A DNA stretch of 64,000 bases from assembly GCA_950097015.1 (NCBI GenBank), contig CATNEN010000038.1:23870001-23934000 (forward strand), written 5' to 3'. This DNA is from Macrostomum hystrix (lineage: Eukaryota > Animalia > Platyhelminthes). This document shows, one piece after another, positions 1 through 64,000 of this stretch (position 1 is its first letter; each line of letters starts with the position of its first letter). The notes beneath the pieces were generated by a model. That model worked only from the letters and a program-made list of their open reading frames with translations. It was not told where the DNA came from and made no database searches. Position numbers and translations under genes: made by a program.

Positions 1-29
1 CCTGCAAATTTTGTTATTTATTTATCCAG

Positions 30-3000
30 ACACTGAATCGAGCCTTTAAAGCATTCACTTTGCCACATTGCAACACTTTTAGTAATCTCAGCGGTGCCTT
101 CTAGTGTGTCAGTGGATGCTTGTTCTTGGCGCAACGATATGGAAGCCCGTCTGCTCCGTCTAATTCTGGCGGTCATCAACCAGGCCCTGCTAGGCAGAAG
201 GCGACGTAAGAGGGCCGTCAGTAGTGGCACTGTTCAGGTTCAGGTAAGGCGGAGGAGTTCCTCTGTTTAGTTGATTTGATTAGACACTGATACAAAAAAC
301 AATTGCAAGAAATGCAATCATAAATGGACCTTCTGCTACTACCTCTAAACCTCTAAACCAGCTGGTGTCAGCTGAGCGCGTTGTCGGCAGCACTTCCAGC
401 CAGGTCAGACTAGTCTATTACGCAATGCAAGGCGACGCATTTCTTAGCGTTCAACAGGTGACGGATAATCTGCTGGCGATACGGGACAAGGCGCCAATTT
501 TGTTAGGCTATCCAGTGGACATGGTTGCCATGTGTGAGCCAATCGTAGAGTTTGCTAATTCAGCTTATTTCCCAAACACGAACACGTAAAAAAAATTCCT
601 TACGCAGGTGCACACTCGCACAGGTGTGTACATCTGCCCTGATTTTCTCATTGGCAGTCAGTGTACAATCCCAATGAGCCAAACAATAGTACTAATAATT
701 GCAGGAGGGCTGCGGGCAATGGCACATCATTTGGTGACACTAGACCCGCAGCCAGCGAGGAGGCAATTCTGCCCATTTTGCTGACCCCTGAGCACACACG
801 CACTCAGATACCGTGCGCAGGCATTTGCTCGCACATGTGTGTACATCTGCCTTGACTTTCTCATCGTCAGGCAGTGTACACTTCACAAGTTAATATGCAA
901 ATTACTGTTTTGATATTTATGGAGGAAACCAACTTAGGGACCTTGGCGCGAGAGGCAAACGCGTTTAAGGCGTCTGTCACCGACCGTGGTCCCACTGAGC
1001 CTTGTATGGGTTCAAATTTAATTACAATCCCCAAGCCTTTTTACCGAGAAACTGCGCCTCAGGGATTAAACCACCCCTCCCCTGCAGCCTACGATGCTTC
1101 AGTCAACAACTCGAGCGCCAAGCTCTGGATTATCGGCTTAGTGGTCGGCGTTCTCAGCGGCATCATCATCATTGTCTGGGCTGTGCTTCTTATTAATAGA
1201 CGATGTTTGAGACCGAAGAACAGGGCCAATCGGACTGTGGATGTTGTTGCTGAAGAGTTCTACACGGACTCGATGCGACCACGACCAGTGGCTCAGACTC
1301 GAGCGGTGGGTGGCCAATTAGAAATTTTTCATTTCTTGAGATATTGCGGCCTATTTGAAGTATAAAATCGAACACGATCCATCTTCCTATACTGTTTTTT
1401 AAGCATTCTAACCTTCTGGCACAGATCGAAAAGAAACGATTTGTATCGGTTTAGAAAATTTTGATGGCTGTTCCACTAGTTTCACATCTAGCTCGAATGC
1501 ATTATTAGGTGTCACTTCTATGCTGTCCTACGATCGATATTCAATTCTACATTTTTTACGCTACACAAGTGTAAACACCAATTTAAGAGTGCCCGGCTAG
1601 CATATGTACATTTGCGGCGCGGCTTAAAATGTACATGCAAACTCTTTATGGGGCAGACTACCCGTCGATCGATAATTGCAGTTTCTAACGTACTTTAAAA
1701 ACTGTTTCACATAACTGATCGTGTGGCCAAGTTTAGGAAAATGAAGCTAGAGACAATTTTTTTTGCTGCAGAGGACAAACCTAGAAATAGTTTTCATAGA
1801 AACCTATATCTTCAAAAACTACATAAGTATTTCCATCAGACTCTTACCGAACCGCAGTTTTAAAATATCAGAATTTGTCCACTCTGAACCTTGCTCCAAT
1901 CTAAACCTTGATTTAGTACTAAGAGTGCCCGAGGCGAGCGGTGGCTAGCGAATGTACATTCAAATGTACGAGCGTACAGCCCCACCAGCTTTCTTATCTT
2001 CGTCGGGCCTAGTCTAAACCTTGATTAAATCGCAGGAATGCCCGCGACTAGATAATGTACATTTAGCTCGGCCAATATATGTACATTGCCAACCCATTTC
2101 AAGCCCCCCAGATTTTCTTATCTTCGTCAGGCAACACTAGGCCACTGTACCCCTATTTTGTGTTATTGATCTAACGGAGAGAATATTCCAGCTTGAGTCT
2201 TAATGATTTAACGTTTAACGTATTTTGCATAGACTGACTTTTAGCAAGTAAAGGAGACGTTAAGAGAGTCATAGTGCCCCCATTTAGCTGTTTGCATATT
2301 AATGGCTTATCGAACCGACTATAGCCATAGGGCAGCGCGCTAGTTATAGTCTTCTTGTACGCGACAAACTTATTTAGACATGGCTCTTCAGTTGCTATAT
2401 ATATATATATATATACCTACGACTATATGCAGTGAATGTATACGCATATTAGTTGGGATCTGCAGCCAAATTTTCTGTCCGCTATAAAATCCCAAATAGC
2501 TAGGATTCTCCCCTCGTTCTCTCGCCCTCTCTCTCGCCCTGGCAGTGAGGAAGAATAGCCCACCCTTTCTCGCCTTCACGCCGACCCATGTCATACCCAG
2601 ACATAGCCACCATATTACTAATACAACACTATGTAAGAGACTCAAAAACCCCCCTCACCGATCGAGGGAAGCGAGTGCTCGACTGGGGTGGTAAGACTTC
2701 ATTTCTTCTCTTCGAGGGGGGAGTCTGACAGAAAATTTCTTCCTCGAATCTCAACAATATGCTGGTAACTGTTGTCCATCTACATAGAAATTAACATCTC
2801 ACTCATAAGAGATTAAAGATAGTTGGTACATGTCAGATATGTTTCATTAGACACGGGAGAAATGAGACACGGGAGAGATGAGGCACGGGAGAGATGAGAC
2901 ACGGGAGAAATGAGACACGGGAGAGATGAGACACGGGAGAGATGAGACACGGGAGAGACGAGACACGGGAGAGATGAGACACGGGAGAGATGAGACACGG

Positions 3001-6000
3001 GAGAGATGAGACACGGGAAAGATTAGACACACGAGAGATGAGACACGCGAGAGATGAGACACCAGAGAGATGAGACAGAGAGGGATGAGACACGGGAAAG
3101 ATGAGACACGGGAGAGATGAGACAGTAAGGATGAGACACAGGAGAGATGAGACACGGGGGAGATGAGACACGGGAGAGATGAGGCACGGGAGAAATGAGA
3201 CACGCGAGAGATGAGACACGGGAGAGATGAGACATGGGAGAGATGAGACACGGGAGAGATGAAACACGTGAGAGATTTGATGCGGGAGAGATTAGACACG
3301 GGAGCGATGAGACACGGGAGAGATGAGACACGGGAGAGATGAGACACGGGAGCGATGAGACACGGGAGAGATGAGACACGGGAGAGATTAGACACGGGAG
3401 CGATGAGACACGGGAAAGATGAGACACGGGAGTGACAATGGAGGAGACACGGGTGAGATTTGAGTGTGTTTCAGGATCTATGCAACCCCAGTTTAATGAT
3501 AATAATAACTGCACAAGCGCTGCGGGCACATTATTTAGTGACACTAGACCAGCAGCCAGCGAGGATGCAATTCTGCCCATTTCGCTAAATCCTGAGCACA
3601 CGCGCACACAGATACCGTACGCAGGCTCACACTCACACAGGTGTGTACATCTGTCCTGACTTTCTCATCGTCAGACTGTGTACACTCTCATTGTGCCTTG
3701 GAGGTTGGCCCTCAAGGGCGTAAATTGCACGACAAGCCCCCTAGCCTTCTCTCCGCGGCTGCGCCCCAAATGAATGTGGCCTCGCCGTTGAATCGAACTT
3801 AGGGACCTTGGTGCGAGAGGCAAACGCGTTAACTGCTCTGCCACCGACCCAGCGACCCCGCGACGCTGCCCAACGGGATATTCTGCAATGTGAATTGTTC
3901 CCATTCAAGAAAAGAAGTGTCAACGAAATAAGAACAGTCGAAAATTGATCTAAAGTATTGATTTTTTGCTCCGAGAAAAAAACAACAATCCACTTTGGAC
4001 AATTTAGCGACAACGCCAAAAAATTCTTTCAGTAGCAGTTGATTGGGATTGGGAAGAAAATCTAGCTAATCATTGTCGAAACGGACTCATGACTAAGGCT
4101 AATGTGGTGAACGACTTTGTCATAGGAAGTATTGATGCGAATACTTGATTAAATTTTATTCGCCTTTTATTCCCCTATATGCCAAACTGCAGAATCCTAA
4201 TATCATCTACGTCAGCCATGAGATCGACGTAATTGCCGATCGAGTCGCTCGAAGACTGGACGCTCACATGTCAGACATGCTGCGGACTGGGCGGGCCGCG
4301 TCACAACGCGAGCTGGACTCCGGTGTCAGGCCAAGCACAATGGGATCGTCAGCTGCTGCTGCTGCTGCTGCCGATGATGACATGCCGATTGTGTCCGTGC
4401 AGTCAGAGGGGCCAAAGAGGTGTTTAAATTTCCAATGTGATTTTACCTGTATTGATAGGGAACGAAAATTTGTATAGATTGGGATTTAACCCGTATTTAT
4501 TGGTATCTAGACTGTATGAATGGGATCTGGACTGTATGAATGGGATCTAGACTGTATGAATGGGATCTAGACTGTATGAATGGGATCTAGACTGTATGAA
4601 TGGGATCTAGACTGTATGAATGGGATCTAGACTGTATGAATGGGATCTAGACTGTATGAATGGGATCTAGACTGTATGAATGGGATCTAGACTGTATGAA
4701 TGGGATCTAGACTGTATGAATGGGATCTAGACTGTATGAATGGGATCTAGACTGTATGAATGGGATCTAGACTGTATGAATGGGATCTAGACTGTATGAA
4801 TGGGATCTAGACTGTATGAATGGGATCTAGACTGTATGAATGGGATCTAGACTGTATGAATGGGATCTAGACTGTATGAATGGGATCTAGACTGTATGAA
4901 TGGGATCTAGACTGTATGAATGGGATCTAGACTGTATGAATGGGATCTAGACTGTATGAATGGGATCTAGACTGTATGAATGGGATCTAGACTGTATGAA
5001 TGGGATCTGGACTGTATGAATGGGATCTAGACTGTATGAATGGGATCTAGACTGTATGAATGGGATCTAGACTGTATGAATGGGATCTAGACTGTATGAA
5101 TGGGATCTAGACTGTATGTGAATTCATACAGTCCCCAAAATCGCATGCTTTCTGTAAAAATCAATGTAAAAAAATCCATAATTTGCTTTCAAAGGCGTCG
5201 CCTCCCACGAACTCCATCCGAGCTGGAGTCTGACAGTCGGCCGAGAGGCGCCGACGCGGGAGAAGTACAAATGAGAAGACTGGCCGGACCAGGCCTTGGT
5301 GGCCGACCGGCACCCGGTGAGGCTCGGGGTAGGGGTGACTGGGATCAGGGAAATGGGAGGAAGAATAGTGGGGTAAAGATAAGGGGAAGAATGGTGGGGT
5401 AAGGATAAGGGGAAGAATGGTGGGGGAGGGGTTTGGGGAAGAATGGTGGGGTAGGGAGAGGGGGAAGAATGGTGGGGTAAGGATAAGGGGAAGAATGGTG
5501 GGGATGGGTTAGGGGAAGAATGGTGGGGTAGGGAGAGGGGGAAGAATGGTGGGGTAAGGATAAGAGGAAGAATGGTGGGGATGGGTTAGGGGAAGAATGG
5601 TGGGGTAGAGAGAGGGGGAAGAATGGTGAGTAGGGTTTAGGGGAAGAATGGTGGGTAGGGTTTAGGGGAAGAATGGTGGGGAGGGGTTAGGGGAAGAATG
5701 GTGGGGTAGGGAGAGGGGGGAGAATTGTGGGTAAAGTTTAGGGGAAGAATGGTGGGGAGGGGTTAGGGGAAGAATGGTGGGGTAGGGAGAGCGTGAAGAA
5801 TGGTGGCTAGTATAGGGTTTAGGGGAAGAATGGTGGGTAGGGTTTAGGGGAAGAATGGTGGGTAGGGTTTAGGGGAAGAATGGTGGGTAGGGTTTAGGGG
5901 AAGAATGGTGGGTAGGGTTTAGGGGAAGAATGGTGGGGTAGGGAGAGGGGGAAGAATGGTGGGTAGGGTTTAGGGGAAGAATGGTGGGTAGGGTTTAGAG

Positions 6001-9000
6001 GAAAAATGGTGGGTAGGGGTTAGGGGAAGAATGGTGGGGTAGGGAGAGGGGGGAGAATGGTGGGGTAGGGAGGGGGGAGAATGGTGGGGTAGGGAGAGGG
6101 GGGAGAATGGTGGGGTAGGGAGGGGGGAAGAATGGTGGGGTAGGGAGAGGGGGGAGAAGGGTGGGGTAGGGTTTAGGAGAAGAATGTTGGGTAGGGGTAA
6201 GGGGAAGAATGGTGGGGATGGGTTAGGGGAAGAATGGTAAGAAAGGGTTGATGTTTTAAAGTAAAATCCCGGAGAAAACTATAAGAATTAGATTAGAAAA
6301 ATGATCGAGATACACAAGGGGATATAGAATTCCAAAAAGAAAGCTGAAATTGTTAGAGAATGTGTAGAAGAAGCATGCCCTAGAGTGTGTGAGAGTTTTA
6401 ACTGGGCCTCGGTTAGTGACAGGGATAGAAAAGGACTTGAGGGAGGAGAGAGAACGGTAGAGATTTGCCGCCCACGCGTTCCACATGTCTAGGCTCATTT
6501 CTAGCCGCTCCCAGAGCGAAAAAAACTCCCGCAAAAAGATGAAGAAGCCCTCCAAATAATCCAGTCCCATTCGCTCTCTCCTCACCAGCAGGCCAGTCCA
6601 AGAGCATCGACCGAGGCCGCAGGAGGCACGAGGTGAGGCCGAGGCTGAGACCACGGGCTGATGTTTTTTCTCCCTCAAAATATATGAGCACTAAAGTACG
6701 CCCACCGGCTCAAATCTAGTTTCTTGTTTATAAATATAGTTTATTTTCTAGTTTCCGTCTCTTTATTTTCTAGTTTCCGTCTGTTTATTTTCTAGTTTCT
6801 GTCTGTTTATTTTCTAGTTTCCATCTTGCTTATTTTCTAGTTTCTGTCTGTTTATTTTCTGGCTTCCATCTTGTTTATTTTCTAGTTTCCATCTTGTTTA
6901 TTTTCTTGTTTTCGTCTTGTTTTTTTTTCTAGTTTCCATCTTGTTTACTTCTAGTTTCCATCTTGTTTACTTCTAGTTTCCATCTTGTTTACTTCTAGTT
7001 TCCATCTTGTTTACTTCTAGTTTCCATCTTGTTTACTTCTAGTTTCCATCTTGTTTACTTCTAGTTTCCATCTTGTTTACTTCTAGTTTCCATCTTGTTT
7101 ACTTCTAGTTTCCATCTTGTTTACTTCTAGTTTCCATCTTGTTTACTTCTAGTTTCCATCTTGTTTATTTTATTGTTTTTTCTTGCCTTTTTTCTACTTT
7201 CATTCTTGTTTATTTCCTAGTTTCCATCTTGTTTATTTTCTAGTTTCCGTCTTGTTTATTTTATTGTTTCCATCTTGTTTATTTTCTTGTTTTCTCTTGC
7301 CTTTTTTCTAGTTTCATTCTTGTTTTTTTTCTAGTTTCCATATTATTTTTTTTCTAGTTTCCATCTAGTTTATTATCTAGCTTCTATTTTGTTTCTTTCT
7401 CGTTGCCTCTCTTGTTTCCATCTAGTTTGTTTTCGAATTTCTTTCTTCTTGACTTTTTAGTTTAGTTTAGTTGAGTTTTTGTTTTTGTTTAAACCCGTTT
7501 TTTTCTTTCATTTTTATTCCGTCTAGTTTTAGTCTAGTTTTAGTCTAGTTTTAGTCTAGTTTTAATCTAGTTTTAGTCTAGTTTTAGTCTAGTTTTAGTC
7601 TAGTCTCAGTCTAGTTTTAGTCTAGTTTTAGTCTAGTTTTAGTCTAGTCTCAGTCTAGGTTTTGTCTAGTTTTAGTCTAGTCTCAGTCTAGTTTTTGTCT
7701 AGTTTTAGTCTAGTTTTAGTCTAGTTTTAGTCTAGTCTCAGTCTAGTTTTAGTCTAGTTTTAGTCTAGTTTTAGTCTAGTCTCAGTCTAGTTTTAGTCTA
7801 GTTTTAGTCTAGTTTTAGTCTAGTCTCAGTCTAGTTTTAGTCTAGTTTTAGTCTAGTTTTAGTCTAGTTTTAGTCTAGTTTTAGTCTAGTTTTAGTCTAG
7901 TTTTAGTCTAGTTTTAGTCTAGTTTTAGTCTAGTTTTAGTCTAGTTTCAGTCTAGTTTTAGTCTAGTTTTAGTCTAGTTTTAGTCTAGTTTTAGTCTAGT
8001 TTTAGTCTAGTTTTAGTCTAGTTTTAGTCTAGTTTCAGTCTAGTTTTAGTCTAGTTTTAGTCTAGTTTTAGTCTAGTTTTAGTCTAGTTTTAGTCTAGTT
8101 TTAGTCTAGCCTCTATCTAGACCCAATGAAAGTTTTTTATAGATAGAAATGTATCGCTTATATTTGCTTCTAACGACGAATAGGCTCCATAGCAGACCAT
8201 TTCAATAAAGAAAAATCTCAGACGGATTCGATGTTGATATATTTTTTGCGCAACCAAAAAAGTACAGTCACAAACGAACTTCATCCTCTCGAGCGAGACA
8301 GTTATTTATTTCCCTCCGTTCGCTTCGTTATTCGGCCTAGACGCTTTAGATAATTATCATGCACTTTAAAAACTAACCGCTTGTAGGACCAGTATTATAC
8401 TGACTTTGCAAAGCCATGAGCTGTGTTCATTAAAGCCTGTTTGTCGAGATAGATAGTGTTTGGGAAACTGCAGAAGACATGGAAAGAGATGAGAAAGACT
8501 TTAGAGATGTAGAGAGTTTAGAGATGGAGAGATGAGAGATGGAGAGAGGAGAGATGGAGAGATGAGAGATGGAGAGAGGAGAGATGGAGAGATGAGAGAT
8601 GAAGAGATGAGAGATGGAGAGATGAGAGATGGAGAGATGAGAGATGGAGAGATGAGAGATGGAGAGATGAGAGATGAGAGATGGAGAGATGGAGAGATGA
8701 GAGATGGAGAGATGAGAGATGGAGAGATTAGAGATGGAGAGATTAGAGAGGGAGAGAAGATGGAGAGATGAGAGATTAGAGAGGGAGAGAAGATGGAGAG
8801 ATGAGAGATTAGAGAGGGAGAGAAGATGGAGAGATGAGAGATGGAGAGATGAGAGATGGAGAGATTAGAGATGGAGAGATGAGAGATGGAGAGATGAGAG
8901 ATGAGAGATGGAGAGATGGAGAGATGAGAGATAGAAGATGGAGATATTAGAGATGGAGAGATTAGAGATGGAGAGATTAGAGAGGGAGAGATGAGAGATG

Positions 9001-12000
9001 GAGAGATGAGAGATGGAGGGATGAGAGCTAGAGAGATGAGAGATGGAGAGATTAGAGATGGAGAGATGAGAGATGGACAGATGAGAGATGGAGAGATGAG
9101 AGATGGAGAGATTAGAGATGGAGAGATGAGAGATGGAGAGATGAGAGATGGACAGATGAGAGATGGAGAGATTAGAGATGGAGAGATGAGAGATGGAGAG
9201 ATGAGAGATTGAGAGATTAGAGATGGAGAGATGAGAGATGGAGAGATGAGAGATGAGAGATGGAGAGATGAGAGATGGAGAGATTAGAGAGGGAGAGATG
9301 AGAGATGGAGAGATGAGAGATGGAGAGATTAGAGAGGGAGAGATGAGAGATGGAGAGATGAGAGATGGAGGGATGAGAGCTAGAGAGATGAGAGATGGAG
9401 AGATTAGAGATGGAGAGATGAGAGATGGAGAGATGAGAGATGGACAGATGAGAGATGGAGAGATTAGAGATGGAGAGATGAGAGATGGAGAGATGAGAGA
9501 TTGAGAGATTAGAGATGGAGAGATGAGAGATGGAGAGATGAGAGATGAGAGATGGAGAGATGAGAGATGGAGAGATGAGAGATGGAGAGATGAGATATGG
9601 AGAGATGAGAGATAAGGAGATGAGAGATTGAGAGATAATAGAGAGATGGAGATATGAAATATGGAGAGATGGAGAGAGATTAGAGATAAGTAGATAAAAA
9701 TTGGGGAAAAATATGCAGAGATCAGAATTCAAGTTTTAGTTGAAGTTCAAGTTTGGGTTCAAGTTTTAGTATAGCAGTTGAGAAAAAATGCTATACGAAA
9801 TTTACTTATTAATTTACAAGCACTTATTGTGTGGTTATCGACTGAATTAATTATAACCCAAAATTATAATCGATTTTAATTTTTTCATGATTTTTTGTTA
9901 TAAACAACTTCAATAATTTCAACAGGAGCGAGTCTGAACTAAAAGCTAATTGATTTCACCAATTCAATGAGCGGCCCTAATCGAACTCACAAATGAACCA
10001 CAATTTTTCGTTTTACTACACATACTTTGGTACATTTTTTACAAACGTCTAAACTTCTCTAAAAATGAACTTCAAACAAATTTACGAAAATGTGGTAGTA
10101 TGGTTGTTTTAGTCAATTAGTAAAAAATTCTTTTTTTAATTTAAAGTTGAACTTTCGTTGACAGTAGAAAGACAACGTCATTTTCCCCCTGGGAAAAGTC
10201 CATTTCTAAAAGTCCATTTCTAAAGTCAACGATATGCACTTTCCAAAATTTTCCGCGAGAAAAATGTGGGTATTCGAAATTGCCCTGTGGTCTACTGTTA
10301 AGGGTGGATGGTAATTTCCTTGTTGCAAAAATAACAATAACCTGTTTCTCTTTTTTGGGATCAGATTTTTTAGACTTTTTAGTTTTTACCTAAAATTGCC
10401 TCGGAGTTAAAGTTTTTATTTAAAACTGCACAGCTGACTTTTTTAAATCGAGTTTCTGTAGTGACGGAAGCGAGTTTTCTGAAGGAGAGGAAAATGAGCA
10501 ATTTTAATCCCACAGGAGATGGAACGTCAAAGAAACAAGGAGAGACTGCGCAGTCGCCAGGCAAGCTGTCAGGAGGAAGCTGTCAGGTAAGCCGCGAAGC
10601 TGTCACGTGACATTCCGCTTTCTTAGAAAACAAAAAAATCTCAAATACGTCCAGAGCTTTAGAAAATCCTATTTTACTGAAGGATTATTTGTCTAAGGAT
10701 CGACTGATCGAGACTAAAAATGGCCAAACTTGACGGGATCAAGTCCCTGGAATTTAACCTATATAGCATCGAATTTCCCCAAAAATTATTATCGTTTTAT
10801 AACGTCTTAAAGATCGAGATCTCTTGACGATTCCCCCTAAAAATGACCTTGAATTCACTTGTAGAGAATGGGATTCCCCTTTTAGAAAACGGCTTTTAAT
10901 TTACATTTAAATATAGGATTAAAATGTTATAAAATAATCCCTTATAAAATAACCTTGATTCCGGTATAAAATGGGATTCTCCATTAGAAATGACCTTGAC
11001 TCACGTAGACGATGGGATTCTCCATTAGAAATGACCTTGACTCACGTAGACGATGGGATTCTCCATTAGAAATGACCTTGACTCACGTAGACGATGGGAT
11101 TCTCTATTAGAAATGACCTTGACTCACGTAGACGTTGGGATTTTCCATTAGAAATGACCTTGACTCACGTACACGATGGGATTCTCCATTAGAAATGACC
11201 TAAACATTAGAAAGAGAATGGAATTCCCTCATGAAAACGGCCTTCTTCCACATTAGTAAATGTGACTACCTAAGAATCGACCTTGAGTTCACTGAAAGAA
11301 TGGTATTTTCCTAAAAAATCTTTAAAAAACCAAGTAACCACATCAGAGTAGAGAATTTTGGCTTTTTTATCAAGACTCTGTCCTTAGATGAAATTTTTTC
11401 GCTGACAAAAATAGATTCGCGAAATCCCAGGGGGGGACACTGGCACGTGTAATTGATTTATTATTGATCGCGAATTGATTTCGGGGCAGTGAAGAGGCAC
11501 AAATTGCAGTATAGTGTGTTGGCTCACAATATGCAAGTTAGAGTAGAAAAATAACTTGAGTATAGGCGAACTTCAAACTATTTTTTCCTGAGTTTTCTCC
11601 TTTTTCCTGTCTTCCTCCAAGACTGAAGAAGTCGGATAAAAACTCGGACTCGATTGAGCAGACAACTCCCGACGTATCTGATAGCTCGTCCAGGCTGTTG
11701 AGAACGTGAGCACCTGATTATTTGGCTACATTCGCGGGGACATTGTGAAGGAGACAGGGCGAGGGACACAGGGAGAGGGAGACAGGGAGAGGGAAACAGG
11801 GAGAGGGAGACAGGGAGAGGGAGACAGAGAGAGGGCGACAGGGAGAGGGAGACAGGGAGAGGGAGACAGGGAGAGGGAGACAGGGAGAGGGAGACAGGGA
11901 GAGGGAGACAGGGAGAGGGAGACAGGGAGAGGGAGACAGAGAGAGGGAGACAGGGAGAGGGAGACAGGGAGAGGGAGACAGAGAGAGGGAGACAGGGAGA

Positions 12001-14568
12001 GGGAGACAGGGAGAGGGAGACAGGGAGAGGGAGACAGAGAGAGGGAGACAGGGAGAGGGAGACAGAGAGAGGGAGACAGGGAGAGGGAGACAGAGAGAGG
12101 GAGACAGGGAGAGGGAGACAGAGAGAGGGAGACAAGGAGAGGGAGACAGAGAGAGGGAGACAGGGAGAGGGAGACAGGGAGAGGGAGACAGGGAGAGGGA
12201 GACAGGGAAAGGGAGACAGAGAGAGGGAGACAGGGAGAGGGAGACAGGGAGAGGGAGACAGAGAGAGGGAGACAGGGAGAGGGAGGCAGAGAGAGGGAGA
12301 CAGGGAGAGGGAGACAGAGAGAGGGAGACAGGGAGAGGGAGACAGGGAGAGGGACACAGAGAGAGGGAGACAGAGAGAGCGAGTTAAATATGTTTAGTTT
12401 TTGTGTGAGGATAGTCTGTGTTGCGGTATACTCGTAAAACATGTGCTCAAATTTAACTTATCGACTTATTGTCAATAACTTTCATCTGCTCTGACTTTAT
12501 CTTTTATTCCTTTGGGCTTTGAGTGGGCCTATTGGGGTCTATGAGAGGCACCTATAAAATAATTCTGGGAAAATTCCAAAGCCTATAGGCTGCTGGATAT
12601 GGTAATGGGAGTTCAGTGGGATGGAAAGAATTTTTTAATAACCCCGGGCTGCTCTAGCACAGATGTCAGTCAAATGATCTGAGCTCAAATCCTCCAAGAC
12701 GGCAAGAAAATTTCTTGAGCTTTTTGGATGAGTCATATACCTGTACTGGGGGGGGCCGAGTGGGGAGAAATGTCCAATTTTCCGGGGATTTTCTTTGCTA
12801 CAAAAGTGCCATATTTTTCCCCGAAGCAACTTCATCAATAAGAAAATCCATCTTAACCCAAAGCACCTGTGCCGGATTCCCACGCTATCCAAATTATTTC
12901 TTTGTGACCAATCAATCAACACTGCGTGTAACCTGCTACGCCATCGATAATTGATGATTGATTTGTTTACACCTGCGAGGACTTTGGATGCAGTTTTTTC
13001 AACCACAGATGCTGTCTCATGTTTCTTACCTGATCGTCCTTATCGGGACGGGACGTCTTTAGAATTTTACTAAAGTTAATCTTATCTTCCACATTAAAAT
13101 TAGTTCTTATCTGTCTCACCGCTTGTTACTCGTGTTATCTGCCCACCCCAATTAGTTCTTACTTGTCTCACCTCTTGTTACTCGTGTTATCTGCCCACCC
13201 TAATTAGTTCTTACTTGTCTCACCTCTTATTACTCGTGTTATCTGCCCACCCTAATTAGTTCTTACTTGTCTCACCTCTTGTTACTCGTGTTATCTGCCC
13301 ACCCTAATTAGTTCTTACTTGTCTCACCTCTTATTACTCGTGTTATCTGCCCACCCTAATTAGTTCTTACTTGTCTCACCTCTTGTAACTCGTGTTATCT
13401 ACCCACCCTAATTAGTTCTTACCTGTCTCATCTCTTGTAACTCGTGTTATCTGCCTACCCTAATTAGCTCTTATCTTTCTCAAAATAGCTAGCTCTTATC
13501 TTTCTCACGTTTAACTCATATTCAATAGCTCTAATAATTTCAGCTGTTTTACCAATCTTCCTGCATTTTCAGCTGCATTCGACTGCTAAAAGTATCCGTT
13601 AAAACTGAAAAAAAAAATTTCAGACCAGTTGAAAGTCCTCAGTCAATAGCGGCAATTAATTGGGCAGCAGATTTGCAGCAGCAGATGCGTCAGCATCAGC
13701 ACCAGCACCAGCACCAGCACCAGCACCAGCACCAGCACCAACACCAACACCAGCAGCCACCGATTCTACCCAGAAAGCCACGTAGAAGTGCTATAGGTGC
13801 AATTTCTTCAAACAGGCAGCAGCAGCAGCAAATGTCAGAGTGCCTTGCTTTGCGAGTACAACCATCGGAAAAGACTGAGGAGGTACATTGCTTGCCAAGA
13901 CCACCTAAAAGGTTAGAGAACCTAAATTTAAAGCTCTTATCATGCTACTCGTAAGTAGGATAATTACGTATATCGCTACTATAATTTGCAGAGTCGAATC
14001 AATGCCTCCCGGATCGGCAGTCGGCTGCAACAGAAGTGAGATAATTTATACGCAGGTTTTTTATTCTATCAAATATATTTGACAAACGGATTCTATCAAA
14101 TTGAATTTCGAAAACTGTTTGCAGCATTCGTTCTGCCACTAAAAGATCAGAGGCATATGCATCAACCTATGCAGCAGCAGCAGCAGCAGCAGCAGCCACC
14201 GCTTCCTCACCCTTGTCACAGAGCTCAAGCGATTGTATCGCCGTACAATGCCGTTATAGAAAATGTGAGTCCTTGAGCTCTACCTATAATAATTTTTCGC
14301 GCATTCTCACTCATTGTACACCACACACACACACACACAGAGTCCTGACAGACCCGGAGCAAGTCATCTGCCGCAACACCCATGGCAGCATCATCAACAA
14401 CCTTCAAATTCGAAGGTAACCGCCATAGTCTATGGCCAAACCAGCCAGCATCACAGCGACGACAATGATGACGATGAAAACTTTGTAGACGAAGATGACC
14501 AGACGCGCTACTCGCCAGTGGACACAATAATTATTAAGTCGAAGCGCAACGACAGAAGAAATTTATGA
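30..14568 (+). CDS. KIAA1549/UPF0606 (DUF3827)-like single-pass membrane protein, 5'-truncated by the window. Phase-consistent exons: 30-243, 362-533, 1088-1305, 4193-4419, 5195-5316; then ~10516-10585, ~11621-11705, 13624-13911/13950, ~13992-14035, ~14125-14265, 14341-14568. Linkage across 5317-10515 is unresolved (candidate exon 6505-6632).
   Basis: Spliced translation gives SVDACSWRNDMEARL...GRRRRKRAVSSGTVQVQLVSAERV...VRLVYY...PILLGYPV...LWIIGLVVGVLSGIIIIVWAVLL (basic cleavage-like site, then a TM helix), later EMERQRNKERLRSR, and a Q/H/P-rich tail. From memory this resembles the KIAA1549 family; no search was run. Confidence 0.55.
598..990 (-). mobile_element. SINE family A fragments (~598-668, 693-882, 934-990)
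   Basis: Reverse-complement matches to the body hairpins and head. Confidence 0.75.
2845..3455. repeat. 16-bp minisatellite (GAGACACGGGAGAGAT)n
   Basis: Direct inspection; same unit at 16597 and 33028. Confidence 0.95.
3500..3852 (-). mobile_element. SINE family A copy, near full length
   Basis: Reverse complement matches head, body and (ATT)n tail. Confidence 0.85.
4505..5117. repeat. 20-bp minisatellite (GGGATCTAGACTGTATGAAT)n, ~30 near-identical copies
   Basis: Direct inspection. Confidence 0.97.
5350..6240. repeat. G-rich ~25-bp minisatellite (GGGTAGGGTTTAGGGGAAGAATGGT)n
   Basis: Direct inspection. Confidence 0.93.
6740..7430. repeat. 22-bp minisatellite (CTAGTTTCCATCTTGTTTACTT)n
   Basis: Direct inspection. 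Confidence 0.92.
7521..8109. repeat. 11-bp minisatellite (AGTCTAGTTTT)n
   Basis: Direct inspection. Confidence 0.96.
8520..9690. repeat. 15-bp purine minisatellite (GAGATGGAGAGATGA)n
   Basis: Direct inspection. Confidence 0.95.
10970..11200. repeat. 41-bp tandem repeat (GATGGGATTCTCCATTAGAAATGACCTTGACTCACGTAGAC), 5-6 copies with diverged flanks
   Basis: Direct inspection. Confidence 0.9.
11750..12378. repeat. 14-bp minisatellite (GGGAGAGGGAGACA)n
   Basis: Direct inspection. Confidence 0.95.
13095..13480. repeat. 52-bp tandem repeat, ~7 copies
   Basis: Unit TAATTAGTTCTTACTTGTCTCACCTCTTRTTACTCGTGTTATCTGCCCACCC. Confidence 0.92.
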
Positions 14569-15367
14569 GTAGAATTTTTAAGGCGAAAAATCTATCGTCT
14601 TTTATGTACACGCACAATGTACATGCACGCCGCTATAGTTTTTGAGAATGCGTGCGTGGGAGGCTTTAGTTGTTGCTATTTTTAGAATTTTTAGATCGCG
14701 CAACCAATTAAATTTCGACGGCGTGAGGTGGGGTAATTATTTTCGGGGTAGAGCTGTGGCATTGACTGCGAAGTACATTAGGCAGTGTACATAAAATACT
14801 TTCGTTTGAATCCTAGTCTAGAAACGATTTTTTATCTTTGCTCCATTATATGATACAATTTTTACTCATTTTGGTTTAAATAACATGTTGTGCAGGACCG
14901 CGAAAAGGCAGGCCCTCTGAATTGCTCAGCTTTTTGCTTCTTTTAATTTTTCCTCGAATTTAAAGTGGTGGACGGACAGACAGACTCAGATGGACAAATT
15001 ATATATATTTTTTTATTGCTTTGTCTTGCTTGCTTTCTTTTGAGTTCAAATTTGATGCACTTTTTGGTAATTCAAATGCAAATAATTTTATTTACCATGA
15101 CAGTTGTACTCCAGAAGGCTTTGGTAATAATTTATGAGCTAAATTATGTATACTTTTTCTACTGCAGAAATATTTTATTTTCTTTAAATATAGCCACTCT
15201 AGTTTGAAAAAATAACTAACTTAAGTCAGAGCTTCAAGCCTGTTAAATCAGCATTTAATTACTAATAATTGGCAGAAAAATAGCTATTTTTTCATCTTTT
15301 AAATAGTTCGAAACTGGTTCACAGTGGTATTTCACAAAACTTGTTTATTTACTTATATCATTTCTAT

Positions 15368-16180
15368 CCCCTCTCCCATCTGTCTCCCCTCTCCCATCTC
15401 TCCCCTCTCACATCTCTCCCCTCTCCCATCTCTCCCCTCTCTCATCTCTCCCCTCTCTCATCTCTCCCCTCTCCCATCTCTCTCCTCTCCCATCTCTCCC
15501 CTCTCCCATCTTTCTCCCCTGTCCATCTATCTCCCCTCTCCCATCTCTCTCCTCTCTCATCTCTCCCCTCTCCCATCTTTCTCCCCTGTCCATCTCTCTC
15601 CCCTCTCCTATCTCTCTCCTCTCCCATCTCTCCCCTCTCTCATCTCTCCCCTCTCCTATCTGTCTCCCCTCTCCCATCTTTCTCCCCCTGTCCATCTATC
15701 TCCCCTCTCCCATCTCTCTCCTCTCTCATCTCTCCCCTCTCACATCTGTCTCCCCTCTCCCATCTCTCTCCTCTCCCATCTCTCCCCTCTCACATCTTTC
15801 TCCCCTGTCCATCTCTCTCCCCTCTTCTATCTCTCTCCTCTCCCATCTCTCCCCTCTCGCATCTCTCCCCTCTCCCATCTTTCTCCCCTGTCCATCTCTC
15901 TCCCCTCTCCCATCTCTCTCCTCTCCCATCTCTCCCCTCTCTCATCTCTCCCCTCTCCCATCTCTCCCCTCTCTCATCTCTCCCCTCTCACATCTCTCCC
16001 CTCTCCCATCTCTCCCCTCTCCCATCTCTCCCCTCTCCCATCTCTCCCCTCTCACATCTCTCCCCTCTCACATCTATCCCCTCTCCCCTCTCACATCTGT
16101 CCCCTCTAACATCTGTCTCCTCTCTCCCGACTCTCTCCTCTCACCCGTCTCTCTCCTCTCACCCGTCTCTCTCCTCTCTT
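15368..16180. repeat. Pyrimidine ~16-bp minisatellite (CCCCTCTCCCATCTCT)n between convergent gene ends
   Basis: Direct inspection. Confidence 0.93.
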
Positions 16181-16402
16181 CCCAATCCTAAATCTTTCCT
16201 CTACGACATTAGAAAATGTAGTTTCTAATTTGCAGAATCTGTAAAAGTTTTTCTAATAACAGCATAATTTGATTACTTATATATATTTACGCATTAAAAA
16301 AGCAAGTCATATTTTGTGACACATTAGCACGGTACAATATCAGAAAGTTGAAGATAATCAATAAATAGTACCTAATATTTTTTATGTACACTTATAAAGA
16401 CG

Positions 16403-19400
16403 TCAAATCTTGTTAAGAATTTCTTGCTCCGATCTGTGACTGAGATTCTTCAAATCTATCGCACTGCTGTCATCGTACAGTGTCGGCGCTTGCAGTATAA
16501 CTCCCAGAGTACCTGTGCAATGGGCAGATTTGGTTTCATAGGGACGGGATCAATTTCATTTAGTGAGAGGATAGACTCTCGTTCTATATTCTCGTAGGAG
16601 ATGAGACACGGGAGAGATGAGACACGGGAGAGATGAGACACGGGAGAGATGAGACACGGGAGAGATGAGACACGGGAGAGATGAGACACGGGAGAGATGA
16701 GACACGGGAGAGATGAGACACGGGAGTGATGAGACACGGGAGAGATGAGACACGGGAGAGATGAGACACGGGAGAGATGAGACACCAGAGAGATGAGACA
16801 CAGGAGAGATGAGGCAGGGTAGGGATGAGACACGGGAGAGATGAGACACGGGAGAGATGAGACACCAGAGAGATGAGACACCAGAGAGATGAGACACGGG
16901 AGAGATGAGACACCAGAGAGATGAGACACAGGAGAGATGAGGCAGGGTAGGGATGAGACACGGGAGAGATGAGACACGGGAGAGATGAGACACGGGAGAG
17001 ATGAGACAGGCGAGAGATGAGACACGGGAGAGATGAGACACGGGAGAGATGAGGCAGGGTAGAGATGAGACATGGGAGAGATTAGACACGGGAGAGATGA
17101 GGCATGGGAGAGATGAGACGCGGGAGAGATGAGATGCGGAGGATATATTAGACATTAGACATGAGAGTCAATGGGTCCAAAAGTCCATACCTGCCAATCG
17201 CAGAATTCGCGGTCCAGTTTTCAAGCCAGCCAGAACTTACCTAGAACGCAGGCAATCGAGAAAATCCAGAGGAACATTCGATCCAGCACGAGCGCCACAA
17301 ATTTCCAATCGTCTCGAATCTAAAGAAAAATAATTTTATAAGCGACAAGTAGACTTCATGACTCTACTTACAGTAGAAATAAGAGCATATTCACAAAGTA
17401 AAAATTGGAATTTCTAAGAAATAGCGACACAACACGGCCTTTGCCAGCCAATAAAATTTAGACGCGGAGAAGGTTTCGTGTGGTAAGAAAATGTTGCGTA
17501 TCAACCTTGAAATTCGATTGGCTCGAGATAAGATTGGTTTTTAGCTAAAATAGTTTTTTACCCACAAAAATTTCCAAAAATAGCAGCACAACACAACCCT
17601 AAGCCAGCCAAAAAAATTTAGATGGGTGGGTCATGAAATCGACCTTGAAATGTGATTGGCTGTGATAATTCGCAACGGGAATAAGTTGAGACTGACTAAA
17701 TTGGGATTTTCCTTTATTAGTATAACAAATTGGGCTTACACTTTTCTCTTCGTCTTCGCGTTTTAAATGTCTCGCAATGAATTCAACTCCGTACAGAGCG
17801 TATCTTAGATCGCGCCGAAGACCTGGATCTGACAGTTCGGTGTCGCTTTGGTTGTGATCGGTCTGGGCTGACTGAGCGTGCACCAGTAGCACTTCTAGAT
17901 CGCGAGCCACCTGACGTTGTTGGCGACTTGTCTGATGAGAAGAACTCGACTGCTGGTGCTGCTGAATCGACTCCGCTTTGATTGGGGTGGCCTTCTAGAA
18001 GCAAATATTGCAGAGTTCGACGTTAGAATACGCGAGAGATCAATCTTGTCTAACAGTGAAAACTTTTTTTATCCAACAGGTTAGATCTTTCTTGTCTAAC
18101 AGGTAAACACCATCCTGTCTAACAGGTGAACACTACAATGTCTTATCCGTGTCAAACAGGTGAACATCCGTGTCTAACAGGTAAACACCCGTGTCTAACA
18201 GGTGAAAAATAGTTGAAGATCCATGTCTAACAGGTGAACATCAGGTGAACATCCGTGTCTAACAGGTAAAACTCCGTGTCTAACAGGTGAACATCCGTGT
18301 CTAACAGGTAAACACCCGTGTCTAACAGGTGAAAAACAGGTGAAGATCCATGTCTAACAGGTGAACATCAGGTGAACATCCGTGTCTAACAGGTAAACAT
18401 CAGGTGAACATCCGTGTCTAACAGGTGAACATGAGGTGAACATCCGTGTCTAATAGATGAACACCCGTATTTAACAGGTGAACATCCGTGTCTAACAGGT
18501 GAACATCAGGTGAACATCCGTGTCTAACAGGTGAACATCAGGTGAACATCCGTGTCTAATAGGTGAACACCCGTATCTAACAGGTGAACATCCGTGTTTA
18601 ACAGGTAAAAACCCGTGTCTAGCAGGTGAACAACAGGTGAACATTCGTGTCTAACAGGTGAACATTCGTGTCTCACAGGTGAACATTCGTGTCTAAGAGG
18701 TGAACATTTGTGTCTAACATCATCCCATCGTTAACTCACAGCCGGCGCTGATCCCGGATGTGGCGGCATCAGCAGCAGCGCAGGCAAAGATTCCAGAAAC
18801 AGTCGCCGCACCCAGGGTGCCATCTGGTGCGTTGCCGGGCCCCGGAAATGCACATTTAGCACAACCACGGTGACCACAATTGATAGCGTGACTAGGACCA
18901 TTGTGAACAGCAGATACTTGCCAATCAGGGGCACCACGAGAGAAGTCGGCGGTATTGTCTCAGCCAGTAGTAAGAAAAATACAGTCAGGGCAAGTAAAAT
19001 TGAGATGCACAAAGTGATTTTTTCGCCGCTATCCGACGGCAGGTAGAAAACCATCACCGTCAGGAAGCTGATGGCTACGCACGGAATGATCAGGTTCACG
19101 GTGTAGAATAGAGTCTTGCGACGTAGCACAATGGCAAAGGTGATGTCAGGATAGGGCTCGGGACAGCAGGGATAGAGCTTCTCGTTTCTCTGAGCGGGCA
19201 CCTGGAGTACGTCCCACTCGGTCGACTCGTAGAAAGTTTCTAAATCGATGCCAAATTCAACCTCGGGCTTGCTGCTGTTTGCCTGCTGAATGTGGCGCAG
19301 GTCCACCTGCAATCATGTGCGTTTTTAGGCGCTTTAGTGCCTTGGGCATTGAGTGAGTTGGGTCTTTGGAGTGGGGTGGTTGTTTGGAGTGGGGTGGGTG

Positions 19401-22400
19401 TTTGGAGTGGGGTGGGTGTTTGAAGTGGGGTGGGTGTTTGGAATGGGGTGGGTGTTTTGAGTGGGGCGTGTGTTTGGAGTGAGGTGGATGTTTGGAGTGA
19501 GTTAAGCGTGTGGAGTGAGGTGGGTGTTTAGACTAAGTTTGATTTTGGAATGGGGTAGGTGTTAAGCGAGGATATCATCAAACCTGCAGTCCATCATAGG
19601 TCCAGCTGCCAAACTTCATAGTGCATTTCTGGCTGTCGAACGGAAAGAATTCTACATCGATCTGGCAGGAGGACTTATAAATTGCCGGCGGCTCCCAAAG
19701 TACTTTTCCGGTGCTTTGAAGAGCCGCTTTAGTCATTAGGGTTACCTCATAGTTGCCATCCGCGCTGTAAATTAAAAATGTGTCAAGTGCAGTATTACCT
19801 ATTTGACTGGTATTATTTCACAACTAGCAATGCGAATTTTGTTTCAATATTGATAAATTAACAGTTTAAAATGGAGCATCATGGAAAAAGCAGTAAGGTG
19901 GATGATAAAGTGAGTTGGGTGCTTTGGAGTGAGGTGGGTGCTAAGGAGTGAGGTGGGTGCTAAGGAGTGAGGTGGGTGCTAAGGAGTGAGGTGGGTGCTA
20001 AGGAGTGAGGTGGGTGCTAAGGAGTGAGGTGTGTGCTAAGGAGTGAGGTGGTGCTAAGGAGTGAGGTGGTGCTAAGGAGTGAGGTGGGTGCTAAGGATTG
20101 AGGTAGACGCTTTGGAGTGATGTGGGTGTTAGTGTGTCACTGAAGATTGGTCCATATTGTAAACTATGACACAGACTAGTGCATTGGGGGTTCGAAACCC
20201 GGTTTTAATAAAGAATATTTAATATTTAATATTTAATATTTATAAAGAATAGTAAAACCTTCTTTGTAAATTCAAGCGTACAGATTAGAGACGTACGTCT
20301 ACAAAAAGCTATTAAACTTTTACTTTTATAATCTGAAAAAAACATTTACCACAATATTTAAAAGCACAGGGCGAAATCATGTCAAAAATTTCTTCTTTTC
20401 GCAACATATCGGCCAATTAAAAAAATCGAGACAGTTAATCTTATTCACTTGTTGTAAAGCACAATATCCGGCAGCCAGATATCCTCAGATGGGATGTAGA
20501 GCGTGCTCACGCCATGATAAGTGTCCGGATCCCAAGTCAACTTGCTGTCGTACCAGACCTGAAAATACCATGAGCAGGATATGAATCCTTTGCGTAAGCT
20601 GATATTTGAGCACAAATTAATGGCCTCACCTCACGCAGCCAAACATTTGTAGTCATGATCTGATTCTTTTCGTCCTGTTGGCAGAAATGAAGCAATAAAA
20701 TTAGCTAAAGGTTACAGCAATCTGACTGGAATCTACAGTAATCTGACAGGAATTTACGGTAATCTGACTGGAATCTACAGTAATCTGATAGGAATTTACG
20801 GTAATCTGACTGGAATCTACAGTAATCTGACAGGAATCTACAGTAATCTGACTGGAATCTACAGTAATCTGACAGGAAATTCCAGTAACCTGACTGGAAT
20901 CTACAGTAATCTGACAGGAATCTACAGCAATCTGAGTCGAATCTACAGTAATCTGACTGGAATCTACAGTAACCTGACTGGAATCTACAGTAATCTGACA
21001 GGAATGTACAGAAATCTGACAGACATTTAGGGCAATCAAACAGACCGCTACAGCAATGCAGCAGAAGTATACAGCAACCTCACAAAAAATATGTTTTTAC
21101 TCATATTAAAAAGGTGTCTCGAATTTCTTGTAACGTGCAAAAGCAAATATTTGATCGTGTTAGAAATTTGTTTAAAACGGGCAGCCTAAACCCGTAAGCC
21201 TGGTAGATTTGCGTGTGTCAGCGGAAAAGCTTGCAACCCAAACGAAAGTGCGGTCGATAAATACAATCAACTCCATGAGGTCAGGAGGTGTCAGAGGCTG
21301 GTGAGGGGTGTGAAACAGTCTCTCACGGGAAAAGTGGAGTTAGTTTTACTACTAAATTCCTAAATCCCACTTTAAGTAGGAATCTAAAAAAGCTTCAAAG
21401 GTCCTGAGTTCGAACCCGCAGACAGAAAAACGATGGTCTCTCAATTTGACGAAAGACTAACGACTTATAGGTCGGGGGTTCGATTCCCGACTCCATTGGA
21501 ACAATTTGTGTCCTTTACCAAGACACCTAACTCTGCATTGCTTCAGTTCACCCAGCTGTTAGCTGCAATAGCTGCGGCTGTGCTGTCGGCTGCACATCTG
21601 GCCCAATTGTGACATTGACAAAGTATTATTATTATCAATTTCAGCATCAGAAGGCTGCGTACGGCCAGTCCAGTCCATGGACTGGATGCGAGCCGTCATC
21701 CATTTAATAATAATAGATGATTGAGCTACTTGCTAAAGAAAATAGCGTTTATGATAAAGCATTTTTCAAACACACATTTCTGCATGTACACTTGCTTAAC
21801 GATGCACAGCCATGTTCTTGTACAGGCTTGGCTGCATCAATGATTATGAGTAACAACCAGAGACCAGATATAGAGAGATAGGAGAAGGAGAGAAGGGGAA
21901 AGAACAGAATGAGGCAAATTGATCTTTCTCCCGATTGCAGAAGCTCAGGCTATGCAGGACACACACACATATAAGGCCGCGCGGTGCCCCAGTTTCACCA
22001 TATCCAAATGACCCCAGTAGCCAATTGATATTTCGGGGGCAGGGGGGGAGAGTTAGGGTGGGATGTTGGGAACAGGGATATGAAGCAGTCATCGAGCGGT
22101 TTCCCCCCCGCGGGCACTGCACACACGCAGGCATATTCCTCTAGCGGCCTCCAGGCAGCGTGTCTTGAAGCTCTTTCACGGATTAAGAGAGCTTTCCTGT
22201 CCGGCGCGCGCGTCTGTCTGAAGTTGCTGATTTGCACGCTGGGGTGTCCACTCGAGCAGTCCGCGCCGCGTTCAAGGGTCAACTTCCACCAGCAAAAGCG
22301 CCAGTCCCGGCGCCAACCCACCCGCCCCCTGGCCGGGCCACTCACCACGTCAATCAGTTGGGAGAGCTTGAGCCCTAGGTAGACGGTGAGGCTCTTGGAG

Positions 22401-25400
22401 CTGTTGCTAACCGGCCGGATGAGTTTGTTGTACTCAGTTCTGCCCAGGAGGTCGTCGTATAGCCGCTTAGCATCGGGATTCGATCGACAAGGCTCTGGTC
22501 GAGTGGCCACTGCGGAGTTTTTGGGGGTGGATGTGGTCGTGGGTCGTCATGGATTTTTTTCTCTAGCGAAAATAACTTCCAGTGGTCGGGGGCGTGAGGG
22601 CGCAGTGGCGGGGTCACGATTAATCAAGCGAGAACAACAAGCTGCATGGAGTTCGCCTGTGCGGTCAGAGTGAGCGATTAGATGAGTACTAGTTGAGAAC
22701 CAGGCTTGGGTGACTTAAAAAAGTTTTAATTCGTTAAAAGCGCGACAGAAAAAGGCCACAGCAGAGTAAAAAGCCCATTTTATAAGTTGAAGAATGTGGC
22801 AGCGGCCCAGGTGTCACAAAACTGTTAGAAAAGAAAAGCGATTATTTGTTAAAGAAGCTATTTAGTTGCTAGAGGAGCGTTTGAGTCGTTAGAGAAGCTT
22901 TTGAGTCGTTAGAGATAGGTTTGAGTCGTTAGAGATAGGTTTGAGTCGTTAGAGATAAGCTTGAGCAGTTAGAAAAGTGTTTGAGTCGTTAGAGAAGCTT
23001 TTGAGTCGTTAGAGATATAGGTTGGAGTCGTCAGGGATAGGTTTGAGTCGTTAGAGATAAGTTTGAGTAGTTAGAAAGCGTTTGAGTCGTTAGAGAAGCT
23101 TTTGAGTCGTTAGAAACATAGGTTTGAGTCGTTAGAGATAAGCTTGAGCAGTTAGAAAAGCGTTTAAGTCGTTTGAGAAGCTTTTGAGTCGTTAGAGACA
23201 TAGGTTTGAGTCGTTAGAGATAAGCTTGGGCAGTTAGAAAAGCGTTTGAGTCGTTTGAGAAGCTTTTGAGTCGTTAGAGATAGGTTTGAGTCGTTAGAGA
23301 TAAGCTTGAGCAGTTAGAAAAGCGTTTGAGTCGTTTGAGAAGCTTTTGAGTCGTTAGAGATAGGTTTGAGTCGTTAGAGATAAGCTTGAGCAGTTAGAAA
23401 AGCGTTTGAGTCGTTTGAGAAGCGTTTGAGTCGTTAGAGAAGCTTTTGAGTCGTTAGAGATAAGCTTGAGCAGTTAGAAAAGCGTTTAAGTCGTTTGAGA
23501 AGCTTTTGAGTCGTTAGAGACATAGGTTTGAGTCGTTAGAGATAAGCTTGGGCAGTTAGAAAAGCGTTTGAGTCGTTTGAGAAGCTTTTGAGTCGTTAGA
23601 GATAGGTTTGAGTCGTTAGAGATAAGCTTGAGCAGTTAGAAAAGCGTTTGAGTCGTTTGAGAAGCGTTTGAGTCGTTAGAGAAGCTTTTGAGTCGTTAGA
23701 GATAAGCTTGAGCAGTTAGAAAAGCGTTTGAGTCGTTTGAGAAGCTTTTGAGTCGTTAGAGATAGGTTTGAGTCGTTAGAGATAGGTTTGGGTCGTTAGA
23801 GATAGCTTTGAGTCGTTAGATAAGCGTTTGAGTCGTTAGAGAAGCTTTTGAGTCGTTTGATAAATGTTTGAGCTGTTAGAGATGCTTTAGAGAAGCGTTT
23901 AAATTATGATTGCCAGTTCCTAAATTTAAGTAGAAGAAAATCACGATTTCGATAATAGCTGCGCATTAATCTTCATGGATGAGTAATGATGAGCGATTAG
24001 CAACGCATCACTAAGCATCACGGCCTGGAAAATCGGGGTGTTGGGAAGCTGACTGTAACACGAATTTATTTAGGAAATTTCTGAATATTGTTGCATAGCA
24101 AACATATTTTGCCACACATCATCAGTCCCGCTTGCTTTGGTTGAGATAATACATTTAATGATCATTTGTGTCTCAGATGCAGCATTAGAGCTTTTTCCTT
24201 TGTTTTCGAAGCTGCAGAAATACTGGACTGTATTTCTAGATGAGATATCCAAAGATCTCTTGGGATTCTAGATGGGATATCCAAAGATCTCTTGGGATTC
24301 TAGATGGGATATCCAAAGATCTCTTGGGATTCTAGATGGGATATCCAAAGATCTCTTGGGATTCTAGATGAGATATCCAAAGATCTCTTGGGATTCTAGA
24401 TGGGATATCCAAAGATCTCTTGGGATTCTAGATGAGATATCCAAAGATCTCTTGGGATTCTAGATGGGATATCCAAAGATCTCTTGGGATTCTAGATGGG
24501 ATATCCAAAGATCTTGGGATTCTAGATGGGATATCCATAGATCTTGGGATTCTAGATGGGATCTACAAAGATCTTTGGATTCTAGATGAGATATCCAAAG
24601 ATCTCTTGGGATTCTAGATGGGATATCCAAAGATCTTGGGATTCTAGATGGGATCTACAAAGATCTCTTGGGATTCTAGATGGGATATCCAAAGATCTTG
24701 GGATTCTAGATGAGATATCCATAGATCTTGGGATTCTAGATGGGATATCCAAAGATCTTGGGATTCTAGATGAGATATCCAAAGATCTTGGGATTCTAGA
24801 TGGGATATCCATAGATCTTGGGATTCTAGATGGGATATCCAAAGATCTTGGGATTCTAGATGGGATCTACAAAGATCTTTGGATTCTAGATGAGATATCC
24901 AAAGATCTCTTGGGACTCTAGATGGGATATCCAAAGATCTCTTGGGATTCTAGATGGGATCTACAAAGATCTTTGGATTCTAGATGAGATATCCAAAGAT
25001 CTCTTGGGATTCTAGATGGGATCTACAAAGATCTTTGGATTCTAGATGAGATATCCAAAGATCTCTTGGGATTCTAGATGGGATATCCAAAGATCTCTTG
25101 GGATTCTAGATGGGATATCCAAAGATCTCTTGGGATTCTAGATGGGATATCCATAGATCTTTGGATTCTATATGAGATATCCAAAGATCTCTTGGGATTC
25201 TAGATGGGATATCCAAAGATCTTGGGATTCTAGATGGGATCTACAAAGATCTTTGGATTCTAGATGAGATATCCAAAGATCTCTTGGGATTCTAGATGGG
25301 ATATCCAAAGATCTTTGGATTCTAGATGGGATATCCAAAGATCTCTTGGGATTCTAGATGGGATATCCAAAGATCTCTTGGGATTCTAGATTGGATATCC

Positions 25401-26289
25401 AAAGATCTTGGGATTCTAGATGGGATCTACAAAGATCTTTGGATTCTAGATGAGATATCCAAAGATCTCTTGGGATTCTAGATGGGATATCCAAAGATCT
25501 TGGGATTCTAGATGGGATCTACAAAGATCTTTGGATTCTAGATGAGATATCCAAAGATCTCTTGGGATTCTAGATGGGATATCCAAAGATCTCTTGGGAT
25601 TCTAGATGGGATATCCAAAGATCTCTTGGGATTCTAGATGGGATATCCAAAGATCTCTTGGGATTCTAGATTGGATATCAGAAGATCTTGGGATTCTAGA
25701 TGTGACATACAAAGATCTTTGGATTCTGGATATCCAAAGATCTTTGGATTCTAGATGGGATATCCAAAGATCTCTTGGGATTCTAGATGGACAAGCAAAG
25801 ATCTTGGGATTCTAGATGGGATATCCAAGGATCTTGGGATTCTAGATGTATATCGAAATAATTAAGTCTTAGGATTCTAGATGGGATGTCCAAGGATCTT
25901 GGGATTCTAGATGTATATCGAAATAATTAAGTCTTAGGATTCTAGATGGGATGTCCAAGGATCTTGGGATTCTAGATGTATATCGAAATAATTAAGTCTT
26001 AGGATTCTAGATGGGATGTCCAAGGATCTTGGGATTCTAGATGTATATCGAAATAATTAAGTCTTAGGATTCTAGATGGGATGTCCAAGGATCTTGGGAT
26101 TCTAGATGTATATCGAAATAATTAAGTCTTAGGATTCTAGATGGGATGTCCAAAAGGTCCTTAGGATAAGAGACTAGAGGCAATGATCATTTTTTTAGTG
26201 TATTTTAAGTAGCAAAATTTAATTAAGCAAAAGTAAGAAAACGAAAGAAAGGGAAATATCTTACCGAAAAGTAGAATTACAACGAGCAT
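16403..26289 (-). CDS. Nicotinic acetylcholine receptor alpha-type subunit (cation-selective). Exons: 26289-26265, 22509-22346, 20674-20630, 20558-20449, 19764-19584, 19306-18740, 17994-17740, 17319-17241, 16512-16403.
   Basis: Signal peptide [10 protein letters not shown], then [36 protein letters not shown], Cys-loop [20 protein letters not shown], vicinal cysteines YPCCPEPY, M2 [17 protein letters not shown] and M4 [11 protein letters not shown]. It has the typical 45-nt and 110-nt exons, and all junctions are GT-AG and phase-consistent. Confidence 0.95.
16597..17150. repeat. 16-bp minisatellite (GAGACACGGGAGAGAT)n
   Basis: Direct inspection. Confidence 0.95.
18045..18720. repeat. ~21-bp minisatellite (GTGTCTAACAGGTGAACATCC)n
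   Basis: Direct inspection. Confidence 0.93.
19365..20130. repeat. Two related 18-19-bp GT-rich arrays (19365-19550 and 19915-20130) flanking nAChR exon 5
   Basis: Units GGAGTGGGGTGGGTGTTT and GGAGTGAGGTGGGTGCTAA. Confidence 0.85.
20715..21020. repeat. 21-bp minisatellite (GGAATCTACAGTAATCTGACW)n
   Basis: Direct inspection. Confidence 0.93.
21468..21718 (+). mobile_element. SINE family B (tRNA head plus Meta/CORE-like central domain). Other pieces at ~51085-51175 (+), ~35635-35745 (-) and ~62490-62580 (-).
   Basis: B box GGTTCGATTCCC, then GTGTCCTTTACCAAGACACCTAACTCTGCATTGCTTCAGTTCACCCAGCTG, a shared CAGTCCATGGAC(TG) motif, and an (AAT)n tail. Confidence 0.65.
22875..23890. repeat. ~20-bp minisatellite (TTTGAGTCGTTAGAGA core) with higher-order variants
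   Basis: Direct inspection; a short inverted relative lies at ~31500-31560. Confidence 0.93.
24233..26150. repeat. 30/32-bp minisatellite (GGGATTCTAGATGGGATATCCAAAGATCT[CT]T)n, ending in a dimeric higher-order unit
   Basis: Direct inspection. Confidence 0.95.
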
Positions 26290-26889
26290 CCTACTTGTCT
26301 GTGATCCCATTTCAACGTAATTAAAACTTCGCTATAGAATCGCGCTAACTGTGCATTAAGCATAGTGTCATTTTGGCCTTCTTAATTCCCAACTTTCTAA
26401 TGAAGCGGATTCGTAAATATTAATATATGCACAAGCGTTGACTAAGCGACACTTTTTTCAAATGAACGGATACACTAAAACCAAATTTAAACGTCTCAAC
26501 ATTATGTAGACCCGAGGCGAGAAACGATTGGTCCTCTCAGAAACAGTTTTTTTCTCATTTTGGAAGATGCTCTCCGATTGGCCAACTGACCAGGAGTTTG
26601 ATGGAACTTTTGAAATCTTCTCAACCACTGTACGGCCGGTACATGATTCTTCTGATATAGAAATATAGAAAGTTAGTGCTAGGAAAATTGATCCACCAAA
26701 AACTTATTAGTAAAAAATCTTTAAAAAATACGATTACACAATCATACAATTGGAGAGAAGCGACCAAATAACAGCTAAAGCGAGAGAGGAAAGAAGAGCC
26801 GGGAGAATAGTAAAAGAGAGAAGAGGTGACAGGAGAGGAGAGTAGAAGTCAGAGGAGAGGAGAGGAAAGGTGAGAAGAGGAAAGAGAAG

Positions 26890-27300
26890 AGGAGAGGAGA
26901 GGTGAGAAGAGGTTGTAGGAGAGGAGAGGTGAGAAGAGGTGGTAGGACAGGAGAGGTGAGAAGAGGTGGTAGGACAGGAGAGGTGAGAAGAGGTGGTAGG
27001 ACATGAGAAGTGAGAAGAGGTGGTAGGACATGAGAAGTGAGAAGAGGTGGTAGGATAGGAGAGGTGAGAAGAGGTGGTAGGACATGAGAAGTGAGAAGAG
27101 GTGGTAGGACATGAGAAGTGAGAAGAGGTGGTAGGACATGAGAAGTGAGAAGAGGTGGTAGGACATGAGAAGTGAGAAGAGGTGGTAGGATAGGAGAGGT
27201 GAGAAGAGGTGGTAGGACATGAGAAGTGAGAAGAGGTGGTAGGATAGGAGAAGTGAGAAGAGGTGGTAGGATAGGAGAGGTGAGAAGAGATGGACAGGAG
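26890..27300. repeat. 27-bp minisatellite (GTGAGAAGAGGTGGTAGGACATGAGAA)n
   Basis: Direct inspection. Confidence 0.93.
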
Positions 27301-27589
27301 AGGTGGGAGGACAGGATCGAGGCGAGAATAGGTAAGAGGAGAGGAGAGAAGATATGGGTGGAGAGATTAGAGAGCGAAAAGGTAAGTAGCAGTGGCCGTG
27401 GCGACTGTGTCAATTTTTTCGCGTCAACCAAAAAATTCGCGTTTAGTCCCATCCCTAAGTTTAAAAAAAAATACGTTAAGACTTAAAACTCAATTTTGCT
27501 TCAAGGTTCTTCAACGAGGTTTCTCTAGTTACGGAATAGTTTGCTAAGGCAAATAAAAATATTTATTGCTTTTTTTAACTCATTAGTAA

Positions 27590-27830
27590 CCGCGTGCCCC
27601 GAACCAGACTGAAGACTCGCTCAACTTCAGCGTTTCCCGTGTGGAAGAACGAGTAGCGCCCTGACGAGTACGATTACCAGCCTTGGATAGTCTCCCAAAA
27701 CTCGATGACATTTGACGACTCCGGAATCTGTCTGGTGTAGACGCGCCTCAACTTCCAGGCTGCCAATCTCCGTGTCAGCGGAAGCGAATGACATTTCCGC
27801 CGCGAAGGTTGTAACCCACTTAACAAAGGA
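27590..27830 (-). pseudogene. hAT-like transposase C-terminal fragment
   Basis: DYPRLVIVLVRALLVLPHG, then a +1 frameshift, then NAEVERVFSLV, matching the hAT C-terminal P...S/N..ER.FS pattern. Confidence 0.6.
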
Positions 27831-28809
27831 CGAAAGCATTATAAGTAGCATTTTGTTTTTTCCCGTTCTCCATCGCACTTAGTTTTCGCGTTTGACGCGC
27901 ATTCGCGTCATGCCACAGCCACTGGTAAGTAGAGAAAGGTGAAAGAACAGTCGATAGAAAAGATCACATGAGAAATGAGGAATACTTCGCAAGAGGAGAA
28001 CTGCAGTACTATATTCAGTTTTTTCGTTCTCCATTCTTCTACAGCAAGCTGCCATACTCTTGTTTAGAAGAGTTCTATCTAAGCGAGTTATAAATTTAAA
28101 GCATTAATTCATTTTAATAATTACCCTCTGTCCTCGGAAGCCAATCAAGTGTCATTTATCACCGGTCTGCGGGAGGCTAGTCTCCCAGTTGACAAAGTGG
28201 GTTCTTGTTAAAATGGATGCAATTGCAAGCACTGAGCCGACGGATAATTTTCAGAACTCCATCCGATAACGTTAATACGTAGTATACTTATATATAATCC
28301 CAAATGGATTGGTTAAAGCATTAAGTGGAATACAAGTATAGCGTAAAAAATAAATTTTAACCAAGCCATCCTCATGTGTGCAAGTAAGGAAAAAAACTAA
28401 CTTTTTCTCCAATTCCTGTCAGGTCTGTTAGTGTTGGCATTTGGATTATCGATGGCTTGTGTTTTATTTTGCTGTACTTATTTTGAACGTTTCATTTTAC
28501 GATTAGACGACAGTTCCATAGTCTGTTAAAAGCAGGCTTATATAGTATGGGGATATTATTAGCAATGAGGATGACACTTAAAGAAACATATGAGATTAGT
28601 CAGTAACAAATGATTCTAATGCAGGAGCTACAAATGAAGAAAAAGAAGTCTCATTTCATTTTATCTGCCCGCAAAAAGCAAATAAAAAAATTCAAGGGAA
28701 ATTAATTAAATATTCTTTTAATTTTAAACTCATAGCAGTCAACACGAATCAAGTTGTGGTTTGACTAACGAGTTTAAATGTATTTAAAAACCTTTAACAA
28801 AATGATTCT

Positions 28810-30440
28810 TTGATTGGACTGTTTTAAAGAGGCCGCTATCAAAGACTCAATCAGCGACTTTCTGATTGGACTGTTTTAAAGAGACCGCTATCAAAGACTC
28901 AATCAGCGACTCTCTGATTGGACTGTTTTAAAGAGGCCGCTATCAAAGACCCAATCAGCGACTTTCTGATTGGACTGTTTTAAAGAGACCGCTATCAAAG
29001 ACTCAATCAACGACTCTCTGATTGGACTGTTTTAAAGAGGCCGCTATCAAAGACTCAATCAGCGACTCTCTGATTGGACTGTTTTAAAGAGGCCGCTATC
29101 AAAGACCCAATCAGCGACTCTGATTGGACTGTTTTAAAGAGACCGCTATCAAAGACTCAATCAGCGACTCTCTGATTGGACTGTTTTAAAGAGGCCGCTA
29201 TCAAAGACCCAATCAGCGACTCTCTGATTGGACTGTTTTAAAGAGGCCGCTATCAAAGACTCAATCAGCGACTCTCTGATTGGGCTATTTTAAAGAGGCC
29301 GCTATCAAAGACTCAATCAGCGACTCTCTGATTGGGCTATTTTAAAGAGGCCGCTATCAAAGACTCAATCATCAACTCTCTGATTGGACTGTTTTAAAGA
29401 GACTGCTATCAAAGACTCAATCAGCGACTCTCTGATTGGACTGTTTTAAAGAGACCGCTATCAAAGACTCAATCAACGACTCTCTGATTGGACTGTTTTA
29501 AAGAGGCCGCTATCAAAGACTCAATTAGCGACTCTCTGATTGGACTGTTTTAAAGAGGCCGCTATCAAAGACCCAATCAGCGACTCTGATTGGACTGTTT
29601 TAAAGAGACCGCTATCAAAGACTCAATCAGCGACTCTCTGATTGGACTGTTTTAAAGAGGCCGCTATCAAAGACCCAATCAGCGACTCTCTGATTGGACT
29701 GTTTTAAAGAGGCCGCTATCAAAGACTCAATCAGCGACTCTCTGATTGGGCTATTTTAAAGAGGCCGCTATCAAAGACTCAATCAGCGACTCTCTGATTG
29801 GGCTATTTTAAAGAGGCCGCTATCAAAGACTCAATCATCAACTCTCTGATTGGACTGTTTTAAAGAGACCGCTATCAAAGACTCAATCAGCGACTCTCTG
29901 ATTGGACTGTTTTAAAGAGACCGCTATCAAAGACTCAATCAGCGACTCTCTGATTGGACTGTTTTAAAGAGACCGCTATCAAAGACTCAATCAGCGACTC
30001 TCTGATTGGACTGTTTTAAAGAGGCCGCTATCAAAGACTCAATCAGCGACTCTCTGATTGGACTGTTTTAAAGAGGCCGCTATCAAAGACTCAATCAGCG
30101 ACTCTCTGATTGGACTGTTTTAAAGAGGCCGCTATCAAAGACTCAATCAGCGACTCTCTGATTGGACTGTTTTAAAGAGACCGCTATCAAAGACTCAATC
30201 AGCGACTCTCTGATTGGACTGTTTTAAAGAGGCCGCTATCAAAGACTCAATCAGCGACTCTCTGATTTGACTGTTTTAAAGAGACCGCTATCAAAGACTC
30301 AATCAGCGACTCTCTGATTGGACTGTTTTAAAGAGGCCGCTATCAAGGACTCAATCAGCGATGCCCTGATTGGACAGCTTCAAAAGGCCGCGATCCTCAA
30401 TCAGCGACTCTCTGATTGGACTGTTTTAAAGAGGCCGTTT
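28810..30440. repeat. 52-bp satellite, ~31 copies (CTCTGATTGGACTGTTTTAAAGAGRCCGCTATCAAAGACTCAATCAGCGACT)
   Basis: Direct inspection. Confidence 0.97.
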
Positions 30441-30609
30441 TTCTTAATCATGGATTCTCTCATCTGACAGACTGCTTTGAACTGTTTGAAGGCCGCTTTT
30501 AAAGACTAAGTTAACGATTCTGAAGATGTAATTTGCGCAGTCTATTAAGCATCCAGAAACCAATAGTTAGCAGTTCAGTAAATGCCTTAATTACCGTTGA
30601 TAATTTAAG

Positions 30610-31702
30610 CTAATTTCGACTGTCTTCATAAAAATCTTCAGCAATGTCGGAATCGCTGTCACTGTCACTACCATCCAAATGATCTGCTTCCTCATCATCA
30701 TAGTCGGCGTCATCTGCGTAGATACTCCGACACTGAGCGGCAACGGCGGCCTCTGTGGCAGCAGCATAGGCCCGGTATTCGGCCATAGAGATACCGGTCC
30801 TATTTAGAAACTGGAGCAGATTTTCCGAGAAACAATCACAGCCAGCCACACTGCGAGCATTGAACTGGCGCTTCGGTTGGCGCGATAGTCGGCCAGTTTT
30901 AATCATAATCTCTCGCCTAGCAACCACTTCGGCATAGTCTAGCAGCCAAACAGCCGGCATGAAAGCTAGAACTTCGACAGAGAAGCCGCACTTTTTTACT
31001 AAATAGTTGGCAATGATATTTAGCTCAACCAAGTCGCGTGTTAGATAATCCGGTTCAGATTCCAACAGTTTCACGCAATCCGATCGACTATGAAACTGTG
31101 TATAAAACTGCAACCTCCGCTGCAACTGGTCCAATTGGTCTGCATCTCGGCTCAGTCTGCGACAGACAGACGGCCCGACTCTACTCAAAAAATATATCGG
31201 CTTGGCAATGCCTAACTGTAATAGCTGCATAGCAGCCTCTTGAAGATTGTCGATCGACTGTTCGTCTGTTACACCGAGTACGGCTGCTTGCGACGGTCCA
31301 AAGACAACATTGCGAATGTCGATACTGCTGTTAGCTTTGATTCTGTTGCTTTTCTTGCTTGATCTAGGAGCAGCACGTACAGTTGTGAGCGGGGCGCCTA
31401 GGAGAATGTGTGTGGGGTTCTATGGTACATTAATTGCACAAAACTGAGATTAAATCAGAACCGTAAAAATTGGCGTTTTAAAATCTATTCACAGGCATTT
31501 AAAAGACTCAAACGCTTCTCTAACGACTGAAAGGCCTCTTTAACGACTCAAACGCTTTTCAAATAGTCAAAAACAAGAATGACAACATACCAGAATGCGC
31601 GATGAAACTACTATTAGCGGCCCGCAATAAGCTGCTAGCAGTACATGCCGGTATCAGCGACTTAAAGATTCGCCCAAGTGGACGAAAATGATTACAGACA
31701 AA
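30610..31702 (-). CDS. MTERF-family protein, MTERF4-like. Exons 31702-31591 and ~31396-30610; no genomic ATG at the 5' end.
   Basis: N-terminus is R/S/L-rich and acid-free (FVCNHFRPLGRIFKSLIPACTASSLLRAANSS). It carries mTERF-like helical repeats (KLLESEPDYL, YLVKKCGF, ARREIMIKTG, FLNRTGISMAEY) and an acidic D/E/S tail as in MTERF4. Family call is by recognition only. Confidence 0.6.
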
Positions 31703-31882
31703 CTGGAATATAAATTAAATAGGTTTTCAATAAACTTTCTAACTAACCAGTCACAATTTTTACCACCTGCGTCTCGACCTTAAACTATGTTATAGATCTA
31801 TAACATAGTTTAAGGTAGAAAACAACATACATAAATCATACGATGTACATCTTATAAATCGTTAGATCTATAATTATTTTAA

Positions 31883-32390
31883 CGAGCGAACAGGGATTTT
31901 GACAGATTGTTATTTTGGAGCAATCAGGGATTTTAGGATATTGTAATTGTAGAGCGAACAGGGATTTTGACAGATTGTTATTGTAGAGCGAACAGGGATT
32001 TTGACAGATTGTTATTGTAGAGCGAACAGGGATTTTGACAGATTGTAATTGTAGAGCGAACAGGTATTTTGACAGATTGTTATTGTAGAGCGAACAGGGA
32101 TTTTGACAGATTGTTATTGTAGAGCGAACAGGGATTTTGACAGATTGTAATTGTAGAGCGAACAGGTATTTTGACAGATTGTTATTGTAGAGCGAACAGG
32201 TATTTTGACAGATTGTTATTGTAGAGCGAACAGGTATTTTGACAGATTGTTATTGTAGAGCGAACAGGTATTTTGACAGATTGTTATTGTAGAGCGAACA
32301 GGGACTTTGATACGAGTATTGTAGAGCGAACAGGGATTTTGATATTGTAGAGCGAACAGGGATTTTGATATTGTAGAGCGAACAGGGATT
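31883..32390. repeat. 34-bp minisatellite (GAGCGAACAGGGATTTTGACAGATTGTTATTGTA)n
   Basis: Direct inspection. Confidence 0.93.
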
Positions 32391-33027
32391 TTAGGAGATC
32401 GTCATAGACAATATTTATTTAGTTTTTTTCTGTATTTACTTTTAATGTTCACTAACCAATTTTTTAATTAGCAAGTTTATAATTGAGTAGATGCCAATGT
32501 TAAAGAAAACCTGAACTTATTTTTGTTACGGAAAGCATCATAATGTCATTGTATTTTTCATCTTTCAAGTAGTTTTATAATCAACAAGTCGAACGCAACA
32601 CAAACTCTATTGAACTAAAACTACGAGTATATAGGACTGACTAAATAATGTAAACAAAATGAAATGCTGATTATGTTCAGAGTTTTTTAATAAATGATAA
32701 CGCTTTTTTCAAACCAAAATAGCAGTCAAACAAACCTAAAACACACAAGACACAACTGCAAGAATGTTTACGTTTAACTAAAATGAGTAATATTATTATA
32801 AAAACTACTAAATTTAGAAGCAATTGACAAAAAATTAATAATGGCGTCTACAAGATATCTGTAGCTACTTTTGTACAGAAGTAGCAAACACATTTTATTG
32901 GTAGAGGTTGTCTAAGAAAATAAATAATAATGTTTTCCGATTTCACATAAAACTCCATGATCTGGTTTGGCCTAACACAGAACAGAGGTCGGCTAATTCA
33001 TAGTCTTTGCGGGGTCAAATTGAATAA

Positions 33028-33600
33028 CGAGATGAGACACGGGAGAGATGAGACAGGGGAGAGATGATACAGGGGAGAGATGAGACGGGGGAGAGATGAG
33101 ACACGGGAGAGATGAGCCAGGGGAGAGATGAGACACGGGAGAGATGAGCCAGGGGAGAGATGAGCCAGGGGAGAGATGAGACACGGGAGAGATGATACAG
33201 GGGAGAGATGAGACGGGGGAGAGATGAGACACGGGAGAGATGAGCCAGGGGAGAGATGAGCCAGGGGAGAGATGAGACACGGGAGAGATAAGACAGGGGA
33301 GAGATGAGACACGGGAGAGATAAGACAGGGGAGAGATGATACAGAGAAGAGATGAGACAGGCGAGAGATGAGACACGGGAGAGATGAGCCAGGGGAGAGA
33401 TGAGACAGGGGAGAGATGAGACAGGGGAGAGATGAGACACGCGAGAGATAAGACAGGGGAGAGATGAGACAGGGAAGAGATGAGACAAGGGAGAGATGAG
33501 CCAGGGGAGAGATGAGACAGGGGAGAGATGAGAAAGGGGAGAGATGAGACACGCGAGAGATAAGACAGGGGAGAGATGAGACACGGGAGAGTTGAGACGG
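33028..33600. repeat. 16-bp minisatellite (GAGACACGGGAGAGAT variants)
   Basis: Direct inspection. Confidence 0.93.
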
Positions 33601-33753
33601 ATGGATAACACAGGGGTGAGGTGAGACGGGGAATAGGTGAGACATGGGAGATAAAAAGTGAAGAGCATGTGCTGAAATGGGCCACCCGAGACAAGGTTAG
33701 TGAACTTTATACATCATAATCCGTCCATACTGCCCCTGGTTTAGCGTCGGGAC

Positions 33754-36700
33754 TTAAGATTGCTCCAGCGATTTGAGTAGATCAGCCAGTTGAGCAGAAC
33801 TAGTTGGAAACTCGCAGAGAGCCAAACCGTGACGAAGCTTCAACTCAGCAGTAGGGTTTGAGCCTGATTGAAGAGCGCGAACTCGCGACTGCAACTGGGC
33901 AGAGTTGGTCTGCGAAAAATTTCAGGTGAGAATATGTTTAAATGGCAATCAATAGTCCCTGTTTTTCAGTATTATTAATAATCATATATTTGCTTTTAAT
34001 GAATAACTTGAAACCCACAATAGTATCGGCTCATTTGAGTAATATCCTACGAATGATGATTTGAGTATATCCTATTCATGATTTGAGTAATATTTTACTC
34101 TTGATTTGAGTAATATCCTACTCATGATTCGAGCAATATCCTACTCATGATTTGAGTATTATCCTACTCGTGATTTGAGTAGTTCGTATTACCCTATTGA
34201 TGATTTCAGTGATGTGATACTTATGATTTGTGTAATATTTTTGCTCACGATAAAATCCAGCTCACCTCATTGGTAATGACCATTGTTCTATCGCCCAGAT
34301 TCATAGCGAGAAACTGGCACTGCTCACTAAACAGCTGATCAGAAGCAGTACCAATCGATTTTAGTAGCTGAAAAATGAGAAACAATATTGAGTGTGCATT
34401 TATAATCTTATTATGTGATAGGGCGGGAGTCATTAATATATAGAGCTGCCCAAAGGCAGTGTACAACTGTTCAGTCTGCGGACTGGCGACGACAATAATT
34501 ATAAAATTTGGTGAAACTAGACCCGCAGCCAGCGATGAGGTGATTGAGCCCACTTAGCTGACTCCTGAGCACACACGCACACGCTCACACAGGTGTGTAC
34601 ATCTGCCCTGACTTTCTTATCGTCAAGGTTGGCTCTCAAAGCCTTCTCTATGCGGCTGCATCCCAAATGAATGTGGCCTCGCCGCGGTACCTTGGTGCGA
34701 GAGATATACGCGTTAACCGCTATACCCTCCTTGGGGAAGCACTATATAAAAAACCGCTTACCGCTCGTTTAGAACCAATTTTCATTGGATCAGCCGACTC
34801 AACTGTGTAGCGCACGACTCTACTAGTAGTAGAAGATGAGACAGAGCTAAGCCGCAGCAGGATGCCAGCTAGAATCTGCCTAGCAACAGCGCTGTGCTCA
34901 TCGCTTCGACTAGCAATGTCATTGTCTAGAGCTCGCTCAATAGCCGCCCGATGCAGCCTACTGAGCGGCTGCGGACCCCCAAGCCGGCGACGAATCTCGG
35001 CTGCGCTAATCGTTGACGAAGTTGACGCAGCTAGGAGATCGTCGCTACGATGCCGGATTTCAACAGCCTGCGGGCCGGCTATAGCGCGCAGTTCCCGCTG
35101 GCCCCGACCATTGGACACGGAGGAGACGATGACAATGTCCAATAGGTCGCCAGTGCGAGCTAGATGTGTGCCACAGCAGAGCTCGCCCTGGTGGCATTCA
35201 GCATTGCTGGCGTCTGACAGAAAACTGACAACACGCACCTGCCAAGAATTGCAGGTAAATATCCTATTATTAGATCTAGAAATCCATAATAATATCTACA
35301 AATCCTATAAAAAGATATACAAATCCTAAATTAGATCTAGAAGCCCACCGGGGGTCAGTGACAGAGCGGTTAACAAGTTTGCCTCTCGTGTCAAGGTCCC
35401 TGAGCTCGATTCCACGGCGAGGCCACATTCATATGGGGCGTCTTCTCCATATAGCCCAGTGAGGGTGTACACTGCCTGACGATGAGAAAGTCAGGGCAAA
35501 TGGGCAGAATTGCCACCTCGCCGGTTGAGGGTCTAGTGTCACCAAATGATGCGCCATTGCCCTCAGCCCTCCTGCAATTACTATTATTATAGTCATAGAA
35601 GCCCCACAATTAGATCTACAAATCTGTAGATCCGCAGATCTGTGTACAGCTGCTCAGTCCATGGACTGATGGAGCTGGAGCCCATTCAACAGCTAGGTGA
35701 ATTAAAGCAATGCAGAGTGAAGTGTTTTGCTAAAGGACACAAAATGACCCATAGGCTACAACTCCTTGGATCTACATAACCTACAATATCGCCAACTCAA
35801 GCAAAAAAGGTCTCACCTTATCAGCATAATCAGTATTCGGCAGTCGCCTAATCCCAGGCAAACTATCAGCCTTTTCTAGAGACATCCATTTGATTCCCAC
35901 AGGCAAATCCTCCTTAATGAATCGATGACAGTCAGCTTCAATAGTTGCTAGGTCGGCCTCTGACAAGTCTTTGTCGTTAATAGAGAAGCTTAGAGTTAAT
36001 TCGTCTGGTCGCACGCAGCTACTCCGTTGCACAGCGTCAGGCCGAAGTTTTACAATAGCTGCCGACAATGCGTGCGTGGCCGTATGGTGCCGCATTAGGC
36101 CCAGTCGCCTATCAGCATTCAGCGACAGCGTGACTTCCGAGCCTAGCTTAGCTGACCAGCCAATCTCCGACGATTGCTGCTGATGCTGATGCTGTTTAAT
36201 TGGTTCAGAACCCGAGCTGGTCTGATTGGCTGTCGGAAAGCTGACTCGATGGAAAACTCGACCCGCGACCTCGATGGCCTCAGCTATGTCCAGTGCGGGC
36301 TGACCTGCCTGAATAGATTAGTGTGATCTAGGGTGCATTGTGGGCTTTTAACCATAGATAGTTTGATGCAATCTGTCATGACGACGATTTGGAAAATATA
36401 GGCAGTTATACACATATGAATCTCACCCTAAGAGAATACGAGACTTCAGGGAATCTCACTCTAAGAGAATACTAGACTTCGGGGAATCTCACCTTAAGAG
36501 AATACGAGACTTCGGGGAATCTCACCCTAAGAGAATACGAGACTTCGGGGAATCTCACCCTAAGAGAATACGAGACTTCAGGGAATCTCACTCTAAAAGA
36601 AGATGAGACTTCGTAGGATCTCACTCTAGGAAAATTCTTAACTTCAGGCTATATCAGTTGCTAATGTTAAACTAAAAAAACCAAGGATTTACCACACTGA

Positions 36701-39700
36701 GAGTTGCCATATCGCTTAGTTGGCCACCAGCTTCGCAATAGAAATTAGTCTTATCCAGCACAAGGTAGAGCTGCCTGTCAGCTGTCTGCGCCTCACCAGT
36801 TGCCTTAGCAACAGTGCTCGCTTGACGCAATTCCGCCGAATCAACTAGACGAGGCGGCGACAGCTCATTGTCCTGAACTGCTAGGCCAATAATGCGAGCC
36901 GTTACTGGTGGGAACTCTGGAGAAATACAGGGTTATTAATATAGAATTTGAGAATCAGGGAAATCGACAACTGGACTCTAAGCATCTGGGAGAGTGGCAT
37001 GGGATTCTGAGAATTCGGGAGAGTGACAGTTCTCTCCTGAGCACTCGGGAGAGTGACAGTTCACTCCTGAGCACTCGGGAGAGTGACAGTTCTCTCCTGA
37101 GCATTCGGGAGAGTGACAGTTCTCTCCTGAGCATTCGGGAGAGTGACAGTTCTCTCCTGAGCATTCGGGAGAGTGACAGTTCTCTCCTGAGCATTCGGGA
37201 GAGTGACAGTTCTCTCCTGAGCATTCGGGAGAGTGACAGTTCTCTCCTGAGCATTCGGGAGAGTGACAGTTCTCTCCTGAGCATTCGGGAGAGTGACAGT
37301 TCACTCCTGAGCACTCGGGAGAGTGACAGTTCACTCCTGAGCACTCGGGAGAGTGACAGTTCACTCCTGAGCATTCGGGAGAGTGACAGTTCACTCCTGA
37401 GCACTCGGGAGAGTGACAGTTTACTCCTGAGAACTCGGGAGAGTGACAGTTCACTCCTGAGCACTCAGGAGAGTGACAGTTCACTCCTGAGCAGTCGGGA
37501 GAGTGATAGTTCACTCCTGAGCACTCGGGAGAGTGACAGTTCACTCCTGAGCACTCGGGAGAGTGTCAGTTGCACTCTAAGTGATATGGAAATTGAGGAT
37601 CACATACTCACCGTAGCTTCGATCATCGAATCTTGTAAACTGGTGCCTAGCTTCAACATCCGTAACCGAAATTTGATCAGCGATCAGTCGTAAACTAGAC
37701 GCAGCGTTGGCAACAAAAGAATCTCGTTGTCCAGTCTGATTTCTAATCAGCAGATCTTTGGCAGCGGCCAATACGCCAGCTGACAGTGGCACCGAGTGTA
37801 ATTCGGCAAAGAATGCTACAACATCCAGGGAGCAGCGACCGCCGGGTGTCGTTAGGAAATCCACCAGCCTCTCTGGCGAGCTGCACGCCTCAGCCAGAAC
37901 AGCCGGTGTGAGCCGATCCAATGGTAGGCCGGCTAGAATAGCGGCCTCTTCTTCTAGAAGCAGACATGGCGCATTTTTAGCAATCATATTAGCCAATTCC
38001 GGATGAGCAGAAGCTAATGATTCGCCAATAAGTGGCGCCAACCTAGCTAGGGACCCCGGCTTTAGTCTCAACCGATAAGCGGCATGCAGAGCAGCCCTAG
38101 TGGCCAATTGTCTGAGCTTGTGCTCGGAGCCGCGCGCTCCGGGACGCAAACCGTCGCCAATGGCAACGGCTAGAGAGCGCGCGTGATCAGCTACAATGCG
38201 CAGCGAAGTGTCCAATCGGTAGGACGGTTGATTAGGCGACACGGCACCGGAATAGGCGGGGCCGCCGCTGTTCGTGGCTAAACTGGCGAATAGCGGCGTA
38301 AATAGGTCGGTGTCGTAGGCCGAGGTCACGCCCTTGACGGTGGCAGGTTAGGTCAATTTAGTTGGGATCAATGGGGTGAGAAGTGGAAGAACTACGGGAT
38401 CGGAACTGGGGTGAGAAGTGGAAGAACTACGGGATCGGAACTGGGGTGAGAAGTGGAAGAACTACGGGATCGGAACTGGGGTGAGAAGTGGAAGAACTAC
38501 GGGATCGGAACTGGGGTGAGAAGTGGAAGAACTACGGGATCGGAACTGGGGTGAGAAGGGGTAGAATTGCTGGATCGAAACTAATGGTAAAAAGGGTAGA
38601 ATTATAGGATAGGAACTAGGGTGAGAAAGGGTAGAATTATGGGATCCGAACTGAGATGAGAAGGGGTAGAATGGGATCGGAACTGGGGTAAGAAAGGGAA
38701 GAATTATAGGATCTGAACTGGGGCGAGAAGGGATAGAATTTTGGGATTGGAACTGGGGTGAGAAGGGTGAGAAAAGACACACCTGCACAAGAGCCGCGAG
38801 CCGCTCCAGACCCATGCCAGTGTCCACAGTTCGCATTGCCAATGAAGACAGCTCACCAGAACCAATATTAGGCCTCAGCTTGTCCATAAATACTAGATTC
38901 CATAGTTCAACAACATCAGGCGCCGATGTATTAACGAAACACCTGGCGCATCTGCCGCCAACGTGATCGAAATGAATCTCGGTGCTAACTCCGCACGGGC
39001 CAGTGTCGCCCATCTCCCAGAAATTGTGCTCAATGCCAAATGGTAATAGGCGCTGATCGCTAACGCCTAGGCTAAGCCAGATGTCGCGAGTCTCAGAGTC
39101 TGCGGGCAGGCCTAGCTCCGGGCAGCCGCCAAAATAGGTGATGTACAGCTGAGAGGCTGGCAGCTTCATTGTCTGGAAGATTTTCGGAGGAAAATAACAA
39201 TTTGAAATCTAATTCTAATGCTAATTCATGATAGCTCAAAAACCAAATCACCGCATTTTTCTGAAACTCTTAAAGTACTTTTAAATCCATCCGAAGTCAG
39301 CAACGTCGAGATATTCAGCGATTCTTGTCGAAGAATCTGGTGACAAGGACAGCTGACATTGAAACAACTAACAATTTAATCAATCCAAAATAGTCGAAAA
39401 TGATTGCCGACATGGTTACATGATGAATTTTGTGAGCAGAAAACCAGACACCCCAACGAGAATCGTTCGATGAATATCTCGACGATGTCGATGTTTTGTG
39501 ATTCTGTTTGAGCGTCAACCTAAAAGGCACAGTGAGAGTGTACACTGCCTGAAGATGAGAAATTCAGGGCAGATGTTCGCGTATGCTTGCGCACGCTATC
39601 TGTGTGCGTGTGTGCTCAGGAGTCAGCGAAATGGGCAACGTGCGCTGTTTTTTCTCGAGACTAAGTACGCTCGTAGCTCGTAGAAGTGAAAGTTAAAAAG

Positions 39701-40304
39701 TTACCTCCGTTAAAAACTTCCAAGCCATCTGGCAGGCGTCGCGTTTCCAATAATCGCCAAAGGACCAATTGCCAAGCATTTCAAAGAATGTGTGGTGACT
39801 GCCATCGCGTCCAGCGGATTCTAGATCATTGTGCCGACGACCGCCAACACGAATGCAGCGTTGAACGCTGGCTGCCCGTTTTAAATCGGCAAATCGGGAG
39901 CCCGGCTCGCCTAGAATGCGAGACTTGAACTGGTTCATGCCGGCGTTAATAAAGAACGAGCCTTCGCCATCGCGGGCAACCACAGACGAGGATGGCACAA
40001 CTGTGTGACTGAGCGAACTAGAACTAAAATGATCTAGAAAACGTGCTCGAATCTCCGAACTGCTAATTAAATTTGGCGATTGTTTCAATAGCCAAGGCCG
40101 GCGGATACGCCTAGGTAGTTGGGGCAGGTCGCAAGCGACAGACGATGATGCAGCAGAGGTGGCCACTGCTGGCGAACCGCCGCAACCTAGCGGGCCGCCA
40201 TACGAACTGCTGGCCAAGTTGCTGCTGGACAGAAGGCGACGATGGATTGAGCACAGAGACGATGGCGATGATGAAGATGAGGATAGTGCATGGCGAAGAT
40301 GAGC
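33754..40304 (-). CDS. AARS2: Alanyl-tRNA synthetase, mitochondrial type. Exons: 40304-39705, 39172-38783, 38332-37612, 36916-36693, 36308-35817, 35238-34762, 34367-34266, 33909-33754.
   Basis: Motifs [78 protein letters not shown] and [10 protein letters not shown], with editing motifs HTATH and ELCCGTH. The long S/R/L-rich N-terminal extension suggests a presequence. Junctions are phase-consistent. Confidence 0.92.
34030..34230. repeat. ~23-bp diverged repeat (TGATTTGAGTAATATCCTACTCA)n
   Basis: Direct inspection. Confidence 0.8.
34505..34720 (-). mobile_element. SINE family A copy with internal deletions
   Basis: Shared blocks CTAGACCCGCAGCCAGCGA, GTGTACATCTGCCCTGAC and AATGAATGTGGCCTCGCCG. 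Confidence 0.8.
35350..35592 (+). mobile_element. SINE family A copy with internal deletions
   Basis: Head A/B boxes, first and last hairpins, and TATTATTAT tail. Confidence 0.85.
36418..36630. repeat. 33-bp tandem repeat (GAATCTCACCCTAAGAGAATACGAGACTTCGGG)n
   Basis: Direct inspection. Confidence 0.88.
37015..37575. repeat. 30-bp minisatellite (GAGTGACAGTTCWCTCCTGAGCAYTCGGGA)n
   Basis: Direct inspection. Confidence 0.96.
38375..38770. repeat. 35-bp tandem repeat (GGGGTGAGAAGTGGAAGAACTACGGGATCGGAACT)n
   Basis: Direct inspection. Confidence 0.9.
39520..39640 (+). mobile_element. SINE family A body fragment
   Basis: GGCACAGTGAGAGTGTACACTGCCTGAAGATGAGAAATTCAGGGCAG...CTCAGGAGTCAGCGAAATGGGCA. 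Confidence 0.8.
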
Positions 40305-42778
40305 CTGAATAGTTTTGTAGAAGGAAGACTTTAATTATGCAATTATTTACACTTGTCTCATGTAACAGTTGAATAGAAATTACATCTAACTATTATCAGC
40401 TTATTATATGTACTGGGCTTTTAACTTACAAATTGAATTGTCTTGGTCCTCTTTAGTAGTGCCAATGATGTCACATTTTTACAAATAAAGCACATTTTCA
40501 ATTAGTACTCCAAAGCTGAAAACTAGTATATTTGTTATACATATAAATTGAAAGCACACACAAAATAACAAAAAATTCATTACTAAACACCATTTATGTA
40601 GAAAAAAAATTATCCATTTTCTAGTATAAAGTTCAAACTAAACCAAGAAATAAAACCTATTTTAGGACTAGTCCAGTGTACTAATATTCTAGCTTGAACA
40701 TTCAACTTTTTGTTTTGTTAGTCAAAGATCACATGGCCTTGCTGAATAACTTGATTTTATTTACTAGATTAATGATTGTAGATTGCTATTATTGCTACTA
40801 AGACTACCTAAAATTATAGTGACCATCCTCAGATCATGTTGCCAATGTTTACCCTTGGCTAAACATTTTGACACTTAACAAACAACTATAACAAAGCGTT
40901 CGCAAAGGGACTAGTTAGCTAAGACTACTACAAAAACCTAGTAACTCATATTAGGGACTCTAGTGAGCGAAAAAAAACGAAAAAAGTGAAAACAGATAAA
41001 AAACAATGCTATGTTCTAATGAAAAAAAGAACATAAATTTTATGTTTAGAAAATAAAGCCTACTATCCATAGAAAGAAGATAAAATTTACTTTACAACAA
41101 GTATTTATACTCTACAATTTGTGCATAAACAAAAAAGTTTTATGGTGCCAAAGCTTGTTACTTTTTTAAAGTATTTGTTGTGTGATCCAAATTTAGAAAA
41201 AACTACCTTAGATAGAACTTAGAAATTTTACTAATGCAATGATACTGATATAAATAGATTAAAAATTAAGAAATAGGTTATCAAAATCTATATAAACAAT
41301 TCTTTTTAGTAAAAGACTGTTTTTTTTACTTTGTGAATTTTTTGGTTGAAATTTTCTTTTCTTTGTTTATTGTAGTATTTTCTAAGTTTATCCCATTAAA
41401 ATTTTATGTAGAATTTTATGTAGAATATGATATACTCTTATATATACTTTTTTATTTTCCTTTAGCGGAATCTACCGGAAACATGTTTCTCTAATGTACC
41501 CCTTTTAGGCATTTCAGATGGCTTTTGCAATTGACTGTAAATAGTAAATTGATGTCTATGTGACATCTATTTGTTAAGCTATGGAATAGGTATGGCTTTG
41601 TCACTTGTTTAAAGTCAAAAGAGTTTTATATTGTAAACAAATAAACACGTCTTGTCAGCATAATAATCCTATTTGATGTGAAATCGAAATTTAGTACTTT
41701 AATAAGTGTTAATAGAAGTATATATAATCCATAGAGTAGATAAAAAATGAACTATAGGCCTATGCTTTTGGAATTTTTAAAATACATAAAAAAATAAAGT
41801 TATTGCAATTTTTATGTCTTCCAAGTAAAATCTATCACAGCCCCTTATGGGAAAAATACATTATGAAAACAACTAAAATTTGGATCAAAAATAGATTAAC
41901 TTTTTTATTACTTGACATATTTATGAGTGAGGTGTCTTTTAACTCAGACAAGCAATATGTGTAACATAAGAAAACCAAAAATAAGGAATTTTTTTACTTT
42001 CTGACTGGAGCCCCTACTCATAATTCAGCTATAAGTTAAAGAAAGCTAGTTAGTGTTGTGTAGTATATCTGACTTTTGGCTGCTGCCACAATATCTTAGA
42101 TTAACACTAGCAATAAATAAATAACTTTTTTAATTGCTAGATATCTGCGTACTTGTGTGAACTTGTTAGATAGGCCTGACACATTGTTAACCTATTTGAT
42201 ATTGACAACAAGCAAATCAAAATAATTTCCCTAGATGTAGTCTGTTTCTTGCTCTTTGTTAGGCCAACTGTTTAAAAAAATTATAAAGTTGCAAGCATTT
42301 GAGCTATCTTATGTTCTGTTTTTATTTGAAGTTTAAATTAGGCCTACATTTATTTATCCTTTTACCTTGTCTGATTGGCATATAGCTGTAGGCCCTAAAA
42401 GCAATTTCCCTTTGGTATAATTTGGCAAAAACTGAAGTAGTCCCCTAAAGAAAGACAAATTCTTTCTGGCATATGGGCAGCATGATCCAGACTAGGCATA
42501 TGGTCAAACCCTAATTTACCCTTACCACATCATACATGCGCAAAACCCGGCTGACCCAGCCAAACCCGCCGGTTGAAACGAGGGCCAAGCAAGGTAAGTC
42601 GCAAAAACCAATCGACCAAGAGCAAAAAAATCAGAGGGGGGACCAAGGGACAAAAAAGGAAGGCATGAAGAAAAGGAAAAAGGGGAGAGAAAAAGAGAGC
42701 AAATGAGAGCAAACTAAGTCGTAAATAGAGCAAAAACTAAGTCGCACGGCCGGATAAGATTTGGGAGGTTGCGCATGT

Positions 42779-45424
42779 GAATCCGGTCCATTTCGGTGAC
42801 AAGTCATTTCGGCGACAACCATTTTGGCGACAAGTCATTTCGGCGACAACCACTTCGGCGACAAACATCGAAACCGCAGTAACAATGGATCTGATAGTGT
42901 TTGCTTATTGAGTATGTAATGTATTTGATTGTTCTACTTCTTAATGTATTCCTGTTATAGTATTTGTTTTAACATGTAATATAAATAGCGAGTTTGGATC
43001 AGTTATGGTCCGCGCTCTATGTGCGTCAACCTCACCTGTCTTACTTATAAGTAGCATCGTTTGCAGTCACCAATATTTTATAACTAACATGTTTGTTATC
43101 TACTTCGTTATTCTACACAGGTAGAAGTGCTGTCGCGACTTTCGTCTCTGCCTTCTGTCCTCTATTCACTCTTTCGTTCTCTGCACTTTTCTTGTTTACA
43201 TCGTCCAGTTCAGTCTAGTTCTTTCTCTCTCGTTATCTCTGTGGCTGATCTCTTTTTCTCTATCCTTTCGTTCTTTCCTCCCTTCTGATTCGTCTGCCGC
43301 TCACATTCTAACCTCCTCTCCTACCCTCACTCGCGCACTCTTGTTATCATACCGCCAACCTCCAGTCTGTTCAACTTAACCATGTTTAAATATATAGTCC
43401 AGGGCACACGCCCTCTCACACTTCACCTGACTTCGCTACTCGCAGTTATTCAGTCATGTTTAGCTGTGTTGTTTGCCACGATCTGGTCAGACATAGGCAG
43501 CAAGCGCTGCAATATGACGAATGTTCCAGGTGGCAGCATAGGACCTGCAACAGCAGCGTGACACAGCAGCATTACCGCCAGCTACAGAGACTGGAGAGCT
43601 TCGACTGGTTGTGCAGCCTGTGCTCATGGCCAGTGCCTGAGCAGCCTGAGCCTGAGCAGCCTGACCCTGAGCAGCCTGAGCCTGAGCAGCCTGACCCTGA
43701 GCAGCCCGAGCAGCCTGAGCAGCCTGAGCCTGAGCGAATTGATTGGCAAGAACAGCAACGGCAAGGTGCTGTCCCAGTAGAAGTACCCCCGCCTCAACAT
43801 CTCACACCACGAATTGCAGTACCATTCGAAATTGTTCGTGGCGGTTCAACCAGAGGCAAAGACTCGCTTGTTGTGGATGGCAGATTTACTTTTATCATCA
43901 GCCGCAGATGAGGAGAGGTGGTGTACTGGAGGTGCACAACGCGTAATACCAAGGCGACATGCAAGGCCACAGCGACTCAGCGAGGCAACCTGTTCACGCC
44001 AGGCCCCGCACAGCACAACTATGAGGCGCAGTACCGGCCTGCTGAGAGGAAGAGGCTGCGCCAGGCAGTTGCAGCGTGAGCTAAGCAGCAGCTCTTCATG
44101 TCGGCGCCACAGATTGCATGCGAGGAGCTGCTGGCTGTTATCGACACCTTCCGGCATGGACCGCAGATGCCCAATCCACAACTGCTGGCCCGCACTGCCA
44201 ATCGCAAGCGTGCGGCAGACCGACCGGAGGAACCGGCCGACATTAATTTCGAATTGCATGCCTCGGTGCCTGAGAACTTTGTCGTGCATGACATCAGAGA
44301 ACCTGGTCAACGACATCTGCTGATGGCAACACCCGCAATGCTACACTATCTCCAACGCGCGACGAACTGGTACCTAGACGGCACATTCAGTGTTGTACCA
44401 GCGCCATTTCAGCAGCTGTACTCACTGCACACATTTGTTGTCGGCCCTGAAGGGCACTTAAAGCAGGTGCCATTGCTAATGGTGCTAATGTCTAGTAGAG
44501 GCTACGAGGACTACCGCTTAGTCTTCACTTTCGCCCGTGATGTCCTCTATGGCCGGCCATCTGAGTGCATGATGGACTACGAGGCAGCGGTGTGGCGAGC
44601 AGTACACACCGAGTTTCCAACAGCAACGCGGCATGGTTGTGCCTTTCATTTCACCCAGGCTATCTACCGCCGCATCCTCACCACTGGCCTCGCACCAGCG
44701 TACTCGAATGATGACAGCACGCAGACATTCTGCCGACAACTCATAGCATTGCCATTTCTGCCTGGCAACAGAATCGCGAATGCCTTCTACACACTGCGGA
44801 GCACGGTCACCGATGTTGAACTGAATGGCCTCTGTGACTACGTCCAGGGCACATGGATCTGCGGCTCCAGCTGGCGAGTGCAGGAGCTCTCAGTCTATCA
44901 GCTAGCCATTAGAGCAAACAATGATCTGAGGGCTGGCACAACAAGCTACAGTGCCATGCTATGAGGGCTAATGTGCAGTTCTACTTGCTGCTGAAGCTGC
45001 TGCACCAGGAGGCCCGCCAGGTTGAGATTGATGCAGCGCTACTTAGCCAGGGTGCCACTCGTCGGGACGCACGGCCAGCAGTCCGTGCAAGGCAGGAGGC
45101 CTACTTCCGTCTCTGGGCGGAGTATGAGGCCAGCCCCAGGACTTTAGAGGGACTTCTGCTCGCTTGCAGCTGCATGAATGCCCCTGTGGGACAGTAAGGT
45201 CTTTTACTTTTAATCGAACTTATAGATCTAATCGAGATCACAGTGCATTTGTTGCCGATTTGTTCCGCGCTTCTGCCAATTTGACAGATTTGTGACTTCT
45301 TTTATTCGATTTAAATAAAAGTAAAAAAATATATAAATAAAATAAATTTGTTCCACGGCTTCAAAAGTATTGTCACTGAAATGGTTGTCGCCGAAATGGT
45401 ATGTCGCCGAAATGGACTGTTTCC
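42779..45424 (+). mobile_element. Mutator-like (MULE) DNA transposon, 2646 bp, defective
   Basis: TIRs are built from CATTTCGGYGACA repeats (from 42779 and ending at 45424). The 8-bp TSD is GCGCATGT (42771-42778) / GTGCATGT (45425-45432). An internal transposase is present. Confidence 0.92.
43456..45197 (+). pseudogene. PHD-FLYWCH-MULE DDE transposase pseudogene
   Basis: Domains in order: PHD-like finger (CVVC...C..W.H..C...WLCSLC), PEQ linker, FLYWCH (VYWRC...C...HNY), then YLDGTF, MMDYE, GCAFH and (after restoring frame) NNDLEGWHN. Lesions are in-frame TGA at 43909 and 44077 and a 1-bp deletion near 44928. Confidence 0.9.
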
Positions 45425-45949
45425 GTGCATGTATGTTACCACATGTTTATTGAAACAGTAAGTTATAAATATAAAAACTAAACATAAATTCTTAGTCCTA
45501 CTCAAATATAATATAGCATGATTATATAGGATAGATAGCTAGACTTAGCCAATGAAGTGTCTTTTTAAGTTATGCAAGTAATTTATATTATGGACAATAG
45601 AAGTGCTTAGCTAAGGAAGTCAAGCTAAGAAGCTAGTTTGAAGTAATTAGGTTTTTATATGCCTAAAGAACTAACAAACAAGTTAGTCAAATATAAAATA
45701 ATTAAAGTTAAGTTTTAAGTAGTAAGGGCTATGCATCTTATCATTATCATTCATACGCCTATTAGCTAATTTTAGGGCCCATGGCCATAAATATTTGCAA
45801 GAATTCTGTACTTGAGCTAGTACTTAGTAGTAGGCCCAAGGAATGAAAATTAATAAACTGGCTCACTCACGTGGCAAAGCAATTGATTTTATTTGTCGCT
45901 ATTAGCTAGGCTGCTTAGGTCTGGCCTAGGTAAGGTCTAGGACATAAAA

Positions 45950-46450
45950 TATAGCGACCAGATAAAAATAAAGGTATATAAACTTCAAGTTGACTCATCG
46001 AAAACGCGGTAGCACACCACTTGCAAATTCTGAGCAATTACAACGAGTTGAAATTATGTGCGCAACGAAATTTATTTATATATGCAAACCTAAATCATTT
46101 TATAGGCCTATGTGAAATGCGAAATGTGAAATTATGTGAAATTCTCAGATAAACATGAGCTGCGCGCGTTGCACGAGTCATTCGAATTGTTCAAAAAGTG
46201 CAAATTATGCTTTAATACTTAAACAAAAGTCAATTTATTAGTTTTTTTGTTCTAAACTTTTTTGTGTGATTAGATTTTTGTTCATTACGCTTGGTTATTT
46301 TAGAACATTTTGCGATGTTTTGCTTAAACAAGTATGCTGCGTACTGTTCCAGTGTATTTACGTTTCCAGGAAATGTTCCGTGGTTCGTTCGTGCGTTTTG
46401 CTTTAAACGAAATCATTAATACCTAATCATTATCTTCGTAGGGCCTACTT
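45950..46450. promoter_or_regulatory. Candidate bidirectional promoter region for AARS2 (-) and BAG6 (+)
   Basis: A CpG-retaining patch between divergent genes, flanked on both sides by CpG-depleted DNA. Positional inference only. Confidence 0.35.
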
Positions 46451-47726
46451 GACTTTCTATTTAGTAATCAGGCATCATTCAAAATCTCAGGCTAAAATAA
46501 GCCTTTTTTGCTTTCAGAAGTTAGGACCTTTACTTTATTTCTCATTTGACGCTGATTTATTTTTGTGAACGAGTATTATATTCACAAGAATTGAAACCAG
46601 ACAGTTAGCCTGTTAGGTCTATGTGTTATTGACAGCTAAATGACAGTTACTCTAACAGGCAGTATCACATAGACCTCACCTTTACTAAGTGCTGAGTGCC
46701 TACTATACTATTTGTAGTGTATTGATGTCGCTTTTGGCTAGGGCTTATCAGAATTGGCCCTTTCGCCAGAAGTCTTGTTCTTACTCAGAGTCTGAGGAGA
46801 AATTGCTATTGCTATAAGTCATTGCTATTGTTGCAAACGGTTCAAGCATTCAGAACTTTTCAGGTTGGGAAACAAGCTATAAAGTAAAATAATGATCAGT
46901 GCTAAGATCTTAAGATTTAGTATTATATGAAGGAAACAAGTTTGAAAAATGGTTCTGGTATGTGGTATTTAGGCTACACACTAAATAATGTCTATCAAAC
47001 CAACCACCAAATGGATCATGATATTTAGTAGCATGAATTCACCAAGTTTACCACTGCTAGAATAAACAAATTAATGATATTTTGTTTTCCCTTTGATCTT
47101 GATAGGCTAGTCAGCTTAGGTAAGAAAAGTGCTAGCAAGGTAGCAAGGTAGCAAGGTAGCATCTAGCAAGGTAGATCTTAAGGCTAAATAAGATAGGCCT
47201 AGAACTCTGGGTTAAATCCAAGGATATAGCTAAGCTCAGGGTTTGTTACCACTGGAAAATTTGATCCTCCTAATTGGTGCCCCTTTTAAAGTCCCCTCTC
47301 AGGGACAGGCTCTCAGTGTACCCTATTGGTACAAATAGGCCCTATTATCAGTTTTTGTTTGTAGTGCCTCCTATTTAACTGTTTAAGGATAGGTCTATAG
47401 CCCCCCAAAAATTTTATATGAGATCTGCCTGAGCTGATATGAACTAAAATAATAACTTCATTTTTGGCTAAAGTATATCTGAATTAAGGTTTATTTTGAT
47501 AATGTCTTTTACCAAATTCATTTAGCTGTTTCTTAGCTTAGCCTTGGCCTTTTATAATTTAAAGACAAGTGGTAGAATGGAAGTAAGTTTAATATAGATA
47601 AAACATTATTTTCTAAAAGCTTTTACTTACCCTTTTTCTTCTCAATTAAATGTAGGGCCTAGTCAGCTTGCTAATTATTGTTATAAAAGTGATATAGAAT
47701 CGCCAAAATTGCCAAATTGGCCAGGT

Positions 47727-47899
47727 CAGTGGCGTAGCTAGGGGGGATATGGGGTTATATCCCCCAAGTGGCAGAAAAATTGTGGGACAGTTGAAAGGGG
47801 GAGTATTACCATTAAAACAGTCTATTTTTTAATTGTTCATTCAACTTATTTTTCATTTATCCCTCACCCCCCTATCAAAAATTCTTGGCTACATCACTG
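47727..47899. mobile_element. hAT-type MITE, 173 bp
   Basis: TIR CAGTGGCGTAGC...GCTACATCACTG. Perfect 8-bp TSD GGCCAGGT at 47719-47726 and 47900-47907. Confidence 0.85.
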
Positions 47900-48274
47900 G
47901 GCCAGGTAAATAGAGGGCCAAACACAGTAAGTCGTAAAATCAGCAGATCAAAGGGCAAAAAATCAATGGGGATCAAGAGACATCAAGAGAAAAAAATATA
48001 GCACAAACTGGAAAGTAAAACTGAGAGATATTGGAGAAAAAAAGAACAGTGAAGATGAGGATATGAAAATTGGGATTGTGAAATGTGTTTTTAATTTGTA
48101 GCTATGTAAAGCAATGAAACAAACTAAGTTGCAGATTAGACTCAAAAGTTCACAGTTAAGAGAAAACTAATTTGCAGATAAGGCAAACTAAAGGATAAAT
48201 TAGTAACATGTGTTCGATGGACTTTAAAGTTAATCTTGGCCACAATATACCTATTCAGTGTTTCATTTTCAGAC

Positions 48275-50219
48275 ATGCCTTTCACAATAACAGTTAAGAC
48301 TCTTGATGGGGCCAACAATGACTATGAAGTCGATGATGAGGTAATTACAATGCGATTCGTGTACTAAATGCAAAATCAAGGTAGGGCCTACATTCTATGC
48401 ATGTGCAATGTCCCCTAACTTTCCTAGGCCACAGTTGGACAATTCAAGGACATCCTTGCCCAAGCTTTAAACATACCCAGCGAAGAGCAGCGTCTAATAT
48501 TTCAAGGCCGGGTGCTTCAGAATGAAGCTAAATTAGCTGAGCAGGGTTGCGCTAATAAGGTTCTGCATCTGGTGCGAAGAATGCCCCAACCACAGCAGCC
48601 GCCTCAGCAGCAGCAGCCGCAGCAGCATCAACAGCATTTCCATCATCAGCCACATCATCCAGACTTGCAGGCCCTTCCAAATCAGATTGCTCAAATCATG
48701 GAGCAAGTTCTTGGCGGAGTCGGCGGCAACACCGCCGGAGGCCTAGGCGCGTCCTTCACAACGCGCCAGCAGCCAGACGGTGGCGTTGATGTTGTTGTCA
48801 ACATTACACCCGGCGGCGGCCAGATGCAATCTTTGGCTAGGCTGCGATTGGGCTATTTAAACACTGTGCTGCGCCAGATGAATGCCCTGCTGGAACAACT
48901 TAACAGGGTCCGCTCTGGCCAATCTGATGGAGTTGGAGAGGTGAGACACACTGCCCTCCTTGTTTGCAACACCCTGTCTGAATGTCTCCTGCTCCCACTA
49001 TTTACCTGTCTCCTGTTCGCTATCTACCCGTCTTCTGCCCCTATCTACCTGTCTTCTGCTGCCACTATATATCTACCTGTCCGCTGCTCCCACTATCTAT
49101 CTACCTGTCCTTTGCTCCTTGTCTATCTGTCTTCTGCTCACACTATCTACATGTTTCCTGCTCTTCATCTACCTCTCTACTGCCAACTGTCTACTATTAT
49201 TAGTTTACTCACAGACGGGCATTATCAAAGCCGTTCTCGAATTCAATTTGACAGGTGCAGCCGGACGCGGATGCTATTCGCCTAAACGGCAATCCCAGCC
49301 TAGATAGAGTGTCTCTACCGGAACAGGATCGAGTCGGCCCAGATCCCAGCGCACCGGCCTCTGTAACCGAACTGCCAGCCGCAATCATTCGTATTAGGGA
49401 AGGCCTGGCTGCGCTAGACTCCGGCCTAGCCGTTTGGTCGTCTGTTGTTACCGAAGATGCCGCTGACACTGACGAGGCTGCATCGGCTAACGATAGTACC
49501 GGTGCTACTGCTGCTGCTACTACTACTACTACTACTAGTAGTAATGCTAGGCGCCGAATACGCCAGGTGCAATTTGAATTGGCTTCGCGAGCCGCTCACC
49601 TTGGCGCGCACGCTTTGCATAATCTGTCCGATCTGATTGCTGAGCTTGATAGGCAGCAGACCGCTGCCACTCCAAGGTATGTAGCGCCTGATAACAGCAC
49701 CTGTGTCTGATAACAGCACCTGTGTCTGATAACAACACCTGTGTCTGATAACAGCACCTGTGTCTGATAACAGCACCTGTGTCTGATAACAGCACCTGTG
49801 TCTGATAACAGCACCTGTGTCTGATAACAGCACCTGTGTCTGATAACAGAACCTGTGTCTGATAACAGCACCTGTGTCTGATAACAGCACCTGTGTCTGA
49901 TAACAGCACCTGTGTCTGATAACAGCACCTGTGTCTGATAACAGCACCTGTGTCTGATAACAGCACCTGTGTCTGATAACAGCACCTGTGTCTGATAACA
50001 GCACCTGTGCCTGATAACAGCACCTGTGCCTGATGCCATCTAATGCTAAGTTCCATAGTTCTCTAATTAATGCATTTATCCAGGCAGAACAACCTTCTAG
50101 TATTAAGCGAGGCGCCACTGCACAGCATTCAGGCTCACATTAGCCTTAGCAGCGATCCGATGAGTCAAATTCATCATCAGCATCAGCAGCAGCATGTCCA
50201 TCGTTTCGCCTGGCCACCT

Positions 50220-50259
<40 letters not shown>

Positions 50260-53200
50260 GACCCGCCAACCAGCCAGACCCGAGTGAGCCGCTTCTAAAT
50301 CCAATATCCGCTCACCTTCGCGCCGCTATTCAACAATCGTTGAACTCAGTCGGACCGGGTGGTCCAAGTGCCGTACCAGCTGGCGGACTGTTTGTCGATC
50401 CGTTCCTAGGTTGCATGAGTCGGCATTTTATGCCCCATCGAGTGGCCACCGCGCCTAGGATGTCAAGTGCCAGCAATAGTCAGCAAGCTGGCAGCGCTGC
50501 CGGAGCTTCGTTGTCTTCTGCTTCGATTTCTTCAACAACCGGAGCGCCTACTGCTGCAGCCTCCACTGCTCAGCCGCTGAATGTTTTGCAACAGGTTAGT
50601 CTCGCTTTTTTGTTAGAAGTTTTATTCGTTAATATTCGGTTGATTACTACCTAGTTGGAACAACCATTTTTTTTGGGTGGGTAGTGGCAGAGCGGTCTAA
50701 CGCGTTGGCCTCTCGCACCAAGGTCCCTGAGCTCGATTCCGCGGCGAGGCCACATTTTTTAGGGTGCAGCCGCGTAGAGAAGGCTTGGGAGGCTTGTCGT
50801 GCAATTCGCACCCTTGAGGGCCAACCTCCATGGCACAGTAAGAGTGTTCACTGCCTGACTATGAGAAAGTCGTATGCCTGCGTACAGTTTCTGTGTGCGT
50901 GTGTTCTCAGGAGTCAGCAGAATGGGCAGAATTGCCTCCTCGCTGGCTGCGGGTCTAGTGTCACCAACTGATTTGCCATCGCCCGCAGCCCTCCTGCCAA
51001 TTGTTTAATATTTATTTCGAATTATTTAAGTCAGTGTGCAACTTTTTTTAGTCCGTGAACTATTTTGTAAAGTAATTGTTTTTGTTGTCTAGTGATTAGA
51101 GCGTCAGACTCACGACTTCAAGGTCGTGGGTTCGATTCCCAACTTCGCCTGGAACGATTTGTGTCCTTTTAACAAGTCTCTCCATGGAATGAACAAGTTC
51201 ACATATAGCTTTTGTGTTTAGTGTCATAATTTTGTCATAAGATGCCATAAGTGTCATAAGATTTCAGATATCAGTAAACAACTTAATTAAAACAAATTCA
51301 ATGGATCCCTATTATTTAATTTTCAATGAATCCGCAGTTATTCGGTTCTATTCTAAGCGGCACAGCTTCTGGCACTGTGCTTGAGCAATTGTCCAATCTG
51401 GTTAGCTCCGCTGGCGGCAGTGAAACACCCGGCGCAAATTTCATCACCGATTTACTCATTGTGGTCCTGACCAACGGCCGGCTGAGCCTGCCGGACCTCA
51501 TGGCGCTGATGTCAGGCGATGGCAGAGCAATGGACAGCAGCCGCCTGCCAGTTCAGGACTATCTAAACCAGTACCTGCAGCTGCCCGAACACCTGGAGGC
51601 TCAGCTGTCCGCTCTGCGCCCTCTGCTAGCTGGCGCCATCGCCGGATTGCGCGTTGAAGCCCGACCGCCTAGCGGACTGGCGCCGGACGAGCTGCTGCTG
51701 GCTGTTGTTCGACATAATGTCACATCGGCTAGGTGAATGATCTTTGTTTTTTCCCCAGTCCCTACTCTAGGGATCTCCCATTGGTAGGATTTCACATTTG
51801 AATTAAGTGGCAGAGCGGTCTAACGCTTTTGCCTCTCGCTTTAATGTCCCCGAGCTCGATTCCGCGGCAAGGCCACATTCATTTTGGGGCCTTTCGCAGC
51901 CGCGGTGAGAAGGCTTGGGGACTTGTCGTGCAATTAACGGCTTTCATTAACGGATCAACTTCCATGACACAGTGAGAGTGTGCACTGCCTGACGATGAGA
52001 AAGTTAGGGCAGATGTACACACCTGTGTGAACGTGTGCCTGCGTACGGTGTCTGTGTGCGTGTGTGCTCAGGAATCCGCGAAATATACTAAATTGTCTCG
52101 TCTAGTGTCATTAAATTATTTGTCATCGTCTACAGCCCGCCTGCTATTGTTATTTATTAATATTCTTAGAATTTCCCATCGTTGGGATTTCCCATTTTTG
52201 GGATTTCCCTTCCTTTGGTATTTCCCTTTCCTTTGGTTTTTCTAATCCCTTAGAATTTTTTATCTTTGGCATTCCCCTTATTCTGGTATATCTGATAGTT
52301 TTTAATTTCCAATCGCTTATTATTTACATTTATTTTGGATTTTCCATGCTTTGGGATTTCCAGTCTTTGTGAAACCATTATTTTTCGAATATCTTATTTC
52401 AATTTCCGTATTAGCGGGTTTTCTCAAAACGCTCGAAAAAGTGTTGCATTTTACTTACTGTTTGCAATAAATAAAAGTATATAATCTACCCCTTTATCTT
52501 ACCACTTAGAGAGCAACTAATGGCCAAGGAGACGGACGATGGCTTCGGTCAGCTGTTGCTAAACAGCTTCAACCGATTAATAGATGAATTAATTGGCGTT
52601 GCTTTGAAATCACTGGGCACGTCTGGGTAAGTAATAATTTATGTTCAATGTTTATTGTTCGGAAAGGCATGCATTCGACTATTATACTTACCGAATAATC
52701 CCGAATAAAGGGATATTCTGATATAAACAGTTTTGAAGAATCCCAAAAATGATCGGAATGAGGGATATTTTGAGAAAATGCTTCTCCTAAGAATCCTAAA
52801 ATATGTATATTTTAAGTGGGGGGAATATTTAAGAATCCTTAAGTGGGGGGAATATTTAAGAATCCTTAAGTGGGGGGAATATTTAAGAATCCTTAAGTGG
52901 GGGGAATGTTTAAGAATCCTTAAGTGGGGGGGAATGTTTAAGAATCCTTAAGTGGGGGGAATATTTAAGAATCCTTAAGTGGAGGGAATATTTAAGAATC
53001 CTTAAGTGGGGGGAATGTTTAAGAATCCTTAAGTGGGGGTAATATTTAAGAATCCTTAAGTGGAGGGAATATTTAAGAATCCTTAATTGGGGGGAATATT
53101 TAAGAATCCTTAAGTGGGGGGAATATTTAAGAATCCTTAAGTGGGGGGGAATGTTTAAGAATCCTTAAGTGGGGGGAATGTTTAAGAATCCTTAAGTGGG

Positions 53201-55519
53201 GGGAATATTTAAGAATCCTTAAGTGGGGAGAATATTTAAGAATCCTTAAGTGGGGGGAATATTTAAGAATCCTTAAGTGGAGGGAATATTTAAGAATCCT
53301 TAAGTGGAGGGAATATTTAAGAATCCTTAAGTGGGGGGAATATTTAAGAATCCTTAAGTGGAGAGAATATTTAAGAATCCTTAAGTGGGGGGAATATTTA
53401 AGAATCCTTAAGTGGAGGGAATATTTAAGAATCCTTAAGTGGAGGGAATATTTAAGAATCCTTAATTGGGGGGAATATTTAAGAATCCTTAAGTGGGGGG
53501 GAATGTTTAAGAATCCTTAAGTGGGGGGAATGTTTAAGAATCCTTAAGTGGGGGGAATATTTAAGAATCCTTAAGTGGGGGGAATATTTAAGAATCCTTA
53601 AGTGGAGAGAATATTTAAGAATCCTTAAGTGGGGGGAATATTTAAGAATCCTTAAGTGGGGGGAATATTTAAGAATCCTTAAGTGGGGAGAATATTTAAG
53701 AATCCTTAAGTGGGGGGAATGTTTAAGAATCCTTAAGTGGGGGGAATATTTAAGAATCCTTAAGTGGGGAGAATATTTAAGAATCCTTAAGTGGGGGGAA
53801 TGTTTAAGAATCCTTAAGTGGGGGGAATATTTAAGAATCCTTAAGTGGGGAGAATATTTAAGAATCCTTAAGTGGGGGGAATATTTAAGAATCCTTAAGT
53901 GGGGGGAATATTTAAGAATCCTTAAGTGGGGGGAATATTTAAGAATCCTTAAGTGGGGGGAATATTTAAGAATCCTTAAGTGGGGGGAATATTTTGGGAC
54001 TACACTTGTGTGAGAAATCCCAAAATTGTGATATTTAAACAGTTACGTTACGCTATTAAAGGCAATTAAAATACAGGGATTAATTTACTCAATAGAAAAA
54101 AACAACAATTTCAGAGCCCAGCGCATGGCCGATCGTCTTGTGCAGCAGTACATTCTATCCATGGCCAGTCAGACTCAGGGCACTGTACTATCAGCTCCGG
54201 ATTTGATGCAGTTTATTACACAAGTCATGGCTACCAGGGTTAACGCCAGGCTGCGCACCGGTACACCTTGTTTTCCTCCCTACCTGATGATCATTCCGTC
54301 ATCGGTGACTCCATCGTCTGTATCGTCCACTCATTCGGCTGTTCAATCGACTCAAACTCAACCAACTAATGATCAATCTGAGCACGAAAAACGCGTATTG
54401 CGAATTAAAAATGAAACAGCTGGCAGCAATGACTATCAGGTGCCAGACGATCCTTTAGCACCATCGTCTGCCGGCTTGACTGCGGCGTCAGCAGCGGCAG
54501 CAGCAGCTGTGGCAGCCAATCATCAATTGACCCTGGCGCCGATGGATTTTCCAGCCGATCTAGCCGCTGTAGTTGATGCTGACGTGGCTGCTATTCGATC
54601 TAGACGCTCCGCGGCAATCACTGATCAGGAGTATAGGCCAAAGCCTCTGTCTGATGCTTATTTATCCCAGCAACCGCATGCTAAACGACGCCGAGTGTTG
54701 CCCGGTTCTCAGCTGGTAAGTACTTTTAAGTGCGCCTGAAAGTTTTGCTTTTGCATTCCCGGACTTTGCTACGCACTCAGGAATATTGCTGAGTGAATCT
54801 ACCTGAGCATCCCAGAATCTACCTGAGCATCCCAGAATCTACCTGAGCACCCCAGAATCTACCTGAGCATCCCAGAATCTACCTGAGCATCCCAGAATCT
54901 ACCTGAGCACCCCAGAATCTACCTGAGCATCCCAGAATCTACCTGAGCATCCCAGAATCTACCAGAGCATCCCAGAATCTACCTAAGCATACCTGAATCT
55001 ATCTGAGCATCGCAGAATCTACCTGAGCATGCCTGAATCTCCCTAAACACCCAAGAATCTACCTTAACGCCCTAGAATCTACCTGAGCATGCCTGGATCT
55101 CCCTAAACGCCCTAGAATCTACCTTTGCACTCCAGAACATACTGAGAACCTCAGAACTGTCACACCAGAACTCCAGATTTAGTAGACAGTACATCAACCT
55201 ATTAAACACAAAAATCGCCCTCAATTACTGAGACTTCAATTATTTTTCTTTCCTTTTTTAGGAGCAACAGACCCTGACATCGGCGGATCAACCGTCTCAG
55301 CAGCCGCCGCCGCAGGCATTTCAACTACTCGACCGTCTAGTTCGCGACACCGGCGCCAGCTTGGGTCCCTCGGCGCCTCGGCAAGCGCCCCAGACCGCGG
55401 AAGACGCCGAGTTGCGCTCCGCTTTTCTCAACGAACTGCTCCGTCGTCTGCGCAGTCGCGTGAACTCTGACGACGACTTTGAAGCGAGTCGATTTCCTAA
55501 CACGGCCGGGCACATCTAG
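48275..55519 (+). CDS. BAG6: Large proline-rich protein BAG6 (BAT3/Scythe). Exons: 48275-48340, 48428-48940, 49255-49676, 50084-50594, 51338-51732, 52510-52626, 54115-54715, 55262-55519.
   Basis: N-terminal UBL domain (MPFTITVKTLDG...QRLIFQGRVL), DPFLGCMSRHF, PLSDAYLSQQPHAKRRR (NLS region) and C-terminal DDDFEASRFPN. Junctions are GT-AG and phase-consistent. Confidence 0.9.
49688..50033. repeat. 19-bp minisatellite (CTGATAACAGCACCTGTGT)n filling BAG6 intron 3
   Basis: Direct inspection. Confidence 0.96.
50675..51005 (+). mobile_element. SINE family A (tRNA-derived head, structured body)
   Basis: A box TGGCAGAGCGG, B box GAGCTCGATTCC, a body shared with at least 6 other copies, and an AT-rich tail. 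Confidence 0.85.
51808..52160 (+). mobile_element. SINE family A copy
   Basis: Same A/B boxes and CTGCCTGACGATGAGAAAGTYAGGGCAG hairpin; the 3' part is partly deleted. Confidence 0.85.
52790..53990. repeat. 27-bp minisatellite (AAGAATCCTTAAGTGGGGGGAATATTT)n
   Basis: Direct inspection. Confidence 0.96.
54795..55130. repeat. 20-bp minisatellite (ACCTGAGCATCCCAGAATCT)n
   Basis: Direct inspection. Confidence 0.93.
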
Positions 55520-57298
55520 AGACTGTTATGTTTGGAATTTTTGTTTTTTTCCGGATACTTTTACTGCACAGTAACGGTATAATCGCTGTCTGAAATTTGA
55601 TACCTGTAAGAGTTCTACTCAACTTTTGCATTGCCTTTCTGTCTCTGTTCTTGGCCCTTCCCCTCCTGTCTCTCCCCTCCTGTCCCTGCCCTCCTGTTTC
55701 TCCGATTCTATTTTCCCCTTTTATTTCTCCCCCTTTCTGTCTCTCCCCTCCTGTTTCTCTCCTGATTCTCCCTTTGCATCTCTCCCCTTCTGTATCTTCC
55801 CTTTTGTTTCTCCCCTACTGTTTCTCCCCTACTGTTTCTCCCCTACTGTTTCTCCCCTACTGTTTCTCCCCTACTGTTTCTCTCTTTCTGTCTCTCAACT
55901 CATTTCCTTAAACATCTTTGTTAAAGGGAATAAAGTGTTTTTTGCTTCAAATTTGCTTTTAAAACGTATGTAACTTATTGGCCTTTAAATATATCTTCCT
56001 TCCCAAAAAATGCGAACGCCCGATTTTTTTTCTATCTAATTTTTTGTCACATTTTCCAAGTTTTAAATGAACTGATTTGTTTTGTTTCTCTATTCTTAAT
56101 AGGTAATAAAAAGCTTCTGGTCTCGGATTCTCTTGTAGTTGTTATTTTCTTATTTGCGATTTTTTAGGTACGAACATTTATGTATGACATTAGAATAGGA
56201 GTCAGTAAGCACAGCGTATTACTACTTGATCTATGACGATTGCACGGAGCAAACTCTGCGCTGGTCAAAATTATAACAAAGTTGTGCAATAATAAGTTGC
56301 ATCCCCTGTCTGAGTTTAAAGTTTTTCGTCAATGAACAGCTTGTTAATAGCATCTGTTTATTTTCTAAGATCCAAGCAAAACTATGAATTTAATTTTAGC
56401 TGCCACATTAGTGCTTAACTGCCTCTTTAATCCGTTTTTCTTCTAATTCTTGTGTAAAATTAGTATTTGCAAAACATTTTTTGGAATAAATTGATGACGT
56501 GTTTGCGGTTAAAATGTTCCGATTTTAAAAAAATGACAGTAAAATAATTAGTACAATTTATACAAATTTTGTTATTCCAAGTCGACTGCCAAAAGCGCCT
56601 TCATTTCAAATCGGTCATCATTCAAAACAAAATTTCATGATGCAGACAATGCATTGTGTCCTCCAACATTCAGCTGTTGAAATCCACACCAGCATCGTGT
56701 AGCTGCAAAATATGGCTGTCAAGTAGAATAAATGAGAAGTTAAGGTTCGGACTCAGAGCATTGAGCATTTGATTCTTATATCTCATTTCTTTGTTTGCCG
56801 CAATATACGATATGCTTGTCAGCTTGCGGTTAAAGGTCTCTGCCGCGCCTGATGAATCGAAACAACATCACGTTGCATGTCAACGACAAGCTTCTCCAAT
56901 AAGTTATTATTCGCATTCATGAAAAATAGTACTAAATAAGTCAGGAAAATCTTGATCCTGTACATTATCAGCTTTGACGTCTGAAGTTTATATTGATTCA
57001 AATTTGTTCCATTTCTAATTCCAACTCAAGTTGACAATATTATTACTGTCAATTACATAAGAAAAAATATATCTTTGCTTAGCTAATTAAGCAAATATCT
57101 TTGAGTCAAGTAAAAAATGTTGTTTTGTTCGTGTTGAAATTTTATAACTTGTTATAACCTAAGGACCTATTAAAATTAGAATCTTTATATTTTTCCTAGA
57201 AACATCAGTACAGGGCAATTTAGTTGCAACAGGATCGAGTGCATCATTTTGGCGTTCGTGTTTAAGAAAGTTCAGTTAATATTCTCATCAATAGCAAA

Positions 57299-60200
57299 AT
57301 GAGCTTCGAAATAGCTTTTATTGTTGTTACTATCTTTTGGCTGCTGGTTGGTGGTGTTCTGCCGTTCATTATTCCAAGAGGTTCTCAGCGTGGGTAAGTT
57401 TTACATAGCTAATATTCAGCTGCACAAATGCGAAATATCTTGATTGTTTTTGTGCTTACTATAATATACTTAATCAGCTTTTATATAAGTTTTACTTAGT
57501 TTTTAAAGATGTTTAAAAGCATACTTATTTAATTTTATAATTTTTGCCAGAACTGTAACTACATTACTTGTAGATGTAGACAGTTGTAGACAGTTTTTCA
57601 TAAAAAATGTACATCTTAACAAGAAATAATAAGAACCGAGTTTAAAAAAATGAGTTAAAAGTTCTAAGTAACCAAAGGTGTTAAATTTGTCTGTTTGAAC
57701 AGTGTAATAATGGGCAATCTAGAAGAGTATGTTGCCAAAGGTGTTATTGAGTACATCTTATGCCACATGAATTCCTCAAGATGTAACTAAAATAGGGCCT
57801 TGCTTGTTCCATGCATAGCTCAGAACTTCACCTTTAAGTGGACTGTAGTTCCCTCAAAGAGGTATCTGTACACAGTTGGAGCTTTAGGATTAATGAAGGC
57901 AAGCTAGTGGTTGACAAGGTCCCAGGTCATTTCGGTGACAAGACATTTCGGTGACAGTCATTTCGGTGACACAATTGGTCATTTCGGTGACAACTATTTT
58001 TTCACCTAAATTTTTGCTGAGAAAACAGCCTTCCACGATCTAGCAGCTGCTTAAAGCCTCACTCGCCTTGTCAATCCAAAACTTGAAAAATGATTATTAT
58101 ACACATTTAATTAGGAACGAATAGGGGCCTAACTATTGAAACTATTGACTACTCATTAAATAATTTAATAATTTAACTCATTTAAAGTAAAACCCAGACT
58201 TAAACAGAGCAATGCAGCTTCTTATTAATACTTTTAGCATTATTTAATTTATATTTTATATGTGTGCATAGGCCTAGTTAAAATGGAAGGCTGTTTTTTT
58301 AGCATAGGCCTATTTAGGTGCAAAAATAGTTGTCACCAATCTGACCAATTGTGTCACCGAAATGACTGTCACCGAAATGTCTTGTCACCGAAATGACCTG
58401 GGACCGTTGACAACAGCATGATTCTAGAGATGTGCATAAGCTTTCCATCTAGGGTATCAGTGATCACATGTGTGCCAGTGAGAATGTGGTGATGAATCAG
58501 AGGTTGCAGCAATTCTGTTGAGAACAAGAATCATGACACACTTCTTAGCACCATGCTCAACCATGCCTAGTACCTCTTGGTGTGTGCCTCAGTAGTACTT
58601 TTGATAGAAGAAGTAGGATTCATCAATCGCCATTTCTTTACTAGGACCTCTAAGTTCTACCAGATTATCAATCACTGGGCACATATGTCCCTGATAAAGT
58701 TTTATCACTGATAGAGATCTCAGTGACCTAAACTGTGATCATTTTCATTGTTTCTTGTTGAAACATACATTTTTCAAATGAAAAATAAATTAACAAACTA
58801 AATAGGAAAATTGACAAAATATTTGCATAATCATCTAGCAACAGAGGTGGTGTTGTGGCAACAATTATTAAAATGATAAACCCTATTATAACTATTTAAA
58901 GTCAAACAGACTCAGGCAGCTTGCAAAGGCATGGACAGGCCTACAGATAGGCATAAACAGTTCAAGACAAGGATAGTATGTGGGTGGCACTTGCAAGTGC
59001 GTCTTTCTCAATCTTTCTCAATTCTTAACTGAAAAGTCCTTAATTTATAAGTCTATCATTCCATAATTTCATACTGACTCCATAAATGCAATCAGCTGTT
59101 TTAATGTTTGTGGGAAAAATAATGAGTATAATAACCAGTCACCACTTTATACAATAACAATATAGAGTCCACCTTTGGCAATTCAGGACTTTAAGCAAAA
59201 AAAATTAAATGTTTTCCTTTATAGATTCCTTCACATCTAGATGTCATGTACTAGTTATTTCTTTATTTTTTTCCTAGCAACTTGTAACTTTAGAAACTTA
59301 AGTTCATGTAGACTCTATACAAGCATGTGGGTTTATTCATAAAAACTGGGCTTGAAATAGTTTGCTGATATTGTTGTAGGCCTAACTTTTTAGTAAAGTC
59401 TTGATCTTAATGATGCCACCAAAGTTGTTCTAGGGCTCTTGTAATAAATATGATTTCGGAGACTTATAATTCTAAAATTGTCTTATGACAAACTTATGAG
59501 TGTCTTCAGTTATTTACTTTATGTACTTATTATTTCAAATTCAAATTGGTAGTGAATGTATTTAGTCTGGTCTATATGTTCAATATGGCCAATATTTATC
59601 CTTTCTATTTACTTGCACTTATAACTTTACTGTATTATTTCTGTAAGTACTCTTTATCAGTCACTATTTATCTGTCTTTATCCTTCTTTATTAAGTCTTA
59701 TCACTCTTCAGTCACTCTTCAATTGATCTTCAATTATTCTTCAGTCTATCTTGGGCTTACCAGTGGATCTAGGGTTACTACTCTCCTTTCACTTTATTCA
59801 CTTCTCTTTCTCAATGTCTCTTGAAATAACTTTTAAGGCAAACACTTCACTATTTCAAGCTTTCTTATCCTTATTGTTGTTCACATAAAAAAATCTTGAT
59901 TTTCATCTGCCTTGTACTTGTTTGTTTTTACCTGCTCTTTGTGCCCCTCCTCAAGTTTCTCCACTTCAGTAAAACTTTAATGAACTTAGTGCATTGGTGC
60001 ATTAAAACAAGTGTTGCATTAAAACAAACATTGTGCATTAAAAAGTAAGAAGTAAATTTTTAAGAAATAAGTCCTATTTCAATATTAAATGCTACAACTT
60101 AAGCATATATATTATAAATTATTTTGAAATGATATCATTTTGAAATATCAAACATGCTAATTGAATTCACATTTTATCATTGCCAATCATTAGCTAAATG

Positions 60201-60703
60201 AAGTGGCTAATCTATATAATTGCTAGTTTCTTTATTATGATGTTATATTAGAAAATATTTTACTTTTAATCCTACCCTAGCCCTTACCCTATTTTACTCA
60301 GTTTTAATTATCAATTTTAACCCGATTATTAATTTTCAGATTAATTCAAACAATGCTGGTGCTGACAGCAGTGTGTTGCTACTTATTGTAAGTTAGCATC
60401 ATTTGGTTGAAACTATCTAATTTTGTAATTTATCTCAATGTATGTCTCTGAGTTAATACAGTGCTATAGAGGAGACTGGGAGTGATGAGTATCTAAGCAA
60501 GGGCAATATGAAAATCTTTGTTTCTAGAGTTTTCTTAGCCCAGTCCTCTCAATCCTCAATAAGGTTAACTGTAAAACAATATTAATGTCCTTAAAAATTT
60601 CAGCTGGCTAATCATGATTCTGGCCCAGAAGAATCCACTGATTGGGCCTCAGTTGCACAATCTGACAATGGCTATCATCTTGCGTGAATGGGATCGCGCC
60701 TAA
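57299..60703 (+). CDS. ATP6V0E: V-type proton ATPase subunit e (80 aa). Exons 57299-57393, 60340-60387, 60604-60703.
   Basis: Translation MSFEIAFIVVTIFWLLVGGVLPFIIPRGSQRG/LIQTMLVLTAVCCYLF/WLIMILAQKNPLIGPQL matches the family motifs. Absent from the ORF track because the exons are short. Confidence 0.93.
57703..58710 (-). pseudogene. Merlin/IS1595 (ISXO2-type DDE) transposase fossil interrupted by the MITE
   Basis: Broken translation in collinear order: NFIRDIC, RGPSKEMAIDESYF.QKYY*G, VLGMVEHGAKKC, HILTGTHVITD/RWKAY, HAVVN|H*LAFINP, HGTS...HLEEFMW. Contains stops and frameshifts. Confidence 0.75.
57918..58405. mobile_element. 488-bp MITE related to the MULE termini, in V-ATPase e intron 1
   Basis: ~120-bp TIRs starting GGTCCCAGGTCATTTCGGTGACAA, with CATTTCGGTGAC repeats. 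Perfect 8-bp TSD GTTGACAA at 57910-57917 and 58406-58413. Confidence 0.92.
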
Positions 60704-63700
60704 CCTTACTATGAAAATATATGAAAAATACTGCTAATTTCACACTATTTTGGTTTAGTTTTTGACACTAAAATTGTTGCTTTTAACAACAGTTTCTGTG
60801 CTTACTAATGTTATTACTAAAATTCTTGATAAGACTTAGCTTGTGCAGTCAAATGTGATTATATGTCTTAAAGTAAGAGTAAGTTCAATGAAAAAACTTT
60901 TGATTTTGCTTTAAATCAACAAAATTTAAATAGAACTAAAAAATTCCATACTTAAGCTATTTTGTATAAGTAAAGTGTATAATGAATTGAAGTTTGCTGT
61001 CATATAAAATGCATAATAAATCTGTAATAAGTTATCAACTTGGAACTCTGTTATACTTGTATATTTGTTTTCTTTGACATTTTGATTCATATAATCTCTT
61101 CTTTGTGTTGGAAATAGATTTTCCTATTTCAGTTATTTTAATTGTTCCTTAACCTAAATGAGAACACAATAAAAACCAATTAATAGGTTAAAATAAATAT
61201 TTCAAACATTTATGTTATTGTAGTGCAACAGTTGGTGTTGTCAATTAGTTTATTTATTAGTATCTAGTTTTCGTTCGTTAATTTTGTCAAAATGGATTAA
61301 AAAGAAAGTGCTGTACACTATATGCTACTTTGCGACCTGATTCCTTAGTAGTATCATATAGCTACCATTGCTGAATTTGCCTATTTAGATTATTCACATT
61401 TAGATAATTGTTGATTATTAACCACTGTCGATTTTCGTTTAATACGAGCGTAATATCTATAAATATTTTAATGATCCGTGTTCTAATCAATAAACTTATA
61501 TAATGCATATAAAATTTAATTTGCCATTGTGTAATTTCTTTTTTGTTCAAATCGCATTGTTAAAACTAAAATGTACATTTTTGAAAAGACTAATTTAGTT
61601 AATTGATTCTCAAGAATGGTTCAGGGATGGATAATACTAAGGACATATGAGATGAGACTGATGAGACTGAGACTGATGTCCGCCTTCCTTCTGCTTAACG
61701 CTCATTAAAGCGTAACCGGCTTCCAAGCGATAGAAAGGGGAGAACTGGGCCTCATCCCCCGTACTACTCCACCTCTGATGGCAATGGTAGCTTTGGGTGT
61801 GACTGAGAGATAATACTCCGGGAGAGATGAGGAGAATGACACCGGGGAGGATAAGACAAGAGGGATGGGATATGTGATTGCATTGCTGAAGAAGTGATGC
61901 GTTACATTCAGTTAAATAAAAAATAAATAAGAAGCCTTTTGATAAGGCAATCAACACGCGCAACTTGATATGATTTAATGGACAACAATGCATAAATACC
62001 AATACCTGAACGGACACTCAGTAGATAAAATAATTTATTTAGAGATAAAAATTTAGTTCTCTTTTAACTGACCCTTGCGTACATTAAATTAGGCTACAGA
62101 GAGACAACGGAAAAGAGTAATGTCCTGCAACCAGTCTTTAACAAAGTTGATTATTCAAAGCGGACTATAACAAACAGGGTTTACGTATCACATGACAATT
62201 AATAAAAATTTTAAGCAAAGCCTGTGCAAAAGTGTCGATGTTGACTGAATGGAAAATAACAATAACAATATACGAGTACATTGAAAATACTAGACAATTT
62301 AGTTTTCTAAATTTAGGCCATAGACACTGCAAGATTAGAAAATGTAAACACAACTAACCTATTAAGAAATAAACACAAGGAATGGTGGGCTGACGATATT
62401 AAACATCAATTTGTTTCGTCTTTATAATATTCTTTGGAATAATAGCGATTGAGATACATCAAACAATGCGTGTATACTATCCTATACACACCTGTGTACA
62501 TGCAGCTGTTCAGTCCATGGACGGCAAATCTCGACCCAAATTTGTATCCCAACTAGTGCTGGTACCTATTTTACAGCAAGGAGAATGTTTATAAACAAAT
62601 ACCTAAGGTATTCTATCTTATTGGAGGAAGAAATTATTGCGATAAATAGGCGTAAAACTTAATGACTTCAATTCAACCTTTAGTCTCAAGTCGCACATTC
62701 ATTAATCGACTGACATTATACATACTACTGTTTAGTAGTAGGTGTAGAAACTTACTTATGAAACTTTACGAAACTTAAGATGCTGCTTATGTTGTGCAGG
62801 AGTAATTAAAAAAAGAGAGTAGCTTTTATGCATACATTAAACCCCCACTTTTATATATATAAGTATATATATATATACATATTTGCTTTAATGTTCTAGT
62901 ATTTCGTGCAGTAAGACCTGAAGCACACGACAAAAAAGTAAATATATACTAAAAAATTGTACATGTACAATAAAGTGAACATCTATTAGTCGTTTAAAAG
63001 CACAACAAAAAAGACCAGTTGACTATGATATAATATAGTCTATTGGACTTGACATAAAATAGCAAAAAAACTTAGCAAACTAAAAGAATCACAAAACTAT
63101 ATTATGAACATTCTGACTAGATAATAACTGACTTCTTTTGCACTATTGATGACTGCAATGCCGTAGTGACAAAAAGGTTCGTTAAACGAATTTCGGTGGC
63201 GCACAATTACAGAATGTGTGGGTTTTTATTTTTTGGATAATAATATTTCTGCTAGAAACATACGAGCTAAAACAAGCCTTTAGTAAAGCATGATGTCTAA
63301 AAATATGGTAAAATATGATTAAAATTAAAATAGGTCTTATTACACGTTAACGACTACTATATATGTTTGAGGTAACAAAACCACACGGAAGAAAACAACA
63401 AATAAATAGATTTGGAAACAAAAATCTACAAAATTCAACATCAGAATGTTTGTTACCACAATCAGCCTACATAAAAAATACTCAAAATAATAGACTCCTC
63501 GCGTATTTTAAAAACAGACTTTTGAAAACACATTTAAGTATACTTATTAGGACACAATAAAAGTCCTATTCTTTGATATTAGCAATTTCAAAGCTTAATA
63601 ACATAAGCAGGAAAAAGCTATCAAAAGCAAAGCAAAGCTCGATGAGACATAAAAAAATAAATCAATCGTCTAAATTCTTGTTCTCTCAACGTGAAGGAAT

Positions 63701-64000
63701 CTTTCAATAAAGTACGTTTTCTTTTTTAATTTTAACTTACTAAAAAGTGTAACTCAACAAATTTCCGGCGAAGGAGTTTCTCAAATGTAGTTCAACACTT
63801 AAAACAAAATCTAAAAACTCTATTAAAAACGACATTATTAAACTCAGCTGTGAAAGATTCACAGCCGCTTCTATATGACAGTCTATATGGACTTAATTTC
63901 ACCCCAGCTAATGCTGATACTGCATGTATATACATATTTTACAGTTGATCGAGTAAACTGAAGCATTATAAAGTATCTGGCTTAAGGACAGATGCCTGTC

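Follow-up and report, generated by a model that had tools for sequence, protein, structure and literature searches.

A genomic start codon for AARS2 and a probable leader-borne start codon for its mTERF-like neighbour in Macrostomum hystrix

AARS2, the gene for the mitochondrial alanyl-tRNA synthetase (AlaRS), and an mTERF-like gene lie head to tail on the minus strand of the 64,000-nucleotide stretch of Macrostomum hystrix DNA analysed here (the window; contig CATNEN010000038.1, positions 23,870,001 to 23,934,000). AARS2 is a normal nine-exon gene with a genomic start codon in a small, cis-spliced 5' exon. The mTERF-like gene, as judged from sequence comparison, most likely borrows its initiator AUG from the trans-spliced leader. 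Taken as a whole, this account (a genomic ATG for AARS2, a leader AUG for the mTERF-like gene, and a pair that is possibly one transcription unit) is in our view probably right. A preliminary description of this DNA had assigned a leader AUG to both genes; the proposal held up, on comparative grounds, for the mTERF-like gene, whose Met-less M. lignano models start at FVC, and fell for AARS2, whose ATG is genomic and lies in a cis-spliced exon.

The AARS2 exon that starts at 40304 (E1) follows an acceptor, ...ctattcAG, and has no in-frame ATG before NAGMNQF, as the preliminary description had stated; an in-frame TAA lies 11 codons upstream. Its further statement, that no convincing upstream ATG exon could be found for AARS2, was contradicted at the very joint it had proposed to check in RNA, by the finding it had named as decisive against it, a cis-spliced exon that carries the ATG. 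The RNA contigs came from runs X4, X5, X6 and X7 and were placed on 38766-43600; runs X1-X3 (share 0.07-0.10) were left out. In 4/4 of these public runs the acceptor at 40305/40304 is cis-spliced to an exon farther upstream, at 40515-40430, with an intron of 125 nt and GT..AG ends between them, and translation of the joined exons places the ATG at 40495-40493 in frame with E1. The features of the gene are as follows.

40516..40523, minus strand: alternative acceptors ttttcAG / ctAG of the AARS2 5' exon, probably the leader junction
40430..40515, minus strand: AARS2 5' exon (E0), 86 nt, with an alternative 5' end at 40522; from contig pieces without mismatches
40495-40493, minus strand: start codon ATG of E0, then 22 codons, MCFICKNVTSLALLKRTKTIQF; from frame and translation
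40305..40429, minus strand: AARS2 intron 0, 125 nt, gtaagt...attcag; joint 40303->40429 recorded as 'skips 125, CT..AC (cut +1)' in 4/4 runs
39705..40304, minus strand: exon E1, remainder of the presequence plus the beginning of the class II AlaRS core (PF01411, E=7e-44); contig piece 39705-40303
39172-38783, 38332-37612 and 36916-36693, minus strand: exons E2-E4
36308-35817, 35238-34762, 34367-34266 and 33909-33754, minus strand: exons E5-E8, stop included
33569..33753, minus strand: minimum AARS2 3' UTR, 185 nt, which enters a 16-mer minisatellite at 33029-33651

The AARS2 contigs, 3434-3462 nt long, show the same splicing in 4/4 runs and contain no mismatches (pieces 38782-39172, 39705-40303 and 40429-40516/40523). 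The E0 piece is 40429-40516 in X4 and X5 and 40429-40523 in X6 and X7, with zero differing letters. Beyond its 5' end stand 24 (X4) or 21 (X6, X7) extra letters that are absent from the window and are probably the spliced leader, to judge from their length (<=30) and their position after an AG. No RNA depth was found at 40548-42329 in any of the 4 runs, among contigs placed on 38766-43600. The AARS2 mRNA would begin at the TTTCAG or the CTAG acceptor, where it would probably receive the leader; the leader's AUG would then open only a mini-uORF of 7 or 8 codons (MLWSTN* / MFSALEY*), with its stop just before the real AUG.

The N-terminus encoded by E0 is conserved. MCFICKNVTSL is kept in M. lignano AARS2, in three copies as MC(F/Y)ICKNVTSL; PAA67724.1 of that species carries MCYICKNVTSLL at the position matching E0, and the Ala-starting exon is preceded by exactly 22 codons in both species. 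A leader-supplied start for AARS2 is refuted, because the cis-spliced upstream exon carries a conserved in-frame ATG. The full preliminary proposal, that both genes are without a genomic ATG, take leader initiators at 40304 and 31702 and form one operon, draws on the exon at 40304, which opens in phase 0 behind an AG and contains no ATG in frame, and on an M. hystrix leader that ends in ATG. It is nevertheless highly improbable: 40304 is joined by cis-splicing, in all four runs, to the exon with the conserved ATG and not directly to a leader ahead of the open reading frame, ATTCAG at 40305-40310 falls outside the published trans-acceptor motif, and with a genomic ATG at 40495 the leader AUG is not the sole possible initiator. 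A minor AARS2 isoform with the leader at 40304 may still exist, because contigs drop rare variants.

The corrected coding sequence, from E0 to E8, has 1075 codons. The E1/E2 joint was seen in 4 runs and the loose end leading from E2 to E3 was read in contigs, all four of which continue for exactly 2357 nt after E2, 2172 nt of this being exons E3-E8. The other junctions were placed by aligning the M. lignano orthologue P0124 and picking GT/AG sites; the full-length M. lignano orthologue was found by a search of protein representatives. Exons were searched singly, and joined models were used in frame and length checks only. Exon 1 alone, in a length-filtered search for homologous proteins, gave matches of at most 61% identity. 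The PF01411 match extends across four exons and is joined by a PF07973 match, about 105 residues precede the AlaRS core, the first 50 of them with no acidic residue, and contig C3 of the genome carries another AlaRS locus. By its sequence, AARS2 thus has the attributes of an organellar AlaRS (class II core, second additional domain, N-terminal extension and separate cytosolic paralogue), and import is predicted. UniProt models of M. lignano AARS2 share the error corrected here: they begin with the second exon, and in one of them both genes are fused.

That flatworm leaders can end in AUG, as the preliminary description noted, holds for this host. The published 35-nt M. lignano leader (PMC8629364), which ends in ATG, recurs letter for letter at least 23 times in the M. 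hystrix genome, and at one leader locus the sequence reads ATG/GTAAGA, with the AUG directly before the GU donor. Acceptors of the published Macrostomum type YTNCAG (PMC8629364) lie at 31703-31708, ahead of the mTERF-like gene, and at 40516-40521, ahead of AARS2 E0. By itself, the motif has no discriminating power in the window, where it was observed 206 times against about 316 expected by chance.

The mTERF-like gene has two exons.

31591..31702, minus strand: exon 1, FVCNHFRPLGRIFKSL..., right after the acceptor TTCCAG (31708-31703), with no in-frame ATG; proposed leader-AUG junction
31590-31398, minus strand: intron, gtatgt...cctag, phase 1
30610..31397, minus strand: exon 2, stop included

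Here the preliminary description was right that the exon at 31702 follows attccag and lacks an ATG. The frame is closed by a TAA 5 codons upstream of the exon start, and not until residue 94 of 299 does the genome encode a Met in frame. This Met is not conserved in M. lignano, and invariant residues lie N-terminal of it. No genomic AUG could yield the conserved protein, the reading frame of which opens with the very base that follows the acceptor. The mRNA would begin at this conserved acceptor, TTCCAG/TTTGTCTG, and the leader-joined form would read ...AATTTATTGCATG at 31702; the terminal AUG of the leader would be in frame, giving M-FVCNHF..., a basic N-terminus without acidic residues. With an in-frame leader AUG as initiator, translation would therefore depend on trans-splicing.

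M. lignano models support this reading. The protein is 52% identical, over 94% of the query, to PAA87612.1, an M. lignano entry marked 'partial' at NCBI that begins FVCVRII, at the homologous FVC codons and without a Met. This transcript-based model ends at the homologous acceptor and has no Met in its first 150 or so residues. Two UniRef models of M. lignano begin NQFQ-FVC, reading through the same ttccag, and are likewise without an ATG. The sole homologue cluster is that of M. lignano, with a Met start in 0/3 models. In M. lignano annotation, peaks of mapped leader reads define where genes are cut off at their ends (PMC5730564), and the annotation behind PAA87612.1 did capture the short 5' exon of M. 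lignano AARS2. In the M. hystrix genome the mTERF-like gene is single-copy; the remaining matches belong to a 20-mer repeat in an intron, and a genome search found no retrocopy that preserves the junction of leader and gene.

Could a small cis-spliced 5' exon with an ATG have been overlooked here, so that the leader AUG is not the initiator? AARS2, at the same locus, is a precedent for such an exon; tiny ATG exons are easily overlooked, and an in-phase candidate, ATG GAG TTT TAT/gtgaaa, lies near 32958. We regard this as unlikely, however: the M. lignano transcript model stops at the homologous acceptor although the same annotation caught the short exon of AARS2, the two UniRef models are without an ATG as well, and the candidate at 32958 is probably part of the AARS2 3' UTR, because it lies upstream of an AATAAA at 32899. 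The leader-borne AUG is still the most likely initiator of the mTERF-like gene.

The mTERF-like gene is probably an MTERF4 orthologue. Its M. lignano orthologue bears the UniRef name 'mTERF domain-containing protein 2', and the ESM Atlas clusters closest to the M. hystrix protein are without exception mTERF (score 0.86). The top four Foldseek entries are MTERF4 (E=0.03-0.3), on an AlphaFold model whose poor pLDDT of 48.6 makes them leads only, and the only PDB sequence match, 4fp9_B at E=5.3, is, like the fold matches, individually non-significant. Neither a Pfam search (E<=10) nor a PDB profile search gave a match, and a profile search with the protein returned nothing outside M. lignano. Human MTERF4 acts with NSUN4 in assembly of the large subunit of the mitoribosome. 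Human MTERF4 (MTERFD2; NSUN4 partner, PDB 4FP9, 7O9K) resembles the M. hystrix protein in having all-helical repeats, about 300 residues, a basic N-terminus and an acidic tail at the C-terminus, whereas the M. hystrix protein is without a significant sequence or Pfam match, gave no homologue outside Macrostomum in sequence searches and would share the function only presumptively.

The two genes are in tandem on one strand, as already described, and the distance of about 2 kb given for them is 2052 nt, from the AARS2 stop at 33754 to 31702. Between them lies the spacer.

31703..33568, minus strand: spacer, with minisatellites at 33029-33651 and 31884-32392 and AATAAA at 32899-32894

The spacer holds no opposite-strand gene, and its open frames are minisatellite artefacts only. 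Its raw length is 1.2-1.9 kb and, after tandem-repeat subtraction, 663-817 nt, the range being set by the position of the AARS2 3' end. The published rule for Macrostomum operons asks for same-strand neighbours less than 1000 bp apart after repeat subtraction, with a leader-spliced downstream gene (PMC8629364); the pair shares a strand and lies within that distance. Order and strand are the same in M. lignano, where PAA87611.1 and PAA87612.1 follow each other in accession number on a single contig of 478,184 bp and where the UniRef entry A0A1I8GX24 fuses the two genes into a chimera. On this sequence evidence, there is about an even chance that AARS2 and the mTERF-like gene belong to a single transcription unit that the leader resolves.

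Alternatively, the start codons could be as we propose and the transcription units separate, with a promoter of the mTERF-like gene in the spacer and a leader that trims the outron and supplies the AUG. The probability of this comes close to one half. The raw spacer is AT-rich and long for an operon, the four AARS2 contigs all break off some 185 nt past the stop codon and none reaches the mTERF-like gene, and many leader-spliced genes of M. lignano stand outside operons, 30% of its genes being leader-spliced as against 15% in operons (PMC8629364). On the other side, synteny, order and strand are kept across two species with no more than 52-77% identity between their proteins, and the repeat-subtracted spacer is under the published threshold. 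The contig ends are not poly(A) evidence, because they fall within a minisatellite, the kind of sequence at which assembly graphs break, and contigs do not reveal co-transcription. The fuller proposal of a leader-resolved operon conserved in Macrostomum, which would pair a mitochondrial AlaRS with an MTERF4-like factor and in which the first cistron would carry a leader mini-uORF and the second no genomic start at all, is more tentative, and we put it somewhat below an even chance. If it is true, both the translation of the second cistron and the first residue of its mitochondrial presequence are obligatorily dependent on trans-splicing.

The mTERF-like gene offers a clean Macrostomum test case, a conserved protein whose sole possible initiator would be the leader AUG. 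Genes of this kind receive 'partial' annotations and are easily mis-modelled; they could also report trans-splicing-dependent translation in a transgenesis-capable flatworm. The general interest is modest, because the leader-AUG mechanism has been known since 2006.

The leader AUG as initiator of a reading frame, then called an slORF, has been in print since that year (Cheng 2006; slORFfinder), and the mTERF-like gene is most likely a further case of this published flatworm mechanism, which is not new. The earlier cases, more than 40 cDNAs, come from Schistosoma mansoni, whereas ours is from a free-living macrostomid, with comparative and annotation evidence. In S. mansoni, as proposed here for the mTERF-like gene, the terminal AUG of the leader can be in frame with an AUG-less open reading frame; mostly, it is out of frame or soon stopped, as it would be on AARS2. 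The definition of M. lignano operons is operational and carries no proof of co-transcription, and the corrected M. hystrix spacer of 663-817 nt is near its upper limit. In M. lignano the two orthologues are likewise neighbours, and the M. hystrix downstream gene would be leader-spliced, as the comparison suggests. Trans-splicing in M. lignano (Wudarski et al. 2017, PMC5730564; Ustyantsev and Berezikov 2021, PMC8629364) uses a 35-nt leader identical to that of M. hystrix.

The coding exon of the mitochondrial alanyl-tRNA synthetase (AlaRS) gene AARS2 that starts at 40304 on the minus strand lies directly behind ...ctattcAG, with an in-frame TAA 11 codons upstream, and its earliest in-frame ATG is the Met of the NAGMNQF motif. 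Matches to PF01411 fall in four exon-sized open frames of the locus and a match to PF07973 in a fifth. The assembly holds a second AlaRS locus (C3:15468251-15483678; PF01411, E=1e-103), which matches much more strongly and is presumably the cytosolic AARS1, so that the copy studied here can reasonably be called the organellar paralogue. The features from which a preliminary description had started, that is, the exon starts directly behind acceptors at 40304 and, in the downstream mTERF-like gene, at 31702, are real; the trans-acceptor hexamer by itself is statistically uninformative in the window.

In each of four public runs (X4-X7), all from one study of 2020, a search of sequencing runs found roughly half the words sampled from 30610-40307. 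We take the runs to be RNA because their contigs total about 42-47 Mb per run, because introns are skipped exactly at GT..AG, and because contig depth is absent over 40548-42329, upstream of AARS2. Contigs were aligned to 38766-43600, a stretch picked to avoid long tandem arrays. At the 5' end of AARS2, each of the four runs gave one contig of 3434-3462 nt, which aligned without a differing letter in three pieces:

38782-39172, minus-strand gene AARS2, contig piece 1 (X4-X7)
39705-40303, minus-strand gene AARS2, contig piece 2 (X4-X7)
40429-40516 (X4, X5) or 40429-40523 (X6, X7), minus-strand gene AARS2, contig piece 3

The joint 40303->40429 skips 125 nt with minus-strand ends gtaagt...attcag (the cut moved by one); the acceptor at 40304 is therefore an ordinary cis acceptor and not a trans-splice site. 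In the upstream exon (40515-40430, 86 nt, minus strand) an in-frame ATG at 40495-40493 opens a run of exactly 22 codons up to the junction, and translation across the junction gives MCFICKNVTSLALLKRTKTIQF|AHLRH.... The preliminary description had found no convincing upstream ATG exon for AARS2 and had named a cis-spliced exon of this kind as evidence that would refute it; such an exon is present in all four runs.

With AARS2 exon 1 as the query, a search of protein representatives returned M. lignano PAA67724.1 (1070 aa, "partial"; 77% identity) and its cluster mates. All three NCBI copies of M. lignano AARS2 read SKQNK(T/I)-MCYICKNVTSLLVKNNYGLLYL-ARQ..., and both Macrostomum species have a first coding exon of 22 codons that starts MC(F/Y)ICKNVTSL and is followed by an exon opening with Ala. 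Two older UniRef models begin at ARQ..., the second exon; these automated models thus omit the same first exon as the preliminary description. The public M. lignano models are faulty: P0272 (A0A1I8GX24) joins AARS2 and its mTERF-like neighbour downstream into one protein, and in both P0272 and P0273 (A0A1I8GTG4) AARS2 starts at the second exon, without the MCYICKNVTSL exon.

The aligned contig ends at 40516 and 40523 are each the G of an AG (ttttcAG| and ctAG|), 7 nt apart, and are preceded by 24 (X4), 21 (X6, X7) or no (X5) 5' letters that do not match the aligned stretch. AARS2 is probably trans-spliced to the leader at these two alternative acceptors, because the two different ends both lie directly after AG, because the overhang never exceeds 30 letters, the maximum of a shared leader that a 31-mer graph would keep, because transcription is absent upstream, and because the M. 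lignano AARS2 model starts 18 nt ahead of its ATG. If joined there, the leader AUG would open MLWSTN* or MFSALEY*, with 2 or 6 nt between its stop and the genuine AARS2 AUG, and would form a mini-uORF rather than serve as initiator.

The 35-nt spliced leader printed for M. lignano (PMC8629364) occurs without a mismatch at least 23 times in the M. hystrix assembly, with many of the copies at a spacing of about 11.6 kb. At one locus (L005), the leader and its downstream flank are ...TTATTGCATG|GTAAGA, and an AU-rich tract resembling an Sm site comes next. The host leader thus ends in AUG, as a leader-supplied start presupposes.

A gene with a Cys/His-rich (zinc-finger-like) open frame (43125-45194, plus strand) is divergent from AARS2; contig starts fall at about 43125-43201 and loose ends at 43131, and between it and AARS2 lies an AT-rich interval of about 2.6 kb that appears not to be transcribed. 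Over 39414-39737 (AARS2 intron 1) and 42492-42815 (upstream intergenic), the summed contig depth is very high (300-2100), from many short contigs with loose ends; both are dispersed, transcribed repeats, probably SINE copies like the one at 50675-51005.

The remaining AARS2 exons were placed by alignment to the M. lignano AARS2 protein P0124, with GT/AG sites chosen at the junctions:

39172-38783, minus strand, AARS2 E2
38332-37612, minus strand, AARS2 E3
36916-36693, minus strand, AARS2 E4
36308-35817, minus strand, AARS2 E5
35238-34762, minus strand, AARS2 E6
34367-34266, minus strand, AARS2 E7
33909-33754, minus strand, AARS2 E8

The coding sequence comprises 1075 codons, and a loose end of the X5 contig at 38782, in minus-strand reading, confirms the E2-E3 join. 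Beyond E2 the contigs run for 2357 nt in all four runs, against 2172 nt of modelled exons, and therefore stop 185 nt past the stop codon, at about 33569, within a 16-mer minisatellite (33029-33651; about 39 copies) that begins about 100 nt after the stop. The array is at least partly within the AARS2 3' UTR, and the contigs of all four runs stop after 82 nt of it. Since a k-mer graph would break in the minisatellite, the 3' end reaches at least to 33569, and this point should not be taken for a poly(A) site; the earliest AATAAA after the stop is at 32899.

In the mTERF-like gene the exon start is preceded by ...attcCAG and, 5 codons upstream, by a TAA; the gene was modelled as follows:

31702-31591, minus strand, exon 1
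193 nt, minus strand, intron (gtatgt..cctag, phase 1)
31397-30610, minus strand, exon 2

A tandem array of a 52-mer (28807-30437; 31.6 copies, 94% match) lies directly downstream of its stop. The protein has 299 residues, the earliest in-frame genomic Met being residue 94. Single-sequence and profile searches of 5.8 billion proteins found homologues in one cluster only, from M. lignano:

PAA87612.1, "partial", 306 aa, starts FVCVRII..., no Met in the first ~150 residues
UniRef A0A1I8GTI8, named "mTERF domain-containing protein 2", starts NQFQ-FVC
UniRef A0A1I8IXH5, starts NQFQ-FVC

None of the three models starts with Met, and NQFQ-FVC is read-through of a ttccag acceptor like that of M. hystrix. 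In the Mlig_RNA_3_7 annotation, the source of the NCBI models, gene ends were set where trimmed leader-containing reads peak, and TransDecoder called the ORFs (PMC5730564). PAA87612.1 begins exactly at the homologous acceptor, so its start is most plausibly a mapped leader site in M. lignano. Met 94 is not conserved in the alignment, and well before it there are already invariant residues; the protein must therefore begin further upstream, where there is no genomic ATG. The main alternative is a start from the in-phase ATG GAG TTT TAT|gtgaaa near 32958, but this candidate precedes the AATAAA at 32899 and so is probably within the AARS2 3' UTR. Joined at 31702, the leader AUG would enter the ORF in frame to give M-FVCNHFRPLGRIFKSL..., a predicted protein whose first 41 residues include 4 Lys or Arg and are free of Asp and Glu. 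Judged from sequence, initiation of the M. hystrix gene by the leader AUG at the 31702 acceptor is likely. Thus, of the earlier proposal that both genes need the leader for their start, the half concerning the mTERF-like gene is supported by the comparative evidence, and the half concerning AARS2, which has its genomic ATG at 40495, is wrong.

Pfam gave no match for the mTERF-like protein, and phmmer against the PDB gave one weak match, 4fp9_B (MTERF4; E=5.3). AlphaFold modelled the protein as all-helical, but poorly (pLDDT 48.6); with this model, the four best Foldseek matches were MTERF4-containing entries (E=0.03-0.3), and MTERF1 and MTERF3 ranked next. In the ESM Atlas, all of the nearest clusters were mTERF (0.86). 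These leads are individually weak but agree in direction, and we are fairly confident in calling the gene "mTERF-like, probably MTERF4".

In M. lignano, the AARS2 copy PAA87611.1 and the mTERF-like PAA87612.1 have consecutive accession numbers and share a contig of 478,184 bp, and A0A1I8GX24 (1299 aa) is a chimera of AARS2 (residues 1-1015) and the mTERF-like protein (1011-1299); the order and strand of the two genes are therefore conserved. Between the AARS2 3' end and 31702 the spacer measures 1172-1866 nt, or 663-817 nt with its two minisatellites subtracted, which is below the threshold used for operons (repeat-corrected spacer <1000 bp; PMC8629364) but near its upper limit. No contig of X4-X7 bridges the spacer. 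The case for co-transcription of the two genes as an operon is about evenly balanced.

Both mechanisms are already known. Passages in PMC9851317 and PMC12582326 cite Cheng et al. (2006) for the terminal AUG of the flatworm leader as initiator in Schistosoma mansoni, this role is also mentioned in the supplement to the genome paper on M. hystrix (Wiberg et al., 2023; PMC10468722), and leader-resolved operons have been described for M. lignano (PMC8629364). The mTERF-like gene of M. hystrix would be a further case.
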